A DNA stretch of 64,000 bases, taken from NCBI RefSeq assembly GCF_044704955.1, contig NC_091998.1:63178001-63242000 (forward strand), in the 5' to 3' direction. A model generated the notes under the pieces. That model was not told the origin of the DNA. It saw only the letters and a program-made list of their open reading frames with translations, and did not search any database. Within the stretch, counting starts at the first letter, position 1, and every line of letters begins with the position of its first letter. Shown piece by piece: positions 1 to 64,000 of this stretch. The position numbers and the translations under genes are program-made. The stretch is from Pristiophorus japonicus (taxonomy: Eukaryota).

Positions 1-1275
1 TACAAGGGTAGATTAATTAAGGAAAGCCGGCATGGATTTGTTGAAGGCAAATCTTGTTTAACTTTAAGTTTTTTGATGAGGTAACAGAGAGGGTTGATGT
101 GGTATATATGGATTTCCAAAGGGCATTTGATAAAGTGCCACACAATAGGCTTGCCAGCAAAGTTAAAGCCCATGGAATAAAAGGGACAGAGGCAGCTGGG
201 ATACGGAATTGGCTCAGTGACAGGAAACAGAGAGTAGTGGTGAACGGTTGTTTTTCAGACTGGAAGAAAGTATACAGTGGTGTTCCCCAGGGGTCGGTAC
301 TCGGAACACTGCTTTTCCTGATATATATTAATGACTTGGACTTGGGTGTACAGGGCACAATTTCAAAATTTGCAGATAACACAAAACTTGGAAGTGTAAT
401 GAAGTGAGGAGGAGAGTGAGGAAGACTTCAGGAGGACAATGATACGCTGGGTGGACTCGTGGCAGATGAAATTTAACGCAGAAAAGTGCAAAGTGATACA
501 TTTTAGTCGGAAGAACGAGGAGAGGCAATATAAACTAAAGGGTACAATTCTAAAGGGGGTTCATGAACAGAGAGACCTGGGGGTATATGTGCTCAAATCA
601 TTGAAGGCGGTAGGGCAGGTTGAGAAAGTGGTAGGGCAGGTTGAGAAAGCTGTTAAAGCAGCATACAGGATCCTGGGCTTCATAAATAGAGGCACAAGAG
701 TACAAAAGCAAGGAAGTTATGAACCTTTATAAAACACTAGCTCAGCCTCAACTGGAGTATTGTGTCCAATTCTGGGCACCACACTTTAGGAAGGATGTGA
801 CGGCCTTAGAGAGGGAGCAGAAAAGATTTACGAGAATGGTTCCAGGGATGAGGGACTTCAGTGACGTGGATAGACTGGAGAAGCTGGGGTTGTTCTCCTT
901 GGAGCAGAGAAGGTTGAGAGGAGATTTGATCGAGGTGTTCAAAATCATGAGGGGTCTGGACAGAGTACATAGAGAGAAACTGTTCCCATTGGCAGAAGGG
1001 CTGAGAACCAGAGGTCACAGATTTAAGGTGATTGGCAGAAGAACCAAAGGCGAACCCGAAGAAAAACTTTAAGCAGCGAGTGGTTAGGATCTGGAAAGCA
1101 CTGTCCGAGAGGGTGGTGGAGGCAGATTGAATCATGGCTTTCAAAAGGGAATTGGATAAGTAGCTGAAGGAAAAAGATTGCAGGGCTACGGGGAAAGGGC
1201 GAGGGAGTGGGACTAGCTGAAGTGCTCTTGCAGAGAGCCAGCACAGATTCAACGGGCTGTAACCATTCTATGATT
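1..1275 (+). mobile_element. CR1 LINE 3' fragment (degenerate RT)
   Basis: [41 protein letters not shown] and RRLRGDLIEVFKI appear across frameshifts; ends in an attctatg-type tail. Confidence 0.92.
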
Positions 1276-1279
1276 CCAG

Positions 1280-1610
1280 ATCATAACTCAGTGTAAAAAA
1301 AAAAGTCCTCATCTTCCAATTATCTTAAATCTATCCAAGTGGCACCGAAGCTGCCTGCCATTGGAACCAGTCACTCTCTATTTACTCTATCAAAACCACT
1401 CGTGATTCTGAACACCTCCATTAAATCTCGCCTTAACCTTTTCTGCTCGAAGAGGAACAAACCCAACTATCCAGTCTCGACACAAAATTGAAGTCCCTCG
1501 TCCCGGGTTACATCCTGGTAAATCTCCTCTGTAAGGCCTTGACATCCTTCCTCAAGTGTGGTGCCCAGAATTGGACAAAATAATCCAGCTGAGGCCTAAC
1601 CAGTGATTTT
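1280..1610 (-). mobile_element. CR1 LINE fragment
   Basis: Reverse-strand similarity to the CR1 at 740-1080 (acatccttcct...gtggtgcccagaattggaca). Confidence 0.7.
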
Positions 1611-2154
1611 TCTCACGGATGAACTTTTGTCACCTAACAGTTTTCACAAAGCAGTTTGCAGGCCATTTAACATGACGATTGGTGCATCTGTTGATTATCT
1701 TCCACCGCCCCTCCCCCGCTCTTCTATTTTTCCAACCTTACTAAAATGCCTGTTTAACCTCTCAGCCTTTAGTTTAAATTTGCTCACCGACCTGCTGTGT
1801 ATTTGTAGTTTATCCCTTTTTGATTTAACTCACTGAGCCAGGGGAGTGGTTGAGCATTAATCCGAAAGTGGAATTCAACGTATGGTATTTCAGGTAACGA
1901 TTAAAAGATTGAAAGCTAATTCATCAGAAAGTTCCTGGCCCCTAGTGATGAAGCAGGATTCTGTAATTTATGGCAATGAGTGATGAAAGCCACAACTGTA
2001 TTATCAACTATGACCAAGTCTATTGAGTCATGGAATCAAGTACCTACTGCTGGGAACTCCTGTTATATATAAACTAAAGCCAGATAATAACCCAGCACAG
2101 TAACAGTTGCGAATGGGTTGTTGGCTAGGGCCAAACGCCAGAATAACCACTACT

Positions 2155-2760
2155 AATCATAGAATCCTACAGCACAGATGGGAGTCATTCAGTCTATCGT
2201 GTCAGCTCTTTGATAGAGCTATCCAATTAGTCCCACTCCCCTGCTCTTTTCCCATACCCATGCAAATTTTTCCTTTTCAGATATATATTATACAGTATAT
2301 ATATATATCCAATTCCTTTTTGAAAGTTATTATTGAATCTGCTTCCACCACCCTTTCAGGCAGTGTGTTCCAGATCATAACAACTCGCTGTGTAAAAGAA
2401 TTCATCCCATGTCGTCTCTGGTTCTTTTGCCAATCACCTTCAATCTGTGGCCTCTCATTATTGACCCTGCTGCCAGTAGGAACGGATTTTCGTTAATTAG
2501 TCTATCAAAACCCAATACAATTTTCAACTCCTCTCTTAAATCTCTGTGCTCTAAGGAGAACAACCCCAGCTTCTCTAGTCCCTCCACATAACCGCAGTCC
2601 CTGGTACCATTCTGGTTAATCTCCACTGCACCCTCTCTAAGGTGTTGACATCCTTCCTAAATTGTGGTGCCCAGAACTGAACACAGTAGTTGGGGATTTA
2701 CAAAAAGGTTTAACATAACTTTCTTGCTTTTGTATCCTATGCCTCTATATATAAATGCTT
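2155..2760 (-). mobile_element. CR1 LINE 3' fragment
   Basis: [15 protein letters not shown]...RGHRLKV, with a catagaatc tail at the left end. Confidence 0.8.
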
Positions 2761-3118
2761 TCTCAGCTTTGTCCTGACACCTCCAAAAATTTGCGAACCC
2801 TTAAATGATGACCAGTGCCGACATAAATCATGGTGCCCCCTTAGATCGGGCAATGATGCACCTGGGGACCAGAGAAGGCAAAAGCTGGGGCGAATAAAAT
2901 TGAGACACGTGCTGAGAAAGCTGCACACCACTTTGAGATATGGATGTGACTTGTCAAAATCTACATGTAGGTCGTGGAGAGACAGAAACATTTCAGGCAA
3001 CCTCGAGTTCACATCTTCAAGGGCTTTGCTCAAAGTGCTGTGCGAAGGTACTCCCCTGTAACAGGACAGTGTTTCTTTGTCACCTCTAAACCGCACGCAC
3101 ACACACACACACAATCAC

Positions 3119-4442
3119 CTTTCTTAAACTCTTCCAGGACTGCGTCCAACTTCGTGTCGTTAAACACAAAATGCAGAGGGTGGTTGTAGAATTTGGTGAT
3201 GGTGTTCAAGGGTGTGCAGTCCTCGGGGTCCACCATGGCCAGATCTTTCACATACACTATATCTACGATGTTGGATCGCTCCTCTTCGTACACTGGGATC
3301 CTGGTGTAGCCACACTGCATAATCTGGGACATGGTGTTGAAATCCAGCACGGCGCCCGCGCTGAGCATGAAGCAGTCCTTCAGGGTGGTCATGATGTCCT
3401 CCACCACTTTAGTCCTCAACGCCCCCCGGCTGAACTCCTCCTTGACAAACTCGCGGTACGGGTCGCTGGACCGCAGCATGTTGAGGATCTTCTCGCGGAC
3501 GTAGCAGGTGCTGACGTCCTGCCGCAGCGCCAGGTCGAGGAACAGGGCGACGGGCAAGGCCAGGGGGAAGGCGGCGACCATGAAGAGGCGGGTCAGCCAG
3601 GTGGTCTTGGAGGCGACGGCGAAGCCGTAGCGCGAGCACACGGCGTAGGGCAGGATCTCGCAGAGCAGGAACAGCAGCGTGGCGCAGACCAGGACGGCGG
3701 GCAGGATGGCATCGAAGGCCAGGTAGAAGAGGACGCCCAGGGCCGAGTTGGCCAAGACGTTGCCCAGCACCAGCGAGCACAGCACCAGGTTGCCCCGCTT
3801 GCGGATGGGCTGCAGCGACTTGGCCCGCCGCTTCTCCCTCTCCGAGCCGCAGTGGTGGATGATGTGCAGCTCCAGCGGGTCGAGCCACAGGACGCTGAGG
3901 TGCAGCAGGTTGAAGAGGGCCGAGCAGGCCAGCAGGGCCACCGCCAGCAGGGCCTGGCCCCACACCGCCGCCGCCTCCTCCTCCTCTTCACCCCTCACCA
4001 CCACCACCACCTCCAGCGGCGTCCGCCAGCCGCCTGGCGCCGTCCAGCCGCCCCCTGCTCCCCGGGCGCACAGGTAATACAGGCCGAGGGCCCGGCCGGC
4101 CTGCACGCTGACCAACACCGAACCCTCCGCCTCGACGCCCGCCCCCGGCTCCGCCCCCGGCTCCGGAACCGGCCGCAGCCAGCCGCTGTCCAGGCTGCGG
4201 TTGTCGCACGCCAGGCCGCTGCTGAAGCCCAGCCAAGGCCAAGCCGCCTGCTCCAGCTCCCGCCCGAACACCCGGAGCTCGAAGCGGGCCCCGGCCTGGG
4301 CTCGGATCACCCCGTCACGCATGTGCACGCCGCCGCCGCCGCCGCCGCTCTCCAGCCGGGCCCCCCGCACCTCGGGCTGCCCGGCCGCTAGGCCCCACAG
4401 GGCGGCCAGCGCCCAGCACAGGCTCCGCGCTGCCGCCGCCAT
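3119..4442 (-). CDS. CNNM3: CNNM3-like metal transporter, coding exon 1 (remaining exons outside the window)
   Basis: aagATGG start, then signal peptide [24 protein letters not shown]21 and CBS. CNNM3-type signatures: shortened DPY..SRGALR linker, [30 protein letters not shown]. Donor AAA G|GTGAT sits at the same codon position as in the paralog. The CNNM4-then-CNNM3 tandem order matches mammals. Confidence 0.9.
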
Positions 4443-4620
4443 CTTGACTTTATCTCTCTCTCTCTCCCCTCCCCCTGTGGGAACACAACCAAACCCGCTG
4501 CCCCCGCCCCCAGGGCCGCTCCACCAATCACATACCGCATCCCCTCCCCGCCCCCCCCCCCCCCAGCCACCGGATTGACAGGCCGTTAGACCAATCATAT
4601 ACCTACTCTCCTCCTCCGCC
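3350..4620. promoter_or_regulatory. CpG island over CNNM3-like exon 1
   Basis: Visibly very GC- and CpG-rich compared with the CpG-depleted flanks. Confidence 0.85.
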
Positions 4621-5085
4621 ACCAATCATATACCTTGCTCTCCGCCCCCCACCCACCACAAGCCATGGGATTGACAGGCCGCTCCACCAATCATATATGT
4701 ACTCACCTCTCCAGCCACGCACGGGATTGACAGGCCGTTCCACCAATCACCAACCTTCTCGCCCCATCACCACAGGATTGATAGGCCGCTCCACCAATCA
4801 TATACCATGCCCTCCGTCCCCCCCCCTACCTGCCACGGGATTAACAGGCCGTTCCACCAATCACCAACCTTCTCTCCCCCCCCCCCATCACCACAGGATT
4901 GACAGGCCGCTCCACCAATCATATACCATGCCCTCGGCCCACCCCCTACCTGCCACAGGATTAACAGGCCACTCCACCAATCACGAACCTCCTCTCCCCC
5001 ATCACCACATGATTGACAGACCGCTCCACCAATCATAAACCTCATCCACCACGCACCCCCCCCCCCAGCCCACCGCCCAATCAGA
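4520..5085 (+). promoter_or_regulatory. CNNM3 promoter tandem array of GATTGACAG-N9-CCAATCA (TALE + NF-Y composite)
   Basis: Eight units begin near 4572, 4668, 4724, 4775, 4838, 4896, 4958 and 5010; the last is a perfect TGATTGACAG. Solo CCAATCA boxes lie at 4524, 4622 and 5077. Confidence 0.75.
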
Positions 5086-5559
5086 GCAGCCAGGCGGGAC
5101 CTGACCCCGTTCCAAGTGCGGTAGAGGGCACTCGGTAAACACTGCAGCTCTTAAAGGGGCAAGGTGTCAATTGTCCAATTGCATTCACAAATTTGTTTTT
5201 GCAAACGTGAGGCGAAGGAAGGAACTTGCATTTATTTATTTAGCGCCTTTCACAACCTCAGGACGTCCCAAAAGCGCTTTGCAGCCAATAAGCCCGAGTG
5301 CATTGCACACAGCAAACATTGCTGGCCAATGGTCAGCCCTGGCTCAATGGCAGCATCCTCAGCTCCTGAGCACAGAATGTCCACACACACAGGCCATTCG
5401 CCACAGCTCGTCCATGCTGCTGTGTATATACCTCCTGTGCTTCACCTTAGATGCAACTATACTATTCATAGCAACAGAAAAACATTTTAAAAATCACCTC
5501 ATCTCCTGTCAGCAAGTTCTACATTCTCACCACTGGGTGAAGTGTCTCCCGAATTGCAC

Positions 5560-5822
5560 CCTCTGCTCAACCATCGGCAGCCATGCCTTCTATTGCCTGG
5601 GCCCCAAGCTCTGGAACTTCCTGCCTAAACCTCTCCGCCTCTCTCTCCTCCTTCAAGACGCTCCTGAAAACCTCCCTCTTTGACCAAGCTTTGAGTCACC
5701 TGCGCTAATTTCTACTTATGCAGCTGGGTGTCAATTTTTTTTATCCCATCGTACTCCTGTGAAGCACCTTGGGATGTTTCACTACGTTAAAGGCGCTATA
5801 TAAATACACGTTGCTGCTGTTG
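5560..5822 (+). mobile_element. L2-type LINE 3' end
   Basis: AFYCLGPKLWNFLP, then the family tail ...actacgttaaaggcgctatataaatacacgttgctgctgttg. Confidence 0.8.
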
Positions 5823-6576
5823 AATTATCGATTGGATTTATTAGTGACTATTTTATATTTATGGCCCCTCATTTTAGACATAAGAACTAGGAACAGGAGT
5901 AGGCCATCTAGCCCCTCGAGCCTGCTCAGCCATTCAAAAAGATCATGGCTGATCTGGCCGTGGACTCAGCTCCACTTACCCGCCCGCTCCCCGTAACCAA
6001 TAAGGGAATTAAGGGTTATAAATCTATCTATCTGTGACTTGAATACATTCAATGAGCCAGCCTCAACTGCTTCCTTGGGCAGAGAATTCCACAGATTCAC
6101 AACCCTCTGGGAGAAAAAATTCCTTCTCAACTCGGTTTTAAATTGGCTCCCCCGTATTTTGAGGCTGTGCCCCCTAGTTCTAGTCTCCCCGACCAGTGGA
6201 AACAACCTCTCTGCCTCTATCTTGTCTATCCCTTTCATTATTTTAAATGTTTCTATTAAATCATCCCTCATCCTTCTGAACTCCGAGTAAAGACCCAGTC
6301 TACTCAATCTATCATAAGGTAACCCTCTCATCTCCGGAATCAGCCTAGTGAATCGTCTCTGTACCCCCTCCAAGGCTAGTACATCCTTCCTTAAGTAAGG
6401 TGACCAAAACTGCACGCAGTACTCCAGGTGCGGCCTCACCAATACCCTGTACAGTTGCAGCAGGACCTCCCTGCTTTTGTACTCCATCCCTCTCGCAATG
6501 AAGGCCAACATTCCATTCGCCTTCCTGATTACCTGCTGCACCTGCAAACTAACTTTTTGGGATTCATGCACAAGGA

Positions 6577-7543
6577 GCCGGCGCCTCACAACTTGAGCCG
6601 CCTCGGGGAAATCCCCTCCGTACCTTTCAGTTCCGCGCGGAGGGGTTTCCTGTACGGGCTGCTCCTGCACACCCTCAACTTTGCCATCCTCGCCGGCCGT
6701 CCGGACACGCCATGGCGTACCATCTTGCCGTCCGGAGGAGGCGGGGGTCCCCGATGGAGGGCACTCTACGCAGGGGTCCTCCCACTATTCATCGGGGACT
6801 TGGCCTGGAGGGTGGTGCACGGAGCAGTGCCGTGCAACAAATTTTTAAGCCGGTTCACGGACTCCCAGGCCGCCTGCAATTTCTGCGGTCTGGAGGAGTC
6901 CGTGTTCCATGTTTTTATTGAATGCACGAGGTTGCAGCCCCTGTTCCACTATTTGAAGGGGCTGCTCCTGAAATTCTGGCTGCACTTCAGTCCCACTCTC
7001 CTGATCTTTGGGCACCCTGTGCGGAGGGGAGCGGGTAGGTCCGAAGGCCTCCTCGTAGGACTGCTCCTGGGCACGGCCAAGGGTGCCATCAGCCGGTCCA
7101 GGCAGCGGGCGGTCGAGGGGGTCGTTCAACCTGACTGCCTGCCTCTCTTCCGCTCTTACATCCGGTCCAGGGTGTCCTTGGAGATGGAGCACGCGGTGTC
7201 CACCGGTACGCTCGCGGCCTTCCGCGAGAGGTGGGCACCGGAGGGACTGGAGTGCATCATCACGCCCGGCAACCAAATTTTAATTTGATTTTACGTTTTA
7301 AAGTTAATTTGTTTTAATTGCCGGTGCTTTTAGTGTCCCCCTTCCCTTTTATAGGGGGCACTGGGGAAAAATTGTGAATTTAGTGCCCAAAAAAAACAAA
7401 AAGAAAAAAAAAGAAAAACAAACAAAAAAAAAACAAAAAAAAAAAGGGGGGAAAAAAAGGGCCTTGTAAATGTCTGGAGTGTCACCCAGGTCGGGTGGCA
7501 CCATTTAATGTTTTATGTTTTGCAGGTGAACTCCAAAAAGAGT
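6577..7543 (+). mobile_element. Tx1-clade non-LTR retrotransposon, 5'-truncated unit 1 (ORF2 C-terminus with zf-RVT CCHC, plus 3' UTR)
   Basis: Open frame to TGA at 7288 containing DLAWRVVHGAV and CNFCGLEESVFHVFIEC (C-x2-C-x7-H-x4-C). Flanked by ttcatgcacaagga at 6563-6576 and 7544-7557. Confidence 0.85.
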
Positions 7544-7557
7544 TTCATGCACAAGGA

Positions 7558-8496
7558 GCCGGCGCCTCACAACTTGAGCCGCCTCGGGGAAATCCCCTCC
7601 GTACCTTTCAGTTCCGCGCGGAGGGGTTTCCTGTACGGGCTGCTCCTGCACACCCTCAACTTTGCCATCCTCGCCGGCCGTCCGGACACGCCATGGCGTA
7701 CCATCTTGCCGTCCGGAGGAGGCGGGGGTCCCCGATGGAGGGCACTCTACGCAGGGGTCCTCCCACTATTCATCGGGGACTTGGCTTGGAGGGTGGTGCA
7801 CGGAGCAGTGCCGTGCAACAAATTTTTAAGCCGGTTCACGGACTCCCAGGCCGCCTGCAATTTCTGCGGTCTGGAAGAGTCCGTGTTCCATGTTTTTATG
7901 GAATGCACAAGGTTGCAGCCCCTGTTTTATTATTTGAAGGGGCTGCTCCTGAAATTCTGGCTGCACTTCAGTCCCACTCTCCTGATCTTTGGGCACCCTG
8001 TGCGGAGGGGAGCGGGTAGGTCCGAAGGCCTCCTCGTAGGACTGCTCCTGGGCACGGCCAAGGGTGCCATCAGCCGGTCCAGGCAGCGGGCGGTCGAGGG
8101 GGTCGTTCAACCTGACTGCCTGCCTCTCTTCCGCTCTTACATCCGGTCCAGGGTGTCCTTGGAGATGGAGCACGCGGTGTCCACCGGTACGCTCGCGGCC
8201 TTCCGCGAGAGGTGGGCACCGGAGGGACTGGAGTGCATCATCACGCCCGGCAACCAAATTTTAATTTGATTTTACGTTTTAAAGTTTAATTTGTTTTAAT
8301 TGCCGGTGCTTTTAGTGTCCCCCTTCCCTTTTATAGGGGGCACTTGGAAAAATGTGATTTTAGCGCCCAAAAAAAAAACCAAAAAAAGAACAAAAGAAGG
8401 AAAAAAAAAAAGGGGCCTTGAAAATGTCTGCTGTGTCACCCAGGCGGGTGGCACGGTTTAATGTTTATGTTTTTTTTCAGGTAAACTCAAAAGAGT
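7558..8496 (+). mobile_element. Tx1-clade retrotransposon, unit 2
   Basis: Near-identical ORF with stop at 8269, the same 5' start (gccggcgcctc) and a more diverged 3' UTR. Ends aaaagagt, followed by the 14-mer at 8497-8510. Confidence 0.85.
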
Positions 8497-9584
8497 TTCA
8501 TGCACAAGGAATCTAAAAGAGTTTCATGCACAAGGAACCCAAGGTCCCTCTGCACCGCAGCATGTTGTAATTTCTCCCCATTCAAATAATATTCCCTTTT
8601 ACTGTTTTTTTCCCCCCCCCACCCCACCCAAGGTGGATGACCTCACATTTTCCGACATTGTATTCCATCTGCCAAACCTTAGCCCACTCGCTTAACCTAT
8701 CTAAATCTCTTTGCAGCCTGTGTCCTCTACACAACCCGCTTTCCCACTAATCTTTGTGCCATCTGCAAATTTTGTTACACTACACTGTCCCGTCTTCCAG
8801 GTCATCTATGTATATTGTAAACAGTTGTGGTCCCAGCACCGATCCCTGTGGCACACCACTAACCACCGATTTCCAACCTGAAAAGGACCCATTTATCCCG
8901 ACTCTCTGCTTTCTGTTAGCCAGCCAATTCTCGATCCATGCTAATACATTTCCTCTGACTCCGCGTACCTTTATCTTCTGCAGTAACCTTTTGTGTGGCA
9001 CCTTATCGAGTGCCTTTTGGAAATCTAAATACACCACATCCATCAGTACACCTCTATCCACCATGCTCATTATATCCTCAAAGAACTCCAGTAAATTAGT
9101 TAAACATGATTTCCCCACAAATGGAAACATCTGTTTGTCTACCTTATCAACCCCATTATAATCTTTAGGATTTCTGTCAGGTCACCCCTCAGCCTTCTCT
9201 TTTCTAGAGAAGAGAGCCCAGCCTGTTTAGTGTTTCCTGATTCCTTCATTGCTGTGTGTGGTAGCTTGCTATTGCTTCCTACCTGACAACGGTGATAATT
9301 GTAAAGTACTTTATTGGCTGTAAAGCACTTTGGATGGCAGGAGAGGCGCTATAGAAATGCAAGCACTCTTTTCCCCAGGACCTCAGCACTACTGCGTGTT
9401 AACTTCATCATAGGCAGTCCCTCGAATCGAGGATGACTTGCTTCCACGTCAAGAAGTTCACAGGTGTTTCAATGAAGGACATAAAATTCCAGGTCCTGAA
9501 CTAAATCTTGACGGGGTGGAAGATGCCCGTGCGTGGATTTTTTTTTATAAACGTGTGGTGACCGTTGCACACCTGCCACCACAT

Positions 9585-9905
9585 CTTCAACAACAACAAC
9601 AATTTGTATTTATATAGCACCTTTAATGTAGTAAACCATCCCAAGGTGCTTCACAGGAGCGTTATCAAACAAATTTGGACACCGAGACACATAATGAGAT
9701 ATTAAGACAGGTGATTAAAAAGCCTGGTCAAAGTGGGAGGTTTTAAGGAGCGTCTTAAAGGAGGAGAGAAGTGGAGAGGTTTAGGGAGGGAATTCCAGAG
9801 CTTGGGGCCAAGACAGGTGAAGGCCAATGGTGGAGCAAAGAAAATCGAGTATGCACAAGAGACCAAACTTAGAGGCATGCAGAGATCTTGGAGGATTGTG
9901 GGACC
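9585..9905 (-). mobile_element. L2-type LINE 3' end
   Basis: (caa)n tail plus ttgtatttatatagcacctttaa, the reverse complement of the family tail. Confidence 0.75.
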
Positions 9906-11002
9906 AGAGATTCATCATTATCATAGGCAGTCACTCGAAATCAAGGAAGACTTGCTTCCACTCTAAAAGTGAGTTCTTTGGTGACTGAATAGTCCAATAC
10001 AGGAATTACTGCCTCTGTCACAGGTGGGACAGACAGTCATTGAAGTCGATTACAGAGATAGGGAGGGGCAAGGCCATATAAGGATTTGAAAACAAGGGTG
10101 AGAATTTTAAAATCGAGTCACTGATGGACTGGGAGCCAATGTCGTTTAGCGAGCACATCATAGCAATCTTTTCCAGCTTTGCGTCATGGCACGAGCCCTC
10201 TGCTCCTGCCCACTCCACCCATCGAGATCATTCATTCCGCAAATACGTTCCAGTCTCCATTTACCTTCCTACTTTCAGAAGCTCGTCAATGCTCTGTTCT
10301 TGGGTCATGTTCGCACCTCCCATCATCACCAGGTTTCCACTTCTCGCATTTGTTCCTCGATGCTCCCTGTGGGTGAGGAACTCTGTAGTAATGGAAGATG
10401 TCATTACACACCCATTTTGCAGTTCTACTGCTTAAAAAGATAATTCATTTATAGGAACAGTCCCTTCTAAAGTTACACTTTTTAAACTCATAAAAGGAAG
10501 GCAAGTACAGAACTAAAGCCTTACTTGTACGTCATATAAGAAAAATGTAGCAGATTTAGAACTGAACCCCCACCCCACACACACACACACATATATATAT
10601 ATATAGTATAATCCCCATCATTGGATTTTGGAAATTATGCATTGTGTGGCTTCAATCCACAGGGAATCTGTAACCAAGGCTCCCTCGCATCCAATTACAT
10701 CATAAACAGAGAGCTCTATGGCAACCACTTGGCTCATAGTTTGTACATTTCAGCAGCTTAAATAAGCATTGGCTCCAGCAGCTTCAACCAAAAGGAAACC
10801 AGCAAAAAAGGACTTAAGCAACAGGGCTCACTGCTGCTTTACCACCTGACGAAAATTGACTTTTCCATCCAGCTCCCTGCCTCCTGCTGTAGCATTTAAA
10901 TAGAAGTGGTGAAGAGAGCAAGCTCGACGTATGCCTTGATGTGTGACGATGAGAGTTGTGCCCTACAAGTGTTCAAAGTGTGCACTGTATCCATGGTGTG
11001 CG

Positions 11003-14000
11003 CCTAGACTCAGTGGGTAAGCACACTCGCCTCTGAGCCAGAAGGTTGTGGGTTCAAGTCCCACTCGAGAAACTTGAGCACAAAATCTAGGCTGACACTC
11101 CAGTGCAGTACTGAGGGAATGCTGCACTGTCGGAGGTGCCGTCTTTCAGATTGGTCATTAAACCAAAGCCCTGTCTACTCTCAGATGGATATAAAATATT
11201 CCATGGCACTATTGAAGAGTTAAGGGTGTTCTCCCCGAATGTTTTGGCCAATGCTTATCCCCAGTACAACTCAGTTGCTGGGAAAATCCTGAAATCCATT
11301 AAGGAGAAAGTGGTAACAGTGCATTTAGAAAATCATCATTTGATTAGACAACATTCAACATGATTTTATGTATGTTTCCCCTGGCTGGAGGGTCTAGAAC
11401 TAGGGGATAAGGGACCGGCTATCTAAGACTGAGATGAGGAGGTATTTCTTCACTCAGAAGGTTGTAAATCTTTGGAATATTTTACCTTAAAGGGCTGTGG
11501 ATGCTGAATCATTGAGTATATTCAAGGCTGAGATAAGAGTTTTAGACTCCAGGTGAATCGAGGGATATGGAGATCGAGCGGGAAAGTGGAGTTGAGGTCA
11601 AAGATCAGTCATGATCTTATTGAATGGAAGAGCAGCTCGAGAGGCCGTATGGCCTACTCATAAACATAAGAACATAAGAATTAAGAACAGGAGTAGGCCA
11701 TCTAGCCCCTTGAGCCTGCTCCACCATTCAACAAGATCATGGCTGATCTGGCCGTGAACTCAGCTCCACTTACCCACCCGCTCCCCGTAACCCTTAATTC
11801 CCTTATTGGTTAAAAATCTATATATCTGTGATTTGAATACATTCAATGAGCTAGCCTCAACTGCTTCCTTGGGCAGAGAATTGCAGAGATTCACAACCCT
11901 CTGGGAGAAGAAATTCCTTCTCAACTCGGTTTTAAATTGGCTCCCCCATATTTTGAGGCTGTGTCCCCTAGTTCTAGTCTCCCCGACCAGTGGAAACAAC
12001 CTCTGCCTCTATCTTGTCTATCCCTTTCATTATTTTAAATGTTTCTATAAGATCACCCCTCATCCTTCTGAACTCCAACGAGTAAAGACCCAGTCTACTC
12101 AATCTATCATCATAAGGTAACCCTCTCATCTCCGGAATCAGCCTAGTGAATCATCTCTGTACCCCCTCTAAAACTAGTATATCCTTCCTTAAGTAAGGTG
12201 ACCAAAACTGCACGCAGTACTCCAGGTACGGCCTCACCAATACCCTGTACAGTTGCAGCAGGACCTCCCTGCTTTTGTACTCCATCCCTCTCGCAATGAA
12301 GGCTAACATTCCATTCGCCTTCCTGATTACCTGCTACACCTTTTGGGATTCATGCACAAGGACCCCCAGGTCCCTCTGCACCGCAGCATGTTGTAATTTC
12401 TCCCCATTCAAATATTCCCTTTTACTGTTTTTTGTCCCCCAAGGTGGATGACCTCACATTTTCCGACATTGTATTCCATCTGCCAAACCTTAGCCCATTC
12501 GCTTAACCTATCTAAATCTCTGCAGCCTCTCTGTGTCCTCTACACAACCCGCTTTCCCACTAATCTTTGTGTCATCTGCAAATTTTGTTACACTACACTC
12601 TGTCCCCTCTTCCAGGTCATCTATGTATACTGTAAACAGTTGTGGTCCCAGCACCAATCCCTGTGGCACACCACTAACCACCGATTTCCAACCCGAAAAG
12701 GACCCATTTATCCCGACTCTCTGCTTTCTGTTAGCCAGCCAATTCTCGATCCATGCTAATACATTTCCTCTGACTCCGCATACCTCTCTTCTATAGTAAC
12801 CTTTTGTGTGGCACCTTATCAAATGCCTTTTGGAAATCTAAATACACCACATCCATCGGTACACCTCTATCCACCATGCTCATTATATCCTCAAAGAATT
12901 CCAGTAAATTAGTTAAGCATGATTTCCCCTTCATGAATCCATGTTGTGTCTGCTTGATTGCACTATTCCTATCTAGATGTCCCGCTATTTCTTCCTTAAT
13001 GATAGCTTCAAGCATTTTCCCCACTACAGATGTTAAACTAACCAGCCTATAGTTACCTGCCTTTTGTTTGCCCCCCCTTTTTTTTTTTAAACAGAGGCGT
13101 TACATTAGCTGCTTTCCAATCCGCTGGTACCTCCCCAGAGTCCAGAGAATTTTGGTAGATTATAACAAATGCATCTGATATACCTTCCGCCATCTCTTTT
13201 AATACCCTAGGATGCATTTCATCCAGACCAGGGGACTTGTCTTCCTCGAGTCCTATTAGCCTGTCCAGCACTACCCCCCTAGTGATAGTGATTATCTCAA
13301 GGTCCTCTCTTCCCACATTCCCGTGACCAGCAATTTTTGGCATGGTTTTTGTGTCTTCCACTATGAAGACCGAAGCAAAATAATTGTTTAACGTCTCAGC
13401 CATTTCCACATTAAATCCCCCTTCTCATCTTCTAAGGGACCAACATTTACTTTAGTCACTCTTTTCCGTTTTATATATCGGTAAAAGCTTTTACTGTTTT
13501 TATGTTTTGCGCAAGTTTACTTTCGTAATCTATCTTTCCTTTCTTTATTGCTTTCTTAGTCATTCTTTGCTGTCGTTTAAAATTTTCCCAATCTTCTAGT
13601 TTCCCACTAACCTTGGCCACCTTATATGCATTGGTTTTTAATTTGATACTCTCCTTTATTATCCACGGCTGGTTATCCCTTCTCTTACCGCCCTTTTTCA
13701 CTGGAATGAAAGAGCTTCTTAAGTCCTCCACTGTTCCTCAATTGTGCCACCGTTTAGTCTGTGTTCCCAGTCTACTTTAGCCAACGCTGCCCTCATCCCA
13801 CTGTAGTCCCCTTTGTTTAAGCATAGTATGCTCGTTTGAGACACTACTTCCTCACCCTCAATCTGTATTACAAATTCAACCATTCTGTGATCACTCATTC
13901 TGAGAGGATCTTTTACTAGGAGATCGTTTATTATTCCTGTCTCATTACACAGGACCAGATCTAAGATAGCTTGCTCCGTTGTAGGTTCTGTAACATACTG

Positions 14001-14190
14001 TTCTAATAAACAATCATGTTCAACCAACATCACTAAAACATATTATCAGATCATTACCATATTGGTGTTTATGGGACTTTGCTGTGCACAAATTGGCTGT
14101 TCTTTTTCATACTTCAAGAGTACTTCATTAGCCGGCGAGCGCTTTGGAACATCCTGAGGCCATGAAAGGCACTTTATAAAGTTCTTTATT
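11003..14190 (+). mobile_element. DeuSINE-like SINE split into 5' (11003-11262) and 3' (14020-14190) halves by nested CR1 sequence
   Basis: The tRNA-like head (ctcagtggg...ggttcaagtccc) and core break off at ggccaatgcttatccc and resume at tcaaccaacatcactaaaaca. Confidence 0.75.
11660..14020 (-). mobile_element. CR1 LINE, ~2.4 kb ORF2 fragment
   Basis: [57 protein letters not shown], and a (cataagaa)n tail. Confidence 0.92.
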
Positions 14191-16964
14191 TCTTTCCTGT
14201 TTGCAGGGAGAGGCTCAGTGACGTTTGGCCCCCGATTCACTGGATAATGTTAGCATTTTCGGACAGCAGAAGCCGCTATATATAAGCACCACTCAGTACA
14301 GCAGCAAACCCTATGGATCGTACCAGGGACTCAGCACCAATTGAATCAATCTCAGCCATGCCACCAATTGAGTGCTACAGATGAGCTCAGTAGCCATGGG
14401 TTCAGGAAAGGGTAATTACCTGAAGTGGACAGGGCGTGAATACGTGCAAGTCCTGCTCGAGCCCATCCAGTCCCAGCCATTGTTGATTGCTATCAGTCAG
14501 ATACCACTTAAAGTCAGGCACCCATTCTGCGACCTTGGTAGGGGTCTCTCGCACAGCACCATACTTGAATCTTCCTACAACAGTCGCTACATACCAAGCT
14601 GTTGTGCTCAGACTCTACGGATTGGAGTCCTTCATCTGCTGCCGCCATCACATGAAAGGATTTGACTCTTTCCACGCGCACTGCCTACAACTTATCCTGG
14701 GGCGGGGGGTGCTGATGTCCAGAGCACTGCAATATAACAGAGACCGCCTAGGCTCGAGGGGCCAAATGGCCCACTCCTGCTCCTATTCCTTATGTTCTTA
14801 TTGACTCATCGATTCGAGGGGAGTCTCCCTCAGAGTGTTTCAGTGGACAAGCGAATGCTGGTTAGCCTGTTGTTGGCCAGCACGGACAAATGGCCCCCTT
14901 CCGTGCTGTAAACTTTTATGATTCTGTTTCTAGAGGGATGAGGTGAAAAGTAAGGGCCTATCAAAAAAAAAAGGGACAGGACAGTTATAAACATCAGCCT
15001 ATTTCTGTCCTAAAACCTTTTATGCTCTTGAGACACAACAAGGACGTTAAAAAAATCCAAAGATTAAAATTTTTTTTTTTTTTTTTTTAATAGAGAAATA
15101 TAGAATACCAAAACAGTTCTGCCTAATTCAGAAGAAATCGCATTACCCACACGTTCTCACAGCATGGTGACTGTGCAGCACGGGAAGAAAACGACATCGA
15201 CATTCCCTGCTTAGAGACTCTCTCGAACACCTTACAGAAAGTAATTTCATCAAGAACGTTGACACATCTGTTTGGAAGCAGAGTGAGAGAGAAAATAACT
15301 CTTGCTGGTCACGGAAATAAAATCGGAAATTCCGCTTCCATTGGCAACGTGTGCAAGCAGTCAGGGAGAGGAACACACTCGCCATTTAATAATCTGAAAA
15401 ATGTCAAAGTGCACAAAGCAGGGAACTGACCCCAAGGGGATCAGAGAAATTGAAACATACACAGTAAAAGGTTTAAAAACACAAAAATAAAATAAAAGAC
15501 AGGACACATTAATGCAAAAGTTCACGGAAGAAAAGAAAAAATTCACAAAAATATACAAATTAAAATCTCGTTACAAAATAAATATAGTCTACACCGAGTG
15601 CCACCCTTCAGGGTGAAATCAGGTCCCTTGATTCAAATTTCTCCTGAACGTACAGAACCAGAGGAATGTTACCCACAAACAAGTGAGGATGGTGGCCTGG
15701 GAATGTTACAACATTCTGATCACCTCCCGCCTACTTTCTAATTATTGCTAGTGTTCAGCTCAGGACAAGAAATAAAACACTATTTAAAAAAACACACACA
15801 CTCACGCTGGTCACGTCTGGATTTTCATTGGTTCTGTAGCCAAGAGGTTAAAGTTACAAGTTTCCCTTATTCTCCTCCTCCCCCCCTCAATGCAAATGGT
15901 TGTCAAAGTCTGAATATTGCAATTGTCCAAAAAAACTCTTAATTTAATATATAGATTTATATATAAAAAAGGGATTCTAAAAACTATACTCTGAAAAACA
16001 ATTGATGGTTCTTAGTGCACTTTCAGGAACATTTTTGTCCTCTCTTTCTCTCTCTCTTCCCCCCCCCCCCCCCCCCCCAAGGAAGACGACATTTTAAAGC
16101 TATTTAATATCAACAGGAGATCAAACAATGCGAGCAGGGCAGTGGTGTGAAGTTTGGTGGGACTCTATGGAGACCAAGTTAATGGAAATAAATATACATT
16201 TGACTGGTCAGGTTGATCAAGCTGTGTGTGTGCGTGTGTGTGCGGGGGTGGGGGGTGGTGTTGGTCAGTGTATTTGGATTTAAATGATTGGATAAAAGTT
16301 GCCCCTCCCCTCCTGAAAGATCTGACTCATGCTGGAATAAGGTATGGTTCCATGTGCTTTGCTACAAGTGAGCGTCCTTTATGCGTCAGCCCAATACTGT
16401 TCCCTCGTGACGTCTGTGCACAAGCAGACAGGCTCAGGGAGCGGGGATTTCGGCTGATGCAAGCTCCCAACCCAGGAGCCACCTTGGCTTAACATGAGCC
16501 GACGCCACACAGCCAGGGCTTGAGCCCAGGTTCTTGCACACTTACAAACCGCGACTAGAAAACTATTTCAGAATGATTGATCGGTCACAATCTCGCAGAA
16601 TCCTCCGCGACATTATCTTTTCCGCACAATTAGACATATGAGAGCTATAAACAGAGGATCTGACCATCGAGTGCAAAGGCAAGTGCACACAGGTGTGGGG
16701 TAACCCAACTCTTTCACAATTTTAAATAGTTAAAAGATTTGTTGGGAGTCACCCCTCTAATTCACAGGACAGATTCAGCACTAAATGCCAACAACTTCTA
16801 AAGTGGATTGCGCATTAACCTGCATCTTGCAATCCAAGACTAAACAATTAATAATTCGTCCCCTTGAAAAAATGTTTCACGTAAATGTCTGCCTGGAGTG
16901 CAAATGTTCCCAATTGGAAGACTCAAGCCAACCGTAGAATATAAATAAACCAATGGTAAATTAC

Positions 16965-17210
16965 ATCGCAAATCACCATCTCCACGTTCTCCTCCAAGTC
17001 ACACACCATCCTGACTTGGAAATATAACACCGTTCCTTTATCGTCGCTGGGTCAAAATCCTGGAACTCCCTCCCTGACGGCGCTGTGGGAGCACCTTCAC
17101 CACACGGACTGCAGCGGTTCGAGAAGGCAGCTAATCACCACCTTCTCGAGGGCAAATAGTGATGGGCAATAAATGTCAGCCTTGCCAGCAACGCCCACAT
17201 CCCATGAACG
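16965..17210 (+). mobile_element. 3' end of a second CR1-group LINE family
   Basis: Matches 45470-45700 and the reverse complement of 60955-61200 (aaaatcctggaactccctccct...gggcaataaatg). Confidence 0.75.
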
Positions 17211-17747
17211 AAGTTTTAAAACTTGCTCACGAGAATACACTGATGGACCTTTTTTTTTTTCTAGTTTTGAACGTCAGAGGAGGACACACACACACACACA
17301 CACAAATGTTGTAGTGTGGAACTGCAATGGTGACCCGTATTTTTAAACTCAATACCTCACGGGCACCTAGAAATAAAAAAAAATCAGCCAGCCACAACCA
17401 CAGCGGGAGTCAGCGAGGCTCGCCACTGTTTACAGAATCACAGCCCCGTAGTGCCTAGTAAATTCCCATCTCCTACCCTGAAAGATTCATTGGTAAGTGG
17501 ATTCGCTTAACAACTTGCAGTTGGAAGAATAGCTCCACAGCAACAGCACTGATCAACACACGAACAGGAACGCACATTGGAGATTGGTCTGCGCTTGTAC
17601 CAAGATTACATTAGCAAAAAAAATCAAAGCAACTCGGGTTGAATTTGCCCTCCTCACTTCATTATTGAGCAGTGGAGACACTTCCATCACCTCCATCGAG
17701 GACCACAAAGCCTCTCCTTCAGTGGAAATATTGCTAAAAAGTTACCT

Positions 17748-17850
17748 CTTCTGATGAAGGGTTGCAACCCAAAACAATGACCTGTCCTCGCCCTTTCTCA
17801 GATGCTGAGATACATAATGTGCACACTCAGCATTTTCAGCTTTTATGCTA
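17748..17850 (+). mobile_element. Penelope-like terminal repeat remnant with a decayed hammerhead core
   Basis: ctgatga-a-gggttgcaaccc-aaaac...cagatgctg...cagcattttc; related to the 56245-56360 remnant. Confidence 0.55.
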
Positions 17851-18059
17851 GATTTTCTCAGAAAAGTATTTTAATTCATTCTACGATTTGTACTGGCACC
17901 CTCTTAAATCTGCGGAAACCACCTTTGTCACTTTGCCTGGGTCAGAGACCACGGGCTCAGGGCCAAGTCGCACCCAAGGTCGTACCCAAGGTCGTCTGCA
18001 GACATGCGCGCAATGTTGGGGCCTGGAGCTTTCCTGCAACATGGCCGCACTTGGAACGC

Positions 18060-18172
18060 ACATGAAACACACATGAAACACACCTGGGCGCACGTGAAAC
18101 ACACCTGGGCGCACGTGAAACACACCTGGGCGCACGTGAAACACACCTGGAACCCACCTGGGGGCACATGAA
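18060..18172. repeat. 21-bp tandem repeat gaaacacacctgggcgcacgt (3 full plus partial copies)
   Basis: Seen directly; it explains the repetitive ORFs at 17881-18218. Confidence 0.9.
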
Positions 18173-19706
18173 ATACAAAAACACACAGGCTTGCCTGTGC
18201 TTCCCTGAAACAAGCCATTTAAGAAAATAAAAAGACCTATGGCTTCACTTCAATTGCTGCCGAGAATACACGTTTGGTTAATACTTCAAAATCCAATTCT
18301 CCAACCTTGAGGAAACAGCGAATCCAAAAATTGGGTTGGACCAGACATGCGAAGAGAACGCGATCGCTAGTTTCTGTCCTCGTCTGTTTGAATAGTTTGA
18401 GAACCTTTAATCCGCCTCCCTACCTCTCTCTCCACCACTGCCATCACCCACCCCCGCAAAGATCAATAAAAAGGCCAGTGACTTTGATAATGGACTAAAG
18501 ACCACCTGAGTTCTTGGACAACAATGCAGTGAGCTGCTGTTGGTTGAACTGCCACCTTGTGTAAAAGTACATCATGATCACAGGACGGGGGTTGAATTCT
18601 TGCCCGGGGGTGTGGGGAGGTTCCTGATCATCCACCGAAGAACCGCAGAGACTCTGAATAAAAAGAGTTAGGGGCCATTTCTTTGGGGTTTGAGAGATCT
18701 TCCGCCAACGTTCTAGTGGACGATGGGGAGATGCCCCTGGCCCTGTTACCATCTCAGGGCCGAGCGGAGACTGCAGTCGCCTGAAACCTTGGATCACCGA
18801 TTGGGAGAAGCTGAGCAGGCTTCCACGATACGTTAGATTAGCGTCAGCCTGAAGGGAAAAATGTTTCAGGGCTACAGGGGAAGTGGGACAAGCTGAAGTG
18901 CTCTTGCAGAGAGCCAGCATGGGGCTTGACAGGTCGAATGACCTCCTGCTGTGCGGTAACCGTTCTACGAATCTAGAAGTTGGTTCATTGAGCCATGTTG
19001 GGCTTTGCCTCAGGATAAAATGAAACCGTTAAAAGCAAGGAACCTCCAGTTGGAAAAACACCTCATTAGTCGCATTACCCCACGGTATAAATGGGGTAAC
19101 AATCTGGGCAATGCCACAGTAACAGCTTCCCTCACCTACAAATACAAAAAAGGAATCTGAGGGGAGAAAAAAAATCTCAGGGTTGACATGGTGGCTGGGC
19201 AGAAATTGGATGGGGTTTAATATTGCTGCACACCAACCCGAGGTGACGGTTGCAGCGCTGCCCAGCAACACACAGCCCTAACCTATCTGAGGCCGCCCAA
19301 GATTGCTCTCGACCAATGTACAAGTTAAAAGCTTGTCTTCGACAGCAAAGCTTCATTTGCCAGAAGGAAAATAAATGGCCATTGGACGACCGTGTCTTTC
19401 AATGGAGGTCTCGTCTTTCTTCCCCATAGTGTCTCCACAGCGGCGCTCCCCCAGTTAGTAATACATCAGACAGGATTCCTCTCTTTCCACACACTCAGAT
19501 CTACTGAAAAAAAGCAGAGAGTCTTCCCCATCAGGTCCCAAGTTGTTTCGTGTCGTGTTTTTTCCACTTTCCCTTACCCCCAGCACCCCCCCCCCCCCCA
19601 CCCCCAATCCCACACAATATTAAAGTTGCAGTGTTTGTTCACATAAACCATTGTTAATGCCCAAGTGCAGAGCCCAACACTCAGAGGACCAGGCCTCGAA
19701 GTGGGG

Positions 19707-19901
19707 TCATATATTGTTTTCCACCGAAGTGTGGTTCAATCTACGGTTCAAAGAGTTCTGATCGTTCAGGAGGTTTGTGGTTTCGTCCGCTATACTCTCT
19801 GGTTTCTCCATGTCGACCTTTGTGTGGGGGTTCTCGGGGGATTGAGGGGTGCTGTCCAATTTTGACGCTATTAATCCATTCTGATATTGCTGCCGCGTGA
19901 C
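19707..19901 (-). CDS. CNNM4: CNNM4-like terminal coding exon 7
   Basis: Acceptor gaacag|GTC. Encodes VTRQQYQNGLIASKLDSTPQSP...DETTNLLNDQNSLNRRLNHTSVENNI then TGA. The seven exons sum to 2322 nt, in frame. Confidence 0.95.
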   Translation of the reverse strand, partial: VTRQQYQNGLIASKLDSTPQSPENPHTKVDMEKPESIADETTNLLNDQNSLNRRLNHTSVENNI

Positions 19902-19949
19902 CTGTTCATTAAAAAAAAACAAGATGAATTAATTCCGTATACAGTACTT

Positions 19950-20180
19950 TCTGCTCACGATGCGGTCTCCTCTACATCGGGGCGACCAAACACAGTTTGA
20001 GTGACCACTTTGCGGAACACCTCCGTTCAGTCCAGAAGCGTGACCCCGAGCTTCCGGTCGCCTGTCCCTTTAATTCCCTGCTCAACTCCCACCTCTCAGT
20101 TTTTGGCCTCTTACACGGTTCCAACGAAACTCAACGCAAGCTCGAGGAACAGCACCTCATCTTTCGAGTTCAACAATTTC
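19950..20180 (+). mobile_element. Penelope-like element, GIY-YIG endonuclease fragment
   Basis: Translates CSRCGLLYIGATKHSLSDHFAEHLRSV...PVACPFNS...RKLEEQHLIFR. Confidence 0.85.
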
Positions 20181-21369
20181 AGAATGAAAAAGCGAAAGAA
20201 AAAAAGAAAAAAAAGGGAGAAAGAGAAGGACTTGCATTTATTCAGCACCTTTCATGACCGCAAGGTGTTCCAAAGTGCTTTACAGCCAATGAGGTCCAAG
20301 TCCCAGTCTATATTCACTCCCAGTTTGTGAAGTGGTGCAATAGCCAGCTACCAGCAGCTGCAATACCAACCAAACACCTGCTGGGGGAGCTGCTGAGCTC
20401 AGGTAGCAGCGCCACAAGCTGGCGCAGAGTGGTACTGCAGCCCCATTCCCAAACCATTTTTCTCAGCTCCATTTATTTTGTAGGGACAGAATTTCACTAA
20501 ACAATATTGCTCTTTGATACACAAACATGATCTAATTAGAAGGAAGTTACGTTTATCAAATTTCCAAACAATCCAGTGAAATCTTACTGGTGTTACTTGC
20601 ACATCTCATAGACTTAGCAGTGACCCGACAGAGGATTACAGAATAATGGAAGGGCAGGATTCTATCCCGATTCAGTTGAACAGTTTGTGGAGCACCAGGG
20701 GACATGCATTTAAACTACGCAAGAGTAGGAACAGACTGGATATAGGGCGGATCTCCCCCCCCCCCCCCACCAAAAGAGAGTAGTGAGCCCCTAGAATGTG
20801 TTGCCGACTGGTATGGTGGGCACTGACTCTCTGTACGTCTTCAATGACCGGGGCAGAGATCGTATCATATCGAAGGCAAGCGGCTTTACAGATGACACGT
20901 GGTTCATGTGATCTCCCCAGAGGTCACAATATCAAGTTGTGTGAAGGCCACATCGAGACTGGATGTCAGGAGGTGGTTCTTTTCCCAGAGAATAGCGGGC
21001 CTGTAGGCTGCCGGCTCGTGCGTTGAACGCTGATTCAAGCGAGAGATGGACCGGTTTCTGGCTGGGGCGGAGATCACCTTGTACAAGAGGTAGGTACTGT
21101 GCACCATTAATCAGGGCCGGAGTGATATCCTGGACTAGTTTTGATCACCTGTGTAGAGGGGACGGGGATGGTGGGGTGATCAGAGAGGAATTGTCCAGAT
21201 TTTATCACCTAATTGGCTTGGGGGTTTAATCTGTTGCACAAGGCATCAGTTCTGTGGGACAGGCTGGATGGACCGGAGGGTCTTTTCCTGTCAATCATTG
21301 TTGCTGTGTAAAAAAAACTTGCATTTATTTAGAGCCTTTCATGACCACCTCATGTCCCAAAGTGCTTGG

Positions 21370-22640
21370 TTTGCTTTTAAAAGTAGCCTTGCTAACTAAT
21401 CTGTTTAGCGATGTGTGTATGTGTACTCTGAGATCCCTTTGTTCCTCTACCCCACCCAGATTCGCACCCTCCAAATAATGAGTGACCTCCCTATTCTTCC
21501 TACAAAAATGTAATACCTCACATTTATCTGTGTTGAATTTCATTTGTCAATTATATGCCCATTCTGCAAGTTTAATAATGACCCCTGTAATTTATTGCCC
21601 CCTCAGTAGTGACCATCGCCCAATTTAGTGTCATCTGCAAATTTAGAAATTGTGTTTTTGATTCCAAAGTCTAAATTGTTAATATAAATTGTGAGCTTGT
21701 TCATCAGTCTATTATGGGGTATCTTAGCGAAACCTTTTGAAAATCTACTACATTACCATTGTCTGCTTTCTCTGTTACCTCTTCAAAAAATTCATTGACC
21801 TTGGTCAAGCCAGACTTTCCCTTTTGAAATCCATGCTGGTTATTCATTACTATATTTTTGATTTCTAGATGTTCTTCTATTTTCTCCTTTAGTAGGGATT
21901 CCATTATTTTTCCTACCACCGATGTTAAGCTGACTGGTCTATAATTCCCTGGACATGTTCTATCTCCCTTCTTAAATATAGGAATTATGTTAGCTATCCA
22001 CCAGTCCTCTGGTACTACACCTTTTTCTAACGAATTGTTAAATACGAGTAGAAATGCTTCCACTCTCTCTTCCCTAGATTCTTTTAAAATGTGTGGTTGC
22101 AATCCATCTAGACCAGGGGTTTAATCCTCGGAGTTTGATTAGTTTATTTAATATATCCTCTCTTTTTATTTTAAATGCACTTCTCATTATTAATCTCATC
22201 ATCCAATGCCATATCCACCTTTCTATCTCCCTGGTAAATACTGAAGCAAAATTATTTAATATTTCTCCCATCTCTCTATCGTTACCTGTGGTACTATCCT
22301 GTCTATCTCGTAATGGCCCTATTCCCATCCCGACCTTCCTTTTTTTTTTTTATTGTGCCTGTAAAATGCTTTTTGTTTTATGTTCCTTGATAAGTTAATT
22401 TCAAAGTTTCTCTTTCCCTTCCCAATTGTTTTTTTTTTTACTTCTCTCCTAATCTCTTCCTATTCTCCCTTATCATGCACTCCCCTGCTTTCTATGTACT
22501 TAATGTATGCCTCTTTCCTTGCCCTCAATTGTTCCCTTATGGCTTTATTCATCCATGGAGTCTCATTAGTGCTTAGTTTGTTCTTTCCTTTTAGTGGTGT
22601 TCCTGCACTCAGCTGAACACCGTTTGAAATCTCTCCCATT
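21370..22640 (-). mobile_element. CR1 LINE ORF2 fragment
   Basis: VPEDWWIANIIPIFKKGDRTCPGNYRPVSLTSVVGK, QHGFQKGKS, MKFNTDKCEVLHF. Confidence 0.9.
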
Positions 22641-22654
22641 GCTGTTCTACATCG

Positions 22655-22935
22655 TTGTTGTTTGAGGGATAAATATTGGCCAGGACACCATGAGATAATG
22701 GGATAACTCCCCTGCTCTTCTTCAAAATAGTGCCACGAGATCTTTTACCTCCACCCGAGAGAACAGACGGGGCCTCGGTTTAACGTCTCATCCAAAAGAC
22801 GGCAGCTCCGACAGTGCAGTGCTCCCTCAGCACTGCACTGGAGTGTCAGCCTAGATTTTTATACTCAAGTCTCTGGAGTGGGACAGCATCTGGATTCAGA
22901 GGCGAGGGTGCTGCCCACTGAGCCACAGGCTGACA
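22655..22935 (-). mobile_element. DeuSINE/SacSINE1-like SINE
   Basis: Shared core gagggataaatattggccaggacacc...cagacggggcctcggtttaacgtctcatcc...gctgcccactgagccac. Confidence 0.8.
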
Positions 22936-23897
22936 AATTATGTGCAATAGTGGGGGTGAGAAATTTTCTCACACTCCAGTTGAATTGTGAAAACACCCAA
23001 TGGTACTTCTAGACTATGTCCTTCCAAACTTGGGTTGTTTGTGGAGAGAGCATTGTGAGCCTGCCAACACTGGTGAGGACAGGGCTGTCACTGGGGAATG
23101 GACTAAGATTATCCAAGAAACAAATGGCACATTAACCTGTATTAGATTTTTTTTTTAATATAAGTAGTGCATTGACATTGTAATGGCCCTCAAAAAAGGG
23201 TGAAATAACCAGGACTAAACCTTTATAAATCACTGGTTTGGCCTCAACTCGAGCACTGTGTCTAATTCTGGGCACCACACTCAAGGCCTTGGAAAGGGTG
23301 CAGCAGAGATTTACTAATATAGTACCGGGGACATGGGACTTCAGTTATGTGGAGAGACTGAAGAAACTGTGGTTGTTGTTCTTAGAGCAGAGAAGGTAAA
23401 GAGGAGATTGAATAGATGTATTCAAAATTATAAGAGGATTTGATAGAAAGTGGGAGGGTTAGTAACAATTCTCCCTTTATGCTGCGTGGCCGTGTCGTGC
23501 TCCAACTATCCAGTGAGGCCCACTTTTCGATTGGGGATAAAAAGGGCTTGCACTGAATTTTGAATGGGCCACGCAGCACCCCCCCCCAAATTACAGGGAA
23601 CATTGGTCGTTGACTAAAGGTAATTGGCAAATGAACCAGGGAGAAGACTTGTTTTTTTACACAACGAGTTATGATCCGGAACGCACTGCACTGCCTGGCA
23701 AGGGTGGTGGAAACAGATTCAATAGTAACTTTCAAAAGGGAATTAGATAAATACGTGAAGGGAATTTTTTTTCTTCTAAAAACAGGAATGAGAAAAGAAC
23801 AGGAGCATGGGACTAATTAGAGACCTCTTTCATCAGAACCGACAGAGTCACGATACCTGAATGACCTCCTGTGCTGTATGATTCTATGACTTCTTAC

Positions 23898-24067
23898 CTT
23901 GACAAACTGCAGGTCTGTCAGTGCCCTCACAGAGAAATCGGGAACGTAAAGCGCCGAGTTGGCCTGGGTGCCCGAGCTTACGATGGTTGGCATGGACTCG
24001 GAATGCTCGGAGTGCTGAAGCAACATGGAACGATTCAACTCGCTGTGGTGAGAGGATGGGCGGGATT
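23898..24067 (-). CDS. CNNM4: CNNM4-like exon 6 (170 bp)
   Basis: Acceptor ctgtttag|AA, donor AAG|GTAAGA. Encodes ESRPSSHHSELNRS...ALYVPDFSVRALTDLQFVK, with the conserved DFSVRAL motif. Confidence 0.92.
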
Positions 24068-24314
24068 CTAAACAGCAAACAGAAGATCAAATGGATCAGT
24101 TATTTGCAGTGGGCCAGCGGGTCACATCCCACTGGGCCGGGGGCTCTTCACGCAACGGGGCATCCGGCAACACGTAAAGCAATCTATTTCAGGCCATCAG
24201 CTCGGAATCAATGGGCAGGCACAGGATGTCTATCGTTCACTGGAGTGCAGTGACAGAGCAACAGTGTTCAGCGCAGATTGTGAACCGAGGCTGCCGCAGT
24301 CTGTGTTTCAACTG

Positions 24315-24632
24315 CACAGGTTCAACCTCTCGGGTCCGGGACTCTCTGGTTCGGCATCCGTGGCGGAACTGCCGCTTCCCTGGGCCTGGAGCTTGCTGTC
24401 AAACACTCCAGTGACCATCCGCATCTCACTCTGCTTCCTCATTGTGGGACTCGACGGCGCAGTGAAGGGGCGTCAGACCAGAGAGAGAGAGAAATGACCA
24501 ATCACTAACATTCCCCGCCTCTCCTCCCTCCCTCAGCAATCACCAGCACTGACCTCCCGTGGTTCGGAAAATTCTCTGTTTCGGCACCAGACAGGTCCTG
24601 AGGGGGCCAGACCAGAGGTGTTCAAACCTGTA
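24315..24632. mobile_element. Possible Tc1/mariner (Tigger-like) MITE
   Basis: Imperfect inverted ends acaggttcaacctct... and ...agaggtgttcaaacctgta, with TA at the right flank. Confidence 0.4.
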
Positions 24633-24769
24633 TTATCAATACTACTTCTCGCGCTCCTCCAAATAAGTCATCCCGCACTGGCTTCCTGCATCCTCACCGT
24701 GCTGGGATCACCACCAGCCGCCTGCCTGCACTCGTCCTTCCCCAGGATCTTAAACTGTGCAATTCCCAA

Positions 24770-25370
24770 ACTTTATTGCAAGGGGTTTGGAGTACAAGAG
24801 TAAGGAAGTCTCATTACAATTGTACAGGGCTTTGGTGAGACCACACCTGAAATACTGTGCAGAGTCTTGGTCTTCTTATCTGAGGAGGGATATACTTGCC
24901 TTATAGACACTGCAACAAAGGTTCACTAGATTGATTCCTGGGATGAGAGATTGACTAGATTGGACCTATACTCTCTGGAGTTTAGAAGAATGAGAGGTGA
25001 TCTCATTGAAACACAAGATTCTGAGGGGAATGGACAGGGTAGATGCTGACAGGTTGTTACCCCTGGCTGCAGAGTCTTGAACCAGGGGGCACAGTCTCAG
25101 GATAAGGGGTCGGCCATTTAAGCCTGTATTGAGGAGGAATTTCTTTACTCAGAGGGTTGTGAATCTCTGGAATTCTCTACCCGAAAGGGCGGTAGATGCT
25201 GAATCGTTGAATATATTCAATACTGAAATAGATACATTTTTGGACTCTAGGGGAATCAGGGGATATGGAGATCGGGCTGGAGAGGAGAGTTGAGGTCAAA
25301 GATCAAGCATGATCTTATTGAATGGCGGAGCAGGTTCGAGGGGCCGTATGGTCTACTCCTACTTATGTTC
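24770..25370 (+). mobile_element. CR1 LINE 3' fragment
   Basis: gagtacaagagtaaggaagtc...ggagtttagaagaatgagaggtgatctcattgaaac...ctactcctacttatgttcc. Confidence 0.85.
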
Positions 25371-26259
25371 CCTCAGTTTCCCCTCCGTCCCGCAGCCCTT
25401 GTGTTGCCTCAATCATTGGTCCTATTTCCTCTCCCTCTCTCTTTCACCCTGATGGTTTCCTGCATGAATTAAGCGTAGAAATCAATCGCTGTGGAGATAA
25501 ACATTTGAAATTGACTTTAAAAAATTGAACTTATGCAGAAAGATTTAGTGCAGTAAACACGTCATCGGCCAGCAGAACAAACAGCAAGCAATTGTTGAGG
25601 TGAATAACTCAGGCCAACATTCATTGAGGATCATCACCAGGTGCACTGGCTTGATGTGACTCAAGGTCAAATCCCATCCTATTTGAGTGGGATTTTTTGA
25701 GCCAAGATATTTGGAGTCGAAGCCCATGTAAATTTCTCATTGTTAATTGGTTGGTGTTTCTCGTGCTCAGTTAGTTAAAGGTCAGCAAAAGGTTTTGACT
25801 TGCCCCATTTTGAAAGAACTTAAATCCATCACGAGTTCTACCGTTTGACCATGGCCGACTTCCAGAGGCGCCAAATACAAGGAAGCCCGAATTAAAAGGA
25901 CCAATACCCTCCTCCAACTTTTTTGGGGAGGTACATGGTCCCTTTAACGGGCTGTGCGGCCCATTCAGTTTCACGCATGCGCGAAATTTCACGTTGGAAA
26001 AGCCAGCCACACGACTTGGCAGGAACGTTTCTAGTTGACCCCCAAAGCCAGGCGGAGAGACGGGGGAAGTTGGCAAACCCGAGAGCCATGGGGGCCGACT
26101 ACCCTTACCCTAGCAAAGTTGCAGAACCTTCCTCCGTTTGCGACAGTGCCCAATAATCATCGCCACAGGAGGTTTTTCCAGGCTTGTTCCCATGTCCCAG
26201 AGGCAGGCAGGAGGCCCCTGCCCTGCTGTAATTTAAAAGGCCAATGGAATCATGGCCTT

Positions 26260-26895
26260 GATCTCAAAGGGGCTGGAACACAAAGGGGTGGAAGTTATGT
26301 GGAGCCCTGGTCAGACGCCACCTGAAGCATTGGGTTCAGTTCTGGGCACCATAACTCAGGAAGGACATACCAGCCTTGGAGGGCTTGCCGATTCACCAGA
26401 ATGATACCAGGGCTACAAGGTGCAAACCATGTAAGATTTACCTCGGAACTAAGAAAATAGGGAAGCTCGTTAGGATAGGTTGCATAGACTACGATTGTAT
26501 TCCCCCTTGAGTATAGCAGATTAAAGGGTGATCTAATTGAGGTGTTTCAGATGATTAAAAGGAGTTGATAGGGTAGATAGAGAAAAACCATTTCCTCGGG
26601 TGGGGGGTGGGGGAGTCCAGAACAGCGGCCAGGCCGTTCAGGAGCGACGTCAGGAAGCACTTCTTCACACAAAGGGCAGTGGGAATCTGGAACTCCCTCC
26701 CCAAAAAGCTGTTGAGGCTAGGGGTCAATTTGAAAATGTCATAACTGAGATTGAGACATTTTTGTTGGGTAAGGATATTAAAGGTTACGAAGCCAAGGCG
26801 GGTAAATAGAGTTAAGATACAGATCAGCCATAATCTAATTGAATGGCGGGTCAGGCTCGAGAGGCTGAATGGCTTCCTGTTGGTCCTATGTTCCC
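26260..26895 (+). mobile_element. CR1 LINE 3' fragment
   Basis: cagttctgggcacc...aggaagcacttcttcacacaaaggg...gaatggcttcctgttggtcctatgttc. Confidence 0.8.
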
Positions 26896-27649
26896 AATAG
26901 GCTGTACACAGTGGGGGAGATCTTTTGTGTGGAAGCAAGTCATCCTTGTTTCGCGAAACCACCTATGATGACAGTGGGGGCCTGCAGCTGAAAGTTGGCC
27001 GAGATCAGAAATTCTGCGCATTGGGGTGAGGTACAGTCCAATGCAGAGCCTAGCACAACACTGCCACTCTATACCGGTTAGAAGTGGGGCTAAAAGATTT
27101 ATCGCGAGTGAGTCAAACCACAAGTCTCCCACCCCAAACGATTGCTTCTTAAATGTTTTGTCCACAAACTGCAGCCTGAACATCCCAATCTCTCAGAATT
27201 CTAAGCAGTCAAATCGCTTGCCCCGACACCAGAGGGCGCGACCCGAGTTAATCCCCCAGTCTCAACAGACGGCTCCCCAGCCTGCTCGAAGGCAGCAGCA
27301 AGAGGCCAGCACTTGGCGGGTGTCAGGGTTGAGGGGGCGCGCGCGCACAGTTGTCTTCAAGGTATGCCCACCTCAGACACGCTTCAAACCAAAAACCTTT
27401 GCTCACCTGCAGGACGGCACAATCCTCAAGGCAGAAGGCGACAAGTGGAAATTAAAAACAGAAACCGTGCAAACCATGCAAGATTTACCTCGGAACCAAG
27501 AAAATAGGGAAGCTCGTTTGAGGCTGCAAGTGCGGAGCCTGGAAGTAGGAACTGGGAGATGGAGACGAAGCAACAGAGAGAGAAAGATTAAAATGCAGAG
27601 ACCCAGAGCAGGCAGGCACACACTTTACTGGCAATCAATAATAAAAATA

Positions 27650-28110
27650 CTCCCCATTTATATGGCACCTTTCCCGACCTCGGGTGCTATACAGCCAATA
27701 AATTACTTTTGGAGTGTAGTCAGTCACTGATGTAATGTGGGAAACGTGGCAACCAATTTGCGCATAGCAAGCTCCCACAAACAGCATTCTGATATTTTTT
27801 TTTATAAAAAGATTATCTGGCCGTTAGGTGATGTTGATTGAGGGATAAATATTGGCCAGGACACCGGTGATAATGCCCCTGTTTTTCTTCAAAATAGTGC
27901 CACGGGATCTTTTACGTCCACCCGAGAGCGCAGGCGGGGCCTCGGTTTAACGTCTCATCCAAATGACAGCACCTCAGACAGTGCGGCACTCCTTCAGCAC
28001 CGCACTGGGAGTGTCAGCCTAGATTTTGTGGTTAAGTCTCTGGAGTGGGACTTGAACCCACAACCTTCTGACTCAAGAGGCGTGTGTGCTGCCCACTGAA
28101 CAACGGCTAA
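27650..28110 (-). mobile_element. DeuSINE/SacSINE1-like SINE, near full length
   Basis: tRNA-like B-box (gggacttgaaccc on +), conserved core and L2-like tail. Confidence 0.85.
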
Positions 28111-28467
28111 CCCATTCAGGGGTGATGTCAGGAATCACTTCTACACAAAAAGGGTAGTGGAAATCTGGAACTCACTCTCTTTCTCCTCCCTCCCCCAAAA
28201 AGCTGTTGAGGCTCGAGGTCAATTGAAAATGCCAACACTGATATTTTTGTAACGCAAGGGTATTTAAGGATTACAGAACCGAGGTGGAAGTTAAGATACA
28301 GATCAGACATGGTATAATTGAATAGTGGAACAGGCTTAAGGGGCTGAATGACCTCCTCTTGTTCCCATGTTACTAAATTCTTGAATTCACACAGCCTGCA
28401 GGGTTTCAGGACATCTGTGTCCTGTAAAATATTACGGCTCAACAAGAATAAATTGAAATATTCTTAC

Positions 28468-28564
28468 CCACAGGCAAGTTGCTGAGGGCCATGGTACCAT
28501 AATAGGAGAACGGTCCGGTCTCAAACTTCATGTCTTCCTTCCCAGCCTCCGTCTCCACTTTACC
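28468..28564 (-). CDS. CNNM4: CNNM4-like exon 5 (97 bp)
   Basis: Absent from the ORF track and read manually. Acceptor ccacag|GGT, donor GTG G|GTAAGA. Encodes [32 protein letters not shown]. Confidence 0.95.
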
Positions 28565-29534
28565 CTGTGGTACAATAATGATCGTTTAAACTGGACACAG
28601 ACTGGAAGCCTCAGACGTATTCAACGCACAACTGGAAACATTGAACGCTGATGTTGGGACCTTTCGATTTTTCTCTCCGAGCTCTCACCCCACTCTCCAA
28701 GGCGGTGGCTCGCGGTGGTGCGAGGTGCTATGCCCGGTGTCCGTTCGTCACTTTACCCTAGAGAGGGAAGTACTGAATACTATTCTACCACGAGGGGCAT
28801 GGCTGATAGGCTCGAACCTGGCCTCACTTCGTAGTAGGAATCAACGGATCAGCAGCAGAAATCCTTGCTGGTTTTTTTCCACCTCCCTCACCCAGGAAAA
28901 GCTCGATCACCACAACTCCCACCAGGTTCAGTAGAGGCACAGGAATTGAACCTGGGAACTTTTGGTAAATGCTCTGTACCAGCTGGGCAAATAGGTTCAC
29001 GTACAGGAGGGGATGGGGGAGGGGGGGGGGGGCAGCACTGTGAGCCTGTAGCACCTCCTGACCTATGGCATAGGCTGCCATCTTGTACAGTAAACGCTGA
29101 TTGAAGCGAGAGCTGAACCCGTCTCTGGCTGGGGCGGAGATCACCTTGTACAAGAGGTAGGTACTGTGTAACATGAATCAGGGTCGGAGCAATCTGTTGG
29201 ACTTGCTTCAATCGGCCAAGGGGGTCAGGGAGGAATTTTACAGATTATATACCCCAAACTGGCTTGCGTTTTTTAAAATCTGGTTTTACGCCTCTCCTAG
29301 GCGATCACATGGGTTCAGGTGGGGTGGAGAGTTTATATATTGAGATATATTATATATCTATCTATCGCAATTGTGTGGGACAGGCTGGACAAACCAGGTC
29401 AGTCATTGTTGGCATGTTCGGACAGGGGCTGTGTGTGGAGACAGTAGTTTGAAAGTGGGTAACACTGGAGTGGGGACATGGGCTGTCTGATGTGAGAGAG
29501 GGGCGTTTGAGGATGAATTATGTGCATCAAAAAC

Positions 29535-30617
<1,083 letters not shown>

Positions 30618-30715
30618 TCAACACCCTTGGAGCAAACTATCCCACTGCACTGCCAGCCAGGCAGGGTATGCAACATGTGGACCGAGTCTCTGCAGGTCAG
30701 CACCATCACCAGTAC

Positions 30716-31040
30716 ACATCATCATCATAGGCGGCCCCTCGTATCAAGGATGACTTGCTTCCATGCCAAAAAAGGGATGAGTTCACGGGTGTTTCAATGA
30801 AGGACCTAATATTCCGGATCCCGAACTACATCCTGAAGGGTGGAAGATGCCTGTGCGTGGATTTTTTTAACGTGGGGTGGCCGTTGCACACCAGCCACCA
30901 CACGGGCTTGACAGAGCGAGGTCTTAGTCCAGTGGCAAGGATTACCCAAGACGACTGGAGACCTGCTCTGCTGCACGGGCCTAGTGCACTCACATAGCGC
31001 AGTGTGGGCTGGCCAGTGCTGCCCCGGGCCCTCGGCTCTT
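30716..31040 (-). mobile_element. Short RTE-related element with an (ATG)n tail; relatives at 9405-9585, 9915-10035, 26925-26970, 47040-47176
   Basis: Minus strand ends ggaagcaagtcatccttgatacgaggggccgcctatgatgatg, the same gatgatg tail type as the RTE at 61479-61939. No ORF. Confidence 0.6.
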
Positions 31041-32569
31041 CTGCAACCTTAGTAAACAGTCTCTTATGAGGGACTTTATCAGATACCTTCTGGAAGTCCA
31101 GAAAATATCCATAGACATTCCCCTGTCCATTACTTTAGTCATCTTTTCAAAAAATTAAATCAGGTTTGTCACGCACTATGATGGATGGAGCATCCTGACG
31201 AGGTACTTCTGGATAAAGATGTGACCGATAGTGCGGACTGACCTTTCACCTGAACTGCAGGGTTAATCAAACAATGGGAGAGAGGAATGGAGTGATGAGA
31301 AAAGATAATTCTGTGGAGAGGGGAGGGGGACATAATTAGAGAAGCTAAAGAAACTAAGTAGAGACAGAGAAAGAAAGACTTACATTTCTATAGCGCCTTT
31401 CATGACCAAACGTCTCAAAGCATTTTAAAGCCAATTACACACCGAGTGTAGTCACTGTTGCAATGTGGGAAACGCGGCAGCCAATTTGCGCACAGCAAGC
31501 TCCCACAAACAGCAATGTGATAATGACCAGATAATCTGTTTTTTTGTTAGCTGATTGAGGGATAAATATTGCCCAGGACACCAGGGATACATAGCACGCC
31601 CAACAACACACCCAGCATGCAGACCCATAGTGGGTTGGGTTGCAGTGAGATTTCCCCCGGAGGGTTGTTTTAAAAAAAAATTCAATCACAGGATGTGGTC
31701 GTCACTGGCAAGGCCAGCATTTATTGCCCCTCCCCAATTGCCCTCGAGAAGGTGGTGGTGCCGCCTTGAAACGCCGCAGTTCGTGTGGTGAATGTACTCT
31801 CACACCGTGTCATAACAGTCTGTTACTGTGGAGCGCCTTACTAGGCCATTTCAGAGGGACGGTTAAATCATAGAAATTTACAGCACGGAAGGCCATTCGG
31901 CCCATCGTGTCCGCACCTGCTGACAAAAAGCTATCCAGCCTAATCCCACTTTCCAGCTCTCAGTCCGTAGCCCTGTAGGTTACGGCACCTCAAGTGCACA
32001 TTCAAGTACTTTTTAAATGCGGTAAGGGTTTCTGCCTCTACCACCCTTTCAGGCAGCGAGTTCCAGACCCCCCACCACCCTCTGGGTGAAGAAACCTCCC
32101 CTCTAAACCTCCTAAAGCCAGATTTCCCCTCCCCACAACCGCCCATGAGCTGAGATTTCCCTCAAATAACAGTTACTTTAAAGTAGATAAACTAAGCCAA
32201 ACAGCCTCATGGAGTTTAAACAATTCTTTCTTCTCTCACCTACCATCCACCCTTTGTTGCATTCAATTGCTATCGCTTTTTTGGGACCAGTTTTGTTTCG
32301 GTTGCCGTGGTTTCCTCAGTGTCTCAAGTGGAAGAGTAATTGAGTCCACCAATAAAAAGCCAGGTCAAATGCTGAGTCACTCCTGCCATGTGACTGACTC
32401 GAATCTACAACCGACATTCTGCCTTCCCACCCCCAATGACATCATCCCCAATTCTTAAACAAAACAAGTCTCCCGTCACAGTGAGTGTCGGCTTCCGCAC
32501 CAACAGGAAGTCCCTTACCACAGAAGCCAACAGTTTTGCAGTACCTCACTTCTATATATCCCATCCAGA

Positions 32570-33008
32570 AAGACTTGCATCTATTTAGCATCTTTTACAA
32601 CCTCAGGACATCTCAAAGCACTTTACAGCCAATGAAGTACTTTTGAAGTGTAGTCACTGTTGTAATGTAAGAAACACGGCAGCCAATTTGCACACAGCAA
32701 GCTCCCACGAACAGCAATGTGATAATGACCAGATAATCTGCCTTATTGATGTTTGTTGAGGGATAGATTTTGGCTCAGGACACTGGGAGAACTCCCCTGC
32801 TCTTCAAATAGTGCATGGAATCTTTTACATCCACCCGAGGGGGGCAGACAATTAACATCTGATCCAAGACGGCACCTCCGACAGTGCAGCGCTCACTCAG
32901 CACTGGCACTGGAAAGTCAGCCTAGGTTTTGTGCTCAAGTCTCTGGAGTGGGGCTTGAAACCACGACCTTGTGATTCAGAGGCGAGAGTGCTACCCTCTG
33001 AGCCATAG
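32570..33008 (-). mobile_element. DeuSINE/SacSINE1-like SINE
   Basis: Runs from the tail (acttgcatctatttagc) to the head (gctaccctctgagccat). Confidence 0.85.
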
Positions 33009-33717
33009 TTTCTACAAGTGAAAACATGGGATTATTTGAAAGATTGGGAGCCCGCGAGTGTACTGAGATACAACAGGAAAATAGTCCACAATTCCCTTCC
33101 CTCACACCTGCCATGGCCGATAAACCAGGGAGGGAACCGCAGACTCTGACCATTACTTCATTACGTCAACTCAGGAGTGGACACAGGTCCCCATCGCAGA
33201 GATACGCGCAGACTGGTTACATTACACAGGCTGAGTCAATGCGAGGCTCAGCATTAACCAAATGCACCATGTAACCTGGGCATGAAGTCACAAGACAAGA
33301 CGCGGATGAAGGAGGCCATTCCTCCCTTCAACCCGGGAATACCCTACAGTCCGGGAATACTTTACAGCAATGTTCCCTTTAAGCTGCGCAGCTGCCTGGA
33401 GCTCCTTCTGGCTTTACAAGAGGAAAAACGCACACTCACGGAAATTTAAAGGGGCCGCGCAGCCCATTAAAGGGACTGGACATCCCCAAACATTAATGGA
33501 ACATCGCTCTACGGCATCCAGCTGCTGTCTCAATGATTGCAGGATTTTCACCTCCATTTCCCTCAGACCTATTGCAATCTGCTGCTGCTCCGTCCTACAG
33601 TTCTCTAAACCCCAGTTTGACCCCCCTCGTCACAGTTCAGTTTGAATTAATGTTCCAGATCTAGCTTTTCAACGTTTCCTACTGTACACACTGCTAGTAG
33701 GTCCACTCCCAGTCTTT

Positions 33718-34310
33718 CAACAACTACTTGCATTTATATAGCGCCTTTAACGTAGTAAAACGTCCTAAAGCCCTTCACAGGAGCATCAACAGAATTTGAC
33801 ACTGAGCCACATAAGGGGATATTGGGGCAGATGACCAAAAGCTTGGTCAAAGAGGTGGGTTTTAAGGAGCATCTTAAAAGGAGGAGAGAGAGAGAGAGGC
33901 GGCGAGATTTAAGGAATTCCAACACTTTGGGCCCAGGCAGCTGAAGGCACGGTTGCCAATGATGGAGCGATTAAAACGCAAGAAGACAGAATCGGAGGAG
34001 CGTGGAGATCTCAGACAGTTGTAGGGCTGGAGGAGATTACCGAGATAGGGAGCTTTGAGGCCTTGGAGGGATTTCAACACAAGGATGAGAATTTTTAAAT
34101 TGAGGCGTTGCCGGACCGAGAGGCAATGTAGGTTAGTGAGCAGATGGGTGATCAGTGAATGGGACTTGGTGCGAGTTAGGATGCCAACCAGGAGTGCGTT
34201 GAAATAGTTGAGTCTGGAGGTAACAAAAGCACAGATAAGGCAGCAAATGAGCTGAGACAGGGGCGGAGATGGGCAGCGTTAAGGAGGAGGAAGTATGTGG
34301 TCTTTGTGAT
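33718..34310 (-). mobile_element. L2 LINE 3' fragment
   Basis: RAFSCLGPKCWNSL and the family tail. Confidence 0.8.
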
Positions 34311-34764
34311 CAAGCTCAAGTGTCTCCAGTCCTCAGTTAGTTCAGTGCTAAGTCGTGCAATACCCATCATGAAGTGGGGCCAGCAGAAGTCACATTGGCT
34401 GACCCACCTCTCCCTCTCTCTCTCAAACCAGCCCTTGGCCTCAATCAAATGCAAAGCAGAAAAAACAAGGGACAAAAAATAAGGCTGATGTAATTATTCC
34501 AGATCTTTACCAAGTCATGCAAACTACAAACAGGCTCCTGTTTGAGCAATTGTGCTACTCTTTTCCCACAGCCCGAGACAGACAAGATGGGTAATTACCT
34601 GGATCCCTGTAATTAAGTCTGACTGTGTTCACTGAGCTCGTCTGTCTACCTAGCACAGCACACCCAAGACTACGCGCTTCTTACAGCTAGGCACTGACTG
34701 GCTGACAGCAGCTGAAACAAACTCAATCGTGACAGGATCACACATGCAATTAGGTTCCATGTAT

Positions 34765-35140
34765 TCCCATCAGCCCTTGCTCGCTGAATTACATTGGCTC
34801 CTGGATATTTTTAAATTCTCATCCTCGTGTTCAATCCCTTCCATGGCCTTGTCCCCTCCCTATCTCTAACATCCTCCAGCCTACAACCCTCAGAGATCTC
34901 TGCACTCCTCCAATTCTGGACTCTTACACATAGCCGGTTTTAATCATTCCACCATTGGCAGCCGTGCCTTCCATTGCCTAGGCCCTAAAGCTCTCTGCCT
35001 TGCTGTCCTTCTTGAAGACCTTAAAACCTACCTCTAACATCATTTTATGTGGCTCGGAGTCAATTTTGACATTTAGCTCCCCCGCGTGAAGCACCTTGGG
35101 ACGTTTTACTACGTTAAAAGCGCTGTATAAATACAAGTTG
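34765..35140 (+). mobile_element. L2 LINE 3' fragment
   Basis: tacattggctc...gccgtgccttcc...actacgttaaaagcgctgtataaatacaagttg. Confidence 0.75.
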
Positions 35141-35664
35141 TAGGGTTTTTCAATTTGTGGATATTACGATATGGACACGGAGGGTCGCCCCTATTCTGGG
35201 AGATGCATCAAAAGGATCTCTCATTTTGGGTGTCCCTAGGTTCCCAGCTGCGAGGGCAGCCGGGACATGCTCCACAGATACTGGCGTCATCAGCAGCAGC
35301 AACAGTTGCATCAGTGACATCCCCTCACCTCTTGCTCTGCGCAGGACTGCTAGTACAGGTCTAGAACAGCAACCTCGAGAGGGAGGGGGAAGATCACTGA
35401 ATAAACCCCTTCCCTCCCCCTTTAATGATGCTCTAAACACACCATCTGCAACCCCCATGCCCCCCCACCCCCAAAACACAATAACTGGACTCAACAAGGG
35501 GAAGTTTGCCAGTGTTTACGACACTTTGACCGACAAGCATCTCCTCTCCCATTACATGCATGCCCCCAGCACACCACAGGACAAGCATTGCTGACGCTGG
35601 GCTGGTTGAATGCTTCGATACAACACACAGCAGAAACAAGCAAACCTCACTCCAATACCCCCTC

Positions 35665-35950
35665 ATTAGAATCTTACAGCACAGAAGACGGCTACTCGGC
35701 CTATCATGCCTGTGCCAACTCTTTGAAAGAGCGATCCAATTCATCCCACTCCCCTGCTCTTTCCCCAGAGCCCCGCAAATCTTTCCTTTTCAAGTATTTA
35801 TCCAATTCCCTTTTGAAAGTTACTACTGAACCAGCTTCCACCCTTTCAGGCAGCGCATTCCAGATCATAGCAACCCACTGCATAAAAATATTTCTCTTCA
35901 TCTCCCCCCCTGGCTTTATTGTCAATTAACTTAAATCGGAGTCCTCTGGT
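35665..35950 (-). mobile_element. CR1 3' end
   Basis: WNALPERVEAGSVVTFKRELDKYL. Confidence 0.8.
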
Positions 35951-36374
35951 TCACAACTCATGTCCACAGCCTGCACCTAACCCCACTGACAGTCCTGTCC
36001 CCACCTGTACTCCACCCCAGTGTTACACAGCTCAAAAATGCTCTTGCTCCACACACACAGCCCCAGTGCGGACGGTCCCAGTCTGGAATTGTACAGCTGG
36101 GCGTTTTTCACAATTCAGGTGGACAGAGTGGGACTGTTTCACACACCCGGCATTGAACTGTGCCGTACCAAAATCCCACCGACACCACCAAAACAGTTTG
36201 CATTAAACAAACACGGTGTAATCGCCAATCGGCACCATGGGAATCTTTAATTCTGGGGGGGGGGGGGGGGGGGAAAAAGAGATGAGGGGTTTATTCCCAC
36301 TCCCCATCCCCCCGCGCCCCCAAACAACAGTCGAGGAGCAGAAACTCGGCACAAAGTTAGAAGCAGCCTCTCAC

Positions 36375-36512
36375 CTGTCGATAGGAAGCGATGAGCAGCC
36401 AGCAGCAGCTGAGGGGACACCTTGATTTTCACCTCGTGTATCGTGGGTTTGAAGACGGAGAAGTCCCTTTTCTTGCCGCGGGTTGGAACTTTCCTCTTGC
36501 TTCGGTTGTCAA
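36375..36512 (-). CDS. CNNM4: CNNM4-like exon 3 (138 bp)
   Basis: Acceptor tttttcag|TT, donor ACA G|GTGAGA. Encodes FDNRSKRKVPTRGKKRDFSVFKPTIHEVKIKVSPQLLLAAHRFLST. Phase matches both neighbours. Confidence 0.95.
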
Positions 36513-36589
36513 CTGAAAAAGACACGAGAGAAAACCGCTTCAAAAAAGGTGCCCATTCCCCATACTCTTCTATTTCCCCCTCCCCCCAT

Positions 36590-37192
36590 ATAGAGTTATA
36601 TAAAGCTCAGGTTAGCCCCCATCTGGAGCACTGTGGCTCAGGAAGGATACATTGGCCTTGGAGTGCATGCATCGCAGATTCAACCAGTGATACTGGAACT
36701 AAAAGGTTTAAATTATGAGGCTTGTATTCCCTGGAGAAGTAGAAGATGAAGGGGTGATCTAATTGAGGTGTTTAAGATAATTACAGGACTTGATAGGGGA
36801 GAGAGGATGAGAAACTTTTTCCTCTGATGGGCAATGTTCCCACTAATTTTCTTTTTGGGTGCGCAGCCCATTCAAATAACCGCGTGCACGGCTTTTGCCA
36901 TTAGAACGCTGCTGTGTGGTGGTGGTGGGGGTCCAGAACAGGGGAAAGTAACCTAAAAATTAGAGCCAGGTCATTCAGGGGTGATGTGAGGAAGCACTTC
37001 TTCACACAAAGCTTAGTGGAAATCTGGAATTCTCTCCCCAAAAAGCTGTTCAGGCTGGGGGTCAATTGAGAATTTCAAAATGGAGATTGATAGCTGTGTG
37101 TTAAGCTAGGGTGTGAAGGGTTATGGAGCCACGATTCAGATCAGCCATGATCTAATGGAATGGTGGAACAGGCTCAAAGGGTTCCTATGTTC
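36590..37192 (+). mobile_element. CR1 3' fragment filling most of CNNM4 intron 2
   Basis: gggtgatctaattgaggtgtttaag...gaagcacttcttcacacaa...gttcctatgttc. Confidence 0.75.
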
Positions 37193-37210
37193 TCATTTCC
37201 CCCAATATCA

Positions 37211-37432
<222 letters not shown>

Positions 37433-37499
37433 TTAAAATGGAAAGAGGAGGTAACAAAATGAGTTATGCAAAAGCTCGTCTCCATCATTTATACCCAGT

Positions 37500-37857
37500 T
37501 CAGGTGCAGCACGGATTAGATACAGAGTAAAGCTCCCTCTACATTGTCCCATCAAACACTCCCAGGGCAGGTACAGCACGGATTAGATACAGAGTAAAGC
37601 TCCCTCTACATCGTCCCATCAAACACTCCCAGGGCAGGTACAGCACGGGGTTAGGTACAGAGTAAAGCTCCCTCTACACTGTCCCATCAAACACTCCCAG
37701 GGCAAGTACAGCACGGGGTTACAGAGTAAAGCTCCCTCTACATTGTCCCATCAAACACTCCCAGGGCAGGTACAGCACGGGGTTAGATACAGAGTAAACC
37801 TCCCTCTACACTGTCCCATCAAACATTCCCAGGGCAGGTACAGCACGGGTTAGATGC
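37500..37857. repeat. ~60-bp minisatellite (ggcaggtacagcacgggttagatacagagtaaagctccctctacactgtcccatcaaacactccca), about 6 units
   Basis: Seen directly. Further copies lie at 38280-38475, and inverted copies at 46958-47030 and 47178-47290. Confidence 0.92.
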
Positions 37858-38275
37858 AACTTGTGTTTATATAGCACCTTTAATGTAGTAAAATGTCCCA
37901 AGGCGCTTCACAGGAATATTATATGACAAAACAAATAAATTTGACACCAAGCCATACAAGAGGAAATTACGGTAAATGACCAAAAACTTGGTCAAAGAGG
38001 TTAGTTTTATGGAGCGTCTTAAAGGAGGAAAGAGAGGTAGAGAGGCGGAGTGGGTTAGGGAGGGAGTTCCAGAGCTTGGGGCCCAGGCAGCTGATGGCAC
38101 GGCCGCTGATAGTTGAGCAGTTATAATCAGGGATGCTCAAGAGCAGAATTAGGAGCGCAGATATCTTAGGGGGTTGTCAAGCCAAAAGGAGATTACAGAG
38201 ATAGAGAGGGGCAACTCCATGGAGGGATTTGTAAACAAAGATGAGAATTTTGAAATCGAGGTGTTGCTTAACCGA
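37858..38275 (-). mobile_element. L2 LINE 3' fragment interrupting the 60-bp minisatellite
   Basis: Family tail at the left end; satellite units on both sides. Confidence 0.8.
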
Positions 38276-38477
38276 TTGCTTAGAATAAAGCTCCCTCTAC
38301 AGGTATGTCATGGGTTTAGAGTAAAGCTACCTCCAGTGTCCCTTCAAACACTCCCAGGGCAGGTACAGCACAGGTTAGATACAGAATAAAGCCCCCTCTA
38401 CACTATCCCAACAAACACTCACCCAGGGCAGGTACATCATGGATTAGGTACAGAGTAAAACTCCTTCTACACTGCCC

Positions 38478-39192
38478 CACCTGCATTTCCCCCACACAGT
38501 GATGGGACACGGGTCTGTATCTGCGTTTGCCCCACACGGTGATGGGATGTAGGTCTGTACCTGCATTTCCCCCACACGGTGATGGGACGCAGGTCTGTAT
38601 CTGCGTTTGCCCCACACGGTGATGGGATGCAGGTCTGTATCTGCATTTGCCCCACGCAGTGATGGGTCGCAGGTCTGTATCTGCGTTTCCCCCAGTGATG
38701 GGACGTTGGTCTGTATCTGCGTTTGCCCCACGCGGTGATGGGACGCAGGTCTGTAGCTGCGTTTCCCCTACAGTGATGGGACGCGGGTCTGTATCTGCGG
38801 TTGCCCCACGTGGTGATGGGACGCAGGTCTGTATCTGCGTTTCCCCCACGGTGATGGGACGCAGGTCTGTATCTGCGTTTGCCTCACGCGGTGATGGGAC
38901 GCGGGTCTGTATCTGCGTTTGCCCCACGCGGTGATGGGACGCAGGTCTGTAGCTGCGTTTCCCCTACAGTGATGGGACGCGGGTCTGTATCTGCGGTTGC
39001 CCCACGTGGTGATGGGACGCAGGTCTGTATCTGCGTTTCCCCCACGGTGATGGGACGCAGGTCTGTATCTGCGTTTGCCTCACGCGGTGATGGGACGCGG
39101 GTCTGTATCTGCGTTTGCCCCACGCGGTGATGGGACGCAGGTCTGTATCTGTGTGTCCCTCACACAGTGATGGGACGCAGGTCTGTGTCTGT
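38478..39192. repeat. ~39-bp minisatellite (gtgatgggacgcaggtctgtatctgcgtttgccccacgcg), about 18 units
   Basis: Seen directly. The ORF-track translations repeat with a 196-bp offset, indicating a higher-order duplication. Confidence 0.93.
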
Positions 39193-39439
39193 GCCGGCTA
39201 TTTGATAGAGCTTTCCAATTAGTCCCATTACCCTCCTCCTTCACCATAGCCCTCCATTATTGACTTAAAATTACGATTAAATCTACTTCCACCTCCCTTT
39301 CAGACATTCCAGATCGTAACAACTTAGTGTAAAAATAATCCTCCTCTCCCCCATGTTTCTTTGGCAATGATCTTCAATCTGTGTACAGTTTGTCCTTATT
39401 TACCCTATCAAAATCAGTCAAGATTTTGAAAAAGACTTG

Positions 39440-39800
39440 AAAGACATGCATTTATATAGTGCCTTTCACGACCACTGGATTTACTTCAGTCAATTTGCGC
39501 ACAGCCAGCAACGTGATAATGACCAGATAATCTCTTTTCATTATGTGGATTGAGGAATAAATATCAGCCGGGACACCGGGGATAACTCTCCTGCTCTTCT
39601 CTGAAATAATGCCATGGGATCTTTTACGTCCACCTGATAGAGCAGACGGGGCTTCGATTTAACGTCTCATTCGAAAGACGCTCCCTCAGCACTGCACTGG
39701 AGTGTCAGCCTAGATTACGTGCTCAAGTCCCTGGGACTTGAACCCATAACTTTCTGACTCACGAGGCAAGGGTGCTACCCACTGAGCCATGGCTGACACC
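39440..39800 (-). mobile_element. DeuSINE/SacSINE1-like SINE
   Basis: Core plus head gggacttgaaccc...gctacccactgagccatgg. Confidence 0.8.
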
Positions 39801-40460
39801 TCTATTAAATCTTTCCTTAACCTTCTCTTGCTCCAAGGAGAACAATCCCAGCTTCTAATCTTCCTTCCCAACAGTTAAAATAGCCCCAATCTACCCATGA
39901 TCATGACGGGATTGCTATTCTGCGACAAGAGTCTCGTGGTCGCTAATCAAAATAGTTTCACTCCTACGTAACTTTTTTTTAAAAACTCAATTACACGCTG
40001 TTGGATTTACCCGCACTGTAATACTGACTTATTATAAGAGAATGAGCAGCTGAGGGGAGCGGGAGGCTGAAATTAATTGAGGGAGTTGGATGACTTCATG
40101 GACGACGAGTACAAAATTGGATTGATTCACCGACCACAAATTAAAACTGCAACTTGTGCAGTCACTGCAAGCTAGCTTGATATAGGACCTCAGCCCTTAA
40201 ATTAAAACCTTAATCACAGGGTTCACATACATCAAATACCAGCTGCTTTCCTACATTAATAGTCAAGCGCGCACAAAAACAGTGTCCCATTCAACTGGCT
40301 CTCTTCCTCATCTCCTGATCTGCTCGTTCCCGCGTCACACACACACAATGCCCCACATCCGCCCTCCTAGAGAGCTAGGATTTCAGTTATGGGTGGGTGA
40401 GATCTTCATACTGTGGAAGCATAAACAAACTACAATTCGAGACTGTGCCCTTCCAAACTT

Positions 40461-40461
<1 letters not shown>

Positions 40462-40500
<39 letters not shown>
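40462..40500. repeat. (TG)n microsatellite
   Basis: Perfect run of about 19 units. Confidence 0.95.
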
Positions 40501-40502
<2 letters not shown>

Positions 40503-40509
40503 GCGAGAG

Positions 40510-41075
40510 CACTGCATTTTCATAGCGCCTTTCATGTCCTCAGGGCATCCCAAAGCGCTTTACAGCCAATTAGCACTTCTGAAGTGCGGTCACTGCTATA
40601 ATGTAGGAAATGCAGCAGCCAATTTGCACACAGCAAGATTCCACAAACAGCAATGTGATAATGACCAGATAACTTGTTTTAATGAAGGTGGTTGAGGGAT
40701 AAATATTGGCCAGGACACCAGGGATAACTCCCCTGATTATCTTTGAAATGGTGTCATGGAATCTTTTACGTCCACCTGAGAGCAGATGGGGCCTCGGTTC
40801 AATGCATCATCCGAAAGACGGCACCTTTTTCCCACATTACAACAGTGACTACACCCCAAAAGTACTTCATTGGCTGGCTGCAAAGCACTTTGGGATTTCT
40901 GGTGCTCGTGAAAGGCGCTATATAAGCAAGTCTTTCTCTTTCTCTGAAGAACTCAGTCAGTGCAGCACTGCACTGGAGTGTCAGCCTAGATTTTTGTGCT
41001 CAAGTCTCTGGAGTGCGTCGTAAACCCACAACCTTCTGACACAGGCCAGAGTACTACCCACTGAGGCACCGCTGA
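40510..41075 (-). mobile_element. DeuSINE-like SINE with an oppositely oriented SINE-tail fragment inside (40830-40935)
   Basis: The core is interrupted by cattacaacagtgactacac...gtgaaaggcgctatataagcaagt on the + strand. Confidence 0.7.
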
Positions 41076-41807
41076 CGCTGGGGTGAAGTACTGGTGGGGA
41101 CAGGGCTGTTACTGGAGGGGGATGATTAGAGGAAGCATGTTTCACATTGTTAGGTACAATTTTCCCAATGTAATGATACCATTACACAGAGAACACAGCA
41201 AACGCCCTGGCTCAAAGCTTCATCTGTATAGGAACGTGGATTGAAATCGCTTCACTTTCCCAACAGCTTGTCGAATTGAGAAGAGATTTCAACTCCAGAT
41301 CTCCCTGTTCAACATCAAAACTCTACTTTAATGGATATGCATCGACAGTCATTTCAAGTGCTGAGCGATGTTAACTTGGGCCATCGAGTCAGCTATCTGA
41401 ATCCATTCTCCATTGTGCTGCACAATATGCCCCACAGCACCAGGTGCCCGGCCTATCAGTGACAATCCAATACCAGCCACCGAGTGAAGCGGCTCCCGAT
41501 TCCCTAGTTGCGTCACCTTGTCTCTCCACTAGCCCACAGTTACTCTCGTTGCGTAATGATGACCAAGTTCCAGTCACTTGTGGTTGTATTTTTGGACTTG
41601 AAATGCAAAGGCTGAAGTTCAAATCCCACCAGGGCAAGTTGTGAAACTGGCCAATCCTAGCCTCTTGTGCTTACTGATCGCTCCACCATTGGCAGGCTGA
41701 AGCCCCAAGCTCTGAACTTCCCTCCCTGAACCTCTCTATCCTCCTTTAAGACGCTCCTTAAAACCTAGCTCTTCAGCAAGCTTTTGGTCACCTGCCCTAA
41801 TATCCCA

Positions 41808-42880
41808 TAAAAAATAGGTGCAGGAGCAGGCTATTCGGCCCTTCGAGCCTGCGCCACCATTCAATATAATCATGGCTGATCATGCAACTTCTGCCTTCTC
41901 TCCATACCTCCTAATCCCTTTAGCCACAAGAGCCACATCTAACCCCCTTTTGAATATATCCAACGAACTGGACTCAACAACTTTCTGTTGTAGAGAATTG
42001 CACAGGTTCACAATTCTCTGGGTGAAAAAGTTTCTCCTCATTTCAGTCCTAAATGGCTTACCCCTTATCCTTAGACTGCGACCGCTGGTTCTGGACTTCC
42101 CCAACATCGGGAACATTCTTCCTGCATCTAACCTGTTTAATCCCGTCAGAATTTTATATGCTTCTATGAGACCCCCTCTCATTCTTCTAAATGCCAGTGA
42201 ATATAAGCTTAGTCGATCCAGTCTTTCTTCATATGTCAGTCCTGCCATCTCGGGAATCAGTCTGGTGAACCTTCGCTGCACTCCCTCAATAGCAAGAATG
42301 TCCTTCCTCCGATTAGGAGACCAAAACTGCACACAATACTGAAGGTGTGGTCTCACCAAGGCCCTGTATAACTGCAGCAAGACCTCTCTGCTCCTATTCT
42401 CAAATCCTCCTGCTATGAAGGCCAACATGCCATTTGCTTTCTTCACCGCCTGCTGTACCTGCTTGCCTACTTTCAATGACTGATGTACCATGACACCCAG
42501 GTCTCGTTGCACCTCCCCTTTTACTAATCTGTCACCATTCAGACAATAATCCGCCTTTCTGTTTTTGCCACCAAAGTGCATAACCTCACACTTATCCACA
42601 TTATACTGCATCTGCCATGCATTTGCCCACTCACCTAACCTGTTCAAGTCACCCTGCAGCCTCTTAGCATCCTCCTCACAGCTCACACCACCACCCAGCT
42701 TAGTGTCATCTGCAAACTTGAAGATATTACATTAATGATTTAGATGAAGGAATTGAATGTATGTTGTAAATAGCTGGGGTCCCAGCACTGAACCTTGCGG
42801 TACCACACTAGTCACTGCCTGACATTTTGAAAAGGACCCGTTTATTCCTACGCTTTGCTTCCTGTCTGCCAACCAGTTCA
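41808..42880 (-). mobile_element. CR1 LINE with a long open RT C-terminus (268 aa), inserted into an L2 tail
   Basis: ORF 41880..42686, preceded by FADDT-type sequence. L2 tail halves lie at 41670-41807 and 42881-42970. Confidence 0.9.
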
Positions 42881-43419
42881 GTGGCTCGGTGTCAAATTTT
42901 GTTTGAAAATACTCCTGTGAAGCGCCTTGTGCCTACATTAAAGGCGCTATATAAATGCAAGTTGTTGCTTAACTTAATAATTTGTGGATTGAGGCCAGAG
43001 AATGACCAGGAAGCTTCCAGACTGCTGTAAAAATCCAACTCGTTCCCAATGTTCTTTGGGGAAGGGAATCCGTCGGTGTCACCCCGACCAATTCTGGCCT
43101 ACGTGCGACTCCAGTCCCACGCTACAGAACTGATTCTCAATGGCCGCAGGACAACGAGGGATAGGCAGTAAATACTGTCTTGCCAGTGGTGCCCACATCA
43201 CCAAAACAAATAAATAATACGTAGCCAGGAGTCCAAAGGTTCTCTGTGCAAATGCCTACAGGTCCTGAGCAATCCGAGAGATATCAAACATCGCACAACT
43301 CAAGACGAGATGCAGTACAGATTTGCCCTGAATGGTCAGTGTGGAACGGAGCTGTACAGCCAATACTGGTCCAGAGTTCAATCACGGTTACCAAAACTAT
43401 GGCAAATGGGAGTCCAAAG

Positions 43420-44220
43420 TTGGCAAGTGTTACATCATGCATTTTGGACCCAAGAAAGATAAACTGATGTACTTTCTAAAAGGCGAGACCTGAGGCATTG
43501 TAGAGGACCTGAGATTTGAGAGATCAAGTACATCAATAACTAAAAAGCAGGTAGACATGTATGAAAAGCAATCAAGCAGGCTAATGGGAATGTTGGCCTT
43601 TAGCTCGAGGGGGCTGGAATACAATGGGAAGAAAGTGATGTTGAGTTGTTTAGAGCCTTGGTCAGGCCCCATCTACAGCATTGCAATCATTGCAGGGCCT
43701 CAGCCCTCAGGGAGGATGTATTGGCCTCGGAGGGGGAGCAACACAGATTCACCAGAATGACACCGGGACTTAGTGGGTTAAATTATGAGGACAGATTGCA
43801 TAGACTAGGCTTGTATCACCTGGAGTTCAGAAGATTGAGGAGGTGATCTGATCAAGGTGTTTAAAATGTTAAAAGGATTCGATAGGGTAAAGCGAGAAAA
43901 ACTGTTTCCACTGGTAGGGAATCAAGAGCGAGGGGGGATAACATCTTAAAATTAGAGTTAGGCCGTTCAGAAGTAAAACCAGGAAGCACTTTTTCCCCAC
44001 ACAAAGGCGAGTGAAAATCTGGAACTCCCTCCCTCAAAGGCTGTGGGTGCTGGGGGTCAACTGGAGCTGTCAAGACAGAGATCGATAGATTTTTGTTGGC
44101 TTAGAGTATCAAGGGACATGGAACATAGGTGGGTAGATGGAGCTGAGGTACAGAGCAGCCATGATCTGATAGAATGGCGGAGCAGGCTCGAGGGGCTGAA
44201 GGGCCTCCTCCTGCTCCCAG
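43420..44220 (+). mobile_element. CR1 LINE 3' fragment (degenerate)
   Basis: RALVRPHLQ..RFTRMTPGLSGLNYEDRLHRLGLYHLEFRRLR. Confidence 0.85.
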
Positions 44221-44504
44221 TTTACTTAACCTCAGCTGGGATGGCAGTAGGGCGGTACAGCAATTTATCTCAGCAAGGAGGGAAAATTAAAATTCAACAA
44301 AGGTATACATTCCTGTTAAATGAGCGCTTGTGGATAGGGCAGGACCAGGCGGCAATGTCCCGCCAGCAATGCTCTCACATGGGAAAGGGAGTGAAGCAGT
44401 GAAAGGCACCTAATCTAATGCTAGAAAGGAGCCAGCACCTTTGGGAGAGGAAGGGAAAAAAGGGGAGGAGAGATAAACAAATGACAGATCCAGACAGACA
44501 GCTG

Positions 44505-44850
44505 TCATAAGAACTAGGAGCAGGAGTAGGCCATATGGCCCCCACGAATCTGCTCTGCCATTTAATACGATCATGGCTGATCAGATCACGGACTCGGGCC
44601 CACTTCCCTGCCCGCTCCCCATAACCCCTTATTCCCTTATCAGTTAAGAAACTGTCTATTTCTGTCTTAAATTTATTCATGTCCCAGCTTCCACAGCTCT
44701 CTGAGGCAGCAAATTCCACAGATTTACAACCCTCCTCAGTTTTAAATGGGTGGCCCCTTATTCGAAGATTATGCCCCCTAGTTCTAGTCTCCCTTATCAG
44801 TGGAAACATCCTCTCTGCATCCACCTTGTCAAGCCCCCTCATAATCTTGT
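44505..44850 (-). mobile_element. CR1 3' end
   Basis: MRGLDKVDAERMFPL..TRGHNLRIRG with a cataagaac tail. Confidence 0.85.
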
Positions 44851-45059
44851 CAACTTGGATCACTGGATTTATCAGTCAGATAATAAAGGGATGGCAAGGT
44901 GACCCAGAGTTACAAATAGCTCTCCCAAATTCTCAGCTGGCACATTGCATCAATTGTATCTAAACAATGTGCCCGCTCTGAGCCTCCACAATCAATCAAT
45001 CAGTGGTTGAGTTGTGATAGCCAACTCACACGCCAGGTCTCTGCAGCCAGAGAAAAAAA

Positions 45060-45710
45060 TAGGTGTGACCCATTGACCAGAAACTTTACTGGACCAGACA
45101 CGTAAATACTGTGGCTACAAGAGGTCAGAGGCTGGGTATTCTGCGGCAAGTGACTCATTCTGACTCCCCAGAGCTTTTCCACCATCTACAAGGCACAAGT
45201 CAGGAGTGTGATGGAATACTCTCCACTTGCCTGGATGACTGCAGCTCCAACAACACTCAAGAAGCTCGGCACCATCCAGGACAAAGCAGCCCGCTTGATT
45301 GGCTCCCCATCCACCACCTTCAACATTCACTCCCTCCACTACTTGCTTACCATGGCTGCAGTGTGTACCATCTACAAGATGTACTGAAGCCTCGCCAAAG
45401 CTTATTCAACAGCATGTCAGAAACCCGCAACCTCTATCACCTAGGAGGACAAGGGCAGCAGGCGCATGGGAACACCATCACCTGCAAGGTCCCCTCCAAG
45501 TTACACTTGGAAATTATCGGCCGTTCCTTCATCGTCGCTGAGTCAAAATCCTGGAACTCCCTCCCTAACAGCACTGTGTAAGCACTTTCACCACACGGAC
45601 TGCAGCAGTTCAAGGCGGCGGCTCATCACCACCTTCTCAAGAGCAATTAGGGATGGACAATAAATGCCGGCTTTGCCAGCGATGTCCACATCACCGGAAC
45701 AAATAATAAA
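45060..45710 (+). mobile_element. Second CR1-group LINE family, 3' fragment
   Basis: Reverse-complement match to 60955-62070 (accatctacaaggcacaagtcaggagtgtgatggaatactct). Confidence 0.8.
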
Positions 45711-45854
45711 AATAGCTGGAGCCACTCGGAGTGACTGGACACTTCATTTCACTGTAGACCCATCCTCGCGACACTCTCATTCTCGGTCCCCCGCCCAAAG
45801 AGGAGCAAAGTGTGTCCTGGCCAACACACATCCCTCAAACAACATAATTAAAAA

Positions 45855-46290
45855 GAAAGCATTTCTATAGTGCCTTTTGCAAACTCGGGACATCCCAAAT
45901 AGTTTTACAGTCAATAAAATACTTTTAAAGTGTAGTCACTGTTGCAATGTCGGAAACGCAGCAGCCAAATTTGTGCACAGCAAGCTCCCTCAAACAGCAA
46001 TGTAATAATGACCAGATAATCTGCTTTAGATGTTGGGTGAGGGATAAATATTGGCCAGGACACCGGGGATAACTCCCGTTCTTCAAATGGTGCCACGGGG
46101 TCTTTTACGCCCACCCGAGGGGGCAGACGGGGCTTCGATTTAATGTCTCATCCGAAAGACGGCACCTCAGACAGTGCTGCACTCCCTCAGCACTGCACTG
46201 GGAGTGTCAGCCTGGATTTTGCGCTCAGGTCTGAGAATCTCCTGGCTCAAGAGACGAGAGTGCTATCCACTGAGCCACGGCTGACACTAG
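45855..46290 (-). mobile_element. DeuSINE/SacSINE1-like SINE
   Basis: Tail, core and head are all recognisable. Confidence 0.85.
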
Positions 46291-47539
46291 ACTAATTGTG
46301 TGGGGGGACCTGCTGGGACTGCACGTAGCAACCCAACAGTCACCGACGGTCTGGGCCCACACAAGACGATTGGCGACAGGAGCCGTGGAACGGGTCCTCC
46401 ACATGGGTCCACACCTTGAGAAAAGCAGCAAAGAAACCTATACCTTTCCTCCACAGAAACTCTTGGGAAAGTTGGTTTCAGTTTTAGGGAGTGGGGCAGT
46501 AATAAGAGCAGCTTCCTGCTTGTTCACACGTTGATCTTCCCTTAACTAAGCCGCATTCTGTTTATTAGGGCACAGAGCCAAAACTCACGTGAATACACAG
46601 CAGGACGAGCAACAAAAGCTGGATTGTGCCACTGGCTGTGTAATGCTGCCAATTATCACTGTCCTGGCCTGTATCTCAGTCTCCTCGCCAAACCTGCCCT
46701 AGGATTGCACATGCAGTTCAATCCCCTCCACATCATGTGTGCTGGGGGTCCCTGTTACCACCCGGGAAGCGACGGACCTCCGGTTCAAATCATTACCTGC
46801 CCCCCACCGCAGTCCGAAAACAAACACTAATGACGACTTGACCCACTATAAAACATCTTTCCACAACTTGACGGACAATCATTCACTACACTGGCACCAA
46901 ATCCCCACGAGTAACCAAATCTGTACCTGCTCTGGGAGCATTTGGAGCAGTATAATGGGAGCTTTACTCTGTAGCTAACCTATGCTGTACCTGCCCTGGG
47001 AGTGTGCGATGGGACAGTGTAGAGGGAGCTTTCTTCTTCTGAGGCGGCCCCTCGAATCGAGGTGACTTGCTTCCGCACCAAAAAGGGATGTGTTCAATGA
47101 GCACAGGTATTTCAATGAAGGATCTCATATTCCAGGTCCCGAACTGCATATTGAAGGGTGGAAGATGCCTGTGCATGAAGCTTTACTCTGTAGCTAACCC
47201 TTCCCGTACCTGCCCTGGGAGTGTTTGATGGGACAGTGTAGCGGGAGCTTTACTCTGTATCTAACCCTGTGCTGTACCTGCCCTGGGGGTGCTTAACACT
47301 GGGTTTGGGATTACAAAGTCCCACCTGAGGGGGACGGCTGGAGCAGGGAGTTCCTGCTGGAGTCCACAATATGTTCAAAGCTCCCGTGCCAAGCCTGTAA
47401 CAGCAACGTTCAGAGACTGCACTCTCCATATCGTGATGTATCAAGTTTCTCTGGATTCAACATTTGCAGGATCTTGTGATCAGTGTCATTTTCTGAAACT
47501 GAGAAACTCAGTTGCACAGGAGTGTTAACTTGAAACACA

Positions 47540-47935
47540 TCCAGTTCAAGCCCCGCTCCACAGACTGACGTACATATTCTAGGCTGACACTCCAGTGCAG
47601 TGCTGAGGGAGCGATGCACTGTCGGAGGTGCCAGCTTTCGGATGAGACGTTAAACCGAGGCCCCGTCTGCTCTCTCGGGTGGATGTAAAAGATCCCGTGG
47701 CACTACTTCGAAGAGTTGGGGGAAGTTATCCCCGGTGTCCTGGCCAATATTTACCCGGCAACCAACATCATTAAAAACAGATGATTTGGTCTTTATTACA
47801 ATGCAGTTTACGGGAGCTTGCTGTGCACATATTGGCTGCCTCGTGTTCTGCATTACAACAGTGACTACACTTCAAAAGCACTTCATTGGCTGTAGAGAGC
47901 GTTGGGACATCCTGAGGTCATGAATGGCAATGCAG
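47540..47935 (+). mobile_element. DeuSINE/SacSINE1-like SINE
   Basis: gttcaagccc...aaaccgaggccccgtctgc...gtaaaagatcccgtggcact...ggtgtcctggccaatattt. Confidence 0.85.
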
Positions 47936-48774
47936 AAATTAGTTTTTTCTTTTTAAAAAAAACTGGGGCACTTTTAACTGCCTCAAAAGCATTCACATAC
48001 GTGACCAAGGCTGCGGAAACTAGCAGTTACAGCTCATTGAGCTTAAACAACAGGCTAAGTGCCGGCATTGAGCTTGTTTAGCCACAGGCATCAATATATA
48101 CGGGGGAGAGGAAATAAAAACATATATAAATTTGTACCTCACCCAATAACCTTTAAAGGTCATGCTATACACTTCCTTAATTCTGGCACTCAACCTGCCC
48201 CCAGCTCCAGCGACAGCCCTGTGCCCACCAGTACTTCACCCAGTGTTAGCCAGCTCACAGTGCTCTCTCCACACACAGTCTGTTGCTGCACAGTCAGTGC
48301 TGGTCACAGTCCAAATAGACATGGTGCGAGAATTTCACACACCCACTGTTAACATTGCAGCGAAACCCAGCGACAGTAACAAGTTATCCAGTCCGTATCG
48401 ATTTTACAACGGGAGGTAGCAGGCTGGGAAAAGCACGAGGCCCAGAATCTCTCGCAGAGCTGAGGGCAGCAGCGGCTCAGAGAGCAGCGGCAGCCTATAA
48501 AGGGGCTGGTGGGAGCGGCACAAAGAAAGGAATAGTCAGTAAAGGGGCTGGTGGAAGCAACACAGAGGGGAGCAGTCAGTAAAGGGGCTGGTGGCAGCAG
48601 CAGCTATTGAAAAGCAGAGTGCAACACAGGGATCTCACGGGGGAGAAACAGTGTAAACTTGGTTCCACTGGTAGACGAATGGGGAACAAGTGAATGGAGA
48701 GCAAGGATTTTCACTGCGCTCGGAGGATCACACGCTCCGACACATGGAGGAGATGCATGATGCAGAGTAAAAAT

Positions 48775-49205
48775 AAAGATTTACATTTATATAATGCTTT
48801 TATAACCACCGGACGTCTCAAAGCGCTTTACAGCTAAGTACTTTTGGAGAGTAGTCACTGTTGTAATGTAGGAAATGCAGCAGCCAATTTGCGCACAGCA
48901 AGCTCCCACAAACAACAATGTAATAATGACCAGATAATCTGTTTTTTTATTGTGTTGATTGAAGGATTAATATTGGCCAGAACACCGGGGATAACTCCCC
49001 TGCTACTCTTCGAAATAGTAGCATGGGATCCTTACGTCCACTTGAGCGGACAGACGGAGCCTCGGTTTAATGTCTCGCCCGAAGGGCAGCACCTCAGACA
49101 GTGCAGCGCTCCCTCAGCGCTGCTTAGATTTATTGTACTACAAGTTCCTGGGGTGGGACTTGAACCCACAACCTTCTGACTCAGAGGTGAGTGTGCCACG
49201 GCTGA
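48775..49205 (-). mobile_element. DeuSINE/SacSINE1-like SINE
   Basis: Tail, core and B-box are present. Confidence 0.85.
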
Positions 49206-49399
49206 AACATTGAGCCGGGTTTGGCCCGCAGTGGAGTTAGGAGGACCATTCCTGCTCCACAGGAGGGAAATAAAAAAGTTTTGGTCTCTGGTCTGCTCTG
49301 TTAACAGCCAGAGAGCGGAACCAGTCTTGGAGGGGGTTCAATCAGCACAGGATAGAAGAGAGGGAGAAGCAAGCCCAGATCCTAACCCGCGCCAAGTCC

Positions 49400-49820
49400 C
49401 GTCCACCCATCACCTCTGTGCTCGCTGACCTACATTGGCTCCCTGTTAGGTAACACCGTAATTTTAAAATTTTCAACTGTGCTCAAGTTCCTCCATGGCT
49501 TCGCCCCTTCCCTATCTCTGTAATCTCCTCCAGCCCTATAACCTTCCAAGATCTCTGCACTCCTCCAATTCTGGCCTCTTGTGCATCCCCGATTTCCTTC
49601 ACCCCGACCGTGCCTTCAGCTGCCTGGGCCCTAAGCTCTGAAATTCCCTCCCCGAGCCTCTCCGCCTCGCTCCTCCTTTTAGATGCCCCTTAAAACCTAC
49701 CTCTTTGACCATTGGGCACCTGCCCCCAATATTTCCATATGTGGCTCAGTGTCAATTTTTGTCTGATGACGCGCCTTGGGACGTTTCAACAAGTTAAAGG
49801 TGCTATATAAATACAAGTCT
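49400..49820 (+). mobile_element. L2 LINE 3' fragment
   Basis: ctcgctgacctacattggctccc...gtgccttcagctgcctgggccctaagctctg...ggtgctatataaatacaagt. Confidence 0.8.
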
Positions 49821-50421
49821 TTGATGCTGGGAATTTCAACTCTCCTCTTGACATCAGGGAAGGACCGTGACCAGCAAACTGAAATCGCAAATGAGTCTTT
49901 GGAGCAACTGTGTGTCGGCATGCATTCTCAGTCGCGATGCGTAACATAAAAAGGACTGCTTGTGCCGAGTGAATGGGCGTGAGCCTCAGTCAGGCCAGAG
50001 AGCAGTCATCGATTCTCGGCATTGTGGCTTGGATCAAAGCGCCAACAATGAAAGGGAGCAGAATGGACTCGGCAAGAAAATTTTCACATTCCCTACTCCA
50101 TCAACGGAAAAGGCCTGGAACATATTTACCCCCTGGCCTCATTCAGAACTGTGCCCCAGTCCAAGTCTGTGTACAACAGCTTCATGCTGGATCAGGGAAT
50201 CCAGACCGGAAAAAAGGGGCCGTCTCTGATTGCATCAAATATTCTCCGGGTCATTTGGGGTGGGTCCCAGAACACTGGGTGGGGATCCCTGGGCAAAAGG
50301 CAGTTCACAGCGGATCTGATTTCTTCTTCCGCTAATAGATTTCTAGATTTCTTTACATTTGTTGCTTTTACTCGATTGATTGCTCAGTCAGCACAGGCTT
50401 TTGCCGAGGAATCAACTTAAA

Positions 50422-51030
50422 GCTCAGTGGGTAGCAAACTCGCCTCTCGAGTCAGAAGGTTGTGGGTTCAAGTCCCACTCCAGAGACCTGAGCACATAAA
50501 TCTAGGCTGACACTCCCAGGTGCAGTGCTGAGGGAGCGCTGTACGGTCGGAGGTGCCATTTTAACCAATAAGGGAATTAAGGGTTATAGGGAGCGGGCGG
50601 GTAAGTGGAGCTGAGTCCACGGCCAGATCAGCCATGATCTTGTTGAATGGCGGAGCAGGCTCGAGGGGCTAGATGGCCTACTCCTGTTCCTAATTCTTAT
50701 GTTCTTATGCCTTTCACACGAGACGTTAAACCGAGGCCCTGTCTGCCCTCTCAGGTGGACGTAAAAGATCCAATGGCACTATTTCGAAGAAGAGCAGGGG
50801 AGTTCTTCCCAGTATCCTGTGCCAATATTTATCCCTCAATCAACGTCGCTAAAACAGATTATCTGGGCCATTATCACATTGCTGTTTGTGGGAGCTTGCT
50901 GTGCGCAAATTGGCTGCCGCTTTTCCAACATTACAACAGCGTCTACACTCCAAAATTACTTCACTGGGTGTAAAGCGCTTTGGGATGTCCGGTGGTCATA
51001 AAGGGTGCAGTAAAAATGCAAGTCTTTCTT
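50422..51030 (+). mobile_element. DeuSINE-like SINE interrupted by a CR1 3' end (50560-50709)
   Basis: Head gctcagtgggtagc...ggttcaagtccc. The CR1 insert ends ttcttatgttcttatg, after which the SINE core resumes. Confidence 0.85.
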
Positions 51031-52363
51031 TCTTACGCAAAATAATCTACCATCCTCCCAGCTTGTGGCATATTGTCAACAAACACTTATGACTAACTCA
51101 AGAAGTGGTGTTGCAAGACTCAGAGATTGTAAACAGCTCTGTCAAGCTACTGCCAACTTAAAAAAACCAGGAAATAATAGCAGGGCTGAAAGGTAGGGTG
51201 TTGACACCTGTCAAACATTTGCCTAAAGAAAACGAAGCACAGTAAGGTGTGTAGATGGTTCACACAGTTTCCTTGTCAGTCAAGGAGGTGCACTGTGTTA
51301 ACAGATTTGTCCAGCCCATGAATACACTGGGCCCAGGACTCTTGCATCACACTGGTGTGCGCCATCACTCTTAAAATCAATAGTTTTCAGAGTTTTCTGA
51401 ATGATTGAAGCTCCTCCCCAAACATCGATAAAGTCCCCAGCTCTCCCTTCCCATCCTAACATGAAAGATACAGGCAGCTAACCAAAGAAATGAATAAAGC
51501 AACAAAAAAAAAAAAATCTGAAATTCGAGATAAATCGATAGATTAAATTGTCCCCACCCCAGTGATCTCCTCGTGGAATCTCCAAGATCAGGGACCCAAG
51601 GTTAAAAATCCACTCCTTCCGTATCTCTCGCATCTCCTCCAGCCTCACAACCCCCGCCACTGCCCCCCAGAGATAGCTGTGTTCCTCAAATTCTGGCCTC
51701 TTAACCATCCTTGACTTTAATCGCTCCGCCATTGGTAGTCATGTCATCAGCTGCCGAGGCCGCAAGCTCTGGAATTCCCTCCAAAACCTCTCCGTCTCTC
51801 CCCCTTTAAGACGCTCCTTAAAACCTCTTTGACCAAGCTTCATGTCATCTGCCCTAATATTTCCTTGGGTGGCTCAGTGTCAAATTTTGTTTTACTGCGC
51901 TCCGGTGAAGTGCCTTGGCACATTTTACTACATGCAGAGACCCTACGAGGAGCACCCCGTCTCCATAGGAGACTGGAAAAAGAAATGGATGAAGAGAAAT
52001 CCGAGAATGTGTTATATCAGACAGCGCTACACTGAGCTGTGCATGAATTATGCAGCGTCCTCAAGTCTTCTCTGGCAGAAGCGCAGCTTTTCACCAGTGG
52101 ATTCTGTTCACTGAAGAGAGCCATGCTCCTTTCTTATTTATGCTCTCCTGGGTCCCGGCCAATGTTTCCGCTAAACTGCGCGGCTGTCTGGAGGTCCCGC
52201 TCACTGGCTTTTAAACGGGAGAAATCCCACGTGCACGAATAGGTGATTTAACCTTTAGAGTGTGCGCAATTCAAAGAAACATTGTCCCCGGGCTCAGTCA
52301 CTCGTACAGTACAGCTCCACAAGCATTTGACCAAGTTAAAATTCATAGAAACATAGAAATTTA

Positions 52364-53435
52364 GACCCCAAGTTTCCACACGTGGCAAAACAGGCGCCTC
52401 TCCGAGCTGGGCGCCCGTTTTTCGTGCCGAAAACGGCACCTGAAAAAAAAAACCGCGGTATTCTCGAGCGCCTTGCAGCTCGATGTCTGCTTGGCGCGGC
52501 GCACAGGGGGCGGAGCCTACCACTCGCGCCAATTTTGTAAGTAGGAGGGGGCGGGTACAATTTAAATGAGTTTTTTAGTGCCGGCAACCCTGCGCGTGCG
52601 CGTTGGAGCGCTCGCGCACGCGCTGTCTGATGTAAACATTGGCACTCGGCCATTTTAAAAAGTGCTGCAGAAAAAGTGAAAATTTGTTTACTGAACCCTT
52701 GCAAAGGCTTGTATTTTAATTTTCTTGATATTTCTGTGTGTGAGGGTGAGGGAGTGCATTCTGTCATTAAAGATAGACTGTGATAAACGGAACACATGCA
52801 CTTGTTTGAGACTATTCAAATTCTTTGTAGCTGTTCAATTTTTAAAATTTTTTAATAAAACCACATTGCCCTTCCATGATCAGCACTGAGGCCTCTTCCA
52901 GCTTTCTCTCCCTGCCGTCGGTCGGTCCCGACGGCAAACCGCTGCCTGAAAGGCCTGTCTGAAGCACTTTCACACAGGTAGGAACATGGTTTATTTAATC
53001 TTTTCTTTGCTTATAAATTTTTATTCAGGTTGGATTTATTTGTATAATATTTGTATAAGTATAACTAAGGATTTATTGTAGAATGTAATGACTTCCCTTC
53101 CCCCCCCCACCTCCCACCTCGTTCCCGACGCCTAATTTGTAACCTGCGCCTGATTTTTTAATGTGTAGACAAGGTTTTTTCAAGCCTACAAAAATCTTCA
53201 CTTGCTCCATTCTAAGTTAGTTTGGAGTATGCTTTCACTGTGGAAACTTTCAAATCAGGCGTCAGTGGCCGGACACGCCCCCTTTTGGAAAAAAAATTCT
53301 GTTCAAAAGTGAAACTGTTCTACCTGACTAGAACTGCAGAAAACTTAAATGTGGAGAATTCCGATTTCTAAGATACTCCGTTCTCCACCAGTTGCTCCTA
53401 AAAATCAGGAGCAAATCATGTGGAAACTTGGGGCC
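52364..53435. mobile_element. Non-autonomous PIF/Harbinger-like DNA transposon (1072 bp)
   Basis: 17-bp TIRs gaccccaagtttccaca and tgtggaaacttggggcc (1 mismatch). TTA TSD at 52361-52363 and 53436-53438. It splits a CR1 tail (catagaaattta|cagtgcaggaggaggccat). Confidence 0.85.
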
Positions 53436-53438
53436 TTA

Positions 53439-54070
53439 CAGTGCAGGAGGAGGCCATTTCTGCCCATCGCGTCCACGCCAGCCGACAAAGGGCCGCAAGA
53501 CCCTCGGTCAGCAGCCCCGAAGGTTACATATAAACCTATGAACAATGACGGAAAGGCAAAGAGCACCCAGCCCAACCAGTCCGCCTCACACAACTGCGAC
53601 ACCCCTTATACTGAAACATTCTACACTCCACCCCAACCAGAGCCATGTGATCTCCTGGGAGAGGCAAAAACCAGATAAAAACCCAGGCCAATTTAGGGAG
53701 AAAAAAATCTGGGAAAATTCCTCTCCGACCAAAACTAGTCCAGGAGATCACCCTGGCTGTATTCGATTCCCTGCAGTACTTACCATTATATCTGCGCTGG
53801 TCAACAAAAGGTCATCCAGTCTAATCCCAATTACCAGCTCTAATTCCGTAAAGTGCAGTAACCTGCAGGATTAAGTGCCCACCCAACATCTTTTAAAAGT
53901 CGTAAGGGTTTCTGCATCCACCACTCTTCCAGGCAACGAGTTCCAGATCCCCACAACTCTCTACGTAAAGAAGCCCCCCCGCCCCCTCAAATCCCCTTTA
54001 AACCCCTCCACCAATGGAAATAGGCCCTTACTATCCACTATGTCCAGGTCCCTCAATATTTTGTACACCT
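53439..54070 (-). mobile_element. CR1-type 3' end with an extended 3' UTR; relatives at 20630-21295 and 29050-29400
   Basis: ccactcttccaggcaacgagttccagatccccacaac, plus shared ccatgtgatctcc and ctccacccc motifs. Confidence 0.6.
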
Positions 54071-54544
54071 TCTTCACAGGCGGAGTGGGGGTGGAGTGTA
54101 TATGTTGTCATACACACGGTATCGCAATTGTGTGGAACAGGCTCGAAGGACCAGATGGTCTTCACCTGTCCGTGATCATTCGTACGGGTCAGGTACAGGA
54201 AGCTGCATTGATCATCGCCCCTCCCCTAGTCTGTGGATGCTGCCATTCCCCCCCCCCAACCAAGTCTGTGGGTGCTGCCCCCTAACCTTCCCTCACCCGA
54301 GGCTTCCCCCAACACGGAAAACCTGGCAAAGGCAATGGGAAACACAGCAGCAGACAAGGCACATACTGCTGCGAGAGCCTTTGACATTATCCAAAGCAGT
54401 GGGAAATTCAGTGCGGAATATACCCAAGAACCGGGGAGGCAAACACAGTGTGTGTGTCCGCAACACATAGTGGCAAAACTGCACCTTGTGCAACTGGGCA
54501 GTACAAGGGACGGAATCAACGCTAGATCTACACCACACGTCGAG

Positions 54545-55140
54545 TTGAATTGTGTATTTATACAGCAGCTTTAACACAGAAAACATCCTAAGGCACTTCA
54601 CAGGAGTGCCATCAGACAGAAACCAGCACTGAACCAAAGGAGGAAATATTCGGACAGGTGACAAAGCTTAGTCAAAGGAGGTAGGTTTAAGATGAGTCTT
54701 AACAGAGTTAGAGAGAGGCGGAGAGGTTTAGGGAGGGAATTCCAGAGCTTAGGGCTGAGACAGCTGAAGGCACCGCCACCAATGATGGTGCGAAGGAAGT
54801 CAGGGATATCCAAGAGGCCAGAATTGGAAGACCGCAAAGACCTTGGAGCACCATGATTTTTGGGGGCCACGCAACCCCTTTAACGATAATTGAAGAAAAC
54901 CAGGGGGAAATGTGGAGAATTTTTTCTACGCAGCGAGTTATGATGATCTGGAACGTGCTGCCTGAAAGGGTGGAGGAGGCAGATTCAGTAATAACTATCA
55001 AAAGGGAATTGGATAAATACTTGAAAAAGGAAAGATTTGCAGGGCTATGGGGAAAGGGCAGGGGAGTCGGACTAATTTCAAAGAGCTGACAGAGGCATGA
55101 TGGGACGAAATGGCCTCCTTCTGTGTCATATGATTCAATG
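54545..55140. mobile_element. L2 3' end (-, 54545-54850) adjacent to a CR1 3' end (+, 54880-55140)
   Basis: GGGAFSCLSPKLWNSLP; FSTQRVMMIWNVLPERVEEA. Confidence 0.75.
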
Positions 55141-55799
55141 AGGAACCTGATGTCATGTCTTTGGATGATGTCGCCAAGGAGCAGCATGTAGATTAGCAAT
55201 AGGAAGGAGCCAGGGATAGATCCTCAGGGGATTCGAGGTAATGGATATACGGCACAGAAACCGGCCATTCAGCCCAACCAATCCATGCCGGAAGCAGGAA
55301 GAGAAGCCATTCTCTGGTTATGACGGAACAGGCAAGAGTGGCACGAACACAGAATGGACTGTACAACTCTGCCCAATCTATAGTGATCTTTTAAGTGGTG
55401 CACATCAGCTTCAACCTCTGCAAACCGAACAATGCAAGTTCAGAAGAAAACAAATCGAGACAAACTGAAGCTCATTTTCGAATGATGGGGTTTCCTGCCC
55501 CAAGTAAGTTACTTCTCTCCTTATCCTTAAGATCTTGATTAACTCATTGGAGACATATTCTACCAGTGCCAAAATCCTCGATCTCGCGCCAGTGGCTGGC
55601 ACTCGGGTCAGTGCCAGCAGGTTAGCTGCCGGCAAACCCCGATTTGGTTCTCAGCTTGCAGTTAGTTGCAACGCTGTTGCTCAGTGACCAAGCACGGCCA
55701 AGACTAAAACTCCACACAGACACAGGATCAAAGGATGCGAGCAGTAAAACCCTCTAACACTACACTACTCAAAAAGAAAACAGTAACGATGTACCATTA

Positions 55800-56215
55800 A
55801 AAAAGACTTGCATTTATCTAGTGCCTTTCATAACCACCGGACCTCCCAAAGTGCTTTACAGCCAAACGTACTTAAAAAATAAAGTGTGGTCACTGTTGTA
55901 ATGTAGGAAATGCGGCAGCCAATTTGAGCACAGCAAGCTCCCACAAACAGCAATGTGATAATGACCAGATAATCTGTTTTAGTGATATCGATTGAGGGAT
56001 AAATGCTGGCCAGGACACCGGGGATAACTTCCCCATTTCTTCTTCGAAATGGCGTCATGGGATCGTTTATATCGACCAGAGAGCGCAGACGGGGACTCGG
56101 TTTAGTGTCTCATCCGAAAGACGGCACCTCTGACAGTGCAGCACTCCCTCAGCACTGCACTGGAGTGTCAGCCTGGAATTGTGTGACTCAAGGAGGCGAA
56201 GATGTTACCCACTGA
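55800..56215 (-). mobile_element. DeuSINE/SacSINE1-like SINE
   Basis: Tail and core present; head partly deleted. Confidence 0.85.
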
Positions 56216-56244
56216 GACAAACATTGCAACTGCCCCCAGATCTC

Positions 56245-56360
56245 AATATAAAAACAGAAAATGCTGTTAACTCTGCTTCCTCTCCAAAGATGCTGCCTGA
56301 CCTGCTGAGATGTCCAGCATTTTCTGTTTTTATTCCAGCATCCGCAGTATTTTGTTTTCC
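56245..56360. mobile_element. Penelope-derived short inverted-repeat remnant
   Basis: at(a)aaaacagaaaatgctg ... cagcattttctgtttttat flank gttaactctgcttcctctccaaagatgctgcctgacctgctgag. Confidence 0.6.
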
Positions 56361-56487
56361 TCCGTGTTTTATGCTTTTACCCCCAAATCTCAATCGCTGG
56401 TAGCAAGGCAAAAGAGAGATGCACAACCACACAGCAACCTGCACAAAACAATCAAGCAAGAGCCAAGACTTCCCCCCCAAAAAAAGG

Positions 56488-57198
56488 GTGTCATGGTATA
56501 TCAGTCATTGAAAGTTGGCATGCAGGTACAGCAGGCGGTGAAGGCGGCAAATGGCATGTTTGCCTTCATAGAAAGAGGATTTGAGTATAGGAGCAGGGAG
56601 GTCTTACTGCAGTTGTACAGGGCCTTGGTGAGGCCACACCTTGAATAGTGTGTTCAGTTTTGGTCTCCTAATCTGAGGAAGGACATTCTTGCTATTGAGG
56701 GAGTGCAGCGAAGGTTCACCAGACTGATTCCCAGGATGGCAGGACTGACATATGAAGAAAGACTGGATCGACTAGGCTTATATTCACTGGAGTTTAGATG
56801 AATGAGAGGGGATCTCATAGAAACATAAAATTCTGACGGGATTGGACAGGTTAGATGCAGGAAGAATGTTCCCGATGTTGGGGAAGTCCAGAACCAGGAG
56901 TCACAGTCTAAGGATAAAGGGTAAGCCATTTAGGACTGAGATGAGGAGAAACAACTTCATTCAGAGAATTGTGAACCTGTGGAATTCTCTACCGCAGTGA
57001 GCTGTTGAGGCCAGTTCGTTAGATGATATATTCAAAAGGGAGTTAGATATGGCCCTTATGGCTAAAGGGATCAAGGGGTATGGAGAGAAAGCAGGAAAGG
57101 GATACTGAGGTGAATGATCAGCCATGATCTTATTGAATGGTAGTGCAGGCTCGAAGGGCCGAATGGCCTACTCCTGCACCTATTTTCTATGTTTCTAT
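56488..57198 (+). mobile_element. CR1 LINE 3' fragment inserted into the intron-1 minisatellite
   Basis: QVQQAVKAANGMFAFI..EYRSREVLLQLYRALVRPHLE; ends ttctatgtttctatg; satellite units on both sides. Confidence 0.9.
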
Positions 57199-58560
57199 GC
57201 ACAACCACACAGCAACCTGCACAAAGATAAAGCAAGAGCCAATTCCCTCAAAGAGATGCAAAACCACACAGCAACCTGCGCAAAACTAAAGACAAGATTC
57301 CCCCCAAACAAGATGCAACACAGCAACCTGCGCAAAAAAATAAAGCAAGACTTCCCCCCCCCCCAAAAAAGGAGATGCTCAACCACACAGCAACATGCGC
57401 AAAACTAAAGACAAGATTCCCCCCAAAAAAGATGCAACACAGCCACCTGCGCAAAAATAACGCAAAACTTCCCCCCATGAAAAAAAGCACAACCTCACAG
57501 CAACCTGCGCAAAACCAAAGACAAGATTCCCCCCAAACAAGATGCAACACAGCAACCTGCGCAAAAAAATAAAGCAAGACTTCCCCCCCCCCCCCCAAAA
57601 AAGGAGATGCTCAACCACACAGCAACATGCGCAAAACTAAAGACAAGATTCCCCCCAAAAAAGATGCAACACAGCCACCTGCGCAAAAATAACGCAAAAC
57701 TTCCCATGAAAAAAAGCACAACCACACAGCAACCTGCGCAAAACTAGACAAGATTCCCCACAAAAAAGATGCAACACAGCAAGTTGCGCAAATATCAAGA
57801 CTTTTCCCCCCCCCCCCCCCACAAAAAAGATGCACAACCACACAACAACCTGCGCAAAAATAAAGACAAGATTGCCCACAAAAAAGATGCAACACAGCAA
57901 GTTGCGCAAACATCAAGACTTTCCCCCCCCCCCACAAAAAAGATGCACAATCACACAACAACCTGCGCAAAAATAAAGACAAGATTGCCCCCAGAAAAGA
58001 TGCAACACAGCCACCTGCGCAAAACAATAAAGCAAGACTTCCCCCCCCCATGAAAAAAAGCACAACCACACAGCAACCTGCGCAAAACTAGACAAGATTC
58101 CCCACAAAAAAGATGCAACACAGCAAGTTGCGCAAATATCAAGACTTTTCCCCCCCCCCCCCCCCACAAAAAAGATGCACAACCACACAACAACCTGCGC
58201 AAAAATAAAGACAAGATTGCCCACAAAAAAGATGCAACACAGCAAGTTGCGCAAACATCAAGACTTTCCCCCCCCCCCACAAAAAAGATGCACAATCACA
58301 CAACAACCTGCGCAAAAATAAAGACAAGATTGCCCCCAGAAAAGATGCAACACAGCCACCTGCGCAAAACAATAAAGCAAGACTTCCCCCCCCCATGAAA
58401 AAAAGCACAACCTCGCAGCAACCTGCGCAAAACTAAAGACAAGATTCCCCACAAAAAAGATGCAACACAGCAATCTGCGCAAAACAATAAAGCAAGACTT
58501 CCCCCCCCCCCCAAAAAAAAAGATGCACAACCACACACAGAAATAAAGCAAGACTCCCCT
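57199..58560. repeat. ~40-45-bp C/A-rich minisatellite (aagatgcaacacagcaacctgcgcaaaactaaagacaagattccccc), ~1.4 kb; extra units at 56410-56487
   Basis: Seen directly; the source of the many Cys/Phe/Gly-rich pseudo-ORFs in the track. Confidence 0.95.
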
Positions 58561-58575
58561 TCCTTCCCCTCGCAC

Positions 58576-59691
58576 CTTGTTTGAACTCCTCCAGCATGGT
58601 GTCCAGCCGGGTGTCGTAGAAGACAAAGTGCAGAGAGTGGCTGTAGAACTTGGTGATGGTCTTGAGCGGGACGCAGTCGTCGGGGTCGACGAAGGCCAGG
58701 TCCTTGACGTAGAGGATGTCGACGATGTTGGACTTCTCCTGCTCGTAGACCGGGATGCGGGTGTAGCCGGTCTCCATGATCTGCGACATGGTGCCGAAGT
58801 CCAGCGTGGCGTCGCTGCCGACCATGAAGCAGTCGTGGATGGGGGTCATCACGTCCTCCACCGTCTTGGTGCGCAGCTCCAGCGCGCCCTGCACCATGTT
58901 GAGCTCGTCGGCGCCCAGGCCGGTGCGCGGGCCCGTCACCCGCAGCATCTCCAGCAGCTTGTCGCGGCCGTACACTTTGCCCAGCTCCTGGCCCAGCAGC
59001 AGGTCGAGCAGCCGGCTGACGGGGTACGACAGCGGGAAGGTGAGCAGCATGAAGAGGCGGGTCAGCGCGATGGTGCGCGCGCCCACCGCCAGGCCGTGGC
59101 GCGAGCACAGCGCCTGCGGCACGATCTCGCCCAGCAGCACGATGCCGCCCGTCGACACCGCCACCGTCAGCCAGCCCGAGCCCACCAGGCCGTCGAGCAG
59201 CACGGTCAGCGTGGTGTTGACCAGCACGTTGCCCAGCAGCAGCGAGCACAGCAGGTAGTTGCCCTGGCGCCGCACCGGCTCGATGGCGCGCGCGTACCGC
59301 CGCTCGGCCTCGGTGCCGCAGTTCTGCACGATCCGCAGCTCGGTCGGGTCGAGCGCCATCAGGCCCAGGTTGAGGCCGCTGAAGGTGCCCGACAGCGCCA
59401 GCAGCAGCGCCGTCACGATGATCTGCAGCCAGAAGGGCAGCAGCGGCTCGCCCTGCTCCAGCACCAGCAGGTGGGTGTCGTTGCCCGGGTGCAGCCGCCA
59501 AGCGACGCCGCCGCCGCCCGAGGATCCGCCGCCGCGGGTGCACAGGCCGTAGAGCCTCGACGCTTCGTTTTTGCGCAGCCGCTTGACCAGCAGCGTCAGC
59601 ACGCCCGACGTGCGGCGGTCCAGCTCGGTGCGACGCTGCACCTCGATGTCGCGCGAACGCCGCTGGCACGTCTCGTTCGTCTCGTTCGCCT

Positions 59692-59722
<31 letters not shown>

Positions 59723-59983
59723 CTCAGGCGCCAGCTCGACGAACGCCACCCGGCTCCAGGTCGCGGCGTCGAGGTCGCGGCCGAACACCCGCAGCCGCAC
59801 CGTCCGGCCCTCGGTCACCCGCAGCGTGTCGCTGTCGCCGGCCTCGGCCCCGCCGCCGCCGCCGCCGCCGCCGCCCCCCTCCAGCCGGATGCCGTAGATA
59901 CCCGAGTCCGAGGCGGCAATCGCGGCCTCCGCCTGCAGCAGCGCCACCAGCATATAGCAGCAGCCCGGCCGCAGCCTCGCCAT
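58576..59983 (-). CDS. CNNM4: CNNM4-like metal transporter, coding exon 1 (signal peptide, extracellular domain, DUF21/CNNM transmembrane domain, most of CBS pair)
   Basis: ATG in strong context (aagATGG) starts MARLRPGCC. Contains [57 protein letters not shown]. Ends EEFKQ-G at donor CAAG|GTGCG (phase 1). The track ORF 58433..60091 overruns both ends. Confidence 0.95.
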
Positions 59984-60560
59984 CTTCTGACATGAGCGCG
60001 CCGGGGGGGGGGGGTGCCTCCTCCCACTCCCTCTCCCGCTCCCGCCGCCCGGGGCACCTTTCGTCAGCCCGCCTTCCCTCACCCGCTCCATTGGACGCCG
60101 CCTCCTGTCAATCAGGACATCACCCGCTCCATTGGACGCCGCCTCCTGTCAATCAGGTCACCACCCCGCCCTGCCATTGGCCGCAGGCGCCCACCGTGCG
60201 TGCTCCAGCCAATCATCCGCCTCTCCCTCGACCTCTACCCCGGCCCCCCCCCCCCGCCTCCCCTTCCCATTGAACGACGCCGCCTGCCAATCAGGACTCT
60301 CCCGCCCTTCCCATTGGTCGCGCTCCAGGCACCCAATTGAAACCCCAGCCTGCTTTCTGGGCTTGCCTTTCATTGGTGGCTTCCGCTTGCCTTTTCAGGA
60401 ATGGGAGGCCAAAGTCAGCCGTGATTTGCTGTTCCATTTTCACTCAGCGAGCTGCTATTGGCTATCGGCGCTCGGGGGGACCTTCTCACCAATCGGCGCC
60501 CAGAATGCCCCATTGGCGGCGGTTTTTGATTGGCCGGCTGCGCTGTCAATCAGACGGACC
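58600..60560. promoter_or_regulatory. CpG island over CNNM4-like exon 1 and promoter
   Basis: Dense CpG and (GCC)n runs; nearly all third codon positions are G/C. Confidence 0.9.
60088..60555 (-). promoter_or_regulatory. CNNM4 promoter cluster of TGATTGACAG-N9/10-CCAAT elements and extra CCAAT boxes
   Basis: On + strand ATTGG-N10-CTGTCAATCA at 60090-60114 and 60131-60155 (41-bp duplication), ATTGG-N9-CTGTCAATCA at 60529-60552, and a degenerate copy at 60269-60293. Confidence 0.75.
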
Positions 60561-60704
60561 GGGCTCAATGGGCGGAGACAGTGTCTTAAAGGTGCAGGTG
60601 CCACATCTGGTCTGAATGAGTCACTGAGCCACAGCTGGAGGCAGAACTCCCTCCCCATTCAACACAAAATGCAGAAACAATTCTATTGGATGCTGCCTGT
60701 CCTG

Positions 60705-60712
60705 TGACGTCA
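60705..60712. promoter_or_regulatory. Palindromic CRE (TGACGTCA)
   Basis: Exact consensus about 720 bp upstream of the CNNM4 ATG, next to the CpG island. Confidence 0.45.
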
Positions 60713-60954
60713 CTGAAACAACGTCTTGCCATTGGCGAACGATGACATCATCGAGCTTAAATAAGTTTGTTTTGAATGCAAATAAAGTGGGAAGGTGCCC
60801 TGTGGGTGTGGCAGTGTGCTGCGTGAAGGAAGAACTGGTTTTATTTGTTTCAGTTTAATATTTGCAGCTTTCTCTTGTTATCCCTTAAAGTTTAAAAAAG
60901 TAACAAGTTCTGCTCAAAAACAGAAACTCCCTTTTAAAAAAAAAATTTGCTCCA

Positions 60955-62525
60955 GGACATGGGTGTCACTGGCAAGGCCGGCATTTATTGCCCATTCCCT
61001 AATCGCCCCTTGAGAAGGTGGTGGTGAGCCTCCTTCTTGAACCGCTGCAGTCCGTGTGGTGAAGGTGCTCCCACAGTGCTGTTAGGGAGGGAGTTCCAGA
61101 ATTTTGACCCAGCGACGATGGAGGAACGGCCGATATATTTCCCAGTCAGGATGGTATGTGACTTGGAGGGAAACGTGGAGGTGGTAGTGTTCGCATGCGC
61201 CTGCTGTCCTTGTCCTTCTAAGTGGAGGTCGCAGGTTTGGGAGGTGCTGCCGAAGAAGCCTTGGTGAGTTGCTGCAGTGCATCTTGTAGATGGTGCACAC
61301 TGCAGCCACGGTGCGCCGGTGGTGGAGGGAGTGAATGGCGGATGAGGTGCCAATCAAGCGGGCTGCTTTGTCCTGGATGGTGTTGAGCTTCTTTAGTGTT
61401 GTTGGAGCTACATTCATTCTGGCAAGTGAAGAGTATTCTATCACACTCCTGACTTGTGCCTTGTAGATGGTAGATGGTTGTCTAGGCTAACATCCCCAGC
61501 ATTGAAGCACTAACCACAATCTATCAGCTTCGCTGGGCAGGCCATATAGTTCGCATGCCAGGCACGAAGCTCCCTAAGCAATTGCTCTCGGCGGAGCTCC
61601 TTCATGGCAAACGAGCCAAAGGTGGGCAGTGGAAACGTTACAGGGACACCCTCAAAGCCTCCCTGGTAAAGTGCGACATCACCACTGACACCTGGGAGTC
61701 CCTGGCCGAAGACTGCCCTAGGTGGAGAAAGTGCATCTGGGAGGGTGTTGAGCTCTTCGAATCTCAACGCCGCGAGCGTGAAGAGGTCAGGCGCAGACAG
61801 CGGAAGGCGTGTGCGACAAATCAGTCCCACCCACCCCTTCCCCTGACGAATGTCTGTCCCACCTGTGACAGGGTCTGTGGCTCTCATATTGGATTGTTCA
61901 GCCACCAAAGGACTTACTTCAGGCGTGGAGATGATGATGAGATGGTGGAAAGGCTTTGGGGAGTCAGGGGGTGAGACACTCGCCGCAGAATACTGAACCT
62001 CTGACCCGCTCTTGTTGCCCCAGTATTTATGTAGCTGGTCCAGTTAGGTTTCTGGTCAATGGTGACCCCCAGGATGTTGATGGTGGGGGATTCGGTGATG
62101 GTAATGCCGTTAAAGTACAGTGGTTAAAGTGTCACTTGTTGGAGATAGTCATTGCCTGGCACTTTTGTGGTGCGAATGTTACTTGCCAGTTATCAGCCCA
62201 AGCCTGAATGTCGTGCAGGTTTTGCTGCATGCGAGCATGGACTGCTTCATTATCTGAGGAGTTGCAAATGGAACTGAACACTGTGCAGTCATCAGCGAAC
62301 ATCCCCACTTCTGACCTTATGATGGAGGGAAGGTCATTGATGAAGCAGCTGAAGATAGTTGGGCCTAGGACACAGTCCTGAGGAACTCCTGCAGTGATGT
62401 CCTGGGGCTGGGATGATTGACCTCCAACCACCGCAACCTTTGTGCTCGGTATGACACCAGCCAGTGGAGAGATTTCCCCCTGATTCCCATTGACTTCAAT
62501 TTTACTTGATGCCACACTCGGTCAA
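60955..62525 (-). mobile_element. CR1-group LINE (FADDCT subtype) RT and 3' end, interrupted by an RTE
   Basis: ITAGVPQDCVLGPTIFSCFINDLP..VGMFADDCTVF..WADNWQVTFAPQKCQAMTIS. Confidence 0.85.
61479..61939 (+). mobile_element. RTE-clade LINE 3' fragment with a C-terminal C2H2 finger
   Basis: LRWAGHIVRMPGTKLPKQLL..GKRAKGGQWKRYRDTLK..CPTCDRVCGSHIGLFSHQRT; gatgatgatg tail; agatggt TSD at 61472-61478 and 61940-61946. Confidence 0.88.
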
Positions 62526-62844
62526 ATATTCTGATAAAAGGTACCTTTTTAAGAAAGAAACAAAATAAATTGTATTTATATCGTGCCTTTCAGGATGTTC
62601 CGAGGTGCTTTACAGCCAATGAAGTACTTTTTGACATGTGGTTACTGTTATTATGGAGGAAACGCAGCCAATTTGTGCAGAACAAGGTCCCACAAACAGC
62701 AATGAGATAAATGACCAGATAATCTGTTTTAATAAATTTCAAGCCTCATTTGAAACCTAAGATTCCCTGCTACCTGTCTGCCAGTTATAAAAATATTTGT
62801 ATTCTGTAATGGTGAATGGGGAACCCTAAGTCCAAGGGTCAAAT

Positions 62845-63180
62845 ACAACAACAACAGCAACATAACGCCTTTAATGTAGTAAAACATCCCAAGGCACTTC
62901 ACAGGAGCATTATAAAACAAAATTTGACACCATGGCAGATAAGGAGCTATTGGGACAGATGACCAGAAGCTTGCTCAAAGAGGTAGGTTACGATGGACAA
63001 GGATGGTCACAGTTACATAGGATGTGACTTTGATTAGGGCTGTTTCGATACTGTGACAGGGGCGTAAACCTGATTGGAGGGATTCAGACATGGAGTTCCA
63101 GGAAAGAGGAGCACGGATTTGGGAGGCAACAGCACGTTCAAGGACTTTGGAGAGGAAATGGAGATTGGAGATGTGGAAGG
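62845..63180 (-). mobile_element. L2 LINE fragments
   Basis: (caa)n tail and family 3' sequence, then ttcaaggactttggagaggaaatggagattggagat. Confidence 0.65.
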
Positions 63181-64000
63181 CTAATTTTATTTTTTGTCAT
63201 TGTTTATTACTGGAGAAAAGTTTTCAAAGAAACATTTTAAGACGCCTACCACTCAAAATACCACTGCCCACGCATAACAAAATCAAACTCTTAACTAGAC
63301 AGCCATTAAAAATACTCTTACATCTTTAAAACTCTTCAACTCAATTAGTGCCTTCTGACTCGCTGATGGCCAGCTATTGCTTTCACTGTAATTCTGTCTA
63401 AAAATATTTGTCCAGACCACTTTATTACAGTGCAGCATCCTGAAAACTGTCAGGTTGACAACATTTAAATTTAGAAACAAACTGCTTGTTCGATGCAAAA
63501 TGCTATGTTCGCCATAGTGACTAGAGAAAGAAAATTGAAAGGAAAATGTTCATTGCCTATTAGAATTTACCAAAGAACTTTGTATTTGAGCCACTGGTTC
63601 AGACTTTGTGCTGTAAGAATGGGGGGGAAATTGCTACATAATTTTGAAACTTTTCCCATGTGATGTTGGTAAAGTTCAGTTTAAATTCACTTTCCAATGT
63701 GGAACTGAGTCTTTCAAACGAAGTAGAATGAAGTCGTGGTTAAGGTGCCATTTTATGCTGACTTGGCTGATCTCAACCAAAGCAGCACGATTTGCCTCAA
63801 TGTTTAAGCTATTAATAGAGGAAAATCAACCAGTGATCCCTGTGCGTGGCTATTGGAGGGGAACACAACTGGATTTGTCTGTGCTGCCCATTCTAGTCAA
63901 ATAGCCTGCTGACCCGCACTGTCCAGGCCTACACATGAAGAATACTCACTTGGGTGATGTACTGTTACCTCTAGACTTGACCACTCCAACTCAATCCTGG

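What the first reader, a model, noticed from the sequence alone, without database searches (positions are those of the whole stretch)
6563..8536. Tx1-clade retroelement stacked three times at one 14-bp site inside a CR1 LINE: candidate LINE-targeting hyperparasite
Seen: the CR1 14-mer TTCATGCACAAGGA, single-copy in the empty sister CR1 near 12349-12362, occurs four times here (6563, 7544, 8497, 8523). These copies separate unit 1 (967 bp), unit 2 (939 bp) and a 12-bp stub (atctaaaagagt). All three units end in AAAAGAGT directly before the 14-mer. Known: the Tx1 clade contains many sequence-specific families (Xenopus Tx1L into a DNA transposon; others into U2, 5S, tRNA arrays or microsatellites), and re-insertion at a regenerated target produces TSD-separated tandem arrays. 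Inference: this family may specifically target a conserved site in an abundant CR1 ORF2, a target type I do not recall being described. The 12-bp stub is hard to explain by simple duplication and looks like an independent, extremely truncated insertion.
Basis: partly seen in the sequence, partly recalled or inferred. Interest (0 to 1): 0.8.

Follow-up and report, generated by a model that had tools for sequence, protein, structure and literature searches.

The report
Tx1 LINE stacking inside CR1 LINEs
A young jumping gene in this shark-like genome lands mostly at one spot inside another jumping gene and piles up there, and each newcomer often borrows its front end from the copy already present, which gives a rare genomic view of how such elements finish inserting.

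Summary
Observation confirmed, and targeting is real. The element is a young Tx1-clade LINE (ORF2 49% identical to Xenopus Tx1L). Of 15,677 3' ends, 11,123 are followed exactly by the CR1 motif, and about 20% of exact CR1 sites are filled. The stub is one of 1,031 short inserts, mostly 11-12 nt.

This recurs. In chromosome-1 arrays 13 of 20 truncated neighbours share a 5' junction, and full-length neighbours share their first 40-480 bases, then diverge. Arrays grow 5'-ward (20 vs 3, p=0.0005).

Best reading: re-insertion in front of a resident copy, with the new cDNA joined by homology to the resident's head. That step is inferred; duplication followed by replacement remains possible. Tx1 targeting of other transposons is published; I found no CR1 target. 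The scan earlier noted LINE-targeting and Penelope-targeting LINEs on other DNA.

The parts
5878..6562 (-). Host CR1-type LINE, 3' part (ORF2 C-terminus, 3' UTR, short terminal repeat)
   Evidence: Aligns to the sister copy at 95.7%; ORF2 piece 64-74% identical to several cartilaginous-fish RT proteins and up to 83% to unnamed ones; terminal TTCTTATG repeat
6563..6576 (+). Target / TSD copy 1 (antisense of host codons within DLGVLVHES)
6577..7543 (+). Tx1 unit 1, 5'-truncated at about position 6240 of a 7,197-bp full-length copy; probably the younger unit
   Evidence: 97.8% identical to the full-length copy in L032; nearest copies elsewhere differ at 2 sites, unit 2 at 15
6577..7288 (+). ORF2 C-terminal remnant with zf-RVT zinc finger
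   Evidence: PF13966 E=1.2e-5, below the curated cut-off; aligns to the Tx1L C-terminus
6622..6622 (+). Locus-private A (unit position 46), shared with unit 2 at 7603
   Evidence: G in 105 of 105 other units; G at 99% of contig depth in run X2
7479..7501 (+). Conserved 3'-UTR stem-loop, candidate RT-binding signal
   Evidence: 8-bp consensus stem over 85 distinct tails; variation is mostly one-sided (C-G to U-G), with almost no two-sided change
7544..7557 (+). TSD copy 2
7558..8496 (+). Tx1 unit 2, same 5' junction, different body haplotype and tail; probably the older unit
8497..8510 (+). TSD copy 3
8511..8522 (+). 12-nt stub: terminal bases of a third tail variant
8523..8536 (+). TSD copy 4
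8537..9116 (-). Host CR1-type LINE, 5'-ward part (RT domain), 5'-truncated
   Evidence: RVT_1 E=6.5e-12; alignment
12349..12362 (+). Empty target in the sister CR1-type copy (copy begins near 11660, - strand)

Best explanation
SHOWN: A young, autonomous Tx1-clade LINE (7.2 kb; ORF1 plus APE-RT-zinc finger ORF2) inserts antisense at one site in the ORF2 of an abundant CR1-type LINE, about 690 bp from its 3' end, with a TSD of about 14 bp. It uses looser TTC(A) sites at lower frequency. Re-use of the site builds TSD-separated arrays in which the 3'-most unit tends to be the oldest. Neighbouring units very often share an exact, locus-specific 5' junction and their first tens to hundreds of bases, while bodies and tails come from different source lineages. 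INFERRED: the endonuclease nicks the bottom strand at the left edge of a TSD in front of a resident copy, and target-primed reverse transcription copies a new RNA. The cDNA then pairs with the homologous top strand of a resident copy lying just downstream, and the top strand is resolved inside that copy rather than 14 nt from the nick. Everything between the nick and the resolution point (TSD, resident's head, any short passenger units) is duplicated as one long TSD, and the rest of the new unit comes from the RNA. Without such pairing an ordinary new truncation results. Reverse transcription often stops after 11-12 nt, leaving stubs, or rarely jumps to U6 or pre-tRNA. In the window, unit 1 landed in front of unit 2 and took at least 46 bases from it; the switch lies before position 319.
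For: Targeting: 11,123 of 15,677 tails are followed by TTCATGYACAAG, reversed-pattern control 0. Of the first 30 on contig 1, 24 are exact, 2 have one mismatch, and 29 begin TTCA. Filled 6,088 vs empty 24,152 exact sites. Shared heads: 13 of 20 adjacent pairs with a truncated right unit by script, 14 of 22 by hand, against about 1% expected even for the window's hotspot junction (130 of about 11,000). Full-length neighbours first differ at base 40 or later in 18 of 23 pairs vs 6 of 894 between-locus pairs; 12 of those 18 then differ at 35-91 sites in bases 500-2000, where the between-locus median is 80. Window: 6 of 7 coding differences are family polymorphisms; shared private A. Polarity: the rightmost unit has more private changes in 20 arrays, the leftmost in 3, with 9 ties (p=0.0005); contig-1 set 13 vs 2 of 20. 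In L042 and L120, TSDs contain the first bases of the right-hand neighbour, which fixes the order as right to left. Block duplications: short passengers differ by 1-2 substitutions (A-tract masked) while their long partners differ by 112-165 (contig 3) or 115 (contig 21). [TSD-stub-TSD-unit]x4 has one stub and one head but four tails. Precedent: R2 cDNA forms seamless 5' junctions by annealing with as little as 11 bp (PMC11331408, passages), and branched intermediates are cleaved for second-strand synthesis (PMC6895275, abstract and Discussion).
Against: No intermediate or biochemical test; the joining step is read from end products only. Of the 18 shared-head full-length pairs, 5 are nearly identical further on (0-4 differences) and one differs at 20 sites, and the 27-unit array has higher-order repeats, so plain duplication also acts. 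The window's junction is a genome-wide hotspot (130 hits; first 100 = 72 loci). By the private-change measure the window itself is a tie. In the contig-10 block the long pair differs at only 5 of 1,266 sites and one passenger pair at 4-6, which fits the model less cleanly. Some pairs share locus-private alleles well beyond their first difference, pointing to later conversion or a shared source. Pairs within an array are not independent, several arrays were cut at their left end, and 'private' rests on about 60 loci. Counts are inflated by segmental duplicates (4 of the first 30 tails).
Confidence: 0.62

Rival explanations
1. Two steps: a unit is first duplicated as DNA (slippage or unequal exchange at the 14-bp TSD), then one copy's body is overwritten by RNA-templated replacement or ectopic gene conversion.
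For: Explains shared heads and the shared private allele. Near-identical neighbours and higher-order repeats exist in arrays of three or more units.
Against: All 7 two-unit same-head arrays with both flanks in view (window included) differ at 14-171 sites and none is identical. Differences run to the 3' end in nearly all pairs. It does not predict younger units on the left.
Confidence: 0.2
2. One step in the opposite direction: nick after a resident, the cDNA invades the upstream copy and copies its head and TSD, so arrays grow 3'-ward.
For: Gives the same shared-head products. Internal and right-hand TSDs are used at times (a full-length unit between two same-head units; stubs after tails).
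Against: Age polarity 20 vs 3. TSDs that include the right-hand neighbour's first bases. Leftmost junction type repeated internally together with passengers.
Confidence: 0.08
3. Independent re-insertions with ordinary truncation; matching heads come from truncation hotspots.
For: The window's junction occurs 130 times genome-wide with 9 haplotypes among 19 aligned copies, at the base of a small RNA hairpin. 7 of 20 pairs do have different heads.
Against: The hotspot accounts for about 1% of junctions. Heads differ between loci but repeat within them. Locus-specific TSDs at off-target sites repeat with the head. Shared private allele. No general link between heads and upstream structure (p=0.52).
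Confidence: 0.06
4. Apparent targeting is hitchhiking: one CR1 copy carrying a Tx1 insert was amplified by CR1 transposition or segmental duplication, or the array is an assembly artefact.
For: Four contig-1 loci with the same 33-nt insert are 99% identical over 3 kb. Public contigs listed did not bridge the unit 1-unit 2 junction.
Against: 44 distinct truncated heads compiled. Host copies ranging from 79% to 95% identity to the window's sister are hit at the same site. About 1,000 stubs of several tail types. Units differ by real family polymorphisms.
Confidence: 0.04

Closest known systems
Tx1L of Xenopus laevis (Tx1 clade; target Tx1D, a non-autonomous piggyBac element; PMC4494074 and PMC1950540, passages)
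   Same: ORF2 49% identical over 1,297 aa, RT region 62%; APE endonuclease; site-specific insertion into another mobile element.
   Different: The target is a LINE ORF2 motif rather than a DNA transposon. The endonuclease loop carrying RDGH in Tx1L (a specificity element in PMC1950540) is three residues shorter here.
Crocodilian Tx1-Mar, Tx1-8_Crp / Tx1-4_AMi, Tx1-9_AMi and SINEU (PMC4494074, passages and part 3 of 5 of the text)
   Same: Tx1 families targeting Mariner, LTR and Harbinger elements, partly in opposite orientation; tandem insertions; snRNA heads added to Tx1 machinery.
   Different: No LINE target in the text read. Shared 5' junctions and polar arrays are not described there. Here U6 and tRNA chimeras are rare single events, not a SINE family.
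Double-insertion tandems, including R1 arrays (McGurk and Barbash 2018, PMC5932611, passages)
   Same: TSD-separated head-to-tail tandems made by insertion at the same site and later expanded by unequal exchange.
   Different: There, distinct 5' truncations are the sign of independent insertion (6 of 10 jockey dimers). Here independent bodies carry identical truncations.
R2 5'-junction formation by cDNA annealing and the 4-way junction model (PMC11331408 passages; PMC6895275 abstract and Discussion)
   Same: Homology between cDNA and target-site DNA dictates a seamless 5' junction and the place of second-strand resolution.
   Different: R2 is an RLE element annealing to upstream rDNA carried on its own RNA. 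Here an APE element would use a resident copy downstream of the nick, giving long duplications. PMC6895275 states it is open whether APE LINEs do this.
Zepp / ZeppL (PMC8226300, passages)
   Same: L1-like LINEs that target LINE sequence and build tandem arrays of 5'-truncated copies.
   Different: Zepp targets its own copies in one cluster per chromosome. This family targets a different clade's ORF2 at thousands of dispersed sites.

Membership tests
Tx1 clade | Two ORFs; ORF2 with APE endonuclease, RT and C-terminal zinc finger | tested here: met
   L032: ORF1 frame 702 aa (weak zf-CCHC), ORF2 frame 1,306 aa with Exo_endo_phos, RVT_1 and a weak zf-RVT match; 16 of 39 full-length copies keep both frames open
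Tx1 clade | RT groups with Tx1L rather than with L1 or CR1 | tested here: met
   49% identity over the whole ORF2 to Tx1L; human L1 ORF2p matches only residues 4-862. The tree places it with a stingray protein (99/97) in a group holding Tx1L at 84/87, not starred; human L1 was not a row
Tx1 clade | Sequence-specific insertion with TSD | tested here: met
Tx1 clade | Position relative to Keno, Mutsu, Dewa, Kibi, Koshi, Tx1-Mar | not testable with these tools
   No labelled sequences of these families were returned
CR1 clade (host) | APE-RT ORF2 related to vertebrate CR1 proteins | tested here: inconclusive
   Hits are cartilaginous-fish, bird and turtle RT proteins, none named CR1; far from the Tx1 group in the tree. 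The CR1 label rests on recall that these are CR1-clade proteins.
CR1 clade (host) | 3' end with short 8-nt terminal repeat, no poly(A) | tested here: met
   TTCTTATG repeat at the 3' end of both copies; that this is CR1-like is recalled
SINEU-like snRNA-headed SINE | Amplified family of snRNA head plus Tx1 tail | tested here: not met
   Only 2 U6-tail chimeras by exact pattern genome-wide
Zepp-like self-nesting LINE | Target lies inside its own sequence; one cluster per chromosome | tested here: not met
   The target is host-LINE sequence and loci are dispersed

The most novel reading that the evidence does not exclude
An APE-type LINE that parasitises a fifth of a CR1 subfamily's intact target sites and completes integration by homology-directed resolution inside a resident copy, so that thousands of loci are polar, time-ordered records of successive source RNAs (newest at the 5' side), with 11-12-nt abortive products marking a fixed early step of reverse transcription. 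More boldly, its 3' tail was captured from the upstream half of an ancestral CR1 target.
Probability: 0.5. Interest if true: 0.85.

Novelty: new variant of a known kind. Interest (0 to 1): 0.72.

Why it matters
How APE-type LINEs, the class that includes human L1, cut the second strand and join their 5' end is still open (PMC6895275, Discussion). This family offers thousands of natural products at one defined site, with marked parents side by side, so the second-strand step can be mapped from sequence and then tested in cells. It also undermines a common rule of thumb: tandem copies with the same 5' truncation need not be DNA duplicates. As a target, a conserved CR1 ORF2 motif near the 3' end is kept in many truncated copies and so gives tens of thousands of probably harmless landing sites. 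A CR1-directed site-specific RT-endonuclease extends the known Tx1 target list to another LINE clade. Whether it suppresses active CR1 copies, and so is a true hyperparasite, was not tested.

Tried and rejected
(1) Tail derived from the target: one tail variant matches the upstream half of an older host copy at 17 of 21 positions (score 9 vs a null maximum of 6 in 396 windows; best of 85 tails, post hoc). That host variant is single-copy even as a 20-mer, and the young host subfamily does not match, so this is left as speculation. (2) A single master for the window's junction: rejected, 9 haplotypes in 19 aligned copies; 1 of 20 dropped for an indel. (3) RNA structure as a general cause of truncation points: no signal over 44 heads (p=0.52). 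The window's hotspot sits at a hairpin base ranked 62 of 3,848 for 20-nt windows and 282 and 850 for 25 and 30 nt; the 201-nt region folds at z=-4.5. Suggestive only. (4) U6 chimeras as a SINE family: only 2. (5) Public runs: the element is held by four organism labels at a word share of 0.26 or more. Contigs of three other organisms show the empty site but no listed contig joined tail to target, and none bridged the array; this says nothing about targeting elsewhere or about the assembly. RNA runs held only 4-6% of the words, so expression is untested. (6) Literature: searches showed no Tx1 family inserted in CR1 and no account of shared-head arrays. Repbase and subscription journals are not covered, and the figure and supplements of PMC4494074 that list Tx1 targets were not seen. 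(7) Rfam found only U6 in L042, nothing in the window or L032. (8) The larger arrays sharing the window's junction were not read in full.
Full report
Observation. The 14-mer TTCATGCACAAGGA lies at 6563, 7544, 8497 and 8523 and once, at 12349, in a sister LINE. It separates units of 967, 939 and 12 bp, each ending in AAAAGAGT. The host flanks without the array match the sister at 95.7%. The window is contig 22 of a 5.9-Gb assembly; the closest named host-LINE proteins come from sharks and rays. The host is on the minus strand. The target is the antisense of codons in the motif DLGVLVHES, about 690 bp from the host's 3' end; a loose D/E-L/I/V-G-V/I motif is present in the last 330 residues of 115 of 120 related proteins. 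'CR1' is my recalled label: no hit was named CR1, but the terminal 8-nt repeat fits.

The element. A full-length natural copy of 7,197 bp (L032) has an ORF1 frame of 702 aa and an ORF2 frame of 1,306 aa with endonuclease, RT and zinc-finger matches. ORF2 is 49% identical over 1,297 aa to Xenopus Tx1L. In a tree of 18 RT regions it pairs with a stingray protein (99/97) inside a moderately supported group with Tx1L (84/87). Of 39 full-length copies examined, 16 keep both frames open, so the family is young.

Targeting. A tail pattern has 15,677 matches, control 0; 11,123 are followed exactly by TTCATGYACAAG. Among the first 30 on contig 1, 24 have the exact 14-mer, 2 have one mismatch and 29 begin TTCA; four of these 30 are segmental duplicates. 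For one exact 30-mer context, 6,088 sites are filled and 24,152 empty, about 20% occupancy. Off-target insertions read in full have their own 11-15-bp TSDs beginning TTC. Of nine non-standard flanks tested, two were the homologous site in older host copies, two lay elsewhere in host-like LINEs and five had no match. 5' truncations differ between loci, which excludes hitchhiking as the main cause.

The stub. There are 1,031 cases of TSD-short insert-TSD. Of the first 100 listed, 73 inserts are 11-12 nt and 81 are 10-14 nt. The window's stub ends like the GTAGACTCTAAAAGAGT tail variant, not like either neighbour. The same 11-12-nt tail is fused to a U6 copy (L042), a pre-tRNA-Asp (L120) and an unidentified stretch of about 190 nt (L131). 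U6 chimeras number only 2 by exact pattern. I infer a frequent stop after about 12 nt of cDNA, coinciding with the terminal ACTC...GAGT inverted repeat visible in the tails; this link was not tested.

Units 1 and 2 start at the same base. Six of their seven coding differences, and their tail differences, are polymorphisms seen at other loci. Unit 1's nearest relatives elsewhere differ at 2 sites, unit 2's at 7, and the two differ from each other at 15. Yet both carry A at unit position 46, where 105 of 105 other units have G (99% G in public contigs). So the head was copied locally and the bodies came from different sources.

To test generality I read 24 tail clusters from the start of contig 1, picked from the listings without regard to heads, plus 12 loci and the window. 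Where the right unit is truncated, 13 of 20 adjacent pairs share the exact head by script. By hand it is 14 of 22: one split alignment was miscounted as different and two different-head pairs were missed. The window's junction is a hotspot (130 matches; the first 100 fall in 72 loci, 15 of them same-head arrays) used by many haplotypes, but it makes up only about 1% of junctions. Adjacent full-length units first differ at base 40 or later in 18 of 23 pairs, against 6 of 894 between-locus pairs (median 8). Twelve of the 18 then differ at 35-91 sites in bases 500-2000 (between-locus median 80, 5th percentile 45), five are nearly identical and one differs at 20. One off-target array has eight consecutive same-head units with eight different tails, and another has 27 units with higher-order repeats.

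Direction. The rightmost unit has more locus-private substitutions than the leftmost in 20 arrays and fewer in 3, with 9 ties including the window (p=0.0005; contig-1 set 13 vs 2 of 20, p=0.007). In L042 and L120 the TSD in front of a unit includes the first 7-9 bases of its right-hand neighbour, which can only arise if the neighbour was there first. In alternating arrays the short passengers are near-identical (1-2 substitutions in 337 bp; 1 in 646 bp; 1 in 465 bp outside the A-tract) while their long partners differ at 112-165 or 115 sites; in the contig-10 block the long pair differs at only 5. One array repeats [TSD-stub-TSD-unit] four times with one stub, one head and four tails.

Mechanism. 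Shown: site-specific insertion, re-use of the site, polarity, and chimeric units. Inferred: after a bottom-strand nick in front of a resident copy and reverse transcription of a new RNA, the cDNA pairs with a downstream resident and the top strand is resolved inside it, so TSD, passengers and head are duplicated as one long TSD. This parallels R2, where cDNA annealing to as little as 11 bp makes seamless junctions (PMC11331408, passages) and a branched intermediate directs second-strand cleavage; that paper leaves APE LINEs open (PMC6895275, abstract and Discussion). The main rival is DNA duplication followed by replacement. It fits the shared heads and the near-identical pairs, but none of 7 two-unit same-head arrays is identical (14-171 differences) and it does not predict the polarity. 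Unequal exchange clearly expands the longer arrays afterwards. I put targeting at about 0.95 and the one-step joining model at about 0.6.

Comparison and novelty. Tx1 families targeting piggyBac, Mariner, Harbinger and LTR elements, U2 genes and microsatellites are published (PMC4494074, passages and part 3 of 5; PMC3747384, passages), as are TSD-separated tandems by double insertion, where distinct truncations are taken as the sign of independence (PMC5932611, passages), and self-nesting Zepp arrays (PMC8226300, passages). Ten searches showed no CR1-targeting Tx1 and no shared-head arrays. Repbase, subscription journals and the figure and supplements of PMC4494074 were not seen and could hold such a family. 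Unchecked notes from this scan report LINEs targeting other LINEs' coding sequence and Tx1 families targeting Penelope tails in other genomes; none matched this sequence or the shared-head pattern. Verdict: a new variant of a known kind. The target is a modest extension; the array anatomy is the part a specialist would find surprising and testable. Interest 0.72.

Noticed in passing
window 3030-4625 (-) and 58433-60148 (-): First exons of two tandem CNNM metal-transporter genes (Ig_CNNM4_N and CNNM domains). The array lies between them, about 2 kb upstream of the left one. The arrangement recalls human CNNM4-CNNM3 (from memory).
   Followed up: partly
window 4516-5060: Degenerate 52-63-bp tandem repeat with about nine CCAAT-containing copies just upstream of the left CNNM exon; possible promoter array.
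   Followed up: no
window 5994-6018: A short stretch of the host LINE is inverted relative to the sister copy (perfect 25-nt inverted match to 11788-11812).
   Followed up: no
L042:9637-9752: U6 snRNA copy fused to an 11-12-nt Tx1 tail at the CR1 site, with later Tx1 units stacked in front; a second U6-tail chimera lies off-target in L170.
   Followed up: yes
L120:7584-7691: Pre-tRNA-Asp with 3' trailer fused to a 12-nt Tx1 tail at the CR1 site.
   Followed up: partly
L131 (joined region C21, about 18450-18650): About 190 nt of unidentified sequence carrying the short Tx1 tail inside an off-target array; possibly a captured cellular RNA.
   Followed up: no
L037-L038: 27 units of about 440 bp at an off-target site with higher-order repeat structure: a satellite forming from a LINE 3' end.
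   Followed up: partly
L139, L140, L141, L143: Four loci in the first 3.3 Mb of contig 1 are 99% identical over the whole 3 kb read: segmental duplicates.
   Followed up: partly
L014, L157, L159: Odd junctions: a 5-nt tail remnant with no left TSD; a TSD extended by about 16 nt of host sequence; a doubled TSD.
   Followed up: no
full-length copies, bases 2000-3000: The ORF1 C-terminal region is far more divergent between copies (up to about 70 differences per 500 bp) than ORF2 (0-13), suggesting recombining ORF1 types.
   Followed up: no
window 7520-7543: The tail reads like a splice acceptor (pyrimidine tract, CAG/G); whether it is used is unknown.
   Followed up: no
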